Position numbers and translations under genes: made by a program
Shown: piece after piece, positions 1-64,000 of the stretch
Layout: each line of letters starts with the position of its first letter
How positions within the stretch are numbered: the first letter of the stretch is position 1
Notes under the pieces: generated by a model
What the model saw: only the letters and a program-made list of their open reading frames with translations
Told to the model about the DNA's origin: nothing
Database searches by the model: none
Source: the human T2T-CHM13v2.0 reference genome, Homo sapiens
Assembly: GCF_009914755.1 (NCBI RefSeq)
Contig: NC_060937.1
Direction: 5' to 3' (one strand)
DNA length: 64,000 nucleotides

Positions 1-150
1 TGGGCTGAAAGCCTGACTTTGTTGAAGAAGATGGGCATCTGTGGCCCACTGGATGACAAAATTTGCAGAGGTCCTGCAGTCCAAACCTGCTGAGCAGGGA
101 ATGCCAACCAAGATGCCAGCTGTCCAGGCCTGGCAAGCCAAAAACTGTCA

Positions 151-297
151 CAGGGTTGTCCAGCAAAATTTGAATGTCAGACAAACAATGAATAAAAGTA
201 TAGTATAAATATGTCCCAAATGTTGCCAAAAAGTTTCTATGAAATTCAAATTGAGTGTAGTGACTTGTATCTTTATTTGGTAAATACAGCAATTCTA
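151..297. mobile_element. hAT-type MITE fossil (MER53-like)
   Basis: Starts CAGGGTTGTCCAG, then aaatttgaatgtcagacaaacaatgaataa...tatgtcccaaat and a partial inverted second half (gaaattcaaatt...); resembles the palindromic MER53 consensus as remembered. Confidence 0.55.
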
Positions 298-1349
298 CTA
301 TGCAATGATGTAAAACTGCCCAGAAGGTGTGCACCACTGGTTCTCCTACACACTACTAGCAAGGAAGCTGCTAGACTCTTTGTAATGCCATCTAATGATA
401 AGCATTGTACCAGGTATCAAAGAAAAAAAATGGCTGGGGGTGAAGCACTTCCAATAAAAACAGAAAAGGCCAGAAATGATAGATTTGGAGCTGAGAAACA
501 ATAAATTAGTAACTGGCATGAAAGATGTTCACTATAAATAGCTTAAAATATGACTTGATAAGTCATTTGAAAACAATATACAAGCAATATTTTAAAGCTT
601 CTTAAATCACCAATTTTATATTTGTATATTTAATTTTAAATCGAGTGAGCATTTGTTTTCTTTTCAGGGATTCTTACACATTATAGTATTATGCATTCAT
701 AATATTTGTCAAAAAAATGTATTTCAAAGTGATACTTTGAAATGATGGCTACAATCATTAGTGGCAGTGAATGAATTAAAGTCCTGTGTAGTGAGTCATT
801 TCTTCATAACTGCATAATTCATTGCTGTAGTTATATTTAAAAACTATCAAATTTGAGGGTTGATAAGCTGGAGAAATGAGCTAAACATAGTGTTTCTCTG
901 ATTATATGAGAGTGGTTTTTTTTCCTATGCGAGTGACATTTTGCAATGATGGAGTTTCAGTAAACTGCCATTAGATGCATTTTTCTGGAGTAGAAAAATA
1001 GTAACTGCTAATTTTGGTTGGATATGAAGGCCTACAATTATATTTTCTTCTACCCACAGAGCTATTTAAGATTTTTATGTTGTACAATGGTTTGTAGTAG
1101 CTTTTTAAATTTTTTTCAGGGATCTGAATGTCAAATCCATTGTGCAGTTCTGCTACACAGAGATATGATCAAGTTGTTTTTTTTTTTTTCTCACATAAGG
1201 TAAAAGAAAGCATTTGAGGATTTTATATCAGTGAACTTTAAGAAATGAATAAATTTGCATTTTATTTATGCAAACATAAATTTGGCATTTTGTAGACAAA
1301 ACATCTTGAGTGTCTTTGCGCATATGTGCTAAAAATAATTTTTTCAAAT

Positions 1350-2120
1350 AACCATGGCTGAGGATGGCTGTTATTAAGAGGAGAAGAAATAACAAGTGTT
1401 GACAAGGATGTGGAGAAAAGAGAACCATTGTACACTGTTGGTGGGAATGTAAATTGGTGCAGCCATTATGGAAAACAATATGGAGGGTTCTGAAAAATTA
1501 AAAATAGAACTATTATATGACCCAGCAACTCCTTTTCTGGTTATATGCCCAAAGGAAATAAATTCACCTCAAAGTGATATCTATACTTCCATGTTCACTG
1601 CACCATTATTTATGATAACTAAGATATGAAAACAACCTAAGTGCCCATTACAGATAAATAGATAAATTGTGGTACATATATTCAATGAAATATCATGCAG
1701 CCATAACAAAGGAGAGAAGTCATTTGCAACAACATGGATGAACCTGGAAGATATTATGGTAAGTGAAATAAGCCAATCAGAAAGATAAATACTGCATTAT
1801 ATTACTTATATGTAGGATCTTTTTTAAAAAGTTGAATATTTAGAAGAACTATGGTTACTGGGTATGGGGTGAGACAGAAAATGGGCAGATGTAAGTCACA
1901 GAGTACAAAGTTATAGTTATGTAGGATAAATAAGTCTTTTTATTGCATTTTGTATTAAAATTTTGCTGAGAAAGTAGATTTTAGGGCTCTTAACACACAA
2001 AATGGGGAGGGTAGTAAATATGGGAAATGAGGGTATGTTAATTTCCTTAACTATGATAACCATTTCACTATGTATGCGTACATCAAAACATCATGTTGTA
2101 TACCTTTATATGCAATAAAA
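1350..2120 (+). mobile_element. Old L1 (L1MA/L1MB-type) ORF2 end and 3' UTR
   Basis: aacaagtgttgacaaggatgtggagaaaagagaacc...tacactgttggtgggaatgtaaattggtgcagcc; gcaacaacatggatgaacctggaag; ends catcatgttgtatacc...aataaaa. Confidence 0.85.
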
Positions 2121-2699
2121 ATAGCCAAATATGTGGGAATGGAATTCTTGATGGGTAAAACATAAAGATAAAACTGAAAACTAGAGTGGCAAGAGAAAAC
2201 AGAGACTGTATCTATCTAATGGAGTGATGGTTTTGGATTGAGTGATACAGTCACAGTTACAAAAATTTTTGGTTTCAAAAGCAATACAGAAGGTAAGGCT
2301 ATGTCTTCATATAGTGAGCAGTTGGAACTCAGACTACTTTGCAGAGCTTGAACATTTAAAGAGTAACTTCATTGATTTGGACATTTAAAGGATACCACTA
2401 TTGTTGAATAAGTAGGTTAGAAAAAAAAATCAATATTGTGACATCTGGTAAACAACAAATTTGTTTATCTTTGATTAACCTTGATGTGAAGATAAAAATA
2501 ATCTTTCCTGAGAATTAATAAATATTTATATGACCTTACATGAGTTTGAACATGTAAGTCTTACATGATTCAAAAACACTCAAACCAGAAAACATAACAT
2601 ACAAAGTTGGCTGGGGTGGGGTTAAAAGTGATAGAAACAGTACTAAGTGTTCTACAGGGTCAATATTCACTTCAAATTAGAGAAGATTCTAGTGTCTTT

Positions 2700-3760
2700 A
2701 GAGATAAATTTACACTGAATGTGCACTATAACCTAAAGTAACAAAACACTTGTGCAAACAATCTGGCATGAGCAAGATTTTACAAACACAAAAAAATAAG
2801 AATTTTATGTAATGAAATCATTAGAAAACAGATTTTAAAATGGTGAATAAGATGATTAAGACATAAAAACATTTTTGAAATGAATAAGCAGGGCTGAAAG
2901 TAAATAAAATTGAACTTCTGTAAATAAAATATATACTAAAAAGTTGGATTGATCAAATAAGAAATTAGATAAAGATGAGTAAAGGATGAGTGAGGTAGAA
3001 GATATAGCTGGGAAATTATCGAAAATAAAAACATAGAGACCCAAAGAAATCAAATATATGACAGAAAAATTAAAAGACATGAGAAACAAAACAATAAAGT
3101 TCAATATATATCTAGTAGAAGTTCAAAAAGGAGAGACCATAATAAAATAGAGGGAAGGAGTAAAACTCTGAGTCTACAAATTTGAGAATAAACATATGTA
3201 TGTTTAAGCCTACCTATATAAATTTTTAAATAAATGACAGTGTATTAGAACCCATAAAATGGCTCTCTACACATAGCCAAGTATCATTCAGAACACATTT
3301 CCTAATCAAAATGTAAATATGTTATTTCATATTAAAATATTACTTATATAAGCCCTATACATGCTGAAGTTTGAAAATGAATATATAAATGTCTTCCAAG
3401 TAAAATACTATTAATAAATCATACAAATAAAAATTTAGAATTTATTTGTACTCAAAATTCTACTTCTCGAAAAGTATTATTTAGAGGAAAAAATTTAGTT
3501 CCATAAGCTTAAATTAAGTGAAAGATGACGGAAAACTAATAAGGTTCAACTATAATATGAGAAGGTTAAAAAAAAAAAAAGTGTAGAACTATCCCAAAAA
3601 AGTATATGTAAGGAATTAATGAACATAAGATCAGAATAGAAAACAAAACTATAAAAATTGTTGGCCAATGAAGCAAAAATGTTTATTTTTTGGAAAGACT
3701 TAAAAGGTGCAGAGACAAAAAGATTGAAAGATTAAAAAACACAAAAATCAATGCTAGTAT
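2700..3760 (+). mobile_element. Highly decayed L1M ORF1/ORF2 fragments
   Basis: A-rich strand bias and ORF1-end-like text (aaagacatgag...aagttcaatatatatctagtagaagttcaaaaaggagag). Boundaries approximate. Confidence 0.45.
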
Positions 3761-3921
3761 TTAAATCTAAAAATGTACTTCTTTATATTTTAACATCTCT
3801 GAAATCGTAGTGTATTATAATCAGTAACACATCATACTTCAATTGGTAAACTTGTTCTTTTCTTTTGTTGTTGCCTTAAAGCTAAATAAATTTGTTGTGA
3901 ATCTTATAAATTATTAAATAA

Positions 3922-4261
<340 letters not shown>

Positions 4262-5062
4262 TTGTCAATACATTTGGAAACTTAGAAAAGATTGAGCTTT
4301 TCACAAAATTGTAACTTATTACAAAAGAAAAAAAATAGACATATTAGGTTATGTCTATAGACCTGGCTTCCCTTAGAATCAGACATAGGGCTTACATATG
4401 GTACTTGTGGAAATGGGATTCCATGGAAAAGTAAAGGACAAGTGGAATAAATTGGAAGAAGAGGGACAACAAATACAAGGCCTCACCAAACTGTCTTCAA
4501 CTGTAGGTAAATATTGCTATATCTAAGGAGATATTTAAGAACTCTCCACCAAGAAAAAGGAAAGCATATATTCTTCCGTTCTCTTTTCTCATAGGTCAAG
4601 TAGCCCTAGCATCATTAATTGCTCTGCACTTCTAGGTTGTATGTGCAAGAGTAAAGAGTGACTCTGAAGGAGGTCCCATGGTAGAAAATGACAGGTGCAT
4701 TAAGTGGTGAGGTGATAGGTTTCCCAATTGTCCCTTCATAAAGCAAATCAACATCTACATAGAATTGGTCACCACAACATTGGCTGGAATAATAGTTCAA
4801 GAGAATTTTAAAGTACTGTACAAGAGATAGCCAAATTAAGAGTGTGTGTGTGTGTTTGTACAACCAAAACATGTCTAGATAACCTGTTAATTAAAATTTT
4901 ATATAATTTATTTCAATATGCAGAAAAACTCAACTTACAAAGCTTAAAACATCCTGATAAGCTCTTAAGAGCTTAAGAGTAACTTTACTGTACTTAAATT
5001 AATTGAGCTTTTACACATAGCAATTTTGCCACCAGCTTTCTTCTTTTTGTTCAATTTTAAAT

Positions 5063-6129
<1,067 letters not shown>

Positions 6130-6130
6130 A

Positions 6131-6131
6131 G

Positions 6132-6169
<38 letters not shown>

Positions 6170-6362
6170 ATATATAATGTATATATATATATATGTGTGT
6201 ATGTGTGTGTATATATAATGTGTGTATATGTGTGTGTGTGTATATATACATATATATGTATATATGTATGTATATATGTATATGTATATGTATATATGTA
6301 TGTATATATGTATATATGTATGTGTGTATATATACACATATATACATATATATATATATATA
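6131..6362. repeat. Compound (TA)n/(TG)n/(CA)n microsatellite
   Basis: About 230 bp of alternating purine-pyrimidine dinucleotide repeats, read directly. Confidence 0.95.
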
Positions 6363-6460
6363 AAAAACAGGACAATATCTCTAATACACATGGATGCAAA
6401 ACCCTCAAAAAACTGAATTCAGCAGCTTGCTAAAAATATCATTCACCAAGATCAGAGCTG

Positions 6461-9400
6461 AATCAGAGCTGAACTGAAAGAAAATTGAGATGCAAAATAA
6501 ATAAAGACCAACAAATCTAATAATTTCTTCTTTGAAAGAATTAATAAGATCAATAGACCTCTAGTTAGACTAACAATGAAAAAGATAGAGAAGATCCAAA
6601 TAAACACAATCAAAAATGACAAAGGGGACATTCACACCAAACTTGCAGAAGTACAAACAACCCCCAGAGACTACTTTGAACACTTTTGTGTATACAAACT
6701 AGAAAACCTAGAAGAAATGGATAAATTACTGGAAATATAAAACCTTCCAATATTGAACCAGGAAGAAATTGAAATCTTGAACAGGTCAATATGAGTTCTG
6801 AAATTGAATCAGTAATAAAAAACTTACCAAACAGAAAAAGCCCGGGAGGAGATGGATTCACAGCCAAATTGTACCAGACATATAAAGAAGAGTAACAATA
6901 CTACTAAATTATTCCAAAAACTCAAGGAGGGGAGACTCCTCCTTTACTCATTCTGTGAGGCCAGCATTATTTTGATACAAGAGAAACAATAAAACATGAA
7001 ACAGAGAAACATAAAAAATGGCAGAGAAACAATAAAAAATGAAAACTTCAGGCCAGTATCTCTGGTGACACAGACAAAAACATCCTCAACAAAATACTAG
7101 CATTCAAATCCAATAACACATTAAAAAGCTAATCTACCACAATCAAGTAGACTTTATTACTGGGATTCAAGGTTGGTTCAACATATGCAAATCCATAAAT
7201 ATGATTCATCACATGATCATAGCTAAAAACAAAAACCAAATGATCATCTTAATAGAACAAGCTTTCAATAAAATTCAACATCCCTTCATATACTATACCA
7301 TTAACAAACTAGGCATCAAAGGGACATATCTCAAAATAACAAATGCAATCTATGACAAAATCATAGCCAATATCATGCTGAATGGGCAAAAGTTGGAAGC
7401 ATCTCTCTTGAGAAACAGATCAGAACAAAGATGCCCATTCTTACCACTCCTACCCAACATAGTAAGTAATAGACAGAGCAACTGGACAAGAAAAAGGAAT
7501 AAAAGACATCCAAATAGGAAGAGAGGAAGTCAAACGATCTCTGTTTGCAGATGACATAATTCTATATCTAGAAAACCCCATAGTCTCTGTCAAACGGCTT
7601 CTAGAACTGACAAACAACTTTAGGATATTTCAAGATACAAATCAATGTATAAAAATCAGTTGCATTTCTATACAAAAACAACATCCAAATTGAGAGCCAG
7701 ATCAAGAAGGCAATCCCATTCACAATAACCACAAGATGAATAAAATTCCTAGGGATACAGGTAACCAAGGAGGTGAAAGAACTATACAAGAAATCAGAGA
7801 TGACCAATGGAAATGGAAAAACATTTCGTGTTCATGGATAGGAACAATTAATACTGTTAAAATGGCTATACAGCTCAAAGTAATTTACAGATTTAGTGCT
7901 ATTCCTATCCAACTACCAAAATCATTTTTACAGGATTAGAAAAAAGCTATTCCAAATGTATGTGGAACCAAAAAAGAGCCTGAATAGCCAAAGCGACCCT
8001 AAGTAAATAGAACAAAGCTGGAGGCAGCACACTACCTGACTTCAAACTATACCACAGGACTACGGTAACCAAAACAGCATCATACTGGTTGAAAGACATA
8101 TAGACTAATGGAACAGAATAGAGAGCACAGAAATAATGCCATGCACCTACAACCATCTGAACTTTGACAAAGTCAACAATAACAAACAGTTACTGTTAAT
8201 GTACCCTCAGCCCTAAAACAAAAATTGGAAAAGAAAAAAATAAAAGATAAAAACTAATTTAAATATATTCTCAACATTTAACTCTCTATATAATCTCATA
8301 TTCATGCACATATTCATGTATATCTGTGTACAGAGTTTTATGGATGGAAAAATGAGAAGGGTATTGCTACAGATATCAAAACATATTTTACATTAGGAAA
8401 AAGTGGTATAAATACTATTTAATAAATGATGCTGGGTTAACTGGCTAATTATATGCAGATGATTGAAACTAGATATCTTCCTTTCACTATATACCAAAAG
8501 CAACTCAGGATGGATTAAATGCTTAAATGTAAAGACCTAAAACTAAAACTGAAAAAAAAAAAAGAAAGAAAAGAAAAAACCTAGGAAGTGAAAAACCTAG
8601 GAAATACCATTGTACCATTGTGAACATAGGCCTTGGCAAAAATTTCATGAAAGACTCCAAAAGAAATTACAACAAAAACAAATATAAGCAAGTAGGACCT
8701 AATTAAACTAAAAAGCTTCTGCACAGCAAAAGAAACTACCAACAGAGTAAACTGAAAATCTATAGAATGAGAGAAAATGTTGCAAACTATGCAGCTGACA
8801 AAGGGCTAGTATGCATAATCTATAAGGAACCTACATCAACAAGCAAACAACAAACAATCCTATGAAAAAATGGCGAAGGACATCAACAGGCACTTCTCAA
8901 AAGAAGAAACATACATGTAGCCAACAAGCATATGAGAAAATGTTCAGCATCAAAAATCTTTAGAGAAATGCAAATCAAAACCATAATGAGATACGATCTC
9001 ACCAGACTGAATGGCTATTACTAAAAAGTCAGAAAATAACAGATGTTGGAGAAGTTCATACACTGCTGGTGGGAATGTAAATTAGTTCAGCCACTGTGGT
9101 AAGCAGTCTGAAGATTTCTCAAGTAACTTAAAACTGCCAATTGACTCAGCAATCCCATTACTAGATATATGCCCGAAGGAATATAAATTGTTCTACCAAA
9201 AATACACTTGTCCACATATGTTTATCACAGCACTATTTGTAATAGCAAAGACATGGAATCAACCTAGATGCCCATCAATGGTGGACTGAATAAAGAAAAC
9301 ATCATACATGTATACAGCAGAATGATACACAGGCATAAAAAAGAATGAAATCATGACCTTTGCAGCAACATGGATGGAGCTGGAGGGCATAATCCTAACC

Positions 9401-9705
9401 CAATTAACACAGGAACAGAAAACCAAATACTGGATGCTCTTACTTGTAAATGACAGCTAAGCATTGAGTACACATGGAAACAAAGAGGGGAACAACATAC
9501 ACCAAGGCCTACTTGAGAGTAGAAGGTGGGAGGAGGGTAAGGGTTGAAAAACTACCTATCAGTACTATGCTCACTACCTGGAGGAGGAAATCATTAGCAC
9601 ACTAAACTCTAGTGTCACCCAATTTACTCATATAACAAACATGCAAATGTACCCCCTGAACCTAAAATACATAAAAGTTGGAAAATAAAAAAATAAAAAT
9701 AAAAG
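6461..9705 (+). mobile_element. 5'-truncated L1 (L1PA15/16-like), decayed ORF2 and 3' UTR
   Basis: ORF2 remnants (ORF 7201-7554 AFNKIQHPF...KLGIKGTYL; 7736-7939 [10 protein letters not shown]); 3' UTR aaactacctatcagtactatgctcactacctgg...atgtaccccctgaacctaaaat and A-rich tail at ~9682-9705. Confidence 0.9.
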
Positions 9706-9904
9706 ATAAAAACTAATTTACATATATTCCCAACACTTTACTGCACTCTATATATAGTCTCATATTCATGCAAATATTCATGTATATCTGTGTATACAGT
9801 TTTATGAATGGAAAAATGAAAAAGATACTGCTAAAGATATCAAACCATATTTTATATTAGTAAAAATAATATTTTTGGACAATACTATGCTAAGCATAAT
9901 AATA

Positions 9905-10105
9905 CATGCTATGTGCTTTTTGTGGATCACCTCATTTAATTCTGAATCCTATGGAGTAGAGATTATTATAACACTTATTTTAATAGATGAGGATACTAGC
10001 GGTTACCAAAGTTTAGGAACTTGTCAAAAATCACCAGCTTGTGAGTGGCAGAGCTGTAATTCAAACTCGGGTTTCCAGACTCTTGAACTCTTCAGTCCTA
10101 CGCCA
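9905..10105 (-). mobile_element. MIR SINE
   Basis: Core-like text: ctcatttaattc...attttaatagatgaggatact...aacttgtcaaaaatcaccagcttgtgagtggcagagctgtaattcaaactc. Confidence 0.7.
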
Positions 10106-12474
10106 TCCAGATCTCCTGACTTCCTTGCTGAATTTATTACTGTATATTCTGGGAGCTATTGCTTTGTATATTTTCCCAAATATACACAGAGAGGCAAAGA
10201 TGGCATCATTTTTGCTACTGATCTTTATCCAGGCTCCTGGATCTACTTCTTCCCTGGCCATAAAAATCTGGTTCGCCAGGGAGGTATACGCATTCATAAG
10301 ATGAAGTTTCTAAGAAATAAAATTCAAGTTGTAAATTTTTCTTAGTTGAAATCATGGAAAACACATATATTAAAATGAAGAATATAACATTATTTTATAT
10401 TTCATCCTCCCATTTCTTTTATAGCCCTCATTTTAATGTTTTAAATAATCCTTTCGTCTCCAGTCTGACCCACCTAGTAGGTTCTAACTTCCTGATTATA
10501 GACCTTTTATGCTTTGTTTATTGTTGTCAGTGGTCTACAGGAGGCACTTAATAACAATTGCTTGCTCTAGAATCTGAGCTCAGGCAACTCTGAACAGTCT
10601 TTCAGAGAGAGAGAATGAATATCTGAAAATTAAATACAGAATTAAAGAGGAGCCATTTCCATGAGATCAAAGAGCAGTGCAAAGGAAGAATGAGCTGCTC
10701 CAACAGCTCCCCAAGGCCCTCTGCTGTCTTTTATGCTAATACATTCTAAATGTATCTTCCTGATCTGGTTGGATTTTCTCTTCTCAGAAAGGTCCCCCTT
10801 GATGTTCATATGACACTCTCTTTGTCTATGTCCTTGGTGGGGGTCAGGGGGAAACTGATATCTAAAAGACTGTGTACTGTCTGGGACTGGAATTGTTGAT
10901 AGGATAACATCAAGAATGCCAATTAAGTTTGGAGATTAGGTTCTGTGATACCTCTCTCTCTCTCTCTATCTCTCTTTCTCTCTCCTTTTGTCCTACTGAG
11001 TATACCAAGGAACCTGAGTTGTGGGACGCCCAACAGTAACCATCCACAAATGTGTTCCAGGTTGGAAAAAAAGTATATCTATACATATATACACAGATGT
11101 TTATGTAAATTTTTTTACCACAAAAATGGTTTGCACACATTTTCACTACTCAAACACCTGAATAGCTTTTGGATATTTTCCTTCTTTAAGTACATTTCGT
11201 TTCTAATACCCACTATGCATTTAGCAGGACATTGAACAGAAAAGTAAATGAAACACTGCAAACACAAATACCCCTAAAGAAATCTTAAAGACATTTAACA
11301 TTGTTAATATAAATGTGATGCCGTGTTTGTATATAAAGCATAATGTTAAGCATCTCCAGCATGTGGCACAGCTCAGGTTTTCTGAAGAAAAACCTATCTA
11401 CCAAAAGATAACTGGATATTTGTAAAGTTTTACTTTGCTGTTATCCAGAGGAGTAAAAGAAAAAGGGAGCAAACCATTTATCAAGAACCACTTATATGCC
11501 ACACACTTTGCTTGCCACTCTAGGAGTTTTATTTAAGTGAACATTAACAGTAATCTTATAATATTAAATTTAAAAACTGTCCCTAAAAGGGAGGGTGAAA
11601 CATGTCCCTTGTCAAAAAGTTAATAAGAAGCCAAGCCAGGATGTAAATTCAGGCCTTTTTCTGATTCCAACATCTGGATGTTTTTCATTTCATCATGATT
11701 CTTTCCAAAATTTTTCTACCAAAGTATTTATTCTAGAGCTATGTATTTACCCAGTCATACTCTAAAGAGAGATTTATAAGCTCTTTCGGAAACAAGTTGA
11801 TCTTTTTTTGAGAAGCCACAAAATGTGTGCGTTGAAGTGGAGGGATGAGAATCAGACTTCAAATTATTCATATCTTTCTATGCCAAGGAATAAAGACGAT
11901 ATTAATTCTATCACAACAATTCTGTCAACTTAATCCTTACAGATGTTAAATAACTCAAACTGAATAAATCTCTTTCACTGTTGACTCTGTCACAAAATAA
12001 ATAGAAGTACTAAAAGTGAAATGATTATGGGAAGCCTTAGTATTGCTTTAAAATTAATATGTTTACAACTATAAAACCATTTTCAGCCAAATACAGATTA
12101 TATATAACTCTGACATTATCCCCTAAAAAATAAGAAAATTAAAAAGTTCTGTAACAAGATGGGAAAGTATGATTAACTAAGACCAATTTTGAAAAATACG
12201 CCGGAAAAAGAATGCAATAAATCAGTTTGCCAATAAAGAAAGGTAATGGAAAATAACAAAGTTGCCTACATATCCTTTAAATATCATTGATCCACTCCCA
12301 AGCTCAACACATTGGCTGTTCCAGACCTTTATTGCACTCCTCCACTCCCTCGTATTTCTCTTTCTCCTTTGCTTACAGGAGAACTTCCCCGATTGCCTAA
12401 AACTTCATGTAGTAAGTAGAAACAATGTGATGGAGAACTCACTCAATTTCCTATATTATTACTTATACATACAG

Positions 12475-12477
<3 letters not shown>

Positions 12478-12513
<36 letters not shown>

Positions 12514-12522
12514 CACACACAC
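12478..12522. repeat. (CA)n microsatellite
   Basis: Direct reading. Confidence 0.95.
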
Positions 12523-13409
12523 TGATATTCTTATATCCTATATCAGAAAAAAATTATTTCATATAATGCCAGTTAGCCAAATACATCCAACTGTGCCATT
12601 CTCAAGACACTGAACCCAAAAACTAATCCCCTGCCTTTATTTTGACTCTTTTTATTCCTCATAAAAACTTGCTGTCGAACAGCTTCTCAAGTCAACTTAA
12701 AAATAACAGCCCATAACAATAAAAACAAAATATTCCCCTTGATTTGAATTATTGTCTTCCTTCCATCTCAGTCCTGGAAGCAAAACAAGATGTCTGTATC
12801 TGTTGTCTACTTTTTTTTTTTTGTATATCTTTCCCTTCTCTTTTCTTTTCTCATTTGTCATTCACCCATCTTGCATTAAGTTTATATCATCATCTCTATT
12901 CGACGTTGAGGATACAGAGACAAACAGGTAATGGTTCCTGCTGTCAAAGGGCTGGCTCACTTATAATGTAACAGAAAGAGAGCAATAAGTGTAGATTAAT
13001 GGGTTCAATTAAATATTATAGTGCAATGGGACAAAATGAGAATGCACTACTCTACGTCAGTGGGCCAAAAAAAAAAAATTAAAAGACAGGAAAAGGGCCT
13101 TGAAAAAAAATGAGTACATATTTAGCTCTTGAAGGGAATCAGAACATACAATAGAAGGGAAATCAAGGTAGAAAGAGAAGCAAAAACAAAGTCAATGATA
13201 CGAAAGAGCTTTGGATGTTTGAAAGCCTTCAAGCCATTATACATGGCATAAAGATGGGAGGTAAGGGTTAGAGATGGGGGGACGTCAAAGAGATAAAGCT
13301 AAAGGGGTAAGCATAGATTAGAGATGAAAGCATCTTCTGTATTACGTTGAGTTTAGAATATATTATAAAGAAAATAAGAAATGACTTAGTAATGAAAATC
13401 CTGGGTAAA

Positions 13410-13850
13410 TGTTTCAATAGGTTTGCTATATAACAAACCACTCCAACACTTAGTGACTTAAGAAATGCTTATGTCAGTTGGACTGTTCTGATCTGGTCTG
13501 ATTCAGCTGATCTCTCTATAGTCAGCTAGTGCTTCAACTGGGATTAGATGGCCCCACACATATGTCTGATGGTAGGCTTGATGGCAGCTCAGATAATAGG
13601 ATGACTTGGCCATGTGTCTCTTACCATCCAAGAGACTATCTCAAGCTTTTTTACATGATAGGAATCTCAGAATAGCAAGAGCAGACAAGCCCCAATGAAA
13701 AAGTATTTCTTAAGTCTCTGCTTATATTACATTGGTATTGCTCCATTAGCCAAGTTAATTCACATAAAGAAGGACAGAATCTGTGTAGGAATAAATTACC
13801 TAAGAGCATGGATACAAGTGTAGACATAGTTGTAGTCATTTATTGTGAAC
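13410..13850 (-). mobile_element. Old MaLR LTR (MLT1J/K/L-like)
   Basis: ataacaaaccactccaacacttagtgacttaa...gacttggccatgtgtctc...ccattagccaagttaattcacat, typical of old antisense MLT1. Confidence 0.55.
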
Positions 13851-13994
13851 AAAGACCAGAGCAAGGAACCAGAACTTTATAGCATAGAATATATTTATAG
13901 CATAGAATATAATGTGTTATTTACAAATTGTTTATAACCAACTGATTGACCAGAATCACATCTTATTGTATCTTTTGTCCCCTGCAGGCATGCA

Positions 13995-14580
13995 ATCTGC
14001 CCTTAACAGTTGTGAGTCTTAAAGCCAGAGTACAAATGGAGATTTATATAACATATGTCTAAATATTTAAAACTTACCAATTAAGCTAACAAAATGTTAA
14101 ATACACCACAGACTAGTCTTCTACTTTGACAACTATAAGTTCATAATGACCTGAAAGGCTAACTTCAAATTTTTTGGACCCCTTGTAGTTTCTTGCTGGA
14201 ATGTGGATGCCAAGGAGGGCTGGTCCACAGCATCCACCACTATGCTTTTCCCTCCAGCTCCAGCGCTGTGAGAAGCTTCATACCCATACATTCGTTAAGC
14301 ACAGTCCAACATGTCCAACTTCCTTATTCATCTCCAAAAGGCAAAAACTCACATGCTGGGCCTCAGGTGGTGCATAACTACGATGTGCTTTTCCTCTATT
14401 GGATCAGGATGGAGCAGAGAATTTGCAAGTCCTGGAAATGGATGTGGAGCCATTTCGACAGGGAATTTGGAATCTAGAAAATAATCTAGAAGTTGGGGTG
14501 TGGCTCTGACCATGTAGATTTCCTGCCCCTTGAACAGGGGTGCCACTGGAGAGCACAGGACTAAGATAGAGAACCTCTTG
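13995..14580. mobile_element. Probable hAT-Tip100-type DNA transposon fossil
   Basis: agagtacaaatggag...catatgtctaaatatttaaaa...aagctaacaaaatgttaaata...ttcataatgacctgaaagg resembles a remembered MER consensus; family uncertain. Confidence 0.35.
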
Positions 14581-14671
14581 TCATAGTTTATTGGTGGTTA
14601 TTTCAGGTGAGAACATAGGAATAAAGATAGGTTCTTTTTCTTTACTTTGGTATCTACTTCTATAAAGAGCT

Positions 14672-14910
14672 ACATGGACACAGGGAGGGGAACATCACAC
14701 ATCAGGGCCTGTCAGGGTTGAGGGGCAAGGGGAGGGATAGCATTCTGAGAAATAACTAATGCATATGGGGCTTAAAACCTAGATGATGGGTTGATGGGTG
14801 CAGCAAACCACCATGGCACATGTATACCTATGTAACAAACCTGCATGTTCTGCACATGTGTCCCAGAACTTAAAGTATAATTAAAAAAAAAAAAAGAAAA
14901 GAAAAAAAAA
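14672..14910 (+). mobile_element. Short 5'-truncated L1PA7/8-like 3' end
   Basis: catggacacagggaggggaacatcacac...ggggcttaaaacctagatgatgggttgatgggtgcagcaaacc...cttaaagtataat plus poly-A; TSD aaagagct at 14664-14671 and 14908-14915. Confidence 0.9.
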
Positions 14911-15552
14911 GAGCTGAATCAGAACTGAAAATCAGAAAACCTGGGTAAGGGGCTCTCTGATGAATTTCTATGTAAACAATTTAAAAAGAATACAAATAAA
15001 AATTCAAAAACACAGAAAAAGGAAGCAATTTCAGTAGTCATGATACCACAGACAGAACGTGAACCAATCACTATCACCTTCTTTTCTTTACATGTTAATC
15101 ACTGCAAAATCTTGCTTTTCTACCAGATCCTCTACTTAAATTGCTCTGGCATCAAAACCAATAGATATTTCTCAGGACTTACCTTACTGACAATATTTGT
15201 GGTCCAACAGCAGTCTTTTCTATCTTTTTGCAACAGTGAGCATATGACCCAGGCCAGACAGTAGAAATATGTCATCCTCTTTGAGTCGTCATGTGATCTA
15301 AGTAGGACCAAACAGAGTCTTCCTTCAGAATGTATATGGATGCTGGAGGAAAGAGAGAAATATATCCTTCCCCTGTTCTCCCCAGGAATAAAAGATCAGC
15401 CTAGATCTTCTAAGAAAAAAGGAGCAGAAGAGAGAGGGAGACAGGGAGAGAAAACATAAACTCGCCATGAATGAACCAGTTAGCCATTATACCAGATTTC
15501 TCTTTAATATGAAAAATAAATTATTAATGCAGATATTTGTTGGTTTTTAAAA

Positions 15553-15703
15553 ATTTTATTATTATTATACTTTAAGTTTTAGGGTACATGTGCACAATGT
15601 GCAGGTTTGTTACATATGTATACATGTGCCATGTTGGTGTGCTGCACCCATTAACTCGTCATTTAGCATTAGGTATATCTCCTAATGCTAGCATTAGGAG
15701 ATA
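15553..15703 (-). mobile_element. Very short L1PA (PA3-5-like) 3' end with fold-back junction
   Basis: ttattatactttaagttttagggtacatgtgcacaatgtgcagg...cccattaactcgtcatttagcattagg; degenerate TSD tatttgttg at 15534 and 15705. Confidence 0.9.
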
Positions 15704-15879
15704 GTATTTGTTGCTTTAAATGGTTTGAATTAGGTCTGTATCTCAAACTAATATGTTCCAACACAACTGCCCTTGTAGTATGCAACACCCTTGAATATTT
15801 TCTTTATTTTTTAAATCTTCCTTTCCTAAGCTTCCAAGATTCCTGTTCTCTCTCTTGCTTTAGTTAACAATACAGGTAC

Positions 15880-16237
15880 TGTATTAGTCAATTTTCATGC
15901 TGCTGATAAAGACATACCCGAGACTGGGTAATTTACAAAAGAAAGAGGTTTAATTGAACTTAACAGTTCCATGTGTCTGGGATGCCTCACAATCATGACA
16001 GAAGGCAAGGAGAAGCAAGTCATGTCTTACATGGATTGTAGCATGCAAAGAGAGAGAGCTTGTGCAGGGAGACTCCCATTTTTCAAAACCATCAGATCTA
16101 GTGAGACTTATTCACTATCACAAGACCAGCATGGGAAAGACTTGCCCCCATGATTCAATCACCTCCCTCTGGGTCCCTCCCACAACACATGAGAATTCAA
16201 GATGAGAGTTTGGTGGGGACACAGACAAACCATACCA
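15880..16237 (-). mobile_element. THE1B/C solo LTR (MaLR)
   Basis: tgtattagtc...catgctgctgataaagacatacccgagactggg...ggggacacagacaaaccatacca; TSD ggtac/ggtaa. Confidence 0.9.
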
Positions 16238-16715
16238 GGTAATGATGTTTTCTTCTATCTGTCCCTTGAGTGTGAATGTTTCTCAGCCCATAGTTGTTTC
16301 ATTCAATAGACTGTCTCTTGATAAAAACACACCAAATCTTATCACTAATGTTTAAGCCAGGTCCCTAAATATAGAAAACAGATAAAAATTCATTGCATTT
16401 CCTGTAATTTAGCTCAGGAATTGCTTTCAGTATCTACTTGCTCAAATTCCCATCCTTTGTCATGTACTGCTGTTTTTAATCATTTGAACCTAGCTTCACC
16501 TACTGTCTCTTATTTATTTATTTTAGTTTCTCTTCTCTTCTTTACTCTTTTTTGTAACTACAATTCCTATTAATTCTGGAAGAGATAAACTGATTTTGGA
16601 ACCATTCCCCAGTTCATTTCTTTTTCCCATAAAAGAAAGGATATATTTCTTTCTTTCCTCCAGATGATATATCAAACCTTATTCATAGGGGAAAAAGAAG
16701 ATTTGCCATTTAATC

Positions 16716-16880
16716 AGTGGTCCTCAAAATTTAGCAGGTATGAGAATCACCTGAAGAACTTGTTAAGACACAGAACACTGGTCTTGCTCTTAAAGTTTCT
16801 GATTCATTAGATCTGGGGTGAAACATGAGAATTTAAATTTCCAATAAATTCATAGGTAATGCTGTTGTTCTTGGTCTGGG
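16716..16880. mobile_element. MER5A (hAT-Charlie MITE)
   Basis: cagtggtcctcaaa...gaatcacctgaagaacttgttaa...gtttctgattcattagatctggggtg...ggtaatgctg. Confidence 0.75.
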
Positions 16881-16959
16881 TAATAGGAGTAGTTCCAGTC
16901 TATTATATATTGTTTGTTATTTTCTTTATTGCAAACCTTTATATCATGTGCTCTTTCTG

Positions 16960-17470
16960 AGTGTGGATAAAAGTTGTACCTTTATTCTAACCAATAGAAT
17001 ATGGCAAATGTGATGGGGTATTACCTTATCACCGTGTTATGATACATAGGACTCCGTTTCAGCAGAAAGGAGAGAGAGAGGTTCTCCTGCTGTCTTTGAA
17101 GAAACAAGCAGTCATGTCACAAACTGCCTATGCAGAAGGCCACGTGGCCAAGATGTGAGGGTAGTCTCTAAAACTTGAAATTAGGTTCCAGGCAATAGCT
17201 AATAAAAAGCTGGGAACTTCAGTCAGACAATCACATGGAAATGCATTCTATAAAATACCTGAATAAACCTGAAGGAATCTGAATGCAGTGGATTTTTCCT
17301 TAGTTAAGCATCCAGATGCAAACACACCCTTGTGTGTTTTCACCTTCTTTGCAGCTATGGGAGACCCTGAGCAGAGGACTTGGTCAGAAGCCAAGTGTGG
17401 ACTCTGACCCTTGACAACTGTGAAATAATACATGTATGTGGTTTGAAACTTCTAAGTTTGTATTGCAAAC
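16960..17470 (+). mobile_element. MLT1F/G-type MaLR LTR
   Basis: ttctaaccaatagaatatggcaaatgtgatggg...ggccacgtggc...aactgtgaaataatacatgtatgtggttt...ctaagtttg. Confidence 0.7.
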
Positions 17471-19044
17471 AACATCTTCTAAAAATATTATCCCCAGAAC
17501 CAACCTCTCCAAACTTCTATCACCTATAGGATAACATCTAAATACCTTATTAGGGTGCATAAGGTTCTTTATCAAAAGGGTCTCACTTCTGTCTGTAGCC
17601 TCAGTGTCCAAGGAGTTGACCCTTCTTCTTGCTATTTCAACTTTTATCTTCAAATTTGGAACATGCTCTAATAGATAAAGATCAGAATCTTTCAATACTT
17701 TTTCACTGAGGATTCCTCATTCTTTACCCACACTTAATCCCTTCAAAATTTATTTCCAGTGTTGTCATCTTCTGGGAAATCTACCCAGACACTACCCATC
17801 AACTCGACTCCTGGGCCTGAATTAATTATCCATAGCCTTTGACTCTAAGCACATATTTACCTCTATTTTTACAGTTAAAACATTGTCTTGCAAAGTTAGT
17901 TTGCTTTTCTGTCTTCCCTTGTTGATTTCAGGAACTTGAGAGCAAGTAGTTTCCCCTAGTTAATACCTCAGATGCCTGTCTACAAAGATGGTACATATTT
18001 AAAGGTTCAATCATGAGTAATGGTTTATAAGAAATCCATATATATTTTTCAGAAGGACATTACTTATTAAAATACTACTGATGCAAAAAATAGTAGCCTT
18101 GGTAGAGAAAAATATATGCAACATAGACTAAATAGTATCTGATATCATAAAGTCATGGCCATCCCCTAACAGGGATGGGAAATAAAGAACAATAGGAGGT
18201 ATTTGTTTAGCCATGTTAGGTAGGTCAAACACTGAGTTACATGTGTATTTTCCAGGGACTCTATGATGCCAGTTTATAATATGCTGTTTTGTACTGAGCT
18301 AATACCACAAATTTCAGTTTTATACAGTTCTGCATGGATACGCTCTTTGAATGAATCAACTATTGTCATCACTTTTGATGGAAGATATTTATTTAATTAA
18401 ATTACTAAATAAATAATCACAAATTTTAAAATAACACAATTTTAAATGTACTATATAGTGAACACATTATTGAGGTTTTAAAAAACACTCATCTATTACA
18501 TTTTCTGTTTCCCTAAAAAGAAATCTCATCCTTTCATAGTTTTTCCTCTGTTTTCTGGGAAATTAGATTTAACCAATGTAATAGCATTCAGATTTATATT
18601 TAGAGACCTCACATGAGGAAAATTTTTCATTTCTAGTCTGATTCCTCTGCATCCATGAGATGTATATTATCCTTAAAAATATTATTCAATATAGTAATCA
18701 CATTGAATTCTTCTTTTGCCATTATGCCGCAGAGCAAAAAGCTGACGTCATGTGATGGTCCTAATAAAGTCACTTGTAATGCACAGACAATTACACAGAA
18801 ACCATAAGAAAAAGGCACCATTACATAAAGATAGGTAATATGACAATATAATTATAATTTAAATGAGACCATTATCCTTAATAAATCAAACCTATATACA
18901 CTTGGAAAGAGAAAACCACAGTCTTTCAATATAGCTATTTATAGATATCCCAAATATTCTTTCTTATAAAAAGAATTTAAATTGCAAAGCATAAAAGGGA
19001 AAAAGATCACACCACTTGGCTTGTGTTGATATGTTGACACTGCT

Positions 19045-19421
19045 TGTTACGTCCTGAGTTATGTCCTCAAAAATGTTTATGCTAAAGTTCTAACCCCCAG
19101 TGTCTCAGAATGTAAATATATCTCTAGGCAGGGCCTTTAAAGAGGTAACGAAGTTAAAGTAAGGCTTTAGGATGATGTCCCTATAAGAAGATTAGGATAT
19201 AAAGAGAGACACTAGGGGTGGACACATTCAGAGAAAAGGCCGTGTGAAGACACACTGAAAAAGTGATGATCTGCAAGCCAAGGAGAGAGTCTCAGAAGAA
19301 TCCAAACTTCTCTGCACCTTGATCTTGGATTTCCAGCCTCCGGAAGTCTGAGAAAATAAATGTCTATTAAAGTTGGCCAGTCTGTGGTATTTTGTTGTGG
19401 CAGCCATAGCAAAGTAATAAA
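19045..19421 (+). mobile_element. MLT1B-type solo LTR
   Basis: ctaacccccagtgtctcagaatgt...gcaagccaaggagagagtctcagaag...accttgatcttggatttccagcctcc...gtctgtggtattttgttgtggcagcc; TSD ctgct/ctgcc. Confidence 0.85.
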
Positions 19422-21559
19422 CTGCCCCATTTTCCCTCAGTACTAACAAGGTCATGGTAGCAACAATGACAAAATAGAAACATATTTCTCTAAGAGTGAA
19501 AGAAAAAATAATTTTTGATGCTATAAATATTTCTGAGAAGCCATTTTAAAAATGATACATAAACTTAGATTTATTCTTCTTAATACTAGTGTTGTTTTTT
19601 CTCTCTTGTTTTCAACTTAGAACAAATCTCTGTCTGGTTTTGTGCAGGAGCACTAATCTGAGTGTATTACAATAAAATTACAAAAAAATGATAAATATAT
19701 TTAGTATATCTCTAAAGTAATTACTTTAGCAATAAAATACAACAATCAGGAAAGATGATGCTTTTATTCTAAAACCTATGCCAGAATATTGCAACACGAA
19801 TAGCCTGTATAAGGTACAAGAGTTTTTTTTTTTAAAAAAATTGCTTTGTTAACTATTCCTGTAATGACAACTTGACATTTGGTCTTTACAATTAAAATGA
19901 TAAGTATCAGATTAAGAAAATTTGAAGTACCTCCTTTTTTATAAACAGGTATAAAAATTAACAGCTGACAAATTTTTTAATCTTGGCCACCTGTATTATA
20001 CCTGGCATGATTTAATTAACACAAAATGAAAAATACACATTTCCAAGTATCGCTACTGAATAGGTTTTCCTAGGCTGATAATTGAACTCATAAAATATGT
20101 AATTATTATTCAGATAAAGAAAATGAATATATTGTTATCTATTAATACATTATGACCCTAAAGCCCTTTGTTAAACTCTTTATTCCTTTATGAATAAAAA
20201 TCTCACAGTTTCTTTTACTATATTCTTAATATAAAGGAGCAGTATTTTATGATCATTATTATATAAGAAGACACTTGTTCTATACAAAATTGAATTCCAC
20301 TAGTCACAGATCATTTTTAAGGTAGTTAAGCTACTATAGTAGCAGATATTATACCTTGAAGTCATTGAACTCATACCAGCTGACAAGCTAACAGAAAATT
20401 GAAAGACAATTTTCAATACTATGCTCCAACTAAATGCCAATTTAGAAACTAAATATAAATCCTGGATTCTGTTTGCACTTTGAAAATTACATTCCAAAGT
20501 TTAACAGTAGAATGAACTTTTTTGTAAGTTCTATAGTCTCAAGTCTTGAGGCTTAGGCAAAGTGTGTTCCAAAAGAATAGGTGCTATTACTTAAAATGCA
20601 AAAAAAATTTCTAAAGCTATACATACCCGTAAAACTTCTTAGGTAAAGAAACAACAACAACAAAGCAGTATTTGAAATGCTGAATTTCTTTATCAGGATA
20701 ACTGGGAAAATATGAAATTATAAAACTACAGTTTCTACTGCTAGGAAAGAATGACCAGTGCTTACCACACAGAATCTTAGGTGATTCATTCAGTGGACAT
20801 TTATGGAAAATTATGAGTCAGACACTAGGCTATCTACCAGAGAATACCAAGACACAGCCATTAGGCTCAAAGCGCTCACAAACTATTGGGGAAGCAGACA
20901 GAAAAAAAAACAATGACAACCCAGTGTTGTACGAAATAAGCAAGTGGTGCTTTGGAAGACCACAGAAAAAGAATTAACACAGACGAGGTATGTGAGTGAG
21001 AGTGATTCCTTGCAGAAAGGGATGTACATGATGAGCTTTACAGAATGAGTAGGAAGTTGGCTAGAGGGGAAATTAAGTGCAAAGCACAGAAGCTTAAATG
21101 TTATGGTTTATAAACTGGTGACTACAGTGGCAAAGGGGAAGAGACAAGTAGTCAATGAAAGAAATTATAAAGAAATATATTTGTAAAATATATGGAATTC
21201 TAGCAAAAGGTAATATTAGGAATTATTGTTTAGGGTAGCAACTAAAAATGCTGTATTTTTGTGCTTTAATACTGGGATTGAGAACATTACTTCTTCTCCC
21301 TTTAGTATACTCCTTGAAGTTGTAATAGTAGTATCTACTTTATAGCTGTGTTGTGATGAATAAATTAATTTATATAGGAAAAGAGCAAGGCATCAAGGCT
21401 AATACATAGTAAGTACTCAATAATTTGACTCGACACCTAAGAAACAGATAATCCAGTTGTACTATGGAAAGATTGCCCTCAAAGCAAGATCTAGAATGAT
21501 TCATAAAGGGACAAAATAGCAGGTGGCAAGGATTTCTAGGGGCTGATGTAGTAACCAGG

Positions 21560-21927
21560 TGTCTTAGTTCAGGCTACTATAAGACTGGGTAGCTTACAAA
21601 ACAAACACTTATTTGTTATAACTCTGAATGCAGAAAGTGAGGCTGGAGATTAGGTTTCCAGTGTGGTCAGGTTATTGGTGAGGCCTAGATTCTTGGTTAT
21701 ATCTTCTCACGGCATTTCCTTGCTATGTGCACACAGAAAAACAAATCTCCTGTCCTTCTTCTTTTAATAACTGGTTTATACTCATCATAAGGGCTTCACC
21801 ATCATAACCTCATCAAATCTAATCACCTCCCAAAAGCCCCACTTCCAAATACCATCACATTGGGCATTAGAAAGTTAACATATAAGGCTTGGGGTGGGGG
21901 AGCAAAACAAACATTTGGTCCATAGCA
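21560..21927 (-). mobile_element. MLT1A/MLT1A0 solo LTR
   Basis: tgtcttagttcaggctactata...ctaatcacctcccaaaagccccacttccaaataccatcacattggg...ccatagca; perfect TSD ccagg at 21555-21559 and 21928-21932. Confidence 0.85.
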
Positions 21928-22025
21928 CCAGGTGAGAATTAAAGCTATCCATGAGAGAGTGGGAAGGGATGATGAGTTGGAGAGAGATTTGAAAGCTATT
22001 AAGAAGTAGAACTAGAAAACAGTTA

Positions 22026-24525
22026 GGGGGAGAGGTTCAAGATGGCTGACTAAAAACAGCTGTGGTCTGTCTCTTCCACAGAGAAGAACCAAAATATTTA
22101 GTAGATATTCACACTTTGAATAGATCATCTGAGAGAGAACACTGGGATTCAACAGAGAGGCAATAAAAAATACAAAGTTTGAAGGAGGGGGAAGCAGGGT
22201 TGCTCAGTCAGGGTTGCTGGGGCCTGGAACTGCTCCCTAGCCCAGGGAAGGGATAAGTGAAAGACTTTGAATAGCTCATCTGAGAGAGAACACTGGGATT
22301 CAACAGAGAGGCAATAAAAAATACAAAGCGTGAAGGAGGGGGAAGCAGGGTTGCTCAGTCAGGATTGCTGGGGCCTGGAGCTGCTCCCTAGCCCAGGGAA
22401 GGGATAAGTGAAAGACCTCCAGGGCTCCACATTTCTGCCACAGACCTTTACAATCCAGCTACAAGAGAGCCCCTCAACCCTCACAGGCCTCTACTTGGCA
22501 TAGGAAGCTGCCTGGAGATCACAGAGAGACACTGCTCTAACTCATGTAAAGTCCGACTGGCTTCCTAGCACTGGACAACTGCAGCATGGCACCATTCTGG
22601 GTGCCTGTCTACTTCTATTCAACTTAGTACTGGAAGTCCCAGCTAGAGCAATCAGGCAAAAGAAGTAAAAGGTATCCAAATTTGAAAAGAGGAAGTGAAG
22701 TTAGCTCTGTTTGCTGAAGATATGATTTTATAACTAGAAAACCATAAGGTTCTCTACAAAAGACCTCTAGATTTGGTAAATGACTTCAGTAAAGTTTCAG
22801 GATACAAAATCAACATACAAAAATCAGTACCATTTTTATATATCAATAAGAGTCAAGCTGAGAACCAAATAAAGAATTCAATCCCATTTACCATAGCTAT
22901 GAAAAAATTAAAAACTAGGAATGCAATTAAACAAGAAGGTAACAGATCTCTACAAGAACTACAAAATACTGCTGAAAGAAATTGTAGATGACATACACAA
23001 ATGAAAAAACATCCCATGCTCATGGATTAGAAGAATCAATATTGTTAAAATGACCATACTGCCCAAAGCAATCTACAGATTCAATGTAATTCCTATCTGA
23101 GTATTGACATTATATTCACAAAATTCGGAAAAAAAAATCCTAAAATTCATAGGAAACAAAAACAGCCCAAACAGCCAAAGCAAAATCTTAACCAAAAGAA
23201 CAAAGCTGGAGGTATCATATACCAGACTTCAAGTTATACTATGAGACTACAGCAACCAAAACAGTGTGGTACTCATATCAAAACAGACACAGATCAATGG
23301 AACAGAATAGAGATTCCAGAAATAAAGCTACACACCTACCACCAACTGATCTTTGACAAAGTTGACAAAAATATACACTGAGGAACAGAGATCCAATTAA
23401 TAAATGGTCCTGGGGAAATTGGATAGCCATATGTAGAAGAATGAAACCTGTTACCATATACAAAAATTAACTCAAGATGTATTAAAGACTTAAACATAAA
23501 ACCTGACATTATAAAACAGATTAGAAGAATACCTAGGAAAAACTCTTCTGGACATTGGTCTAGGCAAAAAATTTATGACTAAGTTCTCAAACGCAACAAA
23601 AACAAAAATAGACAAATGAGACTTAATTAAACTAAAAACCTTCTGCACAGCAAAAATGTAATCATCAGAGTAAACAGAAAATCTGCATAAAGGGAGAAAA
23701 TACTTGCAAACTATACATCCATCACAGAGCTAATATCTAGAATCTAGAAGGAACTCAAACACCTCAACAAGAAAAAAAATTACCCCATTAAACAGTGGGC
23801 AGAGGATATGAACATTTTTTTCTCAAAAGAAGACATACAAGCAGCCAACAAACATGAAAACAGGCTCAACATCACTAATCATCAGAGAAATGCAAATTAA
23901 AATCACAGTGCGATATCCTCTTACAGCAGTCAGAATGGCTATTATTAAAAAGTCAAAAAACAACGGATGTTGGTGAGGATGCAAAGAAAAGGGAATGCCT
24001 ATACACAGTTGTTGGGAATGTAAATTAGTACACCCTCTATTGAAAATAGTATGGATATTTCTCAAATAATTAAAAATAGAGCTACCATTTGATCCAGCAA
24101 TCCTACTATTGAGTTTATACACAAAGGAAAATAAAGTATCATATCAAAAAGACAACTGTATTCATGTATTTATAGCATCACTATTTACAATAGCAAAATT
24201 ATAGAATCGACTTAAATGTCCATCAGTGGATAATTGAATAAAGAGAATGTTATACACACACGTACATACACACATACTCACACAAAGATATATATATATA
24301 TATATGCAATATACACTGTACATATGGATATAGTTCGTGGAAAAATAAACATTGGAGTCTTCAAAAGGTGGGAGTGTGGGAGGTGGGTGTGGTATGTGAA
24401 ATTACCTATTGGGTGCAATGCACACTGTTAGGGTGATAGTTATGCTAAAAGCCAAGACTTCACTACTATATCTATGGAACAAAAATGCACTATACTCCCT
24501 AAATCCATAAAAATTTTAAAAAATT
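22026..24525 (+). mobile_element. L1PB-type element with intact 5' end, large internal deletion, ORF2 3' half and 3' UTR
   Basis: 5' start gggggagaggttcaagatggctgacta (YY1-type caagatggc); jumps at ~22610 into ORF2 (cttctattcaac...; ORF 22773 [16 protein letters not shown]); 3' UTR aaattacctattgggtgcaatgcacactgtt...ctaaatccataaaa. Confidence 0.85.
22113..22414 (+). repeat. 151-bp tandem duplication within the L1 5' UTR
   Basis: Units start actttgaatag at 22113 and 22264; 5 mismatches counted. Confidence 0.95.
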
Positions 24526-25030
24526 AGAACCTATACAGCCTGATGCCCTAATGTAGGAAGTGAAAAAGGAAAATGAAAGATGACTTCCAGGTGTGTGCAG
24601 GTGCTATTGATTAACAAGAAATACTGGAGAAAATGAGTAATTATGAGAGAACACATTGAACTCAGATTGAGAACTTTTTTTATTTTAGATGGCTGTTAAG
24701 CTTTGGAGCTACATCTAAACTGAAATAAAAATTTGTAATAACAAGCAAATTATTCTACACTTCTTGGTTAACATTCCCTTTAATATCCAAAGAAAGTTGC
24801 TAGAGGCCCATTCCATGTAATTATAAAAGTCAAAGAATTTCATAAATGTTGTTAGGCTTCTAAAGAAGTTACTCTCATGTTTTTCTACCAAATTTTTGTT
24901 TCAAATACATTATTGATTTGCACTTGTTTTACTTTCTATAGTGGCTGCCCTTCCTCTGTCACTTGGCCACTTCTGAATGCTTTGACCTTTCTTCCCGTTT
25001 CCCAAAGCTCCACCAACAAGGTTTGTGGTA

Positions 25031-25550
<520 letters not shown>

Positions 25551-25692
25551 TTAATACGAACTTTTCACTGCTATGTTTGATAAATAACAACAATCACAAA
25601 ACAACATAAAAAAGAAATCACTTAAATATTCAGTATGACTGTTAAAAATTTTCTTAGCTACCTACACCACAGGGACCCTCTTCATGGCTGGA

Positions 25693-25796
25693 TTTCTTTT
25701 TCTTTTCTTTTCTTTTCTTTTCTTTTCTTTTCTTTTCTTTTCTTTTCTTTTCTTTTCTTTTTTCTCTTCTCTTCTCTTCTCTTCTCTCTTCTTTTT
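25693..25796. repeat. (TTTTC)n/(CTCTT)n simple repeat derived from an Alu tail
   Basis: Direct reading; abuts a degenerate Alu. Confidence 0.9.
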
Positions 25797-26034
25797 AGGC
25801 CAGATATTGTTCTATCACTCAGACGAGTGCAATGGCATCATCAGAGCTCACTGCAGCATAGACCTCCTGTGCTCAAATGATCCTTCCACCTCATCCAGCC
25901 AAGCAGCTGGAACTACAGGTATGTACCATCAAGTCTTGCTATATTGCTGGGATTGAACTCCTGGCCTCAAGCAATTCTCCCAGCTCAGTCTCTCAAAGGG
26001 CTGAGATGATGAGCATATGGCACCACAACCAGCC
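25797..26034 (-). mobile_element. Degenerate AluJ with internal deletion
   Basis: gagtgcaatggc...gctcactgcagc...gctcaaatgatcc...gaactcctggcctcaagcaattctcc...caccacaaccagcc. Confidence 0.8.
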
Positions 26035-27689
26035 AATATTTCTCGTTAGGTCTCAAGCAGTCATTGAATATCTGCATCCATTCTGCTTCTCTAAAAACTT
26101 CTTTACACATCCCTTTTTGATTTTACTATTTGACATCTCTAAAATCTCTTTCTTTTTAAGAGCCAAATCAATAAATGAAGAGACTAATTTCACTGTCAAT
26201 GCCTTGTCGTTCTTCACTTAGGAGAAATAGGGTAAAAGCAAAACCTCATTACACTACTTTTCTCAATCAAAAACTTTATCAACTTCAGGTTTCCATTCTT
26301 ACTAATACCAAGAATCAAGAAAACATTCATTTGTTCTTAACTTAACTAGCTCAAATTCTCAGGAAGATGTGTTGGCTACCAACTTGGATTTGTCTTGATA
26401 GTAGAATGTGTGGTTCAAGTTAGAGAGTACACGAGAAAATCCAGGGTCAACTGGTTATTTAAAAAATTCTCACTAAAGAGTTTAGTGTCAGAAGAAATGA
26501 TTTATCAGACTCTGGAACACAGAAAGAAGTACCTAAGAAGAAAAACACCCAACCTCACTAATATGATTTTCATTCTGTGCACAAATAGGTTATTGCTTTG
26601 AAACAGGTCAGAGTCTTGAGCTCCAAACAAAGTGGAGCTGTGACTGTGAAGAGTGTGTGTTGATGGGTGCAGAGGTAATGAGATTGCAAACTCAGAAGAA
26701 AAGCAAAAGAAAAACAAAAATGAAGAAATCTTGGACTGATGCCTATTTTTTTCTTTCTGTAACTGCGGCCCTTTTTGGAGGAGTTCTAACGATGGGTTAA
26801 ACCACAAGGAGAAAATTAAACTTCTCTTAAATGTAGTTAAAATCCCTAGAGAGACATGAGTTTGTCACGACTGCCTGAGAAGATATTGGCTGGGATTAAA
26901 TATTGAATGTGTCTGCCAACAATGACTGCCTGACGTGACACACAAGAGTTTCTCAGTGAGGAAAAAAAAGACCATGTAAGAGTACATGGATTTTATATTT
27001 TTCTGTGACTTAGATGTTGGTACCATTTATTAGACGAAAAGAAAAGTGCTGGAGCAGTTGGGGATTTTAAGAAACTACAATTATTGAAATAAGAGCTAAG
27101 TGTGATAGGAGGTAAAACCAACTGGGGATATGTAAGAGGTTTGCTGATAAATGTTTAGGGCAGTGGGGAAATAGGATTCCATAGATCCTTTACTGCCAGC
27201 AACCTGGTTACATGCTTTTTCTTGATCATAGATAAATATCTTAACTGTAGAAGGTAAGAAGACAAATGGAAGGAGTTAACAGATATTTGAAGATATGCAG
27301 ATGGTGGGAGAAAGTTCAATGGTAATTGAGAATTGGTTCGCTGACAAGAGGGTTTTCCATAAGAAATAGTCTCTCTATTGGTTTAGAAAAAGTGTAGGAC
27401 ATTAGTAATAAGCTTTTGAATCTCCAAATTATGCCCAATAAATATTCGAATTAGAGTTGCTTCCAGACAGAGATGCCATTCATTTGGGAAGTTTCCCACC
27501 CCCCTTCAAATTTCTGAATGGGACAATAGAGGTAGAACCCAGACAACTGGGACATCTTCATAAAATATTCTTGAACATTCATGAGTTGAGTTTAGTGCTA
27601 TTTGGAAGGAAACTGGTAAGCCTGAGAAAGGCACTAAATTGATAATGAAACACTAAAAAATAGCTTATAATTTGGTGGCATTAATAATT

Positions 27690-27900
27690 TCAGGTACTCT
27701 TTTATGTTTATCTACATTATACCATTTAATAGTCAGAATATACCTATGAAGTAGGTACTATTATTATTATCATTCTACAGATAAGGCAGATAAGGAGATT
27801 GAGACACAGAGATATTAAGACTCATACTTAAAGTCACACAAGCAAACGTTAGAACCTGGACTTCAGAGATCTGGCCAGGATCCTGTTCAGTACTTTCGAT
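27690..27900 (-). mobile_element. MIR SINE
   Basis: cctatgaagtaggtactattattatt...acagataag...gagacacagag...aaagtcacacagc...agaacctggactt. Confidence 0.65.
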
Positions 27901-28024
27901 GTTACTCTAATTCTTCTCTAATTTGGGTTTGCTTCATGAATGTTTCTATATGCTGACATCTTTAAACTTCTGTTTTCTTATCTTTAAAGTTGGAAAAATA
28001 TTTTATATTTTTTCTGATTATCTC

Positions 28025-29076
28025 TTGCTCCATAGTAAATTACCCTAAAACAGTAGCTTAAAACAATACCTTTAATTGATTTCATTCACACATTTTTTTC
28101 TGCCAAGCCTCGGGCAGCAGTCTTTCTCGAGTCTTTTCTATGGTTGTAGTCAGTTGGTGGCTGGGACTGGAGTCATCTTAAGGATGAATCTTCTTATCCT
28201 AGACACTAGGCATGTGAGTGATTGTCTTCCTCACTCAATCAGTCACATATCTAGTGTCTAGAATGAGAAGACTCAAACATCTGGGGGCTAGAACACCTCT
28301 TGTCTCTTGATCATCTCTCTGTGTGATCTCACCATGTGTATATGTGATCTCCAGCTGGCCTCTCTAACACATAGTAACTTCAATGAAACCAGACTTCTTA
28401 TATTGTAGCTTAGGGTTTCAAAACCCAAGACAAAAAGAGCCAGGTAGAAACTGTATTGACTCAAATAACCTAACCTGAAAAGTCCTGTAGTGTCACTAAA
28501 TTGTACTCTATTCCTTAGACAATTCACTAAGGTCAGTCCATATTCAAGAGGAGGGGAGTTAGACTAACATCTTGAGTGTGGTAGGCTAAATAATGCCTCC
28601 CACCCCCCACAAAAGATGCCACTTTCTAATCTCAGAGATCTATGCTATGCTTTACATGGCAAAGGAAACTTTGCAGATATGATTAAGTTAAGGATCTTGA
28701 GATGGAGAGATTATCCTGGATAATCCAGGCAGGCTTAATGTAATCACAAAAGGTTCTAATAAGAGAGAGCAGGAAAGTCAGAGTCAGAGAAGGAGATGAG
28801 ATGACAAAAGCTGAGGTCAGAGTGAGGCCAAGCCCAGGCAAGGCAGCCTCTAGAAGCTGGAAAAGGCAAGGAAACAGATTCTCAACTCAAGCCTCTGGAA
28901 GGCTGGAGCCCTTATTTGATTTTTGATCCATTTTGGACTTCTAAATTCAGGAAATGTGAGATATTAAATTTGTGTTGCTTTAAGCCATTTACTTGGTGGT
29001 CATTTATCACAGCATCAATAGAAAACAAATACAAGAAGTATCAACTAATTTGTGGGTAGATTTTAAGACTATCACA
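28025..29076 (-). mobile_element. MLT1H-type LTR interrupted by MLT1D
   Basis: aaattaccctaaaacagtagcttaaaacaat...tcactaaggtcagtccatattcaagaggagggg; resumes after 29033 with agaagtatcaactaatttgtgg...atcaca. Confidence 0.6.
28577..29033 (+). mobile_element. MLT1D solo LTR
   Basis: tgtggtaggctaaataatg...acatggcaaaggaaactttgcagat...gattatcctggataatcc...ctagaagctggaaaaggcaaggaaacagattctc...aatagaaaacaaataca. Confidence 0.85.
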
Positions 29077-32000
29077 TCTATCATCCTCTTTGATTGGTTG
29101 TTCACTAAAAACCCTGTATTATGTGTCTTTCATGTGCTAGCATTGGGTTATATCCCTAAGGATTTAAAGATAAATTAAACATGATTCTTTTCCCCATTAT
29201 GCTCATAGACAGTATTTATGGAAGGACTTTGTGCAACTCTAAAGGGTAATATAAATGTAATATATTGTGAGTCACTTCCAAAGTTTAATATGCAACCCAA
29301 CCATTCCTTAATTTACTAAATCGTAAATCAGAATCAATATTTCAACAGATTGGAATTATGCATATATTATGAGTAAATTGCAAACAAATACAGAAGATAA
29401 TTTGAAAATTAAATGTCAACAGGATTTGCAATAGACATTTACCATGTCTCAAAGTAAGAAAACCTGTTAGAATAAGTATACTGTGGGCAATCTCAGTGTT
29501 ACAAGGCTGCTAATGAGCCTCTAGTACACTAAGAGACAGCCCCTAGGGATGAAAGGGGAGGATGGCTTATTCTTTCACTGAACTCTTAACTGAGGCAGCT
29601 AACAAGGTGCCCAACTGTGATTTAGACACATATCCAGTAGAAACTGGAGATAGAGTGTTAATTTAGTTTGTAAGGGTCACTGAACTAATTCCATTAGGTG
29701 ACAACTTATGGTCACTACTGATAGGAACAAGAATACAAACCCGAAGCCAAAAAAGAGGGAGAAGAATTTCTTGAACAATCTCACTTACCAGGAAAAGCAA
29801 TGAGAAAAGAAGCAGTCACTCAACTGAGATGCCTATTTTTGTTATGATATTTAGGTCCTGGAACACCTTTCCACACATGACAGTCACAAACAAAAATATG
29901 TAGTGTGACTAGAATATATAAACAAGGTCATGAAAATAAAGTTGATATCCACTAAGCCTTTTTTTAGAGAGCTACATCCACTTCAATCCTTGAAGAAAGT
30001 TGTCTGTTCAAAGGATAACAACTCGCAGGGTTAGATGTTAAGAAAGGGGAGTTATCAAGGAAGCTTACAGAAGGGATATTCAGTGGTCTGTCTTGGGTAC
30101 TGGTGGGCTCTCTTTCCATAGCACAGCTGCCGGCAGCTGGCCAGCACCTCAGGCAGGCAGCTGGTAGGGGAAGAGTGGCCTCTGCCAGCTGGCACTAAAA
30201 AATTAAAATTAAAATTAAGGGAAAAAAAAACCCACCCTGAGGCACAGATGCATAACAATCAAGCATTCAGTTTCTGGTGTTCTCCCTTATTCTTCAGTCC
30301 TTAGGGAAGCCCAGCAGTGAGGTAGCTCCTCTCTCCCCAACCCAAGGTCCCCAGGCTGCTTTTCTCTGGTTTAGATTCCCTTTTTGGAGGTTTCTCTGTG
30401 TTCATGCATCCAAAACACAGTTCTTGAATCATAGCATGTGCCAAGCAATGTGCTAAGGGCTGAGGATGGAAATATAGAAATGAATTACATTTCCTTACTT
30501 CCATCAAGGTGCAAATTAAAAGGGCTATAGCTGATTTTTAAATGCCCATAAATAACGACAGAAAGTTGGATGACCATAGTGCTTACGAAACATAGAAGAG
30601 AGCCCACAGTGGATGAAGCAAGACAAGTATCACATCAAAAAAGAATAAGAATTAAGGCTTTCTCAGCTGAACAAATGGGAATAGCCTCTTTAAAAGGAAT
30701 GAACATGAGGAAATAATGGAGGCATAAAATGGAAATTGAATTTTAAAATGTTACTGTACTGTTAGAGTACAGTCTGAGCTGCTACAACAAAAAGACCAAA
30801 AACTATAGAAGCTTTGAAATGTCATATATCTCTCTTTGATGGTATGTTTCAGCCAGATATGGCTCATAGGACAGCCCTGTCATCCTCAGTATGCAGTTTC
30901 TAGCTTCTGGATTACAGAAGTTGCTTGAGCTCTTGCAATCATTCCTATATCTCAGTTGGGGAGGAAAGGGCAAAATCCCCTCTTAAAAGAGCTACATAAA
31001 AGTATTATCTCCACTCACATTATCTCCACTCACAGAGAGCTTCAAATGAAGCTGGGGAATGCAGTAATTTGCCGAGTAGTCTTGTGCCAATCTAAAACTT
31101 AGGAATTCAATTAAAAACCAAAAGGGATAATTAACATTGGTAGAAAGCCACCCTCAGTTAGGAATAAAAAGTAAATCTATGTAAACATAGTTCTCATTCT
31201 TCGTGCATAATGAGTTTTATAATTTTCTCTGTAAATTATTTCATTCAAGATTTACATTCCCTGGGCTATTACCAGGACTGAAATATGAATCATTTAATGA
31301 ACTATATATATCAGAGATAAGTTTCGAACAAGACATTGTGGGAAGTATTGTGGTGATAAAAAAATATGCTTAGGTGGACTCTAATAAAAATGGAATTTTA
31401 AAATGACAAAATATTATCATGGAAAATGAAGAGATGAATACACATTATTAGAGCCAGTAGTGTTGTAAGTTGGTCATCAACCTTCTTGACTGATTCATGG
31501 TACTCACTATAAAATAGACCAAATAGTCATAAAACTTTATTCTGTCAAGTCAAGAAACCGCAACTAAAAATAATTTTGTTCAACCTCCATTTTATCCTAT
31601 CTCTCAATCTAGCCATCAGATTTTGATCTATGTAAGCCTCAAGGTAATACATTATTGCTCCTAGAGTCACGGTATATTCCATATAGTCACATTTCATGCA
31701 TAATGAAGATGGCAGTGAACTACAAAGGTTTTTATCAACTCAAACAGGAATACTAATGTTGTCTAAGGGCAATTTATGGTATGTATTTTAAAAGAGTAAA
31801 AAAAAAAAAGTAGTTTTTAGGTCAATTCATATGTAGGGAAAAATTATATGACTTGGAGACATTTTGAAAAGACAAAATCTTTACCTTAATGGATTTTAAG
31901 ATTCCTCTCTATTTCATAAAATTTATTTTTCTTCAATATACATATATATGAAAGAACGTATTGACAATTTAAAACTCACAAAACAAAGGTTTTAGTATAG

Positions 32001-33344
32001 ATATTTTCTTTTTAAGTATTTGATTGCCTATTTTATGCAAGGCATTTTGCTAGATATTAGAATACAATATTAGATAAGTCATTTATCTTAATTTGGATAA
32101 TTTCGCTGTAAGGATAAAACAGTCATCAAAAATAGATCAAATTAAAATAGTATGTTGTTAGAGATATTAAGAAGCAATCCACACTCATTTAAGAACTAAA
32201 TGTTCACAAGGTTGGGCTTACTCAAGACCAAGTTGTGAAAGGTTTCTAGACTCAAGGAAGCCCTGGGGACCTTAGCAATATGTGGCGACTTTCACTCTAG
32301 TGTCCTCCCCTTAAGTACGACTCAGATAATTAACAGAAGGCTGGGTTGTGTTCTGGGTTTTGTTTTGTATTTTGGTTGTCATTCTATTTTCCTTTTCTGT
32401 TTCTCTACCAACTGACAAATTCATTCTAATATTCTTAGTTAAAATTGCCAAGAACAGGAATCCGATTCATGCAAATTCTTTCCCAGTCCCTGCTACAAAT
32501 CATAGTCCCTGTCTTTAGTTATGTAGGTAGGTGAGTTCACAAAGTATAGAATCTCATCATTTATAGCAGATAGGCCCTGGGGAATTAAAGTCAAGGTTTT
32601 GATATCATGAAGTATACCTGCAAGCTGTTTTAAATTGTAAATTGACAAAATTCTTCCTGAGCAAACATTACCATTATCATTGACATGTTTTATAAAGCAC
32701 TTTAACATAAACTATCTGAGGTATATTCACCTAAAAATCCTATAATGTAAGCAGAAGTGATCCTCAGAATAGTTAGTAACTTGTCTAGCATTTACATGAA
32801 CCAATCAGAATGAATGCCCAAAATTTCAAATTGAATTGTTGTCACAAGCAGTCAGCATAATGAGCCATCACCTGCTGCCTGAACTGCAGCCCTGGATCCA
32901 AAGTCAGCCTTTATTTTATACCCATTTTATGGATTAAAAGAAAATAAAGTTCATGAGTGGTTATATGACATGTTTTTGTTTTCTGTCTCAAAAACCCTAG
33001 CAGTTTGCACACTTTGCTTCCATCTGTACCCTGTTACCTATTGTGACATATCACATGCTCGAAGGCCACATCTGGGACTTTCGTAAGTAGCAACCGTTTT
33101 TCTTTTCTGTGGTTTCTAACATGCTATATAAGATTTTATCTCTATTGTATTTCCCGTAACACTGACCTTCCATTGGCTTCTTTCTCTTTTCTACAGAGTA
33201 TATTTTTGGAGGGCAAATCTGTTAATGTGTATTCTTTATGCTCTGTACATCCTATGTAAGATCATCAGTAAATATCTATTTACATTTTTTTGAAGGGCAG
33301 AGAAATTAGCAAGTGTATGTTCATGGGTTTAGATGAAGTAGAGT

Positions 33345-33580
33345 GTAGTAATTATGAACACCAACTCAGAAACTCAACATTTTGGGTACAGGTGTAAACT
33401 ACACCACTTCTAGCCATGTGATCTTGGACAGGTTACTTATGCATGCTATAGCCATGTTTCCTCAAATGGAAAATCAGAATGATAAAATAATACTTAGTTC
33501 AGAGAGTTGTGGAGTTCAAATGCATGTAGAAAGCTTAGCATATTGCAGAATATATGTAAGTGCCAACAATAACTTATGGC
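33345..33580 (+). mobile_element. MIR SINE
   Basis: ctagccatgtgatcttggacaggttactt...gtttcctcaaatggaaaat...gataaaataatac...agagttgt...aaagcttagca. Confidence 0.65.
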
Positions 33581-34514
33581 TGTTATACAATCTGTAATAT
33601 AGACTCCTCTGCTTCTTATACAGTGAAGGCATGCATTGCCCAGAGGGATTAGAGTTCAAAGTCAGTGCATGCAACAAAACTTGCAAATGTTTCCTAAGTA
33701 ATTTTTAAGTAATTTTACTCTTTTAAATCTCTTACTCATCAAAAAAACACACTCGTATTTTCTATACAATTCTTAATATATCTAAGTATGCATAAATGCA
33801 TAATGCACTTACTAGCGTATTTTCTATAATATTCCCTAGAAGGATCCTATTTAGACATTAATTTATTCAAGCCTTTTATTGCATAGAATTCTTCAACAAA
33901 ATTACCAGGCTTCCATCTTCTTTATTTGTTGTTTTGCATTTGTCTCCCAGCTACAGCTAATTTTGTTAGGCAATGTTTTCTTTGGCTCTTAATTAGTTCT
34001 TCAATAGCTTTCTCCAGGAGGTCCAAGAAACCTATAACTATCTTCTTCCAGCCAGTCCCTCTGGAATGTTCTCAGCCTCCTTTTCTCTCTCTCAAATGTA
34101 GTTGAACTGAGATAACTTGAAAACAAGTGTGCTGTGATAATACTGTGTAATTTACTTATAAATTGTCTCTAGTACAAGGCATGTTTGGATTAGCCATATA
34201 AACAGTGGTTATCATTATTACATATATATAAGCAGCAAAAACTAAATCTTCGAGAGTTTAAGCAACTTTCTCGGGGTTACATACCCATAAGAGGTATGGG
34301 GACAGGTTATAAACTCAGGTCTTTAAGAGATAGACACTTCAACTTTAAATTAGTGAACCTCCAGGGAGTCATACCATGTGCAGAAAGAATTCTGAAAAAT
34401 GGTGTGGGAGATTTTTGGTTTTGCTATAAACTGGGAGATGTTGCTAACATTTAGTGAGCAGTGGCCTGGGATGTGAATCTATTTCAATATGCCAAGAGAT
34501 CTTTCAAAGAGAAA

Positions 34515-35000
34515 TTGTACCAGGCAGTTTAAACATGCAAAAGAGACTTTACTCAAGACTTTTGCAATGAGAGAGAGAGTCTAGACTCAGCTCCTCTGAA
34601 AGAAAAGGTGGAAGCATTTTTTTAAGTTCTGGGATAAGCTAGTGAAAAAGCACAGGAAGACAATGAGTGTAGTTCCTCACTGTTATTAGGCCAGCTGTAT
34701 TTGCTAACCAGCTCATCTAAGTTAGGCTCCCACCTTTCACAGAGACTGGGAAATAGAGGCACTATCTTTCTTGATCGCATTTCAAAGGGATGGCTACCAG
34801 ATCCTCAGAAAGACATTTCTGGATTATAAGACTGCCTGAAGGCTTGCAGATTTACATCTCAAAGAGCCAGGGCAAGAATTTACAATGACAAGTGTTGTAA
34901 CATAAATACTCTAAGAAAAGGCAGATCAGAGGCCCAGATTCAGGGAGACTCTGTCAAAAGTTTAGTCAAGCTTTATGAACGCAATATAAAGGATACCTTG
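34515..35000 (-). mobile_element. ERV1-class LTR (MER67-like)
   Basis: cagagactgggaaatagaggcactatc...catttcaaagggatggctaccag...tttacatctcaaag...ctctaagaaaagg...aagtttagtcaagct. Confidence 0.6.
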
Positions 35001-35101
35001 TTCAAGTCCCACATAAGAAAAAATTGCCTCATCTCTTGCTTTTATGTACATGAAAAACTTTATAATTATGTAAGCTTGGCCACCCAGTCTATTTTGTATA
35101 T

Positions 35102-35510
35102 TGCTATAGTCTGGATGCTTGTTTCCTCCAAATCTCATGTTGAAATTTGATCCACAACATTGGAGGTGGGGCCTAATGGGAGGTGTTTCGGTCATAGGGG
35201 CAGATCCCTCATGAAAGGCATGTGCCTTCCTTGCTATAATGAGTGAGCTCTCACTCTATTAGTTCCCTTGAGAGCTGGTTATTAAAAAGAGCCTGGTACC
35301 TCCCTCCACCCTCTCTCTGCCTTGCTTCCTCTCTTACCATGTGATCTCTGCACACGCTGGCTCCCCATCACCTTCTGCCATGAATAGAGGCAGCCTAAAG
35401 TTGTCACCCAATCTTCCAGCCAGCAAAATCATAGGACAAACAAACCCTTTTTCTTTAGAAATTATCCAGCTTCAGGTATTTCTTTATAGCAACACAAATA
35501 GACTAAGACA
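35102..35510 (+). mobile_element. MSTB-type solo LTR
   Basis: tgctatagtctggatg...ggaggtggggcctaatgggaggtgttt...ggtatttctttatagcaacacaaatagactaagaca; TSD tatat/tacat. Confidence 0.85.
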
Positions 35511-36310
35511 TACATGAACACAAACATTTTCACACAAATTAAATAGAAATACATCTTCCAGGAATGCCACAAACTTTTTTCATTTAGAAAAGGTTGTTAA
35601 TTTTGGAATATTATCAAGGCTTATTCCTTATCACAGAAAATCATGTTATTATTGTTCATGTTGATCACAATTTTTTTAATTTTTAATTTTTTAAACATTA
35701 TATGTATGTATTGTGAGCAACATGGTATTTTGAAGTATGTATGCATTGTGAAATGGCTAAATCTAGCTAACTAACAAATGCATTACCTCACATAGTTTTT
35801 TTTTTGTGTGTGTGATGAGAGCACTTACCATCCACTCTCTTTGCATTTTTCAAGATACGATATATCATCATTAACTGTAGTCTTCTTGCTATTTAATAGA
35901 TATCTTGAATTTATTCCTCCCTTCCAACTGTAATTATATAGGCTTTGACAAAACATTTTCCTAACCCTCTCTCTCCACTAACCACCCTAACTTCTGGTAA
36001 CCAACATTCTGCCCTCACTTCTATGAGATCAACTTTTTTGGATTCCACATCCAGGCAAGACTATGTGACTTTCTGTGACTGGCTTATTTCACCTAACATA
36101 ATGTTTGCCAGGTTTATCCATGTGATATATATATAATTTTCTTTATCTCTTTATTGATAGCCACAGGTTGTTTCTGTATGTTTCTGTACGTTGGCTATTG
36201 TGAATAACACTGCAGTAAACATGGGAGTGCAGATATCACATGAAGATACTGATTTTCTTTTCTATGTTTTCTTTACAGATTTCATTGCAGCTATAAGGAA
36301 ATACCCTCTT

Positions 36311-36763
36311 TTTCATGCACGTCCGTGTGAAGAGAACACCAAACAGGCTTTGTGTGAGCAACATGGCTGTTTATTTCACCTGGGTGCAGGCGGGCTGAGT
36401 CCGAAAAGAGAGTCAACGAAGGGAGATACGGGTGGGGCCATTTTATAGGATTTGGGTAGGTAAATGAAAATTACAGTCAAAGGGGGTTTGTTCTCTGGTG
36501 GGCAGGAGTGGGGGTCGCAAGGTGCACAGTGGGGGTGCTTTTTGAGCCAGGATGAGCCAGGAAAAGGACTTTCACAAGGTAATGTCATCAGTTAAGGCAA
36601 GGATGGGCCATTTACACTTCTTTTGTGGTGGAATGTCATCAGTCAAGGTGGGGCAGGGCATATTCACTTCTTTTGTGATTCTTCAGTTACTTCAGGCCAT
36701 CTGGGCATATACGTGCAAGTCACAGGGGATGCGATGGCTTGGCTTGGGCTCAGAGGCCTGACA
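36311..36763 (-). repeat. HERV-H 3' LTR7
   Basis: Direct repeat of 41833-42285 (about 18 differences counted); preceded by polypurine tract AAGAAGGCAGGAA (36764-36776); AATAAA in R. Confidence 0.97.
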
Positions 36764-38083
36764 TTCCTGCCTTCTTATATTAATAAGAAAAATAAAATAG
36801 TGTTGAAGTGTTGGGGCGGCGAAAATTTTTGGGAGGTGGTATCTAGAGAGAATGGGTGATGTTTCTCAGGGCTGCTTCAAGCGGGCTTAGGGGTGGCGTG
36901 GGAACCTAGAGTGGGAGAGATTAAGCTGAAGGGAGGTCTTGTGGTAAGGGGTGATATTGTGGGGATGTTAGAAGAAACATTTGTCGTATAGAATGATTGG
37001 TGATGGCCTGGATACGGTTTTGTATTAATTGCAAAACTAAATGGAATAAGAGAAGGAGAAAAACAGGTATAAAAGGTCAAAGAATTGGGACAACTCAGGA
37101 TATCTGATTAGAGAGTGCCTAAGGAGATTCAGCATAGTCCTGCCAGCAAAGATTATTTATTTACTTCAAGAGTTAAGAGTGGCAGTTTGGGGATAGTACC
37201 AGGAGATATCAGCTGTGATGGCTTGGAAAAACAGTGTAAACCGGCAGTGTAAACAAGAGCAGGGCATCTGTGAGTAGTTGAGAACAGTGAATGGGAGTAT
37301 GACTAGACAGAAAATAGTAGGGATGACAAGTTTTTTTTTGCGGGGGCACAGTCTAAGTTGGTCTGGTGTCTGGAATGAGACTGGGGCCTAATAAAAAGGA
37401 GCGTCTATACAGGAGCTCAAATGGGCTGTACCCTGTAGCATTCTGAGGACAGGCCTGAATTCTGAGAAGGGAAAGTGGTAGAAGTATTGTCCAGTCCTTT
37501 TTAAGTTGGTGGCTGAGCTTGGTGAGGTGTGTTTTTAAAAGACCTTTAGTCCGTTCTACTTTTCTTGAAGATGGAGGACCAAAAGGGATATAAAGGTTTC
37601 ACTGAATACTAAGCCTGAAAAACTGCTTGGCTGATTTGACTAATAAAGGCTGGTCTGTTATCAGACTGTATAGAGGTGGGAAGGCTAAACTGAGGAATTA
37701 TGTCTGACAGAAGGGAAGAAATGACTGCGGTGGCCTTCTCAGACCCTGTAGGAAAGGCCTTCACTTATTCAGTGAAAGTGTCTCTTTAGACTAAGAGGTA
37801 TTTTACTTTCCTGACTGGGGCATGTTGAGTAAAGCTAATTTGCCAGTCCTGGGTGGGGGCAAATCCTCGAGCTTGATGTGTAGGGAAGGGAGGGGGCCTG
37901 AATAATCCATGAGGAGTAGTAGCATAGCAGATGGAACACTGAGAAGTTATTTCCTTGAGGATAGATTTCCACGATGGAAAGGAAATGAGAGGTTCTAAGA
38001 GGTGGGCTAGTGGCTTGTACTATAGCATAACCTGCCTTTGCTGGTGTGTGGCGATTGGGCCTGGTGGAACCGCCATCAATAAA

Positions 38084-39141
38084 TCAAGTGTGATCAGGGT
38101 GAGGAACAGGAAAGAAGGAAATTTGGGGAAATGGGGTGAATGTCAGGTGGATCAGAGAGATACAGTCATGGGGGTCAGGTGTGGTATCAGGAATAATGTG
38201 GGAGGCCGGATTGAAGTCCGGGCCAGGAACAATGGTAATTGTGGGAGACTCAACAAAGAGTGAGTATAGCTGAAGGAGCCGGGAAGCAGAAAGTATATGC
38301 GTCAGGTATGAGGAAGAAAATAGATTTTGGAAGTTATGAGAACTGTAGAGAGTGAGTTGAGCATAGTTTGTGATTTTGAGGGCCTCTAAAGTATTAATGC
38401 AGTGGCAGCTGCTGCACGCAGACATGAGGGCTAGGCTAAAACAGTAAGGTCAAGTTGTTTGCACAGAAAGGCTACAGGGTGCGGTCCTGGCTCTTGTGTA
38501 AGAATTCTGACCGCACTAACTATGCCTAGGAAGGAAAGGAGTTATTGTTTTGTAAGGGATTGAGGTTTGGGAGATTAATCGGACATGATCAGCAGGGAAA
38601 GCACGTGTGTTTTTATGAGAATTATGCCGAGATAGGTAACAGATGAGGATAAAATTTGGGCTTGACTGAAGTAATGGGGGCTGTCTATGAAGCCTTGCGG
38701 CAGTACAGCCCAGGTAATTTGCTGAGCCTGATGGGTGTCAGGGTCATTCTAAGTGAAAGCAGAGAGAGGCTGGGACGAGGGGTGCAGGGGAATAGTGAAA
38801 AAAGCATCTTTAAGATCAAGCACGGAATAGTGAGTTGTGGAGGAAGGTATTGAGGACAAAAGAGTGTACAGGTTGGGCACCACCGGGTGGATAGGCAAAA
38901 CAATTTGGTTGATAAGGCGCAGATCCTGAACTAACTTGTAAGGCTTGTCTGGTTTTAGGACAGGTAAAATGGGGGAATTGTAAGGAAAGTTTATAGGTTT
39001 TAAAAGGCCATGCTGTAGCAGGCGAGTGATAACAGGCTTTAATCTTTTTAAAGCCTGCTGCGGGATGGGATATTGGCATTGAGTGGGGTAAGGGTGATTA
39101 GGCTTTAATGAGATGGTAAGGGGTGCATGATCAGTCACCAA
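38084..39141 (-). pseudogene. HERV-H pol remnant (RT N-terminal part, connection/RNase H region), disrupted
   Basis: ORF 38749-39141 QYPIP...PYNSPILPVLKPDKPYKLVQDLRLIN...LDLKDAFFTI; ORF 38084-38425 LSASRLLQL...FNPASHIIP...PHDC. Confidence 0.92.
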
Positions 39142-39294
39142 GGAGGGAGTAGAGGTATCTTATACTTGTGGGTTAAGGTGGGGGGATACAAGAGGAGGAC
39201 GCAAAGGAGGCTTTGGATTGGGAAGAAGGGCGGCAATGAGATATAGCTGTAGTCCAGGAATAGTCAGGGAAGCAGATAATTTAGTTAAAGTGTC

Positions 39295-39519
39295 TCAGCC
39301 TAATAAGGGAACTGGACAGGTGGGGGTAACTAAAAAGGATTGCTTAAAAGAGTATTGTCTAAGTTGGCACCAGAGTTGGGGAGTTTTAAGAGGTTTAGAA
39401 GCCTGGCCGTCAATACCCACAACAGTTATGGAGGCAAGGGAAACAGGCCCTTGAAAAGAAGGTAATGTGGAGTGGGTAGCCTCCGTATTGATTAAGAAGG
39501 GGATGGGCTTACCTTCCAC
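39295..39519 (-). pseudogene. HERV-H protease remnant
   Basis: EGKPIPFLINTEATHSTL...VVGIDG...PTCPVPLLG; the catalytic DTG reads NTE. Confidence 0.9.
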
Positions 39520-39695
39520 TGTGAGAGTTACCTGAAGCTCAGCGTCTGTGATGGTCTAGGGGGCTTCTGAGGCTATCGGGCAGTGTCAGTCTTCAGCCGC
39601 TAAGCCGAGAAGATCTGGGAAGGAGTCAGAGAGCCTTGGGCCAGAGTTCCAGGGGCTCTGGGAGTGGCTGCCAGGTGAGTTGAACAGTTCAATTT

Positions 39696-40900
39696 TCAGT
39701 GGGGTCCCACACAGATGGGACGTGGCTTAGGAGGAATCCCGGGCTGTGGGCATTCCTTGGCCCAGTGGCCAGATTTCCGGCACGTGTAGCAAGCTCCTGT
39801 GGGAGGAGGTTCTGGAGGATCGCCTGGCTGCTGCAGTTCAGGCGTTTGGAAGTTCTTGTGTGCTGGAGATGTGGCTGGGGTTTGTCTCACAGTGGAGGCA
39901 AGGAATTGCAACTTTTTTCTGTTATTGTACACCTTGAAGGTGAGGTAAGTCCGGTTGTGGGGTTTGAGGGCCAGATTCCAATTTTTGGAGTTTTATTTAA
40001 TGTCGGGAGCAGATTGGGTAATAAAATGTATATTGAGAATAAGATGGACTTTTGACCTTTTAGGGTCTAGGGCCGTAAAGCGTCTCAGGGTTGCTGCCAA
40101 ATGAGCCATGAACTGGGCTGGGTTTTTATATTTGATGAAAAAGAGCCTAAACACTTCTGATTTGGGATAAGGAAAAGGAGCGTTAACCTTGATTATGCCT
40201 TTGGCTCCAGCCACCTTTTTAAGAGTAAATTGCTGGGCAGGTGGGGGAGGGCTAGTCACGGAACGAAACTGTAAGCCCGACCAGGTGTGAGGAGGGGAGG
40301 TGATAAAAAGATTACAGGGTGGAGGAGCAGAGGCTGAGGAAGAATTGGGACCTAGCTCAGCCTGGCCAGGAGCAGCCTGGGGAGGAAGGGAGAGGTCAGA
40401 TGGGTCTGTAGAAAAGGAAGATTAGAAAGACTCAGCGACGCTTGGGGTTGGTACTGAGGGGACAGGCAGGAGGGAAAGAAGGAAGATTTGGGACGAGTTG
40501 CACTGGGCACAGAGACTAGGAAGGGACTGATGTGTAAAATAATGCCTGGACGTCAGGAACCTCAGACTGTTTGCCTATTTTACGACAAGAATTATTTAGA
40601 TTTTGCAGGGCGGAAAAATTCAAAGTGCCGTTTTCTGGCTATTTGGAACTACTGTCGAGTTTGTACTGGGGTCAAGCGGCATTGCAGAAGAAAATAAGGC
40701 ATTTAGGTTTTAGGTCAGGTGTGAGTTGAAGAGGTTTTAAGTTTTTGAGAACACAGGCCAAGGGAGTAGAAGGAGGAATGGAGGGTGGAATGTTGCCCAT
40801 AGTGAAGGAAGCCAGCCTAGAGAAAAGAGAGAGTAGAGAAATGGAGGGAAGGGGTTCGGGGGTTCTTACCTTCCAGAAAAGTGGGAAAAGGGGTTGGGGC
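39696..40900 (-). pseudogene. HERV-H gag remnant
   Basis: CCHC knuckle CYTCRKSGHWAKEC; HFITQSAPDIK; MGNIPPSIPPSTPLACVLKN N-terminus; frame broken. Confidence 0.9.
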
Positions 40901-41104
40901 ACAGAGATAAGAGGTTGGGGTGAGGAAATAAGGGATTGGGGCGCAGAGATAGAGGTTGGGGCATGGAAATAAGGGATTGAGACATAGAGATAAGAGGTCG
41001 GGGTGCAGAAATAAGGGATTGGGGCACAGAGATAAGATGTCGGGGTGCAGAAATAAGGGATTGGGGTGCAGAGATAAGAGGTTGGGGTGCAGAAATAAGG
41101 GATT
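40896..41104. repeat. Ten 21-bp monomers (5 x 42-bp dimer) in the HERV-H leader
   Basis: Alternating ggggcacagagataagaggtt / ggggtgcagaaataagggatt. Confidence 0.9.
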
Positions 41105-41109
41105 GGGGG

Positions 41110-41405
41110 TTCTTGCCCCGTAGAAAAGTGGGACTTGCCACTAAGGGTGAATTAGAAGGGGTTGAGGGGTACTTGCCCCTGCCCCAGAAAAGTGGGACTT
41201 GCCGCTAAGGGTGAAGGAGAAGGGGTTGAGGGGTCCTTGCCCCTCTCCCAGAAAAGCGGGACTTGCTGATAAGGGTGAAGGAGAAGGGGTTGAGGGGTAC
41301 TTGCCCCTCTCCCAGAAAAGCAGAGAAGGGGTAGAGACAAGGAGAGAAGGGGTTGAGGTATTTACCCCTTCCCCAGAAAAGCGGGACTTGCCGCTAAGGG
41401 TGAAG
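41110..41405. repeat. 64-bp tandem repeat in the HERV-H leader
   Basis: agaaaag anchor at 41122, 41186, 41250 and 41314, with a variant at 41375. Confidence 0.9.
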
Positions 41406-41812
41406 GACCAAGACAGGCGTCCCTGTGTGGTCTGACACCCTTTAAACGTGGGCGTATAATCAGAGAGGCGTCCCTGCAATGATTAAACACCAAGGGAAGG
41501 CTGCCTTCCCAGTCCGTGACCGGCGCTGGAGTTTTGGGTCCACAGATAAAACGTGTCTCCTTTGTCTCTCCTAGAAAATGAAAGGAATTGAAATTAAGAG
41601 AAGGGAGAGATTGAAGAGTGGAAAGGAGAAAGTGGTGGAGGGACAGTGAGAGAGGTTGGAGAAGAGAGTAAGAAGAGGCCGCTTACCTGATTTAAAATTG
41701 GTGAGATGTTCCTTGGGCTGGTTGGTCTGAGGACCTGAGGTCATAGGTGGATCTTTCTCATGGAGCAAAGAACAGGAGGACAGGGGATTGATCTCCCAAG
41801 GGAGGTCCCCCG

Positions 41813-41830
41813 ATCCGGGTCACAGCACCA
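41813..41830 (-). promoter_or_regulatory. Primer-binding site, tRNA-His
   Basis: Minus strand TGGTGCTGTGACCCGGAT, 2 mismatches to the His PBS TGGTGCCGTGACTCGGAT, next to the 5' LTR. Confidence 0.92.
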
Positions 41831-41832
41831 AA

Positions 41833-42285
41833 TTTCATGCGCATCCATGTGAAGAGACCACCAAACAGGCTTTGTGTGAGCAACATGGCTGTTTATTTCA
41901 CCTGGGTGCAGGCGGGCTGAGTCCGAAAAGAGAGTCAGCAAAGGGAGATAAGGGTGGGGCCATTTTATAGGATTTGGGTAGGTAAAGGAAAATTACAGTC
42001 AAAGGGGGTTTGTTCTCTGGCGGGCAGGAGTAGGGGTTGCAAGGTGCTCAGTGGGGGTGTTTTCTGAGCCAGGATGAGCCAGGAAAAGGACTTTCACAAG
42101 GCAATGTCATCAGTTAAGGCAAGGATGGGCCATTTACACTTCTTTTGTGGTGGAATGTCATCAGTCAAGGTGGGGCAGGGCGTATTCACTTCTTTTGTGA
42201 TTCTTCAGTTACTTCAGGCCATCTGGGCGTATACATGCAAGTCACAGGGGATGCGATGGCTTGGCTTGGGCTCAGAGGCCTGACA
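41833..42285 (-). promoter_or_regulatory. HERV-H 5' LTR7 (promoter/enhancer)
   Basis: TATA box CCTATAAAA; two ACAAAAGA motifs; intact downstream donor CAG|GTAAGC at ~41686. Confidence 0.9.
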
Positions 42286-43049
42286 CTCTTGACTTAGCTA
42301 ATGTCTTTTTAAAGATTGCTAAACTATCATATAATAGTGTTTCCTTAAAAAAGTTTGTGACAGAGGTCTTCAGTCACTTTTTAGTCACTCAGATGGATTG
42401 TTGTTACCTGTAATTACTCTCTTCTCAGATTTCAGTTCTCAAATTCTTTAGCTCAAGATGAATGCCTAAGAATGTAAAAATCATGCTTTACTCTTGAATA
42501 CTTAGCATAGTTCTCTTGATGTGTGCCACCCAAAATGAAGAACAGATAGGCTGACACCTTGATGAACTAAGTACTTTTTGGTTTTCTTGGTAAATCATGA
42601 TGGAAGGCAAAGAAGAAGTAGGCACTTTCTTCACAGGGTGGCAGGATGGAGTCAGTACTTGATTTTATTTTCTTTAAATAGATACCCAGTAGTGGGATTG
42701 TTTGATCATACGTTAGTTCTGTTTTTAATTTTTTCATACTGTTTTTCATAATGGCTGTATTAATTTAAATCCCCACAGAAATATGTAGGGTTCCCTTGTC
42801 TCCATATTCTCACTAACACTTGCTGTATTTTTTTCTTTTTCACAATAGCCATTATAGCTGGAGTGAGGTGATATCTCAATCTGGTTTTAATTTGTATTTT
42901 CTTAATGATTAGTGATGCTGAGCACTTTTCATATACCCATTGCTATTCTATTGCAGAGTAATATCTGTCTAGGTCTTTTGATCATTTTTTAATTAGGTTA
43001 TGTGTTTTCTTGCTGTTGAGTTCCTTATGTACTATAAATATTGACCCCT

Positions 43050-45459
43050 TGATATGGTGTGGCTCTCTGTCCCCACCCAAATCTCATCTCAAATTGTAAT
43101 TCCCACGTGTTGAGAAAGGGACCTTGTGGGATGTGATTAAATCATGGGAGAGGTTTCTCCCCTGCTGTTCTAGTGATAGTGAGGGACTTCTCACAAGATC
43201 TGATGGTTTAAAAGTGGTGGTTTCCCCTGCACTCTCTCTCCCTCCTGCCACAATATAAGATGCACCTTGTTTCTCCTTCACCTTCCACCATGATTGTAAG
43301 TTTCCTGAGGCCTCCAACCCATGTGGAACGGTATGTCAATTAAACTTTTTGTTTATAAATTACCCTGTCTTAGGCAGTTCTTTATAGCAGTGTGAAAATG
43401 GACTAATACAGAGAATTGGTACCAGGAGAGGGATACTGCTGTAAAAACACCTGAAAATGTGGAAGCGACTTTGAAACTGAGTAATGGGCAGATGCTGGAA
43501 CAGTTTGGAGGGCTCAGAAGAAGAAAGAAAGATGTGGGAAAGTTTGAAACTTCCTAGAGCCTTGTTGAATGATTTTTACCAAAATGCTGATAGTGATATA
43601 AACAATGAAGTCCAGGCTGAGATGGTCTCAGATGGAAATAAGGAACTTATTGGGAACCGGAGCAAAAGTCACTCTTGCTATACCTTAGCAAAGAGACAGG
43701 TGGCATTTTACCCCTACCCTAGAGATCTGTGGAACTCTGAAATTGAGAGAGATTATCTAGGGTATCTGGTGAAAAAAAATTCTAAGCCGCAAAGCATTCA
43801 CAATGTGAACTGGCTTTTCCTGAAAGTGTTCACTCACATGCATTCACAAAGGAGATGATTTGAAATTGGAACTTATGTTTAAAAGGGAAGCAGAGCACAA
43901 AGCCTTGGAAAATTTTCAGCCTGACCATGTGGTAGAAAAGAAAAATCCATTTTCTGGGGAGGACTTCAAGTTGGCTGCAGAAATTTGCATAAGTAAGGAG
44001 GAGCCAAATGTTAATAGCCACAACAACGGGGAAAATGTCTCTAGGGCTTGTCAGAGACCTTCATAGCAGCTTGGGCAGTTAAATGAGAAAGACGTCTCCA
44101 GGGCTTGTCAGAGACCTTCATGGCAGCCCCTCCCATCACAGGCCCAGAGCCCTAGGAGGAAAAAATGGTCTCATGGGCCAGCCCCAGGGACCCACTGCTC
44201 TATGCAGCTCTGGGTTATGGCACTCTGCATCCCAGCTGCTCCAGCTCTAGCCATGGCTAAAAGGGTCCAAGGTACAGCTCAGGCTATTGATTCAGATGTT
44301 GCAATCCCCAAGCCTTGGCAGCTTTCACATAATGTTGGGCCTATGGATACACAGAAGGCAAGAGAGGAGGTTTGGGAACCTCTACCTAGATTTCAGAGGG
44401 TGTATGGAAACGCCTGGATGTCCAGGCAGAAGTCTGCTGAAGGGGTGAATACCTCATGGAGAACCTCTGCTTGGGCAGCATGGAAGGAAAATGTGGTGTT
44501 GGAGCCACCACACAGAGGCTCCACTGGGGGACTGCCCAGTGGAGCTGCAAGAAGAGAGTCACCATTCTCCAGAACCCAGAATGGTAGATCCACCAACAGC
44601 TTGCACCATGCATCTGGAAAATCCACAGGCACTCAACGTCAACCCATGAAAACAGCCACAGGTGCTGTAATCTGCAGAGTAACAGGGATGGAGCTGTCCA
44701 AGACTGTGGGAACCTACTCCTTGCATTAGTTTGCCCTGGATGTGAGACATGAACTCAAAGGAGATTTTGGAGCTTTAGGATTTAATGACTGCCTGGCTGG
44801 GTTTCTGATTTGTATGGGGCCTTTGTCCACTTTGTTTTGGCCAATTTCTCCCATTTAGAATAGGAACATTTACCCAATTCCTGTATCCCCATCGTATCTT
44901 GAAAGTAACTAACTTGTTATTTATTTTACAGGCTTATAGGCAGAAGAGACTTGCTTTGTCTCAGATGAAACTTGGACTTTGACTTTTGGGTTAATGCTGG
45001 AATGATTTAAGACTTTAGGGAATTGTTGGGAAGGCATGATTTGTTTTGAAATGTGAAAAGGACATGATATTTGGGAGGGGCTGGGGCAGAATTATATTGT
45101 TTGGCTGTGTCCCCACCCAAATCTCATCTTGAATTATAATCCCCGTGCATCTAAGGAGGGACCTGGTGGAAGGTGATTGGATCTGGGGAGCTGTTTCCCC
45201 TATGCTGTTCTCATAGTAATAAGGGAGTTCTTAGGAGATCCAATGGTTTAAAAGTGGCAGTTTCCCCTGTGCTCTGTCTCTCTCTCTTTCTCCTACAACC
45301 ATGTACGACGAGCCTTGCTTTCCCTTTGCCTTCTGCCATGACTGTAAGCTTCCTGATGCCTCCCAGCCATGCAGAACTGTGAGTCAACTAAACCCCTTTC
45401 TTTATAAATTACCCAGTCTGAGGCAGTTCTTTATAGCAGTGTGAAAACCGACTAATACA
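43050..45459 (+). mobile_element. Full MaLR element (THE1D/MSTA-type): LTR 43050-43410, internal region, LTR 45092-45459
   Basis: tgatatgg...ccccacccaaatctcatct...gactaataca at both ends; internal aattggtaccag...ctgaaaatgtggaagcgactttg; TSD cccct/cccca. Confidence 0.93.
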
Positions 45460-46029
45460 CCCCAACCTGATGTATAGTTTGTAACTATCTTTTCCTATTC
45501 TGCAAGTTTTCTCTTTACTCTCTTGATTGCTTCCTTTGTTGTGCAGAAGCTTCTTAGTTTGATGTAAACCTGTTTGTCTGTTTTTGCTTTTTTTGCCTGT
45601 CCTTTTGAGTTCTTTTCCAAAAACTTCTTGCCCAGACCAAGATCATGGAACTTCAACACTATGTTTTTTTCTAGCAATTTCATAGTTACAAGTCTTACAT
45701 TTAAATCTTTATTTTGAGTTGATTTTTGCATTTGGTGAGAGATAAGTGTGTATTTTATTATTTGGCATGAGAGTATCTAATTTTTCTAACATCATTTATT
45801 GAAGAGACTGGTCACAGAATTTGAATTATCAAAGTGTGCTTTTTGTAGCTATTTTGTTTTGGGCAATTCTATATGCAGATTCAAAAATCTAATATACTTC
45901 ATTTTGATTTCTAATAAATTCACATCTTAGTATTTATAATTGACCACATATAATTATACTATAAATTACTTTTCTTTTACTTCTCCTTTACATTACAGTT
46001 ATAGTATCTTTTAAAAATTTATTCGTTGT

Positions 46030-47058
46030 ACATTCTGTATATTAGTCCTTTGTCAGATGTATCAATTGTGAAGATTTTCTCCCACTCTGTGGGTTGTCTC
46101 TTTACTCTGCTGACTGTTTCTTTTGCTGGGCAAAAGCTCTTTAGTTTAATTAAGTCCCAGCTATTTATCTTTGTTTAGATTGCATTTGCTTTTGGATTCT
46201 TGGTCATGAAATCCTTACCTAAGCCAATATCTAGAAGGGTTTTTCCAATATTATCTTCTAGAATTTTTATATTTTCAGGTCATAGATTTAAGTCCTTGAT
46301 CCATCATGAGTAGATTTTTGTATAAGGTAAGAGATGAGGATCCAGTTTCATTCTCCTACATGTGGCTTGCCAATTATCCCAGCACCATTTGTTGAATAGG
46401 GTATCCTTTCCCAACTTTATGTTTTTGTTTGCTTTGTTGAAGATTAGTTGGCTGTAAATATTTGGGTTTATTCTGAGTTCTCTATTCTGTTCCATTGGTC
46501 TATGTGCCTATTTTTATACCAGTATCATGCTGTTTTGGTGACTGTGGCCTCATAGTATAGTTTGATATCTGGTAATGTAATGTCTCCAGATTTTTATTTT
46601 TTATTTTTTTGCTTAGCCTTACTTTGGCTCATGCAGGCTCTTTTTTGGTTCCATATGAATTTTAGGATTGTCTTTTCTAGTTCTGTGAAGAATGATGGTG
46701 GTATTTTCATGGGAATTGTATTGAATTTGTAGATTGATTTTGGCAGAATGGTTATTTTCACAATATTGATTCTACCAATCCATGAGCATGGGATGTATAT
46801 CCATTTGTTTGTGTCATATATGACTCCTTTCAGCAGTGTTTTTTAATTTCCCTGTAGAGGTCATTCACCTCCTTTGTTAGGTATATGCCTAAGTATTTTA
46901 TTTTTTTGCAGCTATTGTAAAAGGGGTTGAGTTCTTGATTTGATTCTCAGCTTGGTTGCTGTTGGTATATAGAAGAGCTACTGATTTGTGTACATTAATT
47001 TTGTATCAATAAACTTTGCTGAATTATTTTGTCAGTTCTAGGAGCTTTCTGGAAGAGT
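46030..47058 (-). mobile_element. L1PB-type ORF2 fragment
   Basis: ORF 46304-46495 [41 protein letters not shown]; antisense ORF2 text through gttctaggagctttctgg. Confidence 0.88.
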
Positions 47059-50000
47059 AAAGCATTCTATGATCTATTATCGTATCACTCTACCTTTCTA
47101 CCTCTTTTCCTCATGCCCCATTCTTTTTAGTCTTGTTTACTCCTCTTTATAAAATAATTTGGTTTCCCTAACCCTTCAGACTCTTGCAGATCTTGTGTCT
47201 AGAGAGTTCTCCCTATGGCAGCTGTCCTCCATCCCTTATTATAGTCCCTCTATTCCCTTACAATAAATCTTACTAATAAATATCTCCTTGATAAACTGGA
47301 ATTTGTTTTCTACCTGGCACATTGTTATCTTAGCAAAACAGACTAACTCAAATTCCATCAAGATTAGAAAATGGCATGGAATACAAATACATACATTCTA
47401 CAGTATTTCCAGAACAGATTAATACGTGTTTAAAAGTTGGTGAGAGATTTCTTCAGAAGCTCATTAAAGTAACTCAGCCTTCTTAGACTGCTCTGTCAGG
47501 CAAAAGATTATTGTTTCCTTCTTTCCTTTATTGTTCTTAAACTAATCCCTCTTCAATGTGCAGCACAGATAGTTAATCCCTTAAACAGCCAGGTGGGAGC
47601 TCTTACTGATGGTATTATAATGGTCAGCACTGGTTTTAGGGAGGTCAGATCAAGCCCTAACAAACAGGAAGGAAAGTATGAATGTCAATGGTAATGATTA
47701 TTAAACAGACTGTGGAAAATAGAGAAAAGATTAAGCCAAGTTTAGATGATCTCCGAGTGCACTTAAGTCACAATGGTGCTTGGCTGCTCATAGCCATGTT
47801 CTTCACAAAGGACAAAGCGGGGCAGCAATTTAACAACACAGCTGGTTTTCCTTCCTCAAGATGGCAGTAGTTTAAGTCTGGATGTGGTAAAAAAGAAAAA
47901 AAAAAGGCCACTAATACATACAAACTATGACGTTTTACATTTTTTATTGGCTTGAAAACTCAACTCTTTTGACTGGGCTACCAAAGAAAAAATTAAAAAG
48001 CAAGTAATGTGAAGTGATATTGAAAAGGTTGGTTTTTTAAAAATATGTAAGACAAAATGTGTTTTCTCTAATAACTAAAACAAAAAAAAAATTCCAAAAT
48101 GTAATTTTCAAATCAACCTGACCTGTTACTTCACATCTGATCCCTTGTTCAGTCAAGATTCAGAATTGAAACTATGCATAAGTCTTTTTTTCCTAAATAT
48201 GCCAGATATAGGCTCTATCCTAAATTCTTTCACTAATTCCACAAATCCATGCTGAGAAACAATGGCAGTTTTGCCAGGTAGGAAAATGAGAGCATCACAT
48301 AACTGTACTGGTACTGCTGGCAGATGTCAACAGTCATGATCATTGTCCAGGAAGATAAATGAAAGGCAACATTCAGTTTTCCAACAAATAAAATGTTAAC
48401 ACGTTTGAAGATAGAAGATGGCATTTTTCATTTTAATTTAAAAAATAAACAATATTTTATATCAACATAACTATTGAGACCTTTATGTTAAAAACACATA
48501 TTTCTTCATGAGTACAAAATCACATATATCACACATTGATTTCTATATTCCTTAAATAGCTGGATTATATTTCCTAATTTATAGCTCTAAATGAACCTTA
48601 ATTTCAAAAAACCTAGATTGATATTACCTACATTGGAAGTGATTTAATCATAACTTATTTAATTAATTTATAACAAAAGTAAATATAAAACATAGTATGA
48701 TTATTTTAATGTAATTTGATTTCTACATAATAGTTTTATTTAAATATTATACATATTTCTTATTCCCGTTTTGAAAAATTAATAAGGATATTTCAAAAAG
48801 ACACATATTTTTATCTATTTCTATGTGTGTATTTTATTCTAGAATGTTCTACGTATTGGCATATCTTTTCACTATTATGTCATTTTATGAAGTTATAAGT
48901 ATGCCCTTCCAAGTATAAAATTTATAGTCTGTGTTTTCTTTTCTTACCTATAATCAGAAAGCACTAATGTTGATGAAAATTTCTTTGTTGTGAATGAGAA
49001 AGAGAGAAACAAATGAGAGAGGGAAAAAAAATAAAACTCGCTATATGTTCTTTGTGAATGGCTTAAAACTAGACAATTATTGAGGCAACACATTTCCCAC
49101 CCTCATGCCCACCCCAATCTTTTCTCCTGTGAACATGGCATTTATCACTTAGTGGGGGTTTAAAGCAGGTGAAAAAATTAACTCTAATGATTTTCTTTTG
49201 CTTTCTGATATAGAAGGTGTGTAAGGTCTGGGAGGCAGGCCTGTGTCAGGCAGAGGTGTCATTAACTAGTGTGCAATGGTGATTTGAGTGTGTTTATAGC
49301 AACTTGGCCCTGAGTAATTCCAGAGAAATGAAATAACATGCCTTTCCAAACAAAGTAGAATAAAGCTCCTCATTAGTAGAAGAGGCCAGTATGTCTCTTG
49401 GGGATGTCACTCATCTCAGGCAGTCTACACTAAATGGATTGTTTTAGGGCCACATAATGGATAATCTTCTTACTGTTAATTTTTTTCCTGCTATTAACAT
49501 TGTCATGGCTTCCTAAACTTCAGGGATCACTTATTTAGTTTGTTTGGAACTATTAAAAACATTGTCTATCTCATTATTCCTGTGATTTGTATTTCATTTC
49601 ACACTTTCATCTGTTCTATCCTTTTCAGTCATTTGTGTGTTGTTCCTTGCCTGGTGCTGTTAGCACTGAGCACTGGAGTGGTACCTGATCTATCAGTATG
49701 CCATCCTCAGATGTCTGATCTGTGCCAATGTAATAAGAATGAATGTTCCATGACATATCTAAGATAAAAAATGTCATATAAAGAAAAGTTTCGCTCAAAT
49801 TCTTTACTTACCAATATTATCATTAGGTCCAATACTGTATTAATTATTTTTCTTGGTTTTTCTCTCCTTCCCTTGAGTTTTACTAGAAAGCTGCAATTGT
49901 CATAGCCCATGAAAAATGGCAGCTGCTGGCTCTCGGTTAATAGCTGTTGCTTTTGCTAAGGCTCCTTGGCCACACCACCATACAGGTGCAGTTAACTTTT

Positions 50001-50829
50001 ATTCAGTAGGGAGAAGTCTCCAGAACTTGTGCTGAAAGCTTGCTACATAAATTTTTGCCAACATCCCAAGATTTCAGTTCTCAGGTCTAAATAGTCATTG
50101 GTATTCCCCACCTACTCCCATCCAAGCTCTTCAGCCTTTAATATACTGATGACAAGATTGGTACCACTCTACGTCTTTGAGAAACTATCTCATTTTCCTT
50201 CAGTTTGAGTAATCTTCATATCTGTTACCCAGAACTACCAGCCTTCAACACCTTCTATTTTAGGAAAAATTTCTAACTAATTTTCTTGATGAGTTTAGGG
50301 GATACATAGCGTAATCGTAGTCTAAGGGGGCAAAATCAACTCTTACAGGTGATTTGCTGTGGCCTAGGCCATGTCTTGAAAATTAGATAATTTCACATCA
50401 AAATCTAGATAGTAGGATGTTCTTCAAACATAAAGAGGTGATTAATCATGACTAAGGATAAGTGAATCCATAATTTAAAAACCACTATGTTGACTAAAAA
50501 AAACTCAATAGGAAAACTTCCACATTAAAGAGTTAATCTATTACTTGACAAATATGAGTTTTTCCTCATATTTAGTGAATATTTGATGATTATGACTGCA
50601 TGAAATATGTTTTCATAAGGTAAGTGAATTTCAATTTCTTGAAAACCTCCCTGTATCAGTCTCTTTTTAGGTAGTTTTGATAGAATTAAAATATTAATAT
50701 AGCCCCTGACTGCAGAGATGAAGACGTGGTATAAATCTGGTTATTCAGAGCTAGAGACACTAAATGGTAAGATTTTTAAAATAATAATAAGACATATGTT
50801 CTCTTTTATGTAATTCTTCACACTGTGAG

Positions 50830-51075
50830 GATGTTGCCCCAGCAATGATGGAGGCAATAACAAGTAGAGAGCCTACTAAGAGTGAAGCCAATGTGGAGAA
50901 AAGCAGAACTCAGGGCAGAAAGTGAGGGTGCATGATGCCCATTGAGCCTATGTTTTTGGCCACTCTGAACTTGGTCTTTCCCAGGGCATTTTAAATCCAT
51001 AAGCTAATACACTCCCATTCTTCTCTTAGCCATTCTGAGTTAGGTTTCTGTCATTTGAAATCAAAGGTCCTAACA
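50830..51075 (+). mobile_element. Old MLT1 LTR 3' fragment
   Basis: aagctaatacactccc...cttagccattctgagttaggtttctgtcatttg...aaggtcctaaca. Confidence 0.5.
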
Positions 51076-51297
51076 GGGAACCTTCTGACATACATATTTT
51101 TCCATTCATGAATTATCTTGTTCTTAACTCTTTTCTTTCTTCTAACATTTCTCTATACTCTTTTCAATAGATCCCTTCATACTTTCTACCCCTTCCAGTT
51201 GATTGAACTTACCAGCATCTTGAGAAACAAATGTTATTTGTGGCAGTCTGGCATGCTGAACAACTGTGAGAAGCTAGCATAAAATGCTAGACTGTTA

Positions 51298-51355
51298 ACA
51301 CAACACACATGCACACACACACACAGACACACACACATGCACATACACACACACA
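51298..51355. repeat. Imperfect (CA)n microsatellite
   Basis: Direct reading. Confidence 0.85.
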
Positions 51356-54300
51356 AATAACTTTCTTGCTTTCTAAATCACTGAAATTTAGGAGGCAATT
51401 TAGACTATCATCACTAATTTGTCAACATATTTTATAATTCAAATTTAGCTGTTGGTCATGTTGTGATTCACAAAGAAGGTAAAAATTTATATGGAATAAT
51501 TTTAAATATCTCTACAATTATTTGAAACATATTACATTTAAAGTCTCTATTAAATGCTAGCTGTGGAGGATGTTTTGCTTTTTTATAGTTTAAACATATA
51601 AGAAATGGGAATATCAGAGTGGAGAAAATAAAATTTATGGTAAATTAATCTATATTTGAATTTTAGTTAAATCCATTATAAATTCCTTCATTTAAAATGG
51701 TAGTAAGAGTGTTAATGTGAAATTAGTGGATTACAAATAAAATGTAAAACAAACAAATTGAAAAGGAAATCCAGAGGACAGTAAGGTCACATGTCGAAGC
51801 AAAATCATCCTGCTTTTTCAAATAATTTGAATTTCCACTCTTGTAGCATTTGACCAGTATTCATAAAATCCACCCCAGGACTAAAATTATTGGTGAATGG
51901 TTGGAAACTGAGGTGAGCAGGCATTTAGTAATTGTTCAGTGGTCTGTAAAATGAATTTCTGATCTCAGTCCAGTCATAAAACCTATCATCACAATTGATG
52001 CAAGTCAATGCCTTTTCCATCAGTCTCATCAGAGAAATCTGGGACTGCCTGAACACAGACACAAAAATGTCTCCTATAGACCCAAAATCTAAGTCAAAAT
52101 TAAGGATCACTGATAAGGAAGTCACTGTCTGTATTTGAATCACTGTGTAACTAAATGCAAAGCTTTAAATGATCATTCTAGTTCTTTTAAGAAGATTTAC
52201 ACTCTCTCTGAAGATAGAGTAGAATAGATATTGTGAAAATCCTACATCCTATAGGAGAAAAATTGGAGATAGAAAAAGTCTCATCCCATGGGCAGAAAAG
52301 TGGAGGATCGCCTAAGGTCTTAGTCAATACAACAAACATTCTTACTTAGAAGTGGAGTGAGGTCCAAAGAGTACCCTTTGTGTCCAAGTAAACCAATGCA
52401 ATTCAGAGTGGTTTAGAAGGTCAAAATTAAAATATATATATAAATGAAATGTTTTTATTCCTGTCTGAAATGACTTGACAATATTATATTTGCAAAATTC
52501 TAGGTGTCCTCCAGGGATTTTTCACAAGCCTTAAAATAACCTTTCTCTCTCAATCAATGTCACTCTTTATTTGACAAGTTTTAACTTCCAGCCACATTCA
52601 TAAAGTTATACTTTTTTCTGTCAGGTTCTGTTTAAGTGGGTCTCGGGGAATCAATTGAGAAAATTAGAAACGAGCTCTACTTGACACCCAGTGTCCAATT
52701 CTTCAGTCCAGCTATAACTGGCCCTGGCTGCCCTTCTCCTTGATTTCCTAAAAAACTCTTGTGATTTTTTTCTATCCTGAATGTTCTTTCATCTTATCAT
52801 CCTCTTGTGATTGGAGAATCGGATAAAGCTGAGATTTTAGGATATGTATAATCTTTGTCATGGTCTGGTCTTAGATATTGGGAAGGTGATATTTTGGAGT
52901 ACTAATTTTTCTAGCTAGAAATAGGTGCTACATGCAGCAAGAACTCAAGAATTTGCAATTTGCAAGATTTAGATCAGGTCACTAAATGAGAAAAAATATA
53001 AGATTACCTTGAGTACAGCCACCTCCAAATTAAAGATAAAATCCCTCTGAATCTTATGGACTATGGTTGAAATGTGACAGCAGTGCTTACTTGAGAGGAA
53101 ATGTTATAATGTGTAAGGAAGTATAATCTGCACCGACATTAGTGAAGTCTAATATCTTTGATTTAGGTGTGGTATGGAACACTGAGGCTAGCAGACATCA
53201 TAAACATGTAAATTTTATCCTTAACATATTTTAACCTGTAAATATAACTAGTCTCTTCTCTACTTTTTATCACTGACCTCCTGTATAGGAAGGGTGTGAG
53301 GAGAAGCCCCTGACGTCTTAAGTGTTTCAGCCAGAAAAGAACTGGCTATCTTCAAAATACCTACATTTATATGGCGCATGGTCCTGGACTGTGTAATGTT
53401 AACTGGAAAAAGGCTGGAAAATATTTTCTCAGAACCTCATACCCTGTAAGATTCTAAGTTCTAACTGACCAAAAGAGGAATTGGGAGATATTTGAAAGGT
53501 GAAAAGGAAACAAAAAGCCATTGTCTCAGAAGGTCATAATATTCAAACATAGTGACACACCTAGAGTTGCCAGAGGGTCTCAGTTAGTCCTTGGTCTGCT
53601 CTGTTTCCCTTCTCAACTGTTGGTCTTGCTGCTCAAAGCAGCCCCAGATTTACCAGCAGGCACTTGGCTGTGAACTCACTTGGGGGTAGCTACACAAAAG
53701 AAGCAGCTTCTCTAGAGACGGCACTTCACATACACTTTTCTAGGAGCTTCCTCTTCACAGCCTTACTTTAGTTGTCAGGTATGTTTGGCTTTTCAGAGTC
53801 TCTTGCAAGCATCACTGATTCATGCACACAACATTTTATTGGTTGTCATTTGTATTTCAATTTCTTTTTATTTCAGGTATTCAGTCACAGGAAAATTGTA
53901 CTATGGATAAAAGAATTATTATTAAACTCTTTCTATATGAAATATTCCTTTTGTTCAGTTTTACTGATTACAAGCAATGTAATTGTCAGATCATCCATAA
54001 ATGAAATATAGACATATCGTAAAATTTGGGCCACCCCCATCAGCATAGACTTAATCTCAAGAATAAAGTCATACAAATTGTCAATAAGTGGGATAAAACA
54101 AAAGAATAAATTTGGTTGTTTAAATTGTTTCAGCATATATTAAACCTGTCGTGAAAAATGTTGTGCTCCCCGATCAGTGTCCTGAAAGAAGTCCCTAATT
54201 ATGAGGTCTTCTGCTACCTCTGTCAGCACCTTTATTTAATACTTGTTGGATTTTCTAACTGCTTTCATTTCAGGATACTCTATTGGACCAAGGCATATAC

Positions 54301-54479
54301 AAGCATTGAGGATCTGACATTTCATTGCCAGCTGCAAACTTTTCTTTCCCTTGGTAAATTGGCAGAAGACCTGATCATTTGCTTTGTTTATAGTTGTTTT
54401 ATTCTTTCTGTTTAGGAAAGAAATTGTTTAGGAAAGAAAAGCAAACATGACAGTCTAAGCCCATGAGTAGAACTAGAAT

Positions 54480-57345
54480 CTGTTCTGGTTATTTACTGCA
54501 TTACAAAGCACACCAAACTTGGTAGTCTAAAACAATAATCACTGTATTATATTCAGGATCTAAAGGCAAGAAATTCAGTTCCAGTTTAGCTAGATGAGTT
54601 TTCTGTCCTATATGGCATCAAATTGGGTTACTTAGTAGTATTCAGCTGGCAGTTAAGTTAGTCTGGGGGCTCAAAAATGACTTAACTCACATCTCAGGTG
54701 CCTTGGCAGAAATAGCTGGAAAGCTGTGCCCAGGAGTGTCACTCTCCATCACTATGAGGACTCATATCCTTCACATGTGGTCTGTCCAGCAGGGTGCTCA
54801 GATGTCTAATATGACAGCTTAGGGATCTGGTATGGTTTGGCTCTGTGTTCCCACCCAAATCTCACCTTGAATTGTATTCCCCATAGTCCTCAAGTGTCAA
54901 GGGCATAACCAGATAGAGGTAATTAAATCAGGGTGTGGTGTCCTCCATGCTGTTCTTGTGACAATGAATGAATCTCATGAGAGCTGATGGTTTTATAAGC
55001 ATCTGGCATTTCCCCTGCTTGCATTTCTCCTTCCTGATGCCTTGTGAAGAAGGTGCTTTCTTCCCCTTCACCTTCTGCCATGATTGTAAATTGCCTGAGG
55101 CCTCCCCAGCCATGCTGAACTGTGAGTCAAATAAACCTCTTTCCTCTATAAATTACCCAGTCTCAGGTATGTCTTTATTACCAGCCTGAGAAGGGACAAA
55201 TACAGTAAATTGGTACTGAGGTAGTGCGGTGCTGCTATAAGTGCACCCTAAAATGTGGAAGCAACTTTGAACCTGGGTAACAGACAGAGATTGGCAAAGT
55301 TTGGAGGGCTCAGAAGGAGAGAGAAAAGTATGGGAAAGTTTGTAACTTCCTAGAGACTTGAAGGGCTCAGAAGACAGGAAGATGTGGAAAGGTTTGGTAC
55401 TTCCTAGAGACTTGTTGGATGGCTTTAATCAAAATGCTGATAGCAATACAGACAATGAAGTCCAGACTGAGGTGGTCTCAGATAGAGATGAGGAACTTGT
55501 TGGGAGCTGGAGTAAAGATTATTCTTGTGATGCTTTAGCAAAGAGACTGGTGGCATTTTGCCCTGTCCTAAGATCTGTGGAAATTTTAACTTGAGAGAGA
55601 TGATTTAGGGTATCTGGCAGAATAAATTTCTAAGTGTCAAAGCATACAAGAAGAAGCAGAGCATAAAATTTTGGAAACGTTTCAGCCTGACAATATGATA
55701 AAAAAGAAAAACCCATTTTCTGGGGATAAATTCAAGCTGGCTGCAGAAATTTGCTTATATAGCCAGGAGCCAAATGTTAATCACCAAGACAATGGGAAAA
55801 ATGTCTCCAAGGCATGTCAGAGACCTTCATGGCAGCCCCTCCCATCACAGGCCCAGAGGTCTAAGAGGGAAAAACGGTTTTGTGGGCCAGGTCCAGGGTC
55901 CCCCTGCTCTATGTAGCCTCACAACATGGTTCCCAGTGTCCCAGCTGCTTTAGCGTAGTTGTGACTAAAAAGGGCCAAGGTACAGCTCAGGCTGTTGCTT
56001 CAGAAGGTGCAAGCCCTCAGCCTTGCGGCTTCCACATGGTGTTGGTCCTGTGGGTGCACATAAGCCAAGAATTGAGGTTTGGGAACCTCCACCTAGATTT
56101 CAGATGATGTATGGAAATGCCTGGATGTCCAGACAGAAGTCTGCTGCAGGAGTGGAGCACAGATGGAGAACCTCTGCTAGAGCAGTACAGAAGGGAAATA
56201 TGGGGTTGGAGCCACCATAAAGAGTCCCCACTGGGGCACTGCCTAGTGGAGCTGTGAGAAGAGGGCCAACATACTGCAGATCCTAGAATGGTAGATTCAC
56301 TGACAGCTTACACCGTGCACCTGGAAAAGCCAGACACTCAACACCAGTCTGTGAAAGCAGCTAGTAGTGAGGCTGTACCCTGAAAAGCCACAGAGGTGGA
56401 GCTGCCCAAGGCTGTGGGAGCCCCCTCTTGCATCAGTGTGACCTGTTTGTAAGACATGGAGTCAAAGGAGATCATTTTGAAACTTTAAGGTTTAATGACT
56501 GCTCTATTGGATTTTGGACTTGGATGGGGCTTTGTTTTGGCCAGTTTTTCCCATTTGGAACAGATGCATTCACCCAATGCCTGTAAGCCCATTGTATTTA
56601 AGAAGTAATTAACTTGCTTTTGATTTTACAGGCTCATAGGTGGAAAGGACTTGCCTTGTGCCAGATGAGACTTTGGACTTGAACTTTTGGGTTAATGCTG
56701 GAATGAGTTAAGACTTTGGGGGGACTGTTGGAAGAACATGATTGCATTTTGAAATGTAAGGACATGAGATTTGGCAGGGTCCAGGTAAGGAATGATATGG
56801 TTTGGTTCTGTGTTCCCACCCAAATCTCACCTTGAATTGTAATCCTCATAGTCCCCACCTCAAGGGCAGGACCAGTCAGAGGGAACTGAATCACAGGGGT
56901 GGATTCCCACATGCTGTTCTCATAATAATGAGTCTCGGGAGATCTGATGGTCTTGTAAGAGTCTGGCATTTCCCCTGCTTGCAATTCTCCTTCCTGCCAC
57001 CTTGTGAAGAAGGTGCCTTCCTTCCTCTTTGCCTTCTGTCATGATTGTAAATTTCCTGAGGCCTTCCCACCCATGGCGAGACAGACATGAACTGTGAGTC
57101 AATTAAACCTTTTTCTTTTATAAGTTACCCTGTCTTGGGTATCTCTTTATTAGCAGGATGAGAATGGACTCATACAAGATCCAACTATGAGTGCTCCAAA
57201 AGATAGAAAGTGGCAAAAGGTCACTTCTGTCATATTCTATCAGAGTATTCACAGAGCCTGCCCAGATTCAGGAAACAGAGACGTTGACCCAACATTTCAG
57301 TTTATGGAACATCACACATTTTCTGGTTACCTTTAATTCACCACA
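54480..57345 (-). mobile_element. MLT1H-type LTR split by a THE1D element
   Basis: ttactgcattacaaagcacaccaaacttggtagtctaaaacaata...tccagcagggt...gcttagggatc | ...tcacttctgtcatattctat...gcccagattcagg. Confidence 0.6.
54828..57176 (+). mobile_element. Full THE1D-type MaLR element: LTR 54828-55204, internal region, LTR 56793-57176
   Basis: tggtatggtttggctctgtg...ttttataagcatctggcatttcccctgc...; internal gtaaattggtact...; TSD ggatc/agatc. Confidence 0.93.
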
Positions 57346-57739
57346 TAACTAGAAATGGACTGGTGCATATGGTCATTAAAAATCTTAATATGTTAGAGCT
57401 GGAAGGATCCTGAGTGCACATTGAATTCTCTTCAATTAAAAAAAAGTGGTGCCAGTAAGCCCCAGTGACAATAAAGGTATTACTCAAGATAAAAGAGTTA
57501 ATCAGATTCAGAGCAGACACTAGACACTGACCTTCTGACAGAGTCCAGTATCCTTTGAACACTAAAAAACATGTGGATAGTAATTACTATTTTCTGTGAA
57601 ATCTTTTCTGGTATAATTATTATTATCCATAGTGCCATAAAACACAGTTTAGCACATAGCAGGTACTGAGTGGACTGCATAAAAAAATTTTTAAAAAAGT
57701 CTGTGCATATGAGTTTATAGTCTGGAAGAAGAAAAATTT

Positions 57740-58395
<656 letters not shown>

Positions 58396-61248
58396 TTATT
58401 ATCTCATTGTTATCTGGATATGGTCATCAACTGAAAGTGAGTTGTAGGGGAATGTAGGAATATCGAACAAAAGGAAGAAGGTATAAAACTGTTTTCTCAG
58501 AGAGTGGAAAAATGTATAAAATTTTAGAGCAATTGAGTGACCCTTTGAAGTAATGAGTTTTAAGTGAAACTAAGCAGTCTGCTGTAGTTTTCCTCCAGAA
58601 ATATTCAGTTGTTTAGATTTAGGTGCTGAGAAGGCAAAATATGTGTCAAGCAGAATTAGGATCTTGCAGAGCATGTAGGATAGAGAGAGAGGACTAAGAG
58701 AGTTAAAAGAGTTTGCAAGAAAGTGAAAATAAGGATGAATGTTGAAAGCTAAGCAGAACTGGGAGAGAAATTTGTATAATTTTTCTAACACAATAGAGTC
58801 ATTTCTTTAAAAATCATTTCTTTTGCAAAGGTGTAATAATTTTGAATAATTCCAAGTCCAGTTTTGTTAAAGAGAAATTAAAAAGCATGGAGATAAAAGT
58901 CATTGAAATTGAGGTCAAACAATGCTGCAGTTGAATCACATGTTCACTTATAAGTAAAGACAGAGGTTGGGTTTTAAGGCCTTAGGAGAATAAGAAACAG
59001 TCAAAGAGAAGGAAGAAAATAGCAGTAATGATAAGGAGAAAAGCTGATCAAATAGCCTGACGTCTTACATCTCAAAAGATGAGGGACCTTTTTGTGAGAG
59101 TGAAAGAACAGTTTTCTAAAAATTGTGCCTTGCAGCAAAAAGTGGTTAAGCTAATTTTCAAGATTCTAAAGTATACCAAATGGAGGAGAATTAGCAACAA
59201 TATCTTGAATAGGCTGTACGGAAGCTATATCTTTGTTTGCAGAATTGAAGAGTGTCTTTTAAGTCACAGGTGCTAGAAAAAAGATCATTCTGTCATCATC
59301 ATCATTCTTTTATTATTAAATTACCATTATTAGTCTCACCAGGGCCCGCTGGAAAAGACTGAAAGTAAGGGAACAGTGACAGGTGGTTCAGAAGATAGGA
59401 AGGGCAAAACAGTGGAAGGATGATAGTTGACAGAAGGTAAGTCGTTTTCTGAAAGTATTTACCTACTGTGTGATCACTAGGAGTAACAGTACTGAAAACC
59501 GTGATGATCTCAGGGTGTCCAATTAATTAGTCCTATTTGGTAACGGCTTGCATTAATTGTATTCCAAAGCACCATTTCTCACAATTTAACATGCATGTGT
59601 GTCACCTGATGACCTTTTTCTGATTCTGATTTGGTATATCTAAGTGTAGCCAAATTTGCTGCTTTTCTAACAGGCTCCCAGGTGCTGCTCTCTTTTCATG
59701 CGTATTAACCCAGTCAACGCGGGTTCTGTTGCCAACTTTACAGGCAGCAGAAACCAGTGAGAAAACCAAATGAAGGGAACCCCTCACTCTTCAGCTCCTA
59801 GTGCACAGTGCAAGCAACCAGAAGAATGAGATTTAAGTACTTTTGAAAAGTTTATTCACAGTTTAATGACTTAATATTTGTTATATCGATTTTCTATTAA
59901 GAAACTCATACTCTGAAGACCTTCTAGGAAGTATGTGATCAAGAATTTCATTAAATTATACTTATCAAATATCTCAACTCTTTCAAGAAGTGCTAAATTT
60001 TGGAGCAGGAAGAGAAAAAGTGATGTGTAGAAGGTGGAAGAATACCAAGAAAAGCATCATTCCATAAATAATTAATTGGTAATTCAACAAAGTTATATTC
60101 CATAACATATACAGGTTTTAATTTGTCAATTAAAAAGAAAAAAAATTGACTGACATAAGGATTACACACAGACAGAAACTTTTTTTAAGTTGTGGTGATG
60201 TGACTGAACTTGAGAGACAGTACTAATCCCTACTCATCATTAAGAAAAATATATCTGAGCATTTTTTTATATTTCTGTACACGTTTTAAAATCAACTAAT
60301 GAAAGACATTACATTTAGAAATCTGACTCAAGAATTTTCTTAGGTTATTGGGAAAAATGTCTGTGAAAGCTGGAGAAAATGTTTACACCAAAAAATAAAT
60401 TCCTAGTGAACATTACTAACAGTAGATCAGTCAAAAAGATCTACATTTTTCTAATTCAAAGGGTCAGAGGCAGCAGAGAAGAATTGGTAAGGTTTCATGG
60501 AGTGGCAGATACAAATATAATATATATCGTTACTTGAAATGGCTTTAAAAATATCCAAGAGAAGACAGAAGAAGAAATATGATTCATTTAGTTGCCTGAT
60601 GATACTTAGTATTTTCTCATGTAATCATTTATGTGGAGTGCCTTCTCTCTATTTCCCCACCTTGAGCTATTATAAAATGCCTCACTGTTGCCCCCAAAAT
60701 AGATATATTTAATTTTTTATTATACAGTGTGCCCTTTAGGGCTTATAATTTTTCTAGGATATTGTGGGAACTCAACTTCATGGGGTGAATGAATGGTTTG
60801 ATGTGGAGACTCAAAGCCGTAGTAGCATCAGACCCATGCTTCTGATCACAGAAGAATAAAAGGCAAGATTCTATAAACCCAATGCCTAAGAAGTCAGAGG
60901 TCCTGTGTGTGTGGCAGCATCTCTCACTGACAGCATGAATGGCTAGGACTATGATTAAGTCTCTGACTCCAACAGGGTCCCAGACTCCCAGATCTCTAAA
61001 TTAGGTGTCAGTAACATTTTTCTTGTAAGGAGCTATCAATAGAACCTCACTCAGGGATGGGATACAGGCATCTAAATCTGTAAACCTCAGACACGTTGAC
61101 CTAACTGTTCTCAGGGCTGTATTCTTGGGTCTAGGTATAAAACTGTGATAGGAACTGTCACTGGCAACAAGGACCTTAAAATCATTGTGCTCATAATCTT
61201 AGTAATGACTAAGAAAAGGCTAAATTATAATTCTGCCACTTTCCTCAT

Positions 61249-61752
61249 TGTGTTAAGTTTCTGTTGTTCTTTAGCATATTATATAAATGTAGTATCTTAA
61301 AAACAGCACACGTTTTTGATTTGACAGTTCTGTAGAAGTCCGACATGGATCTTCCTGGGCTAAAGTCAGAGTGTTATCAGAAATGTGTTCTTTTTTGTAG
61401 GTTCTAGGGGAGAATATGTTTCCTTGCTTTTCCAGTGTCTAGAGGCCATGCATGCATATTTCTTGGCTTATGGGCACCTTTCTAGATCCTCAAAGCCAAC
61501 AACATTGCTGCTTTCTGATCACTTTTCTATAATACCATCTCCCTCTTACTTAGACTATAGCTGGGAAAATGTCTCTTCTTTTTAAGGGCCCATGTGATTA
61601 GATTTGAACCACTTGAATGTGATTAAATGGGGAAATCTAATAGTCATTTTCACATCTCGAGGTCCTTAGCTTAATCACACCTATGAAACATTCCTAAATC
61701 CCAGGGATTAGGAAGAGAATATCTTTGTGGAGCCATTATTTTGCCTACCACA
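61249..61752 (-). mobile_element. MLT1D-type solo LTR
   Basis: ctaggggagaatatgtttccttgcttttccag...ccatgtgattagatt...ccagggattagg...gccattattttgcctaccaca; TSD ctcat/cccat. Confidence 0.8.
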
Positions 61753-62199
61753 CCCATTTTACGCTTTTCATCTCCTTTTTGAAACTCGGTAAGAATCACT
61801 TAGAGATTTCCCTGAAATCTCTTCTTAATCAGCTCAGAGGCCCTCATCTCTAATGAATAGTTGCAAGCTTAGGCCAAACTGCCAGTTCAATTATTATGGC
61901 AGGGCTTCATTATAGCCGTGTTATAAACATCTCAGGCAGTATTTATCTATTCATCTATAAAAGCATATAGTAAAGAGCAGGCTCATTTTATCATTAGTGT
62001 GCATCTTAGCTTGACCACACCCCCTGACACATTTTTAGAGTGAAAAGGACACTGTCAACAAGACATAAAAAAGGATTCAGATTAAAAGGCTAGAACAATT
62101 TAGGACAATCGCAGTAAATGAGGTCCATCCTAGGCAATCTGAGGCAGATGGTTTTCTTACTTACAAACCAGGTAAGGGGTTTTACATTTGTTCTATTGT

Positions 62200-62910
62200 G
62201 ATGTGATCTGATAACTGCTTTAAAAAGTTTATTATTCTGGCTGTAATGTGGAGATGTACTGTGAAGGGAAAGAGAAGAAGCAGGGAAATCAGTGAATAGG
62301 TCATTGCACTCGGGTATAGCATTGGAGATACTAAGAAATGATTGACTGTAAATTACAATTTAAATATAGTTGTGACTGGACATGAAGGTGCATGTGAGGA
62401 AAAGCACAGAATTAAGCATGACTCCTAGGATTTTAATCTAAACAAGTGGGTAGACAGCATTGTCGTAATCTGAAATACAGAGCACTGAGGATAAAAGTGT
62501 TGGTGTGCTGCAGGGCAGGTAAGAACTTTATCATGAGACTTATGTTTAAGAATTATTATTGTAGAAGGAATAGTTAATATCTTGTTATTGACCTTATATG
62601 AGCATAGTATAGAGGATGAGCAAGTTTGGAAATCGTATAAATTTCAGGGGTCAAAAGAGGTGGAAGAACCAGCAAAGGAGATGGGTAAATGGCCAGTGAG
62701 AAAGACAATTAAGAGTAGCAAGTGTTCAAGCAGGAGGAAGGCAGCCACTTGGCTAGTGTGCTAAGACTTGACAGGCACATTGAGACCTGGCCACTGGGCT
62801 TGCCAATTTCAGGAACTCAGTGTATGATAATTAATACTTTTTCAGTGGAATCATGAGGACCAAAACCCAGGTGGACTCTGAAGAAAAGAGAATTGAAGAT
62901 GAGTAGGTGG
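62200..62910 (-). mobile_element. L2 fragment
   Basis: tattctggctgtaatgtggag...gaagcaggga...aagcatgactcctaggatttt...gaagaaccagcaaaggag...agcaggaggaag. Confidence 0.6.
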
Positions 62911-63064
62911 CAATGGTGATAGTGGTTAATATAAAACCAAACAAAAACACAGAGTTTCAAAAGTCAGCAAAAAAAAAATGATGTTTATAAGACCCCTATT
63001 CTATATTTCTTTTTCAATCTTTTTCTTAGATTTCTACCAGTCATATGACACTAGGGTCATATAA

Positions 63065-63225
63065 CTACCTTACAGTGTGACCTTAGGCAAGTACTTTAAC
63101 TTCTTTTTCCTTAAACTTTTCATCTTTAAAATGGGGATAAGAAGAGTTGCTAGTCTCAGGTTGTTAAGAAGATTAAACTGGATAATGCATATAAAATGCT
63201 TGAAATAGCACCTCTATAATATTGG
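63065..63225 (+). mobile_element. MIR SINE
   Basis: tgtgaccttaggcaagtactttaactt...catctttaaaatggggataa...caggttgttaagaagattaaa...gataatgcatataaaatgctt. Confidence 0.75.
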
Positions 63226-63698
63226 GGCTTTATTATTTTAAAATTATTATCATTGTTGTTACTATTACCACTCAGAGTACCACAAACATTTGTTTATCCT
63301 TTATCCAGGCTAACAGAGACCCCATGATAGGAACATGGCAACAAATCTCCCCTTCTCTTCCGTGGAAGGAAAAAATGCTGTTCTAAAACAGGAAAAACAC
63401 ACCCCGATAACACTACTGGAATTTTACACTCTGGTACATAAAATTTCATGCATACCTATAATTTTTTAAAACAGAAACTAAATGCTTAAATATTTATTTA
63501 AATTCACTTTTAAAGCCATGCATGAGCAAGCTTGTTGATGAGTTTCTACTATATAATTTAATAACAATAATAGTTACCATCTGTTGAGAGCCCACTCTAT
63601 GTAAAGAGCTGTGTTAGGCAGTTTACACACATTATCTTGTTTAATAGCCATGATACTTTTTCTTTCTCTTTTTTTTTGGGGGAGGGCAGTGTTAAACA

Positions 63699-64000
63699 TT
63701 TTATTTTATTTTATTTATTATTATTATACTTTAAGTTTTAGGGTACATGTGCACAATGTGCAGGTTAGTTACATATGTATACATGTGCCATGCTGGTGCG
63801 CTGCACCCACTAACTTGTCATCTAGCATTAGGTATGTCTCCCAATGCTATCCCTCCCCCCTCTCCCCACCCCACAGCAGTCCCCAGAGTGTGATGTTCCC
63901 CTTCCTGTGTCCATGTGTTCTCATTGCTCAGTTCCCACCTATGAGTGAGAATATGTGGTGTTTGGTTTTTTGTTCTTGCGATAGTTTACTGAGAATGATG
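63699..64000 (-). mobile_element. Young L1PA2/3-type 3' end, runs off the window edge
   Basis: gcaggttagttac...atgctggtgcgctgcacccactaac...catctagcattagg...cccaatgctatccctccccc...gtccccagagtgtg; lacks the L1HS-Ta ACA diagnostic. Confidence 0.93.

What the first reader, a model, noticed from the sequence alone, without database searches (positions are those of the whole stretch)
36247..42675. Fossil retrocopy of a spliced, THE1-LTR-promoted transcript, hidden because HERV-H later split it
Seen: removing HERV-H and one CTCTT leaves ~410 nt of non-L1 sequence inside a collinear L1MA. It is bounded by a direct repeat (tactgattttcttttct 36247-36263 / tacttgattttattttct 42656-42673), and the right copy ends in an L1-endonuclease-like CTTT/AAA. 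On the minus strand the insert starts with ~63 nt of THE1D-type LTR (actgactccatcctgccaccctgtgaagaaagtgcc...gccttccatcATGATT) and switches to unrelated sequence (|taccaagaaaacc) at 42593/42592. The intact LTR in this window reads CATGATT|GTAAGT at that exact position (43296), i.e. a splice donor. The fragment begins roughly 25-30 nt past the LTR TATA position, close to the expected start site. The insert ends with AATGAA and an A-rich tract. Established: MaLR LTRs act as promoters and first exons in germline, early embryo and placenta, and L1 mobilises cellular RNAs in trans. Inference: this is a near full-length cDNA of an LTR-driven chimeric RNA from another locus, a fossil record of ancient germline LTR-promoter use.
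Basis: partly seen in the sequence, partly recalled or inferred. Interest (0 to 1): 0.8.

Follow-up and report, generated by a model that had tools for sequence, protein, structure and literature searches.

The report
Retrocopy of an LTR-started spliced RNA
This is an old reverse-transcribed copy of a spliced non-coding RNA from chromosome 6 whose first exon came from a retrotransposon LTR, later split by a provirus; it is a tidy record of past LTR promoter use but an ordinary kind of element.

Summary
With the provirus (36311-42285) and one CTCTT removed, 412 nt remain. They are flanked by a 17/18-nt duplication of host-repeat sequence that occurs once in two other copies of that repeat.

The non-LTR part has one other match in the genome, chr6:70067638-70068042 (+), at 87% identity.
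- At chr6 the sequence at the LTR/unique switch is preceded by AG (aataaAG|TACCAAG).
- A 101-nt intron with standard signals (CAG|GTAAGT, CTAAC, pyrimidine tract, CAG|G) is present at chr6 and absent here.
- Homology ends 8 nt after AATGAA, where chr6 continues with a GU-rich tract.
- chr6 reads straight across the provirus insertion point.

The 63-nt first exon matches MaLR LTR copies at 89-94%. It starts at the 31st base from the TATA box and ends at ATGATT|GT.

Corrections:
- The LTR piece resembles MST-type copies, not the THE1D-like LTR in the window.
- The poly(A) remnant is only 9 nt.
- The source LTR was not found. None of eight same-strand MaLR LTRs in 230 kb upstream of the chr6 exons matches better than unrelated copies.

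Verdict: a new member of a known kind (L1-type processed retrocopy of an LTR-initiated RNA). Moderate interest.

The parts
36247..36263 (.). Left copy of the target-site duplication (on the insert's own strand, the copy 3' of the insert)
   Evidence: 16 identities, 1 mismatch, 1 gap against 42656-42673; the segment is single-copy in two other copies of the host repeat.
36264..36272 (-). Degenerate poly(A)-tail remnant (AGAAAACAT on the minus strand)
   Evidence: homology to the chr6 parent stops at insert base 403. The remaining 9 nt are A-rich and abut the duplication.
36273..36310 (-). Last 38 nt of retrocopy exon 3, holding the AATGAA hexamer (36286-36281); 36306-36310 is the CTCTT duplicated by the provirus
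   Evidence: aligns to L004 about 1866-1905. chr6 reads through the provirus insertion point without interruption.
36311..42285 (-). Later provirus insertion (HERV-H by recalled LTR7 sequence); LTRs at 36311-36763 and 41833-42285
   Evidence: LTRs differ at 18 of 453 positions; 5-nt CTCTT duplication. Gag_p30, zf-CCHC and RVT_1 pieces on the minus strand.
42286..42290 (.). Second CTCTT copy (provirus target-site duplication)
42291..42407 (-). First 117 nt of retrocopy exon 3
   Evidence: aligns to L004 from 1731 onward, directly after exon 2. The 101-nt chr6 intron is absent.
42408..42592 (-). Retrocopy exon 2 (185 nt); 42463-42520 is a 58-nt stretch with no counterpart on chr6 or elsewhere
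   Evidence: aligns to L004 1501-1629; the extra stretch matches only itself in the genome.
42593..42655 (-). Retrocopy exon 1: 63 nt of a MaLR (MST-type) LTR, from about the start site to the ATGATT|GT donor
42656..42673 (.). Right copy of the target-site duplication; in the empty site it is followed by TTAAAT, giving an L1-endonuclease-like CTTT/AAAT

Best explanation
A spliced, polyadenylated, probably non-coding RNA was transcribed from a locus now at chr6:70.07 Mb (T2T). Its first exon was the 63 nt of a MaLR (MST-type) LTR between that LTR's start site and its ATGATT|GTAAGT donor. That exon was spliced to an acceptor (aataaAG|TACCAAG) and on through a 101-nt intron to a terminal exon that ends after AATGAA.

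The mature RNA was reverse-transcribed and inserted by target-primed reverse transcription of the L1 type into an older dispersed repeat on chr13. This produced a 17-nt target-site duplication at a CTTT/AAAT site. Much later a gammaretrovirus-like provirus landed inside the copy and split it 38 + 9 nt from its 3' end.

Shown: retrocopy status, the parent exons, both splice junctions, the 3' end, and the order of insertions.
Inferred: that the LTR was the promoter rather than merely an exon, that L1 supplied the enzymes, and that the RNA was made in germline or early-embryo cells, which any heritable retrocopy requires.
For: 1. One parent. The 302-nt unique part hits only itself and chr6:70067638-70067971. 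Over 268 aligned nt there are 35 differences (K2P 0.145).
2. First splice junction. The LTR homology ends at insert base 63. All four MaLR LTRs in the window, plus the chr10 copy and the chr6 candidate LTR, read ATGATT|GT at that point; the chr5 copy reads ATGATT|AT. On chr6 the next insert base is preceded by AG.
3. Intron loss. L004 1630-1730 (101 nt; CAG|GTAAGT, CTAAC about 33 nt before the end, tgcttctttccacAG|G) is absent from the insert.
4. 3' end. Homology stops 8 nt after AATGAA. chr6 then continues tttgtggttatttgtttatttt, while the insert has AGAAAACAT followed by the duplication.
5. Target-site duplication shown against two other copies of the host repeat.
6. 5' end. In the two closest LTR copies the distance from the TATAAG first T to the end of ATGATT is 93 nt. 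The 63-nt exon therefore starts at base 31, next to an initiator-like TCACTCC.
7. Order of events. chr6 is continuous across the provirus site. Provirus LTR divergence is 4.0% against 14.5% for retrocopy versus parent.
8. Known biology. MaLR LTRs start transcripts that splice to exons tens of kb away in human oocytes and in DUX4-expressing cells (passages of PMC6908575; PMC3836709). MaLR LTRs carry a donor near their 3' end (passage of PMC5538554).
Against: The source LTR was not found.
- In 230 kb upstream of the chr6 acceptor there are 8 same-strand MaLR LTRs.
- The best, chr6:70003034-70003421 (64 kb upstream; TATA and ATGATT|GTAAGT intact), matches exon 1 at only 46 of 60 positions.
- That is worse than an unrelated window LTR (52/60) and than 40 of 40 scored genomic copies (89-100%, one being the insert itself).
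- A 45-nt pattern with up to 3 mismatches found 5 sites, none near chr6:70 Mb.

Other points against or unresolved:
- The poly(A) remnant is only 9 nt and interrupted.
- AATGAA lies unusually close (8 nt) to the inferred cleavage site.
- The retrocopy has 58 nt that chr6 lacks, and chr6 has 18 nt that the retrocopy lacks. Both are unexplained indels.
- The intron's first bases and exon 3's first bases are alike (ACAGGTAAG), so a deletion between short repeats would leave the same junction.
- The host repeat could not be shown to be L1 by Pfam (0 of 17 ORF pieces matched). That name and the LTR subfamily names are recalled, because no repeat library was available.
Confidence: 0.87

Rival explanations
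1. The RNA started at an unknown promoter upstream of the LTR. The LTR piece was only an internal or read-through exon, and reverse transcription happened to stop at the LTR's start-site position. The element would still be a retrocopy of a spliced RNA, but not a record of LTR promoter use.
For: 5' truncation is common in L1-type retrocopies (established knowledge). No source LTR could be examined in place.
Against: The 5' end falls at the 31st base from TATAAG, beside an initiator-like motif. That coincidence is of the order of a few per cent for a random stop. Franke et al. report no splice acceptor in these LTRs (passage of PMC5538554), so an internal LTR exon is not expected.
Confidence: 0.07
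2. The LTR/unique junction arose when the reverse transcriptase switched templates from the chr6 RNA to an unrelated LTR RNA, as in chimeric retrocopies of the U6-L1 type, and not by splicing.
For: Such chimeras are known (recalled; no paper was read for this). The LTR piece does not match any LTR near the chr6 exons.
Against: The junction sits exactly on a GT donor on the LTR side and exactly after an AG on the chr6 side. A template switch has no reason to respect either. The LTR piece would also have to end at its own start site.
Confidence: 0.03
3. A DNA-level duplication or transposition from chr6, followed by deletions that mimic intron loss.
For: ACAGGTAAG occurs at both ends of the 101-nt segment, so a repeat-mediated deletion is formally possible. 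Two other indels exist.
Against: The copy begins at an LTR start site, ends at a poly(A)-site context, carries an A-rich remnant and a 17-nt duplication at a CTTT/AAAT site, and lacks all chr6 flanking sequence. The missing segment has a full set of intron signals.
Confidence: 0.02

Closest known systems
L1-mediated processed retrocopies (processed pseudogenes), including their use as 'genomic fossils' of past transcripts (Shemesh et al. 2006 PNAS; seen only as a reference entry, not held; content recalled)
   Same: Intronless copy of a spliced RNA. It ends at a poly(A) site with an A-rich remnant, has a 17-nt target-site duplication at an L1-endonuclease-like site, and has its parent on another chromosome.
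   Different: The parent appears to be a short non-coding RNA, not a protein-coding mRNA. A 2025 review calls lncRNA-derived pseudogenes little studied (passage of PMC12747553). The first exon is LTR-derived.
LTR-initiated chimeric transcripts from MaLR LTRs (MSTA-RHOBTB3 and others in human oocytes, PMC6908575; THE1B-HEY1 and others with DUX4, PMC3836709; MT/ORR1 in mouse oocytes, PMC5538554)
   Same: The transcript starts in a MaLR LTR, uses the LTR's donor near its 3' end, and splices to a distant non-LTR acceptor.
   Different: Here the transcript is known only from its DNA copy. No RNA data were available, and the driving LTR was not located.
'Pseudogene recycling' by ERVL/MaLR LTRs (Franke et al. 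2017, PMC5538554, passages)
   Same: An LTR and a processed pseudogene occur in one structure.
   Different: In recycling, an LTR in the DNA next to a pseudogene drives it. Here the LTR piece is part of the retrocopied RNA itself: it lies inside the target-site duplication and is limited to the stretch from start site to donor.

Membership tests
L1-type processed retrocopy | Lacks an intron that the parent locus has | tested here: met
   A 101-nt GT..AG intron (L004 1630-1730) is absent from the insert.
L1-type processed retrocopy | Flanked by a target-site duplication of roughly 7-20 nt | tested here: met
   17/18 nt with 16 identities. The segment is single-copy in two other copies of the host repeat.
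L1-type processed retrocopy | 3' end at a polyadenylation site, followed by a poly(A) tail | tested here: inconclusive
   Homology ends 8 nt after AATGAA, and a GU-rich tract follows in the parent. Only a 9-nt interrupted A-rich remnant is left.
L1-type processed retrocopy | Insertion at a TTTT/AA-like endonuclease site | tested here: met
   The reconstructed empty site reads ...TTTTCTTT/AAAT on the nicked strand, one departure from TTTT/AA. The consensus itself is recalled.
LTR-initiated chimeric transcript | 5' end at the LTR's transcription start site | tested here: met
   The first base is the 31st from the TATAAG first T in two close copies, beside an initiator-like TCACTCC. This is positional evidence only; no CAGE data were available.
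LTR-initiated chimeric transcript | The LTR's own splice donor is joined to a non-LTR acceptor | tested here: met
   ATGATT|GT in 4 of 4 window LTRs, plus the chr10 copy and the chr6 candidate LTR; the chr5 copy reads AT. AG|TACCAAG on chr6.
LTR-initiated chimeric transcript | A same-strand source LTR upstream of the parent exons | tested here: inconclusive
   8 same-strand MaLR LTRs lie in 230 kb upstream. The best matches exon 1 at 46/60, no better than unrelated copies.
   42/59 to the THE1D-like LTR at 43.2 kb, against 52/60 to the LTR at 57.0 kb and 94% to copies on chr10 and chr5. Subfamily names are recalled; no repeat library was available.
Template-switch chimeric retrocopy (U6-L1 type) | Junction unrelated to splice sites | tested here: not met
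   The junction coincides with a GT donor and an AG acceptor.
HERV-H provirus (the splitting element) | LTR pair, short target duplication, and gag-pro-pol remnants of gammaretroviral type | tested here: met
   453-nt LTRs differing at 18 positions, CTCTT duplication, and Gag_p30, zf-CCHC and RVT_1 in order. The name HERV-H/LTR7 rests on recalled sequence.

The most novel reading that the evidence does not exclude
The chr13 retrocopy may be the only surviving record of an LTR-driven germline gene on chr6 whose promoter LTR has since been lost or lies more than 230 kb away. That gene may have been, or become, a small protein-coding gene using the LTR's own ATG. In today's chr6 sequence, the frame set by ATGATT stays open for 63 further codons across both exons; 39 of 5000 shuffles reach this.
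Probability: 0.08. Interest if true: 0.6.

Novelty: new member of a known kind. Interest (0 to 1): 0.4.

Why it matters
A heritable retrocopy can only form in germline or early-embryo cells. This copy therefore fixes a time and a cell lineage in which a particular MaLR LTR acted as start site and first exon. On the same clock that time is well before the provirus insertion: 14.5% divergence from the parent against 4.0% between the provirus LTRs.

It shows that retrocopies of non-coding RNAs can be mined for repeat-derived first exons. That gives a sequence-only record of past LTR promoter use, independent of RNA data from living species. As a single case it adds an example, not a new principle.

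Tried and rejected
- Source LTR. I fetched 230 kb upstream of the chr6 acceptor and compared every same-strand MaLR LTR with exon 1. None stands out.
- Genome-wide search with exon 1. It gave 40 scored of 409 candidates, none near chr6:70 Mb. A 45-nt pattern with up to 3 mismatches gave 5 sites, none there.
- The weak similarity between exon 1 and the 70 nt upstream of the chr6 acceptor is chance: 118 of 2000 shuffles and 5 of 83 natural windows reach its score.
- The 58-nt extra piece has no second copy in the genome.
- Rfam gave nothing relevant for the insert or the parent, only Alu-type SRP matches upstream in L004.
- Pfam on open pieces of the host repeat gave 0 of 17 matches, so 'L1' is not shown by protein domains.
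- Parent gene identity. A 7tm_2 exon lies 436 kb downstream on the same strand. No HRM exon was found on chr6 near it. Whether the parent exons sit inside that gene stays open.
- Protein searches with the 43-aa translation of chr6 exon 2 found nothing, in both the longer and the near length ranges.
- Print searches for retrocopies carrying LTR-derived first exons listed no paper describing one. Of the listed papers I read passages of only PMC5538554 and PMC12747553. This is not proof of absence, because subscription journals are mostly not held.
Full report
**What is in the window**

The stretch 36311-42285 is a provirus on the minus strand.
- Its two 453-nt LTRs (36311-36763 and 41833-42285) differ at 18 of 453 positions.
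- CTCTT flanks it on both sides, at 36306-36310 and 42286-42290.
- Open pieces of its interior match Gag_p30, zf-CCHC and RVT_1, in that order, on the minus strand.
- The name HERV-H/LTR7 rests on my recall of the LTR ends.

Taking out the provirus and one CTCTT leaves 47 + 365 = 412 nt. This insert lies between 36247-36263 and 42656-42673, which align with 16 identities, one mismatch and one gap.

**The flanking repeat is a real target-site duplication**

The sequence on both sides belongs to a dispersed repeat. By recall it is the 3' part of L1 ORF2. Pfam gave no support for that name: 0 of 17 open pieces matched.

Other copies of this repeat occur in the window and in the chr6 sequence I fetched. 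I joined the left flank to the right flank with only one copy of the repeated segment. The result aligns collinearly to window 1500-1620(-) and to a chr6 copy, and each of those has the segment once. The segment is therefore native host-repeat sequence that was duplicated on insertion.

In the empty site the nicked strand reads ...TTTTCTTT/AAAT. That is close to the L1 endonuclease preference, TTTT/AA (recalled).

**The first 63 nt are LTR, from start site to donor**

Read on the minus strand, insert bases 5-63 match four MaLR LTRs in the window: 52/60 at 56987-57046, 44/59 at 55027-55085, 42/59 at 43238-43295 and 41/57 at 16045-15991. All four alignments stop at insert base 63.

All four LTRs continue ATGATT|GTAA or GTGA.

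Genome-wide, 40 of 409 candidates were scored. They match at 89-100%, one being the insert itself, and 32 of the 40 cover bases 1-63 in full.

In the two best copies other than the insert itself (chr10, L025; chr5, L026), the distance from the first T of TATAAG to the end of ATGATT is 93 nt. The 63-nt piece therefore begins at base 31 from the TATA box, three bases before the A of an initiator-like TCACTCC.

The THE1D-like LTR at 43.2 kb is among the worst matches, and the piece carries the GTGAAGAA motif of the better-matching copies. I recall that motif as MST-type, but no repeat library was at hand.

**The parent locus**

The 302-nt non-LTR part (42291-42592) has one match in the 3.1-Gb assembly besides itself: chr6:70067638-70067971 on the plus strand. 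The alignment shows four things.

1. The first non-LTR base of the insert, TACCAAG..., is preceded on chr6 by aataaAG. The LTR/unique switch therefore lies exactly at an acceptor.
2. chr6 has a 101-nt segment (L004 1630-1730) that the insert lacks. It begins CAG|GTAAGT, has CTAAC about 33 nt before its end and a pyrimidine tract, and ends cacAG|G.
3. Homology stops 8 nt after AATGAA. chr6 then runs on with tttgtggttatttgtttatttt, whereas the insert has AGAAAACAT and then the duplication.
4. chr6 is continuous across the point where the provirus sits, so the two halves belong together and the provirus came later.

The 70 nt upstream of the chr6 acceptor are not LTR-like. Their best local score against exon 1 is reached by 118 of 2000 shuffles and by 5 of 83 other windows of the locus. 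The LTR piece and the unique part are therefore not contiguous in the parent DNA.

**Age**

- Retrocopy and parent differ at 35 of 268 aligned positions (21 transitions, 14 transversions), giving K2P 0.145.
- The provirus LTRs differ by 4.0%.
- On one clock the retrocopy is about 3.6 times older than the provirus insertion.
- Absolute dates depend on a rate that I recall rather than measured. A range of 1.2 to 2.2 x 10^-9 per site per year gives roughly 60 to 33 million years for the retrocopy.

**What was not found**

I fetched 230 kb upstream of the chr6 acceptor. It holds eight same-strand MaLR LTRs.

The only one with the GTGAAGAA-type motif is chr6:70003034-70003421, 64 kb upstream. It has a TATA-like box and ATGATT|GTAAGT. 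However, it matches exon 1 at only 46 of 60 positions. That is below an unrelated window copy (52/60) and below the 87% seen for the rest of the retrocopy. I do not think it is the source; my estimate is about 10-15%.

A 45-nt pattern with up to three mismatches found five sites, none near the locus. More upstream sequence could not be fetched. The source LTR may lie further away, may have been lost, or may have diverged beyond recognition over 63 nt.

**Loose ends**

- The retrocopy has 58 nt (42463-42520) that chr6 lacks and that occur nowhere else in the genome.
- chr6 has 18 nt that the retrocopy lacks.
- Both look like later indels, but only primate orthologues could say on which side they arose.
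- The intron and exon 3 both begin GTAAG after ACAG. A repeat-mediated deletion would leave the same junction. The full set of intron signals makes splicing the better reading.

**Mechanism and rivals**

The best reading is an L1-type retrocopy of an LTR-initiated, twice-spliced, polyadenylated RNA. My confidence is 0.87 for the whole, and somewhat less for the sub-claim that the LTR was the promoter.

Three rivals remain:
- An upstream promoter with chance 5' truncation at the start-site position (0.07).
- A template switch by the reverse transcriptase (0.03). The junction respecting both a donor and an acceptor speaks against it.
- DNA-level duplication followed by deletions (0.02).

Published work fits the main reading:
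- MSTA and other MaLR LTRs start oocyte transcripts that splice to exons more than 20 kb away (passages of PMC6908575).
- DUX4-bound MaLR LTRs do the same (passages of PMC3836709).
- MaLR LTRs carry a donor near their 3' end and no acceptor (passage of PMC5538554).

**Novelty**

This is a known kind of element. Processed retrocopies are already treated in print as fossils of past transcripts. That idea is recalled from Shemesh et al. 2006, which I saw only as a reference entry and which is not held in the library.

Three text searches listed no paper describing a retrocopy that carries an LTR-derived first exon. Franke et al. describe the converse, LTRs in DNA driving neighbouring pseudogenes. 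A 2025 review calls lncRNA-derived pseudogenes little studied. The library lacks most subscription journals, so this is weak evidence of absence.

I rate it a new member of a known kind, interest 0.4.

Noticed in passing
L004:1501-1629 and L004:1731-1793 (chr6:70067638-70067930): In today's chr6 sequence, the frame set by the LTR's ATGATT would stay open for 63 further codons across both exons; 39 of 5000 shuffles reach this. The retrocopy's frame is broken by a 1-nt gap and the 58-nt stretch. No homologue of the 43-aa exon-2 translation was found.
   Followed up: partly
chr6:70022973-70025244, 70033387-70035661, 70043649-70045973 (within L006-L009): Three pairs of same-strand MaLR LTRs, each about 1.8 kb apart, lie within 23 kb. 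They look like three full-length MaLR elements in one orientation upstream of the parent exons.
   Followed up: no
G000:C6:70503545-70503700 (+): A 7tm_2 (class B receptor) exon lies 436 kb downstream of the parent exons on the same strand. By recall this would be ADGRB3, so the parent exons may sit in one of its introns. No HRM exon was found nearby.
   Followed up: partly
window 56740-57200, 54790-55230, 43040-43420 (+) and about 15940-16115 (-): Four further MaLR LTRs in the window all keep ATGATT|GT at the donor position. The three on the plus strand lie downstream of the insert.
   Followed up: partly
window 42463-42520: A 58-nt stretch inside retrocopy exon 2 has no counterpart on chr6 and no other copy in the genome. 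Whether it was lost from chr6 or gained here is unknown.
   Followed up: partly
L004:892-1173 (-): Signal-recognition-particle-RNA-like matches below threshold, typical of an Alu element, lie about 330 nt upstream of the chr6 acceptor.
   Followed up: no
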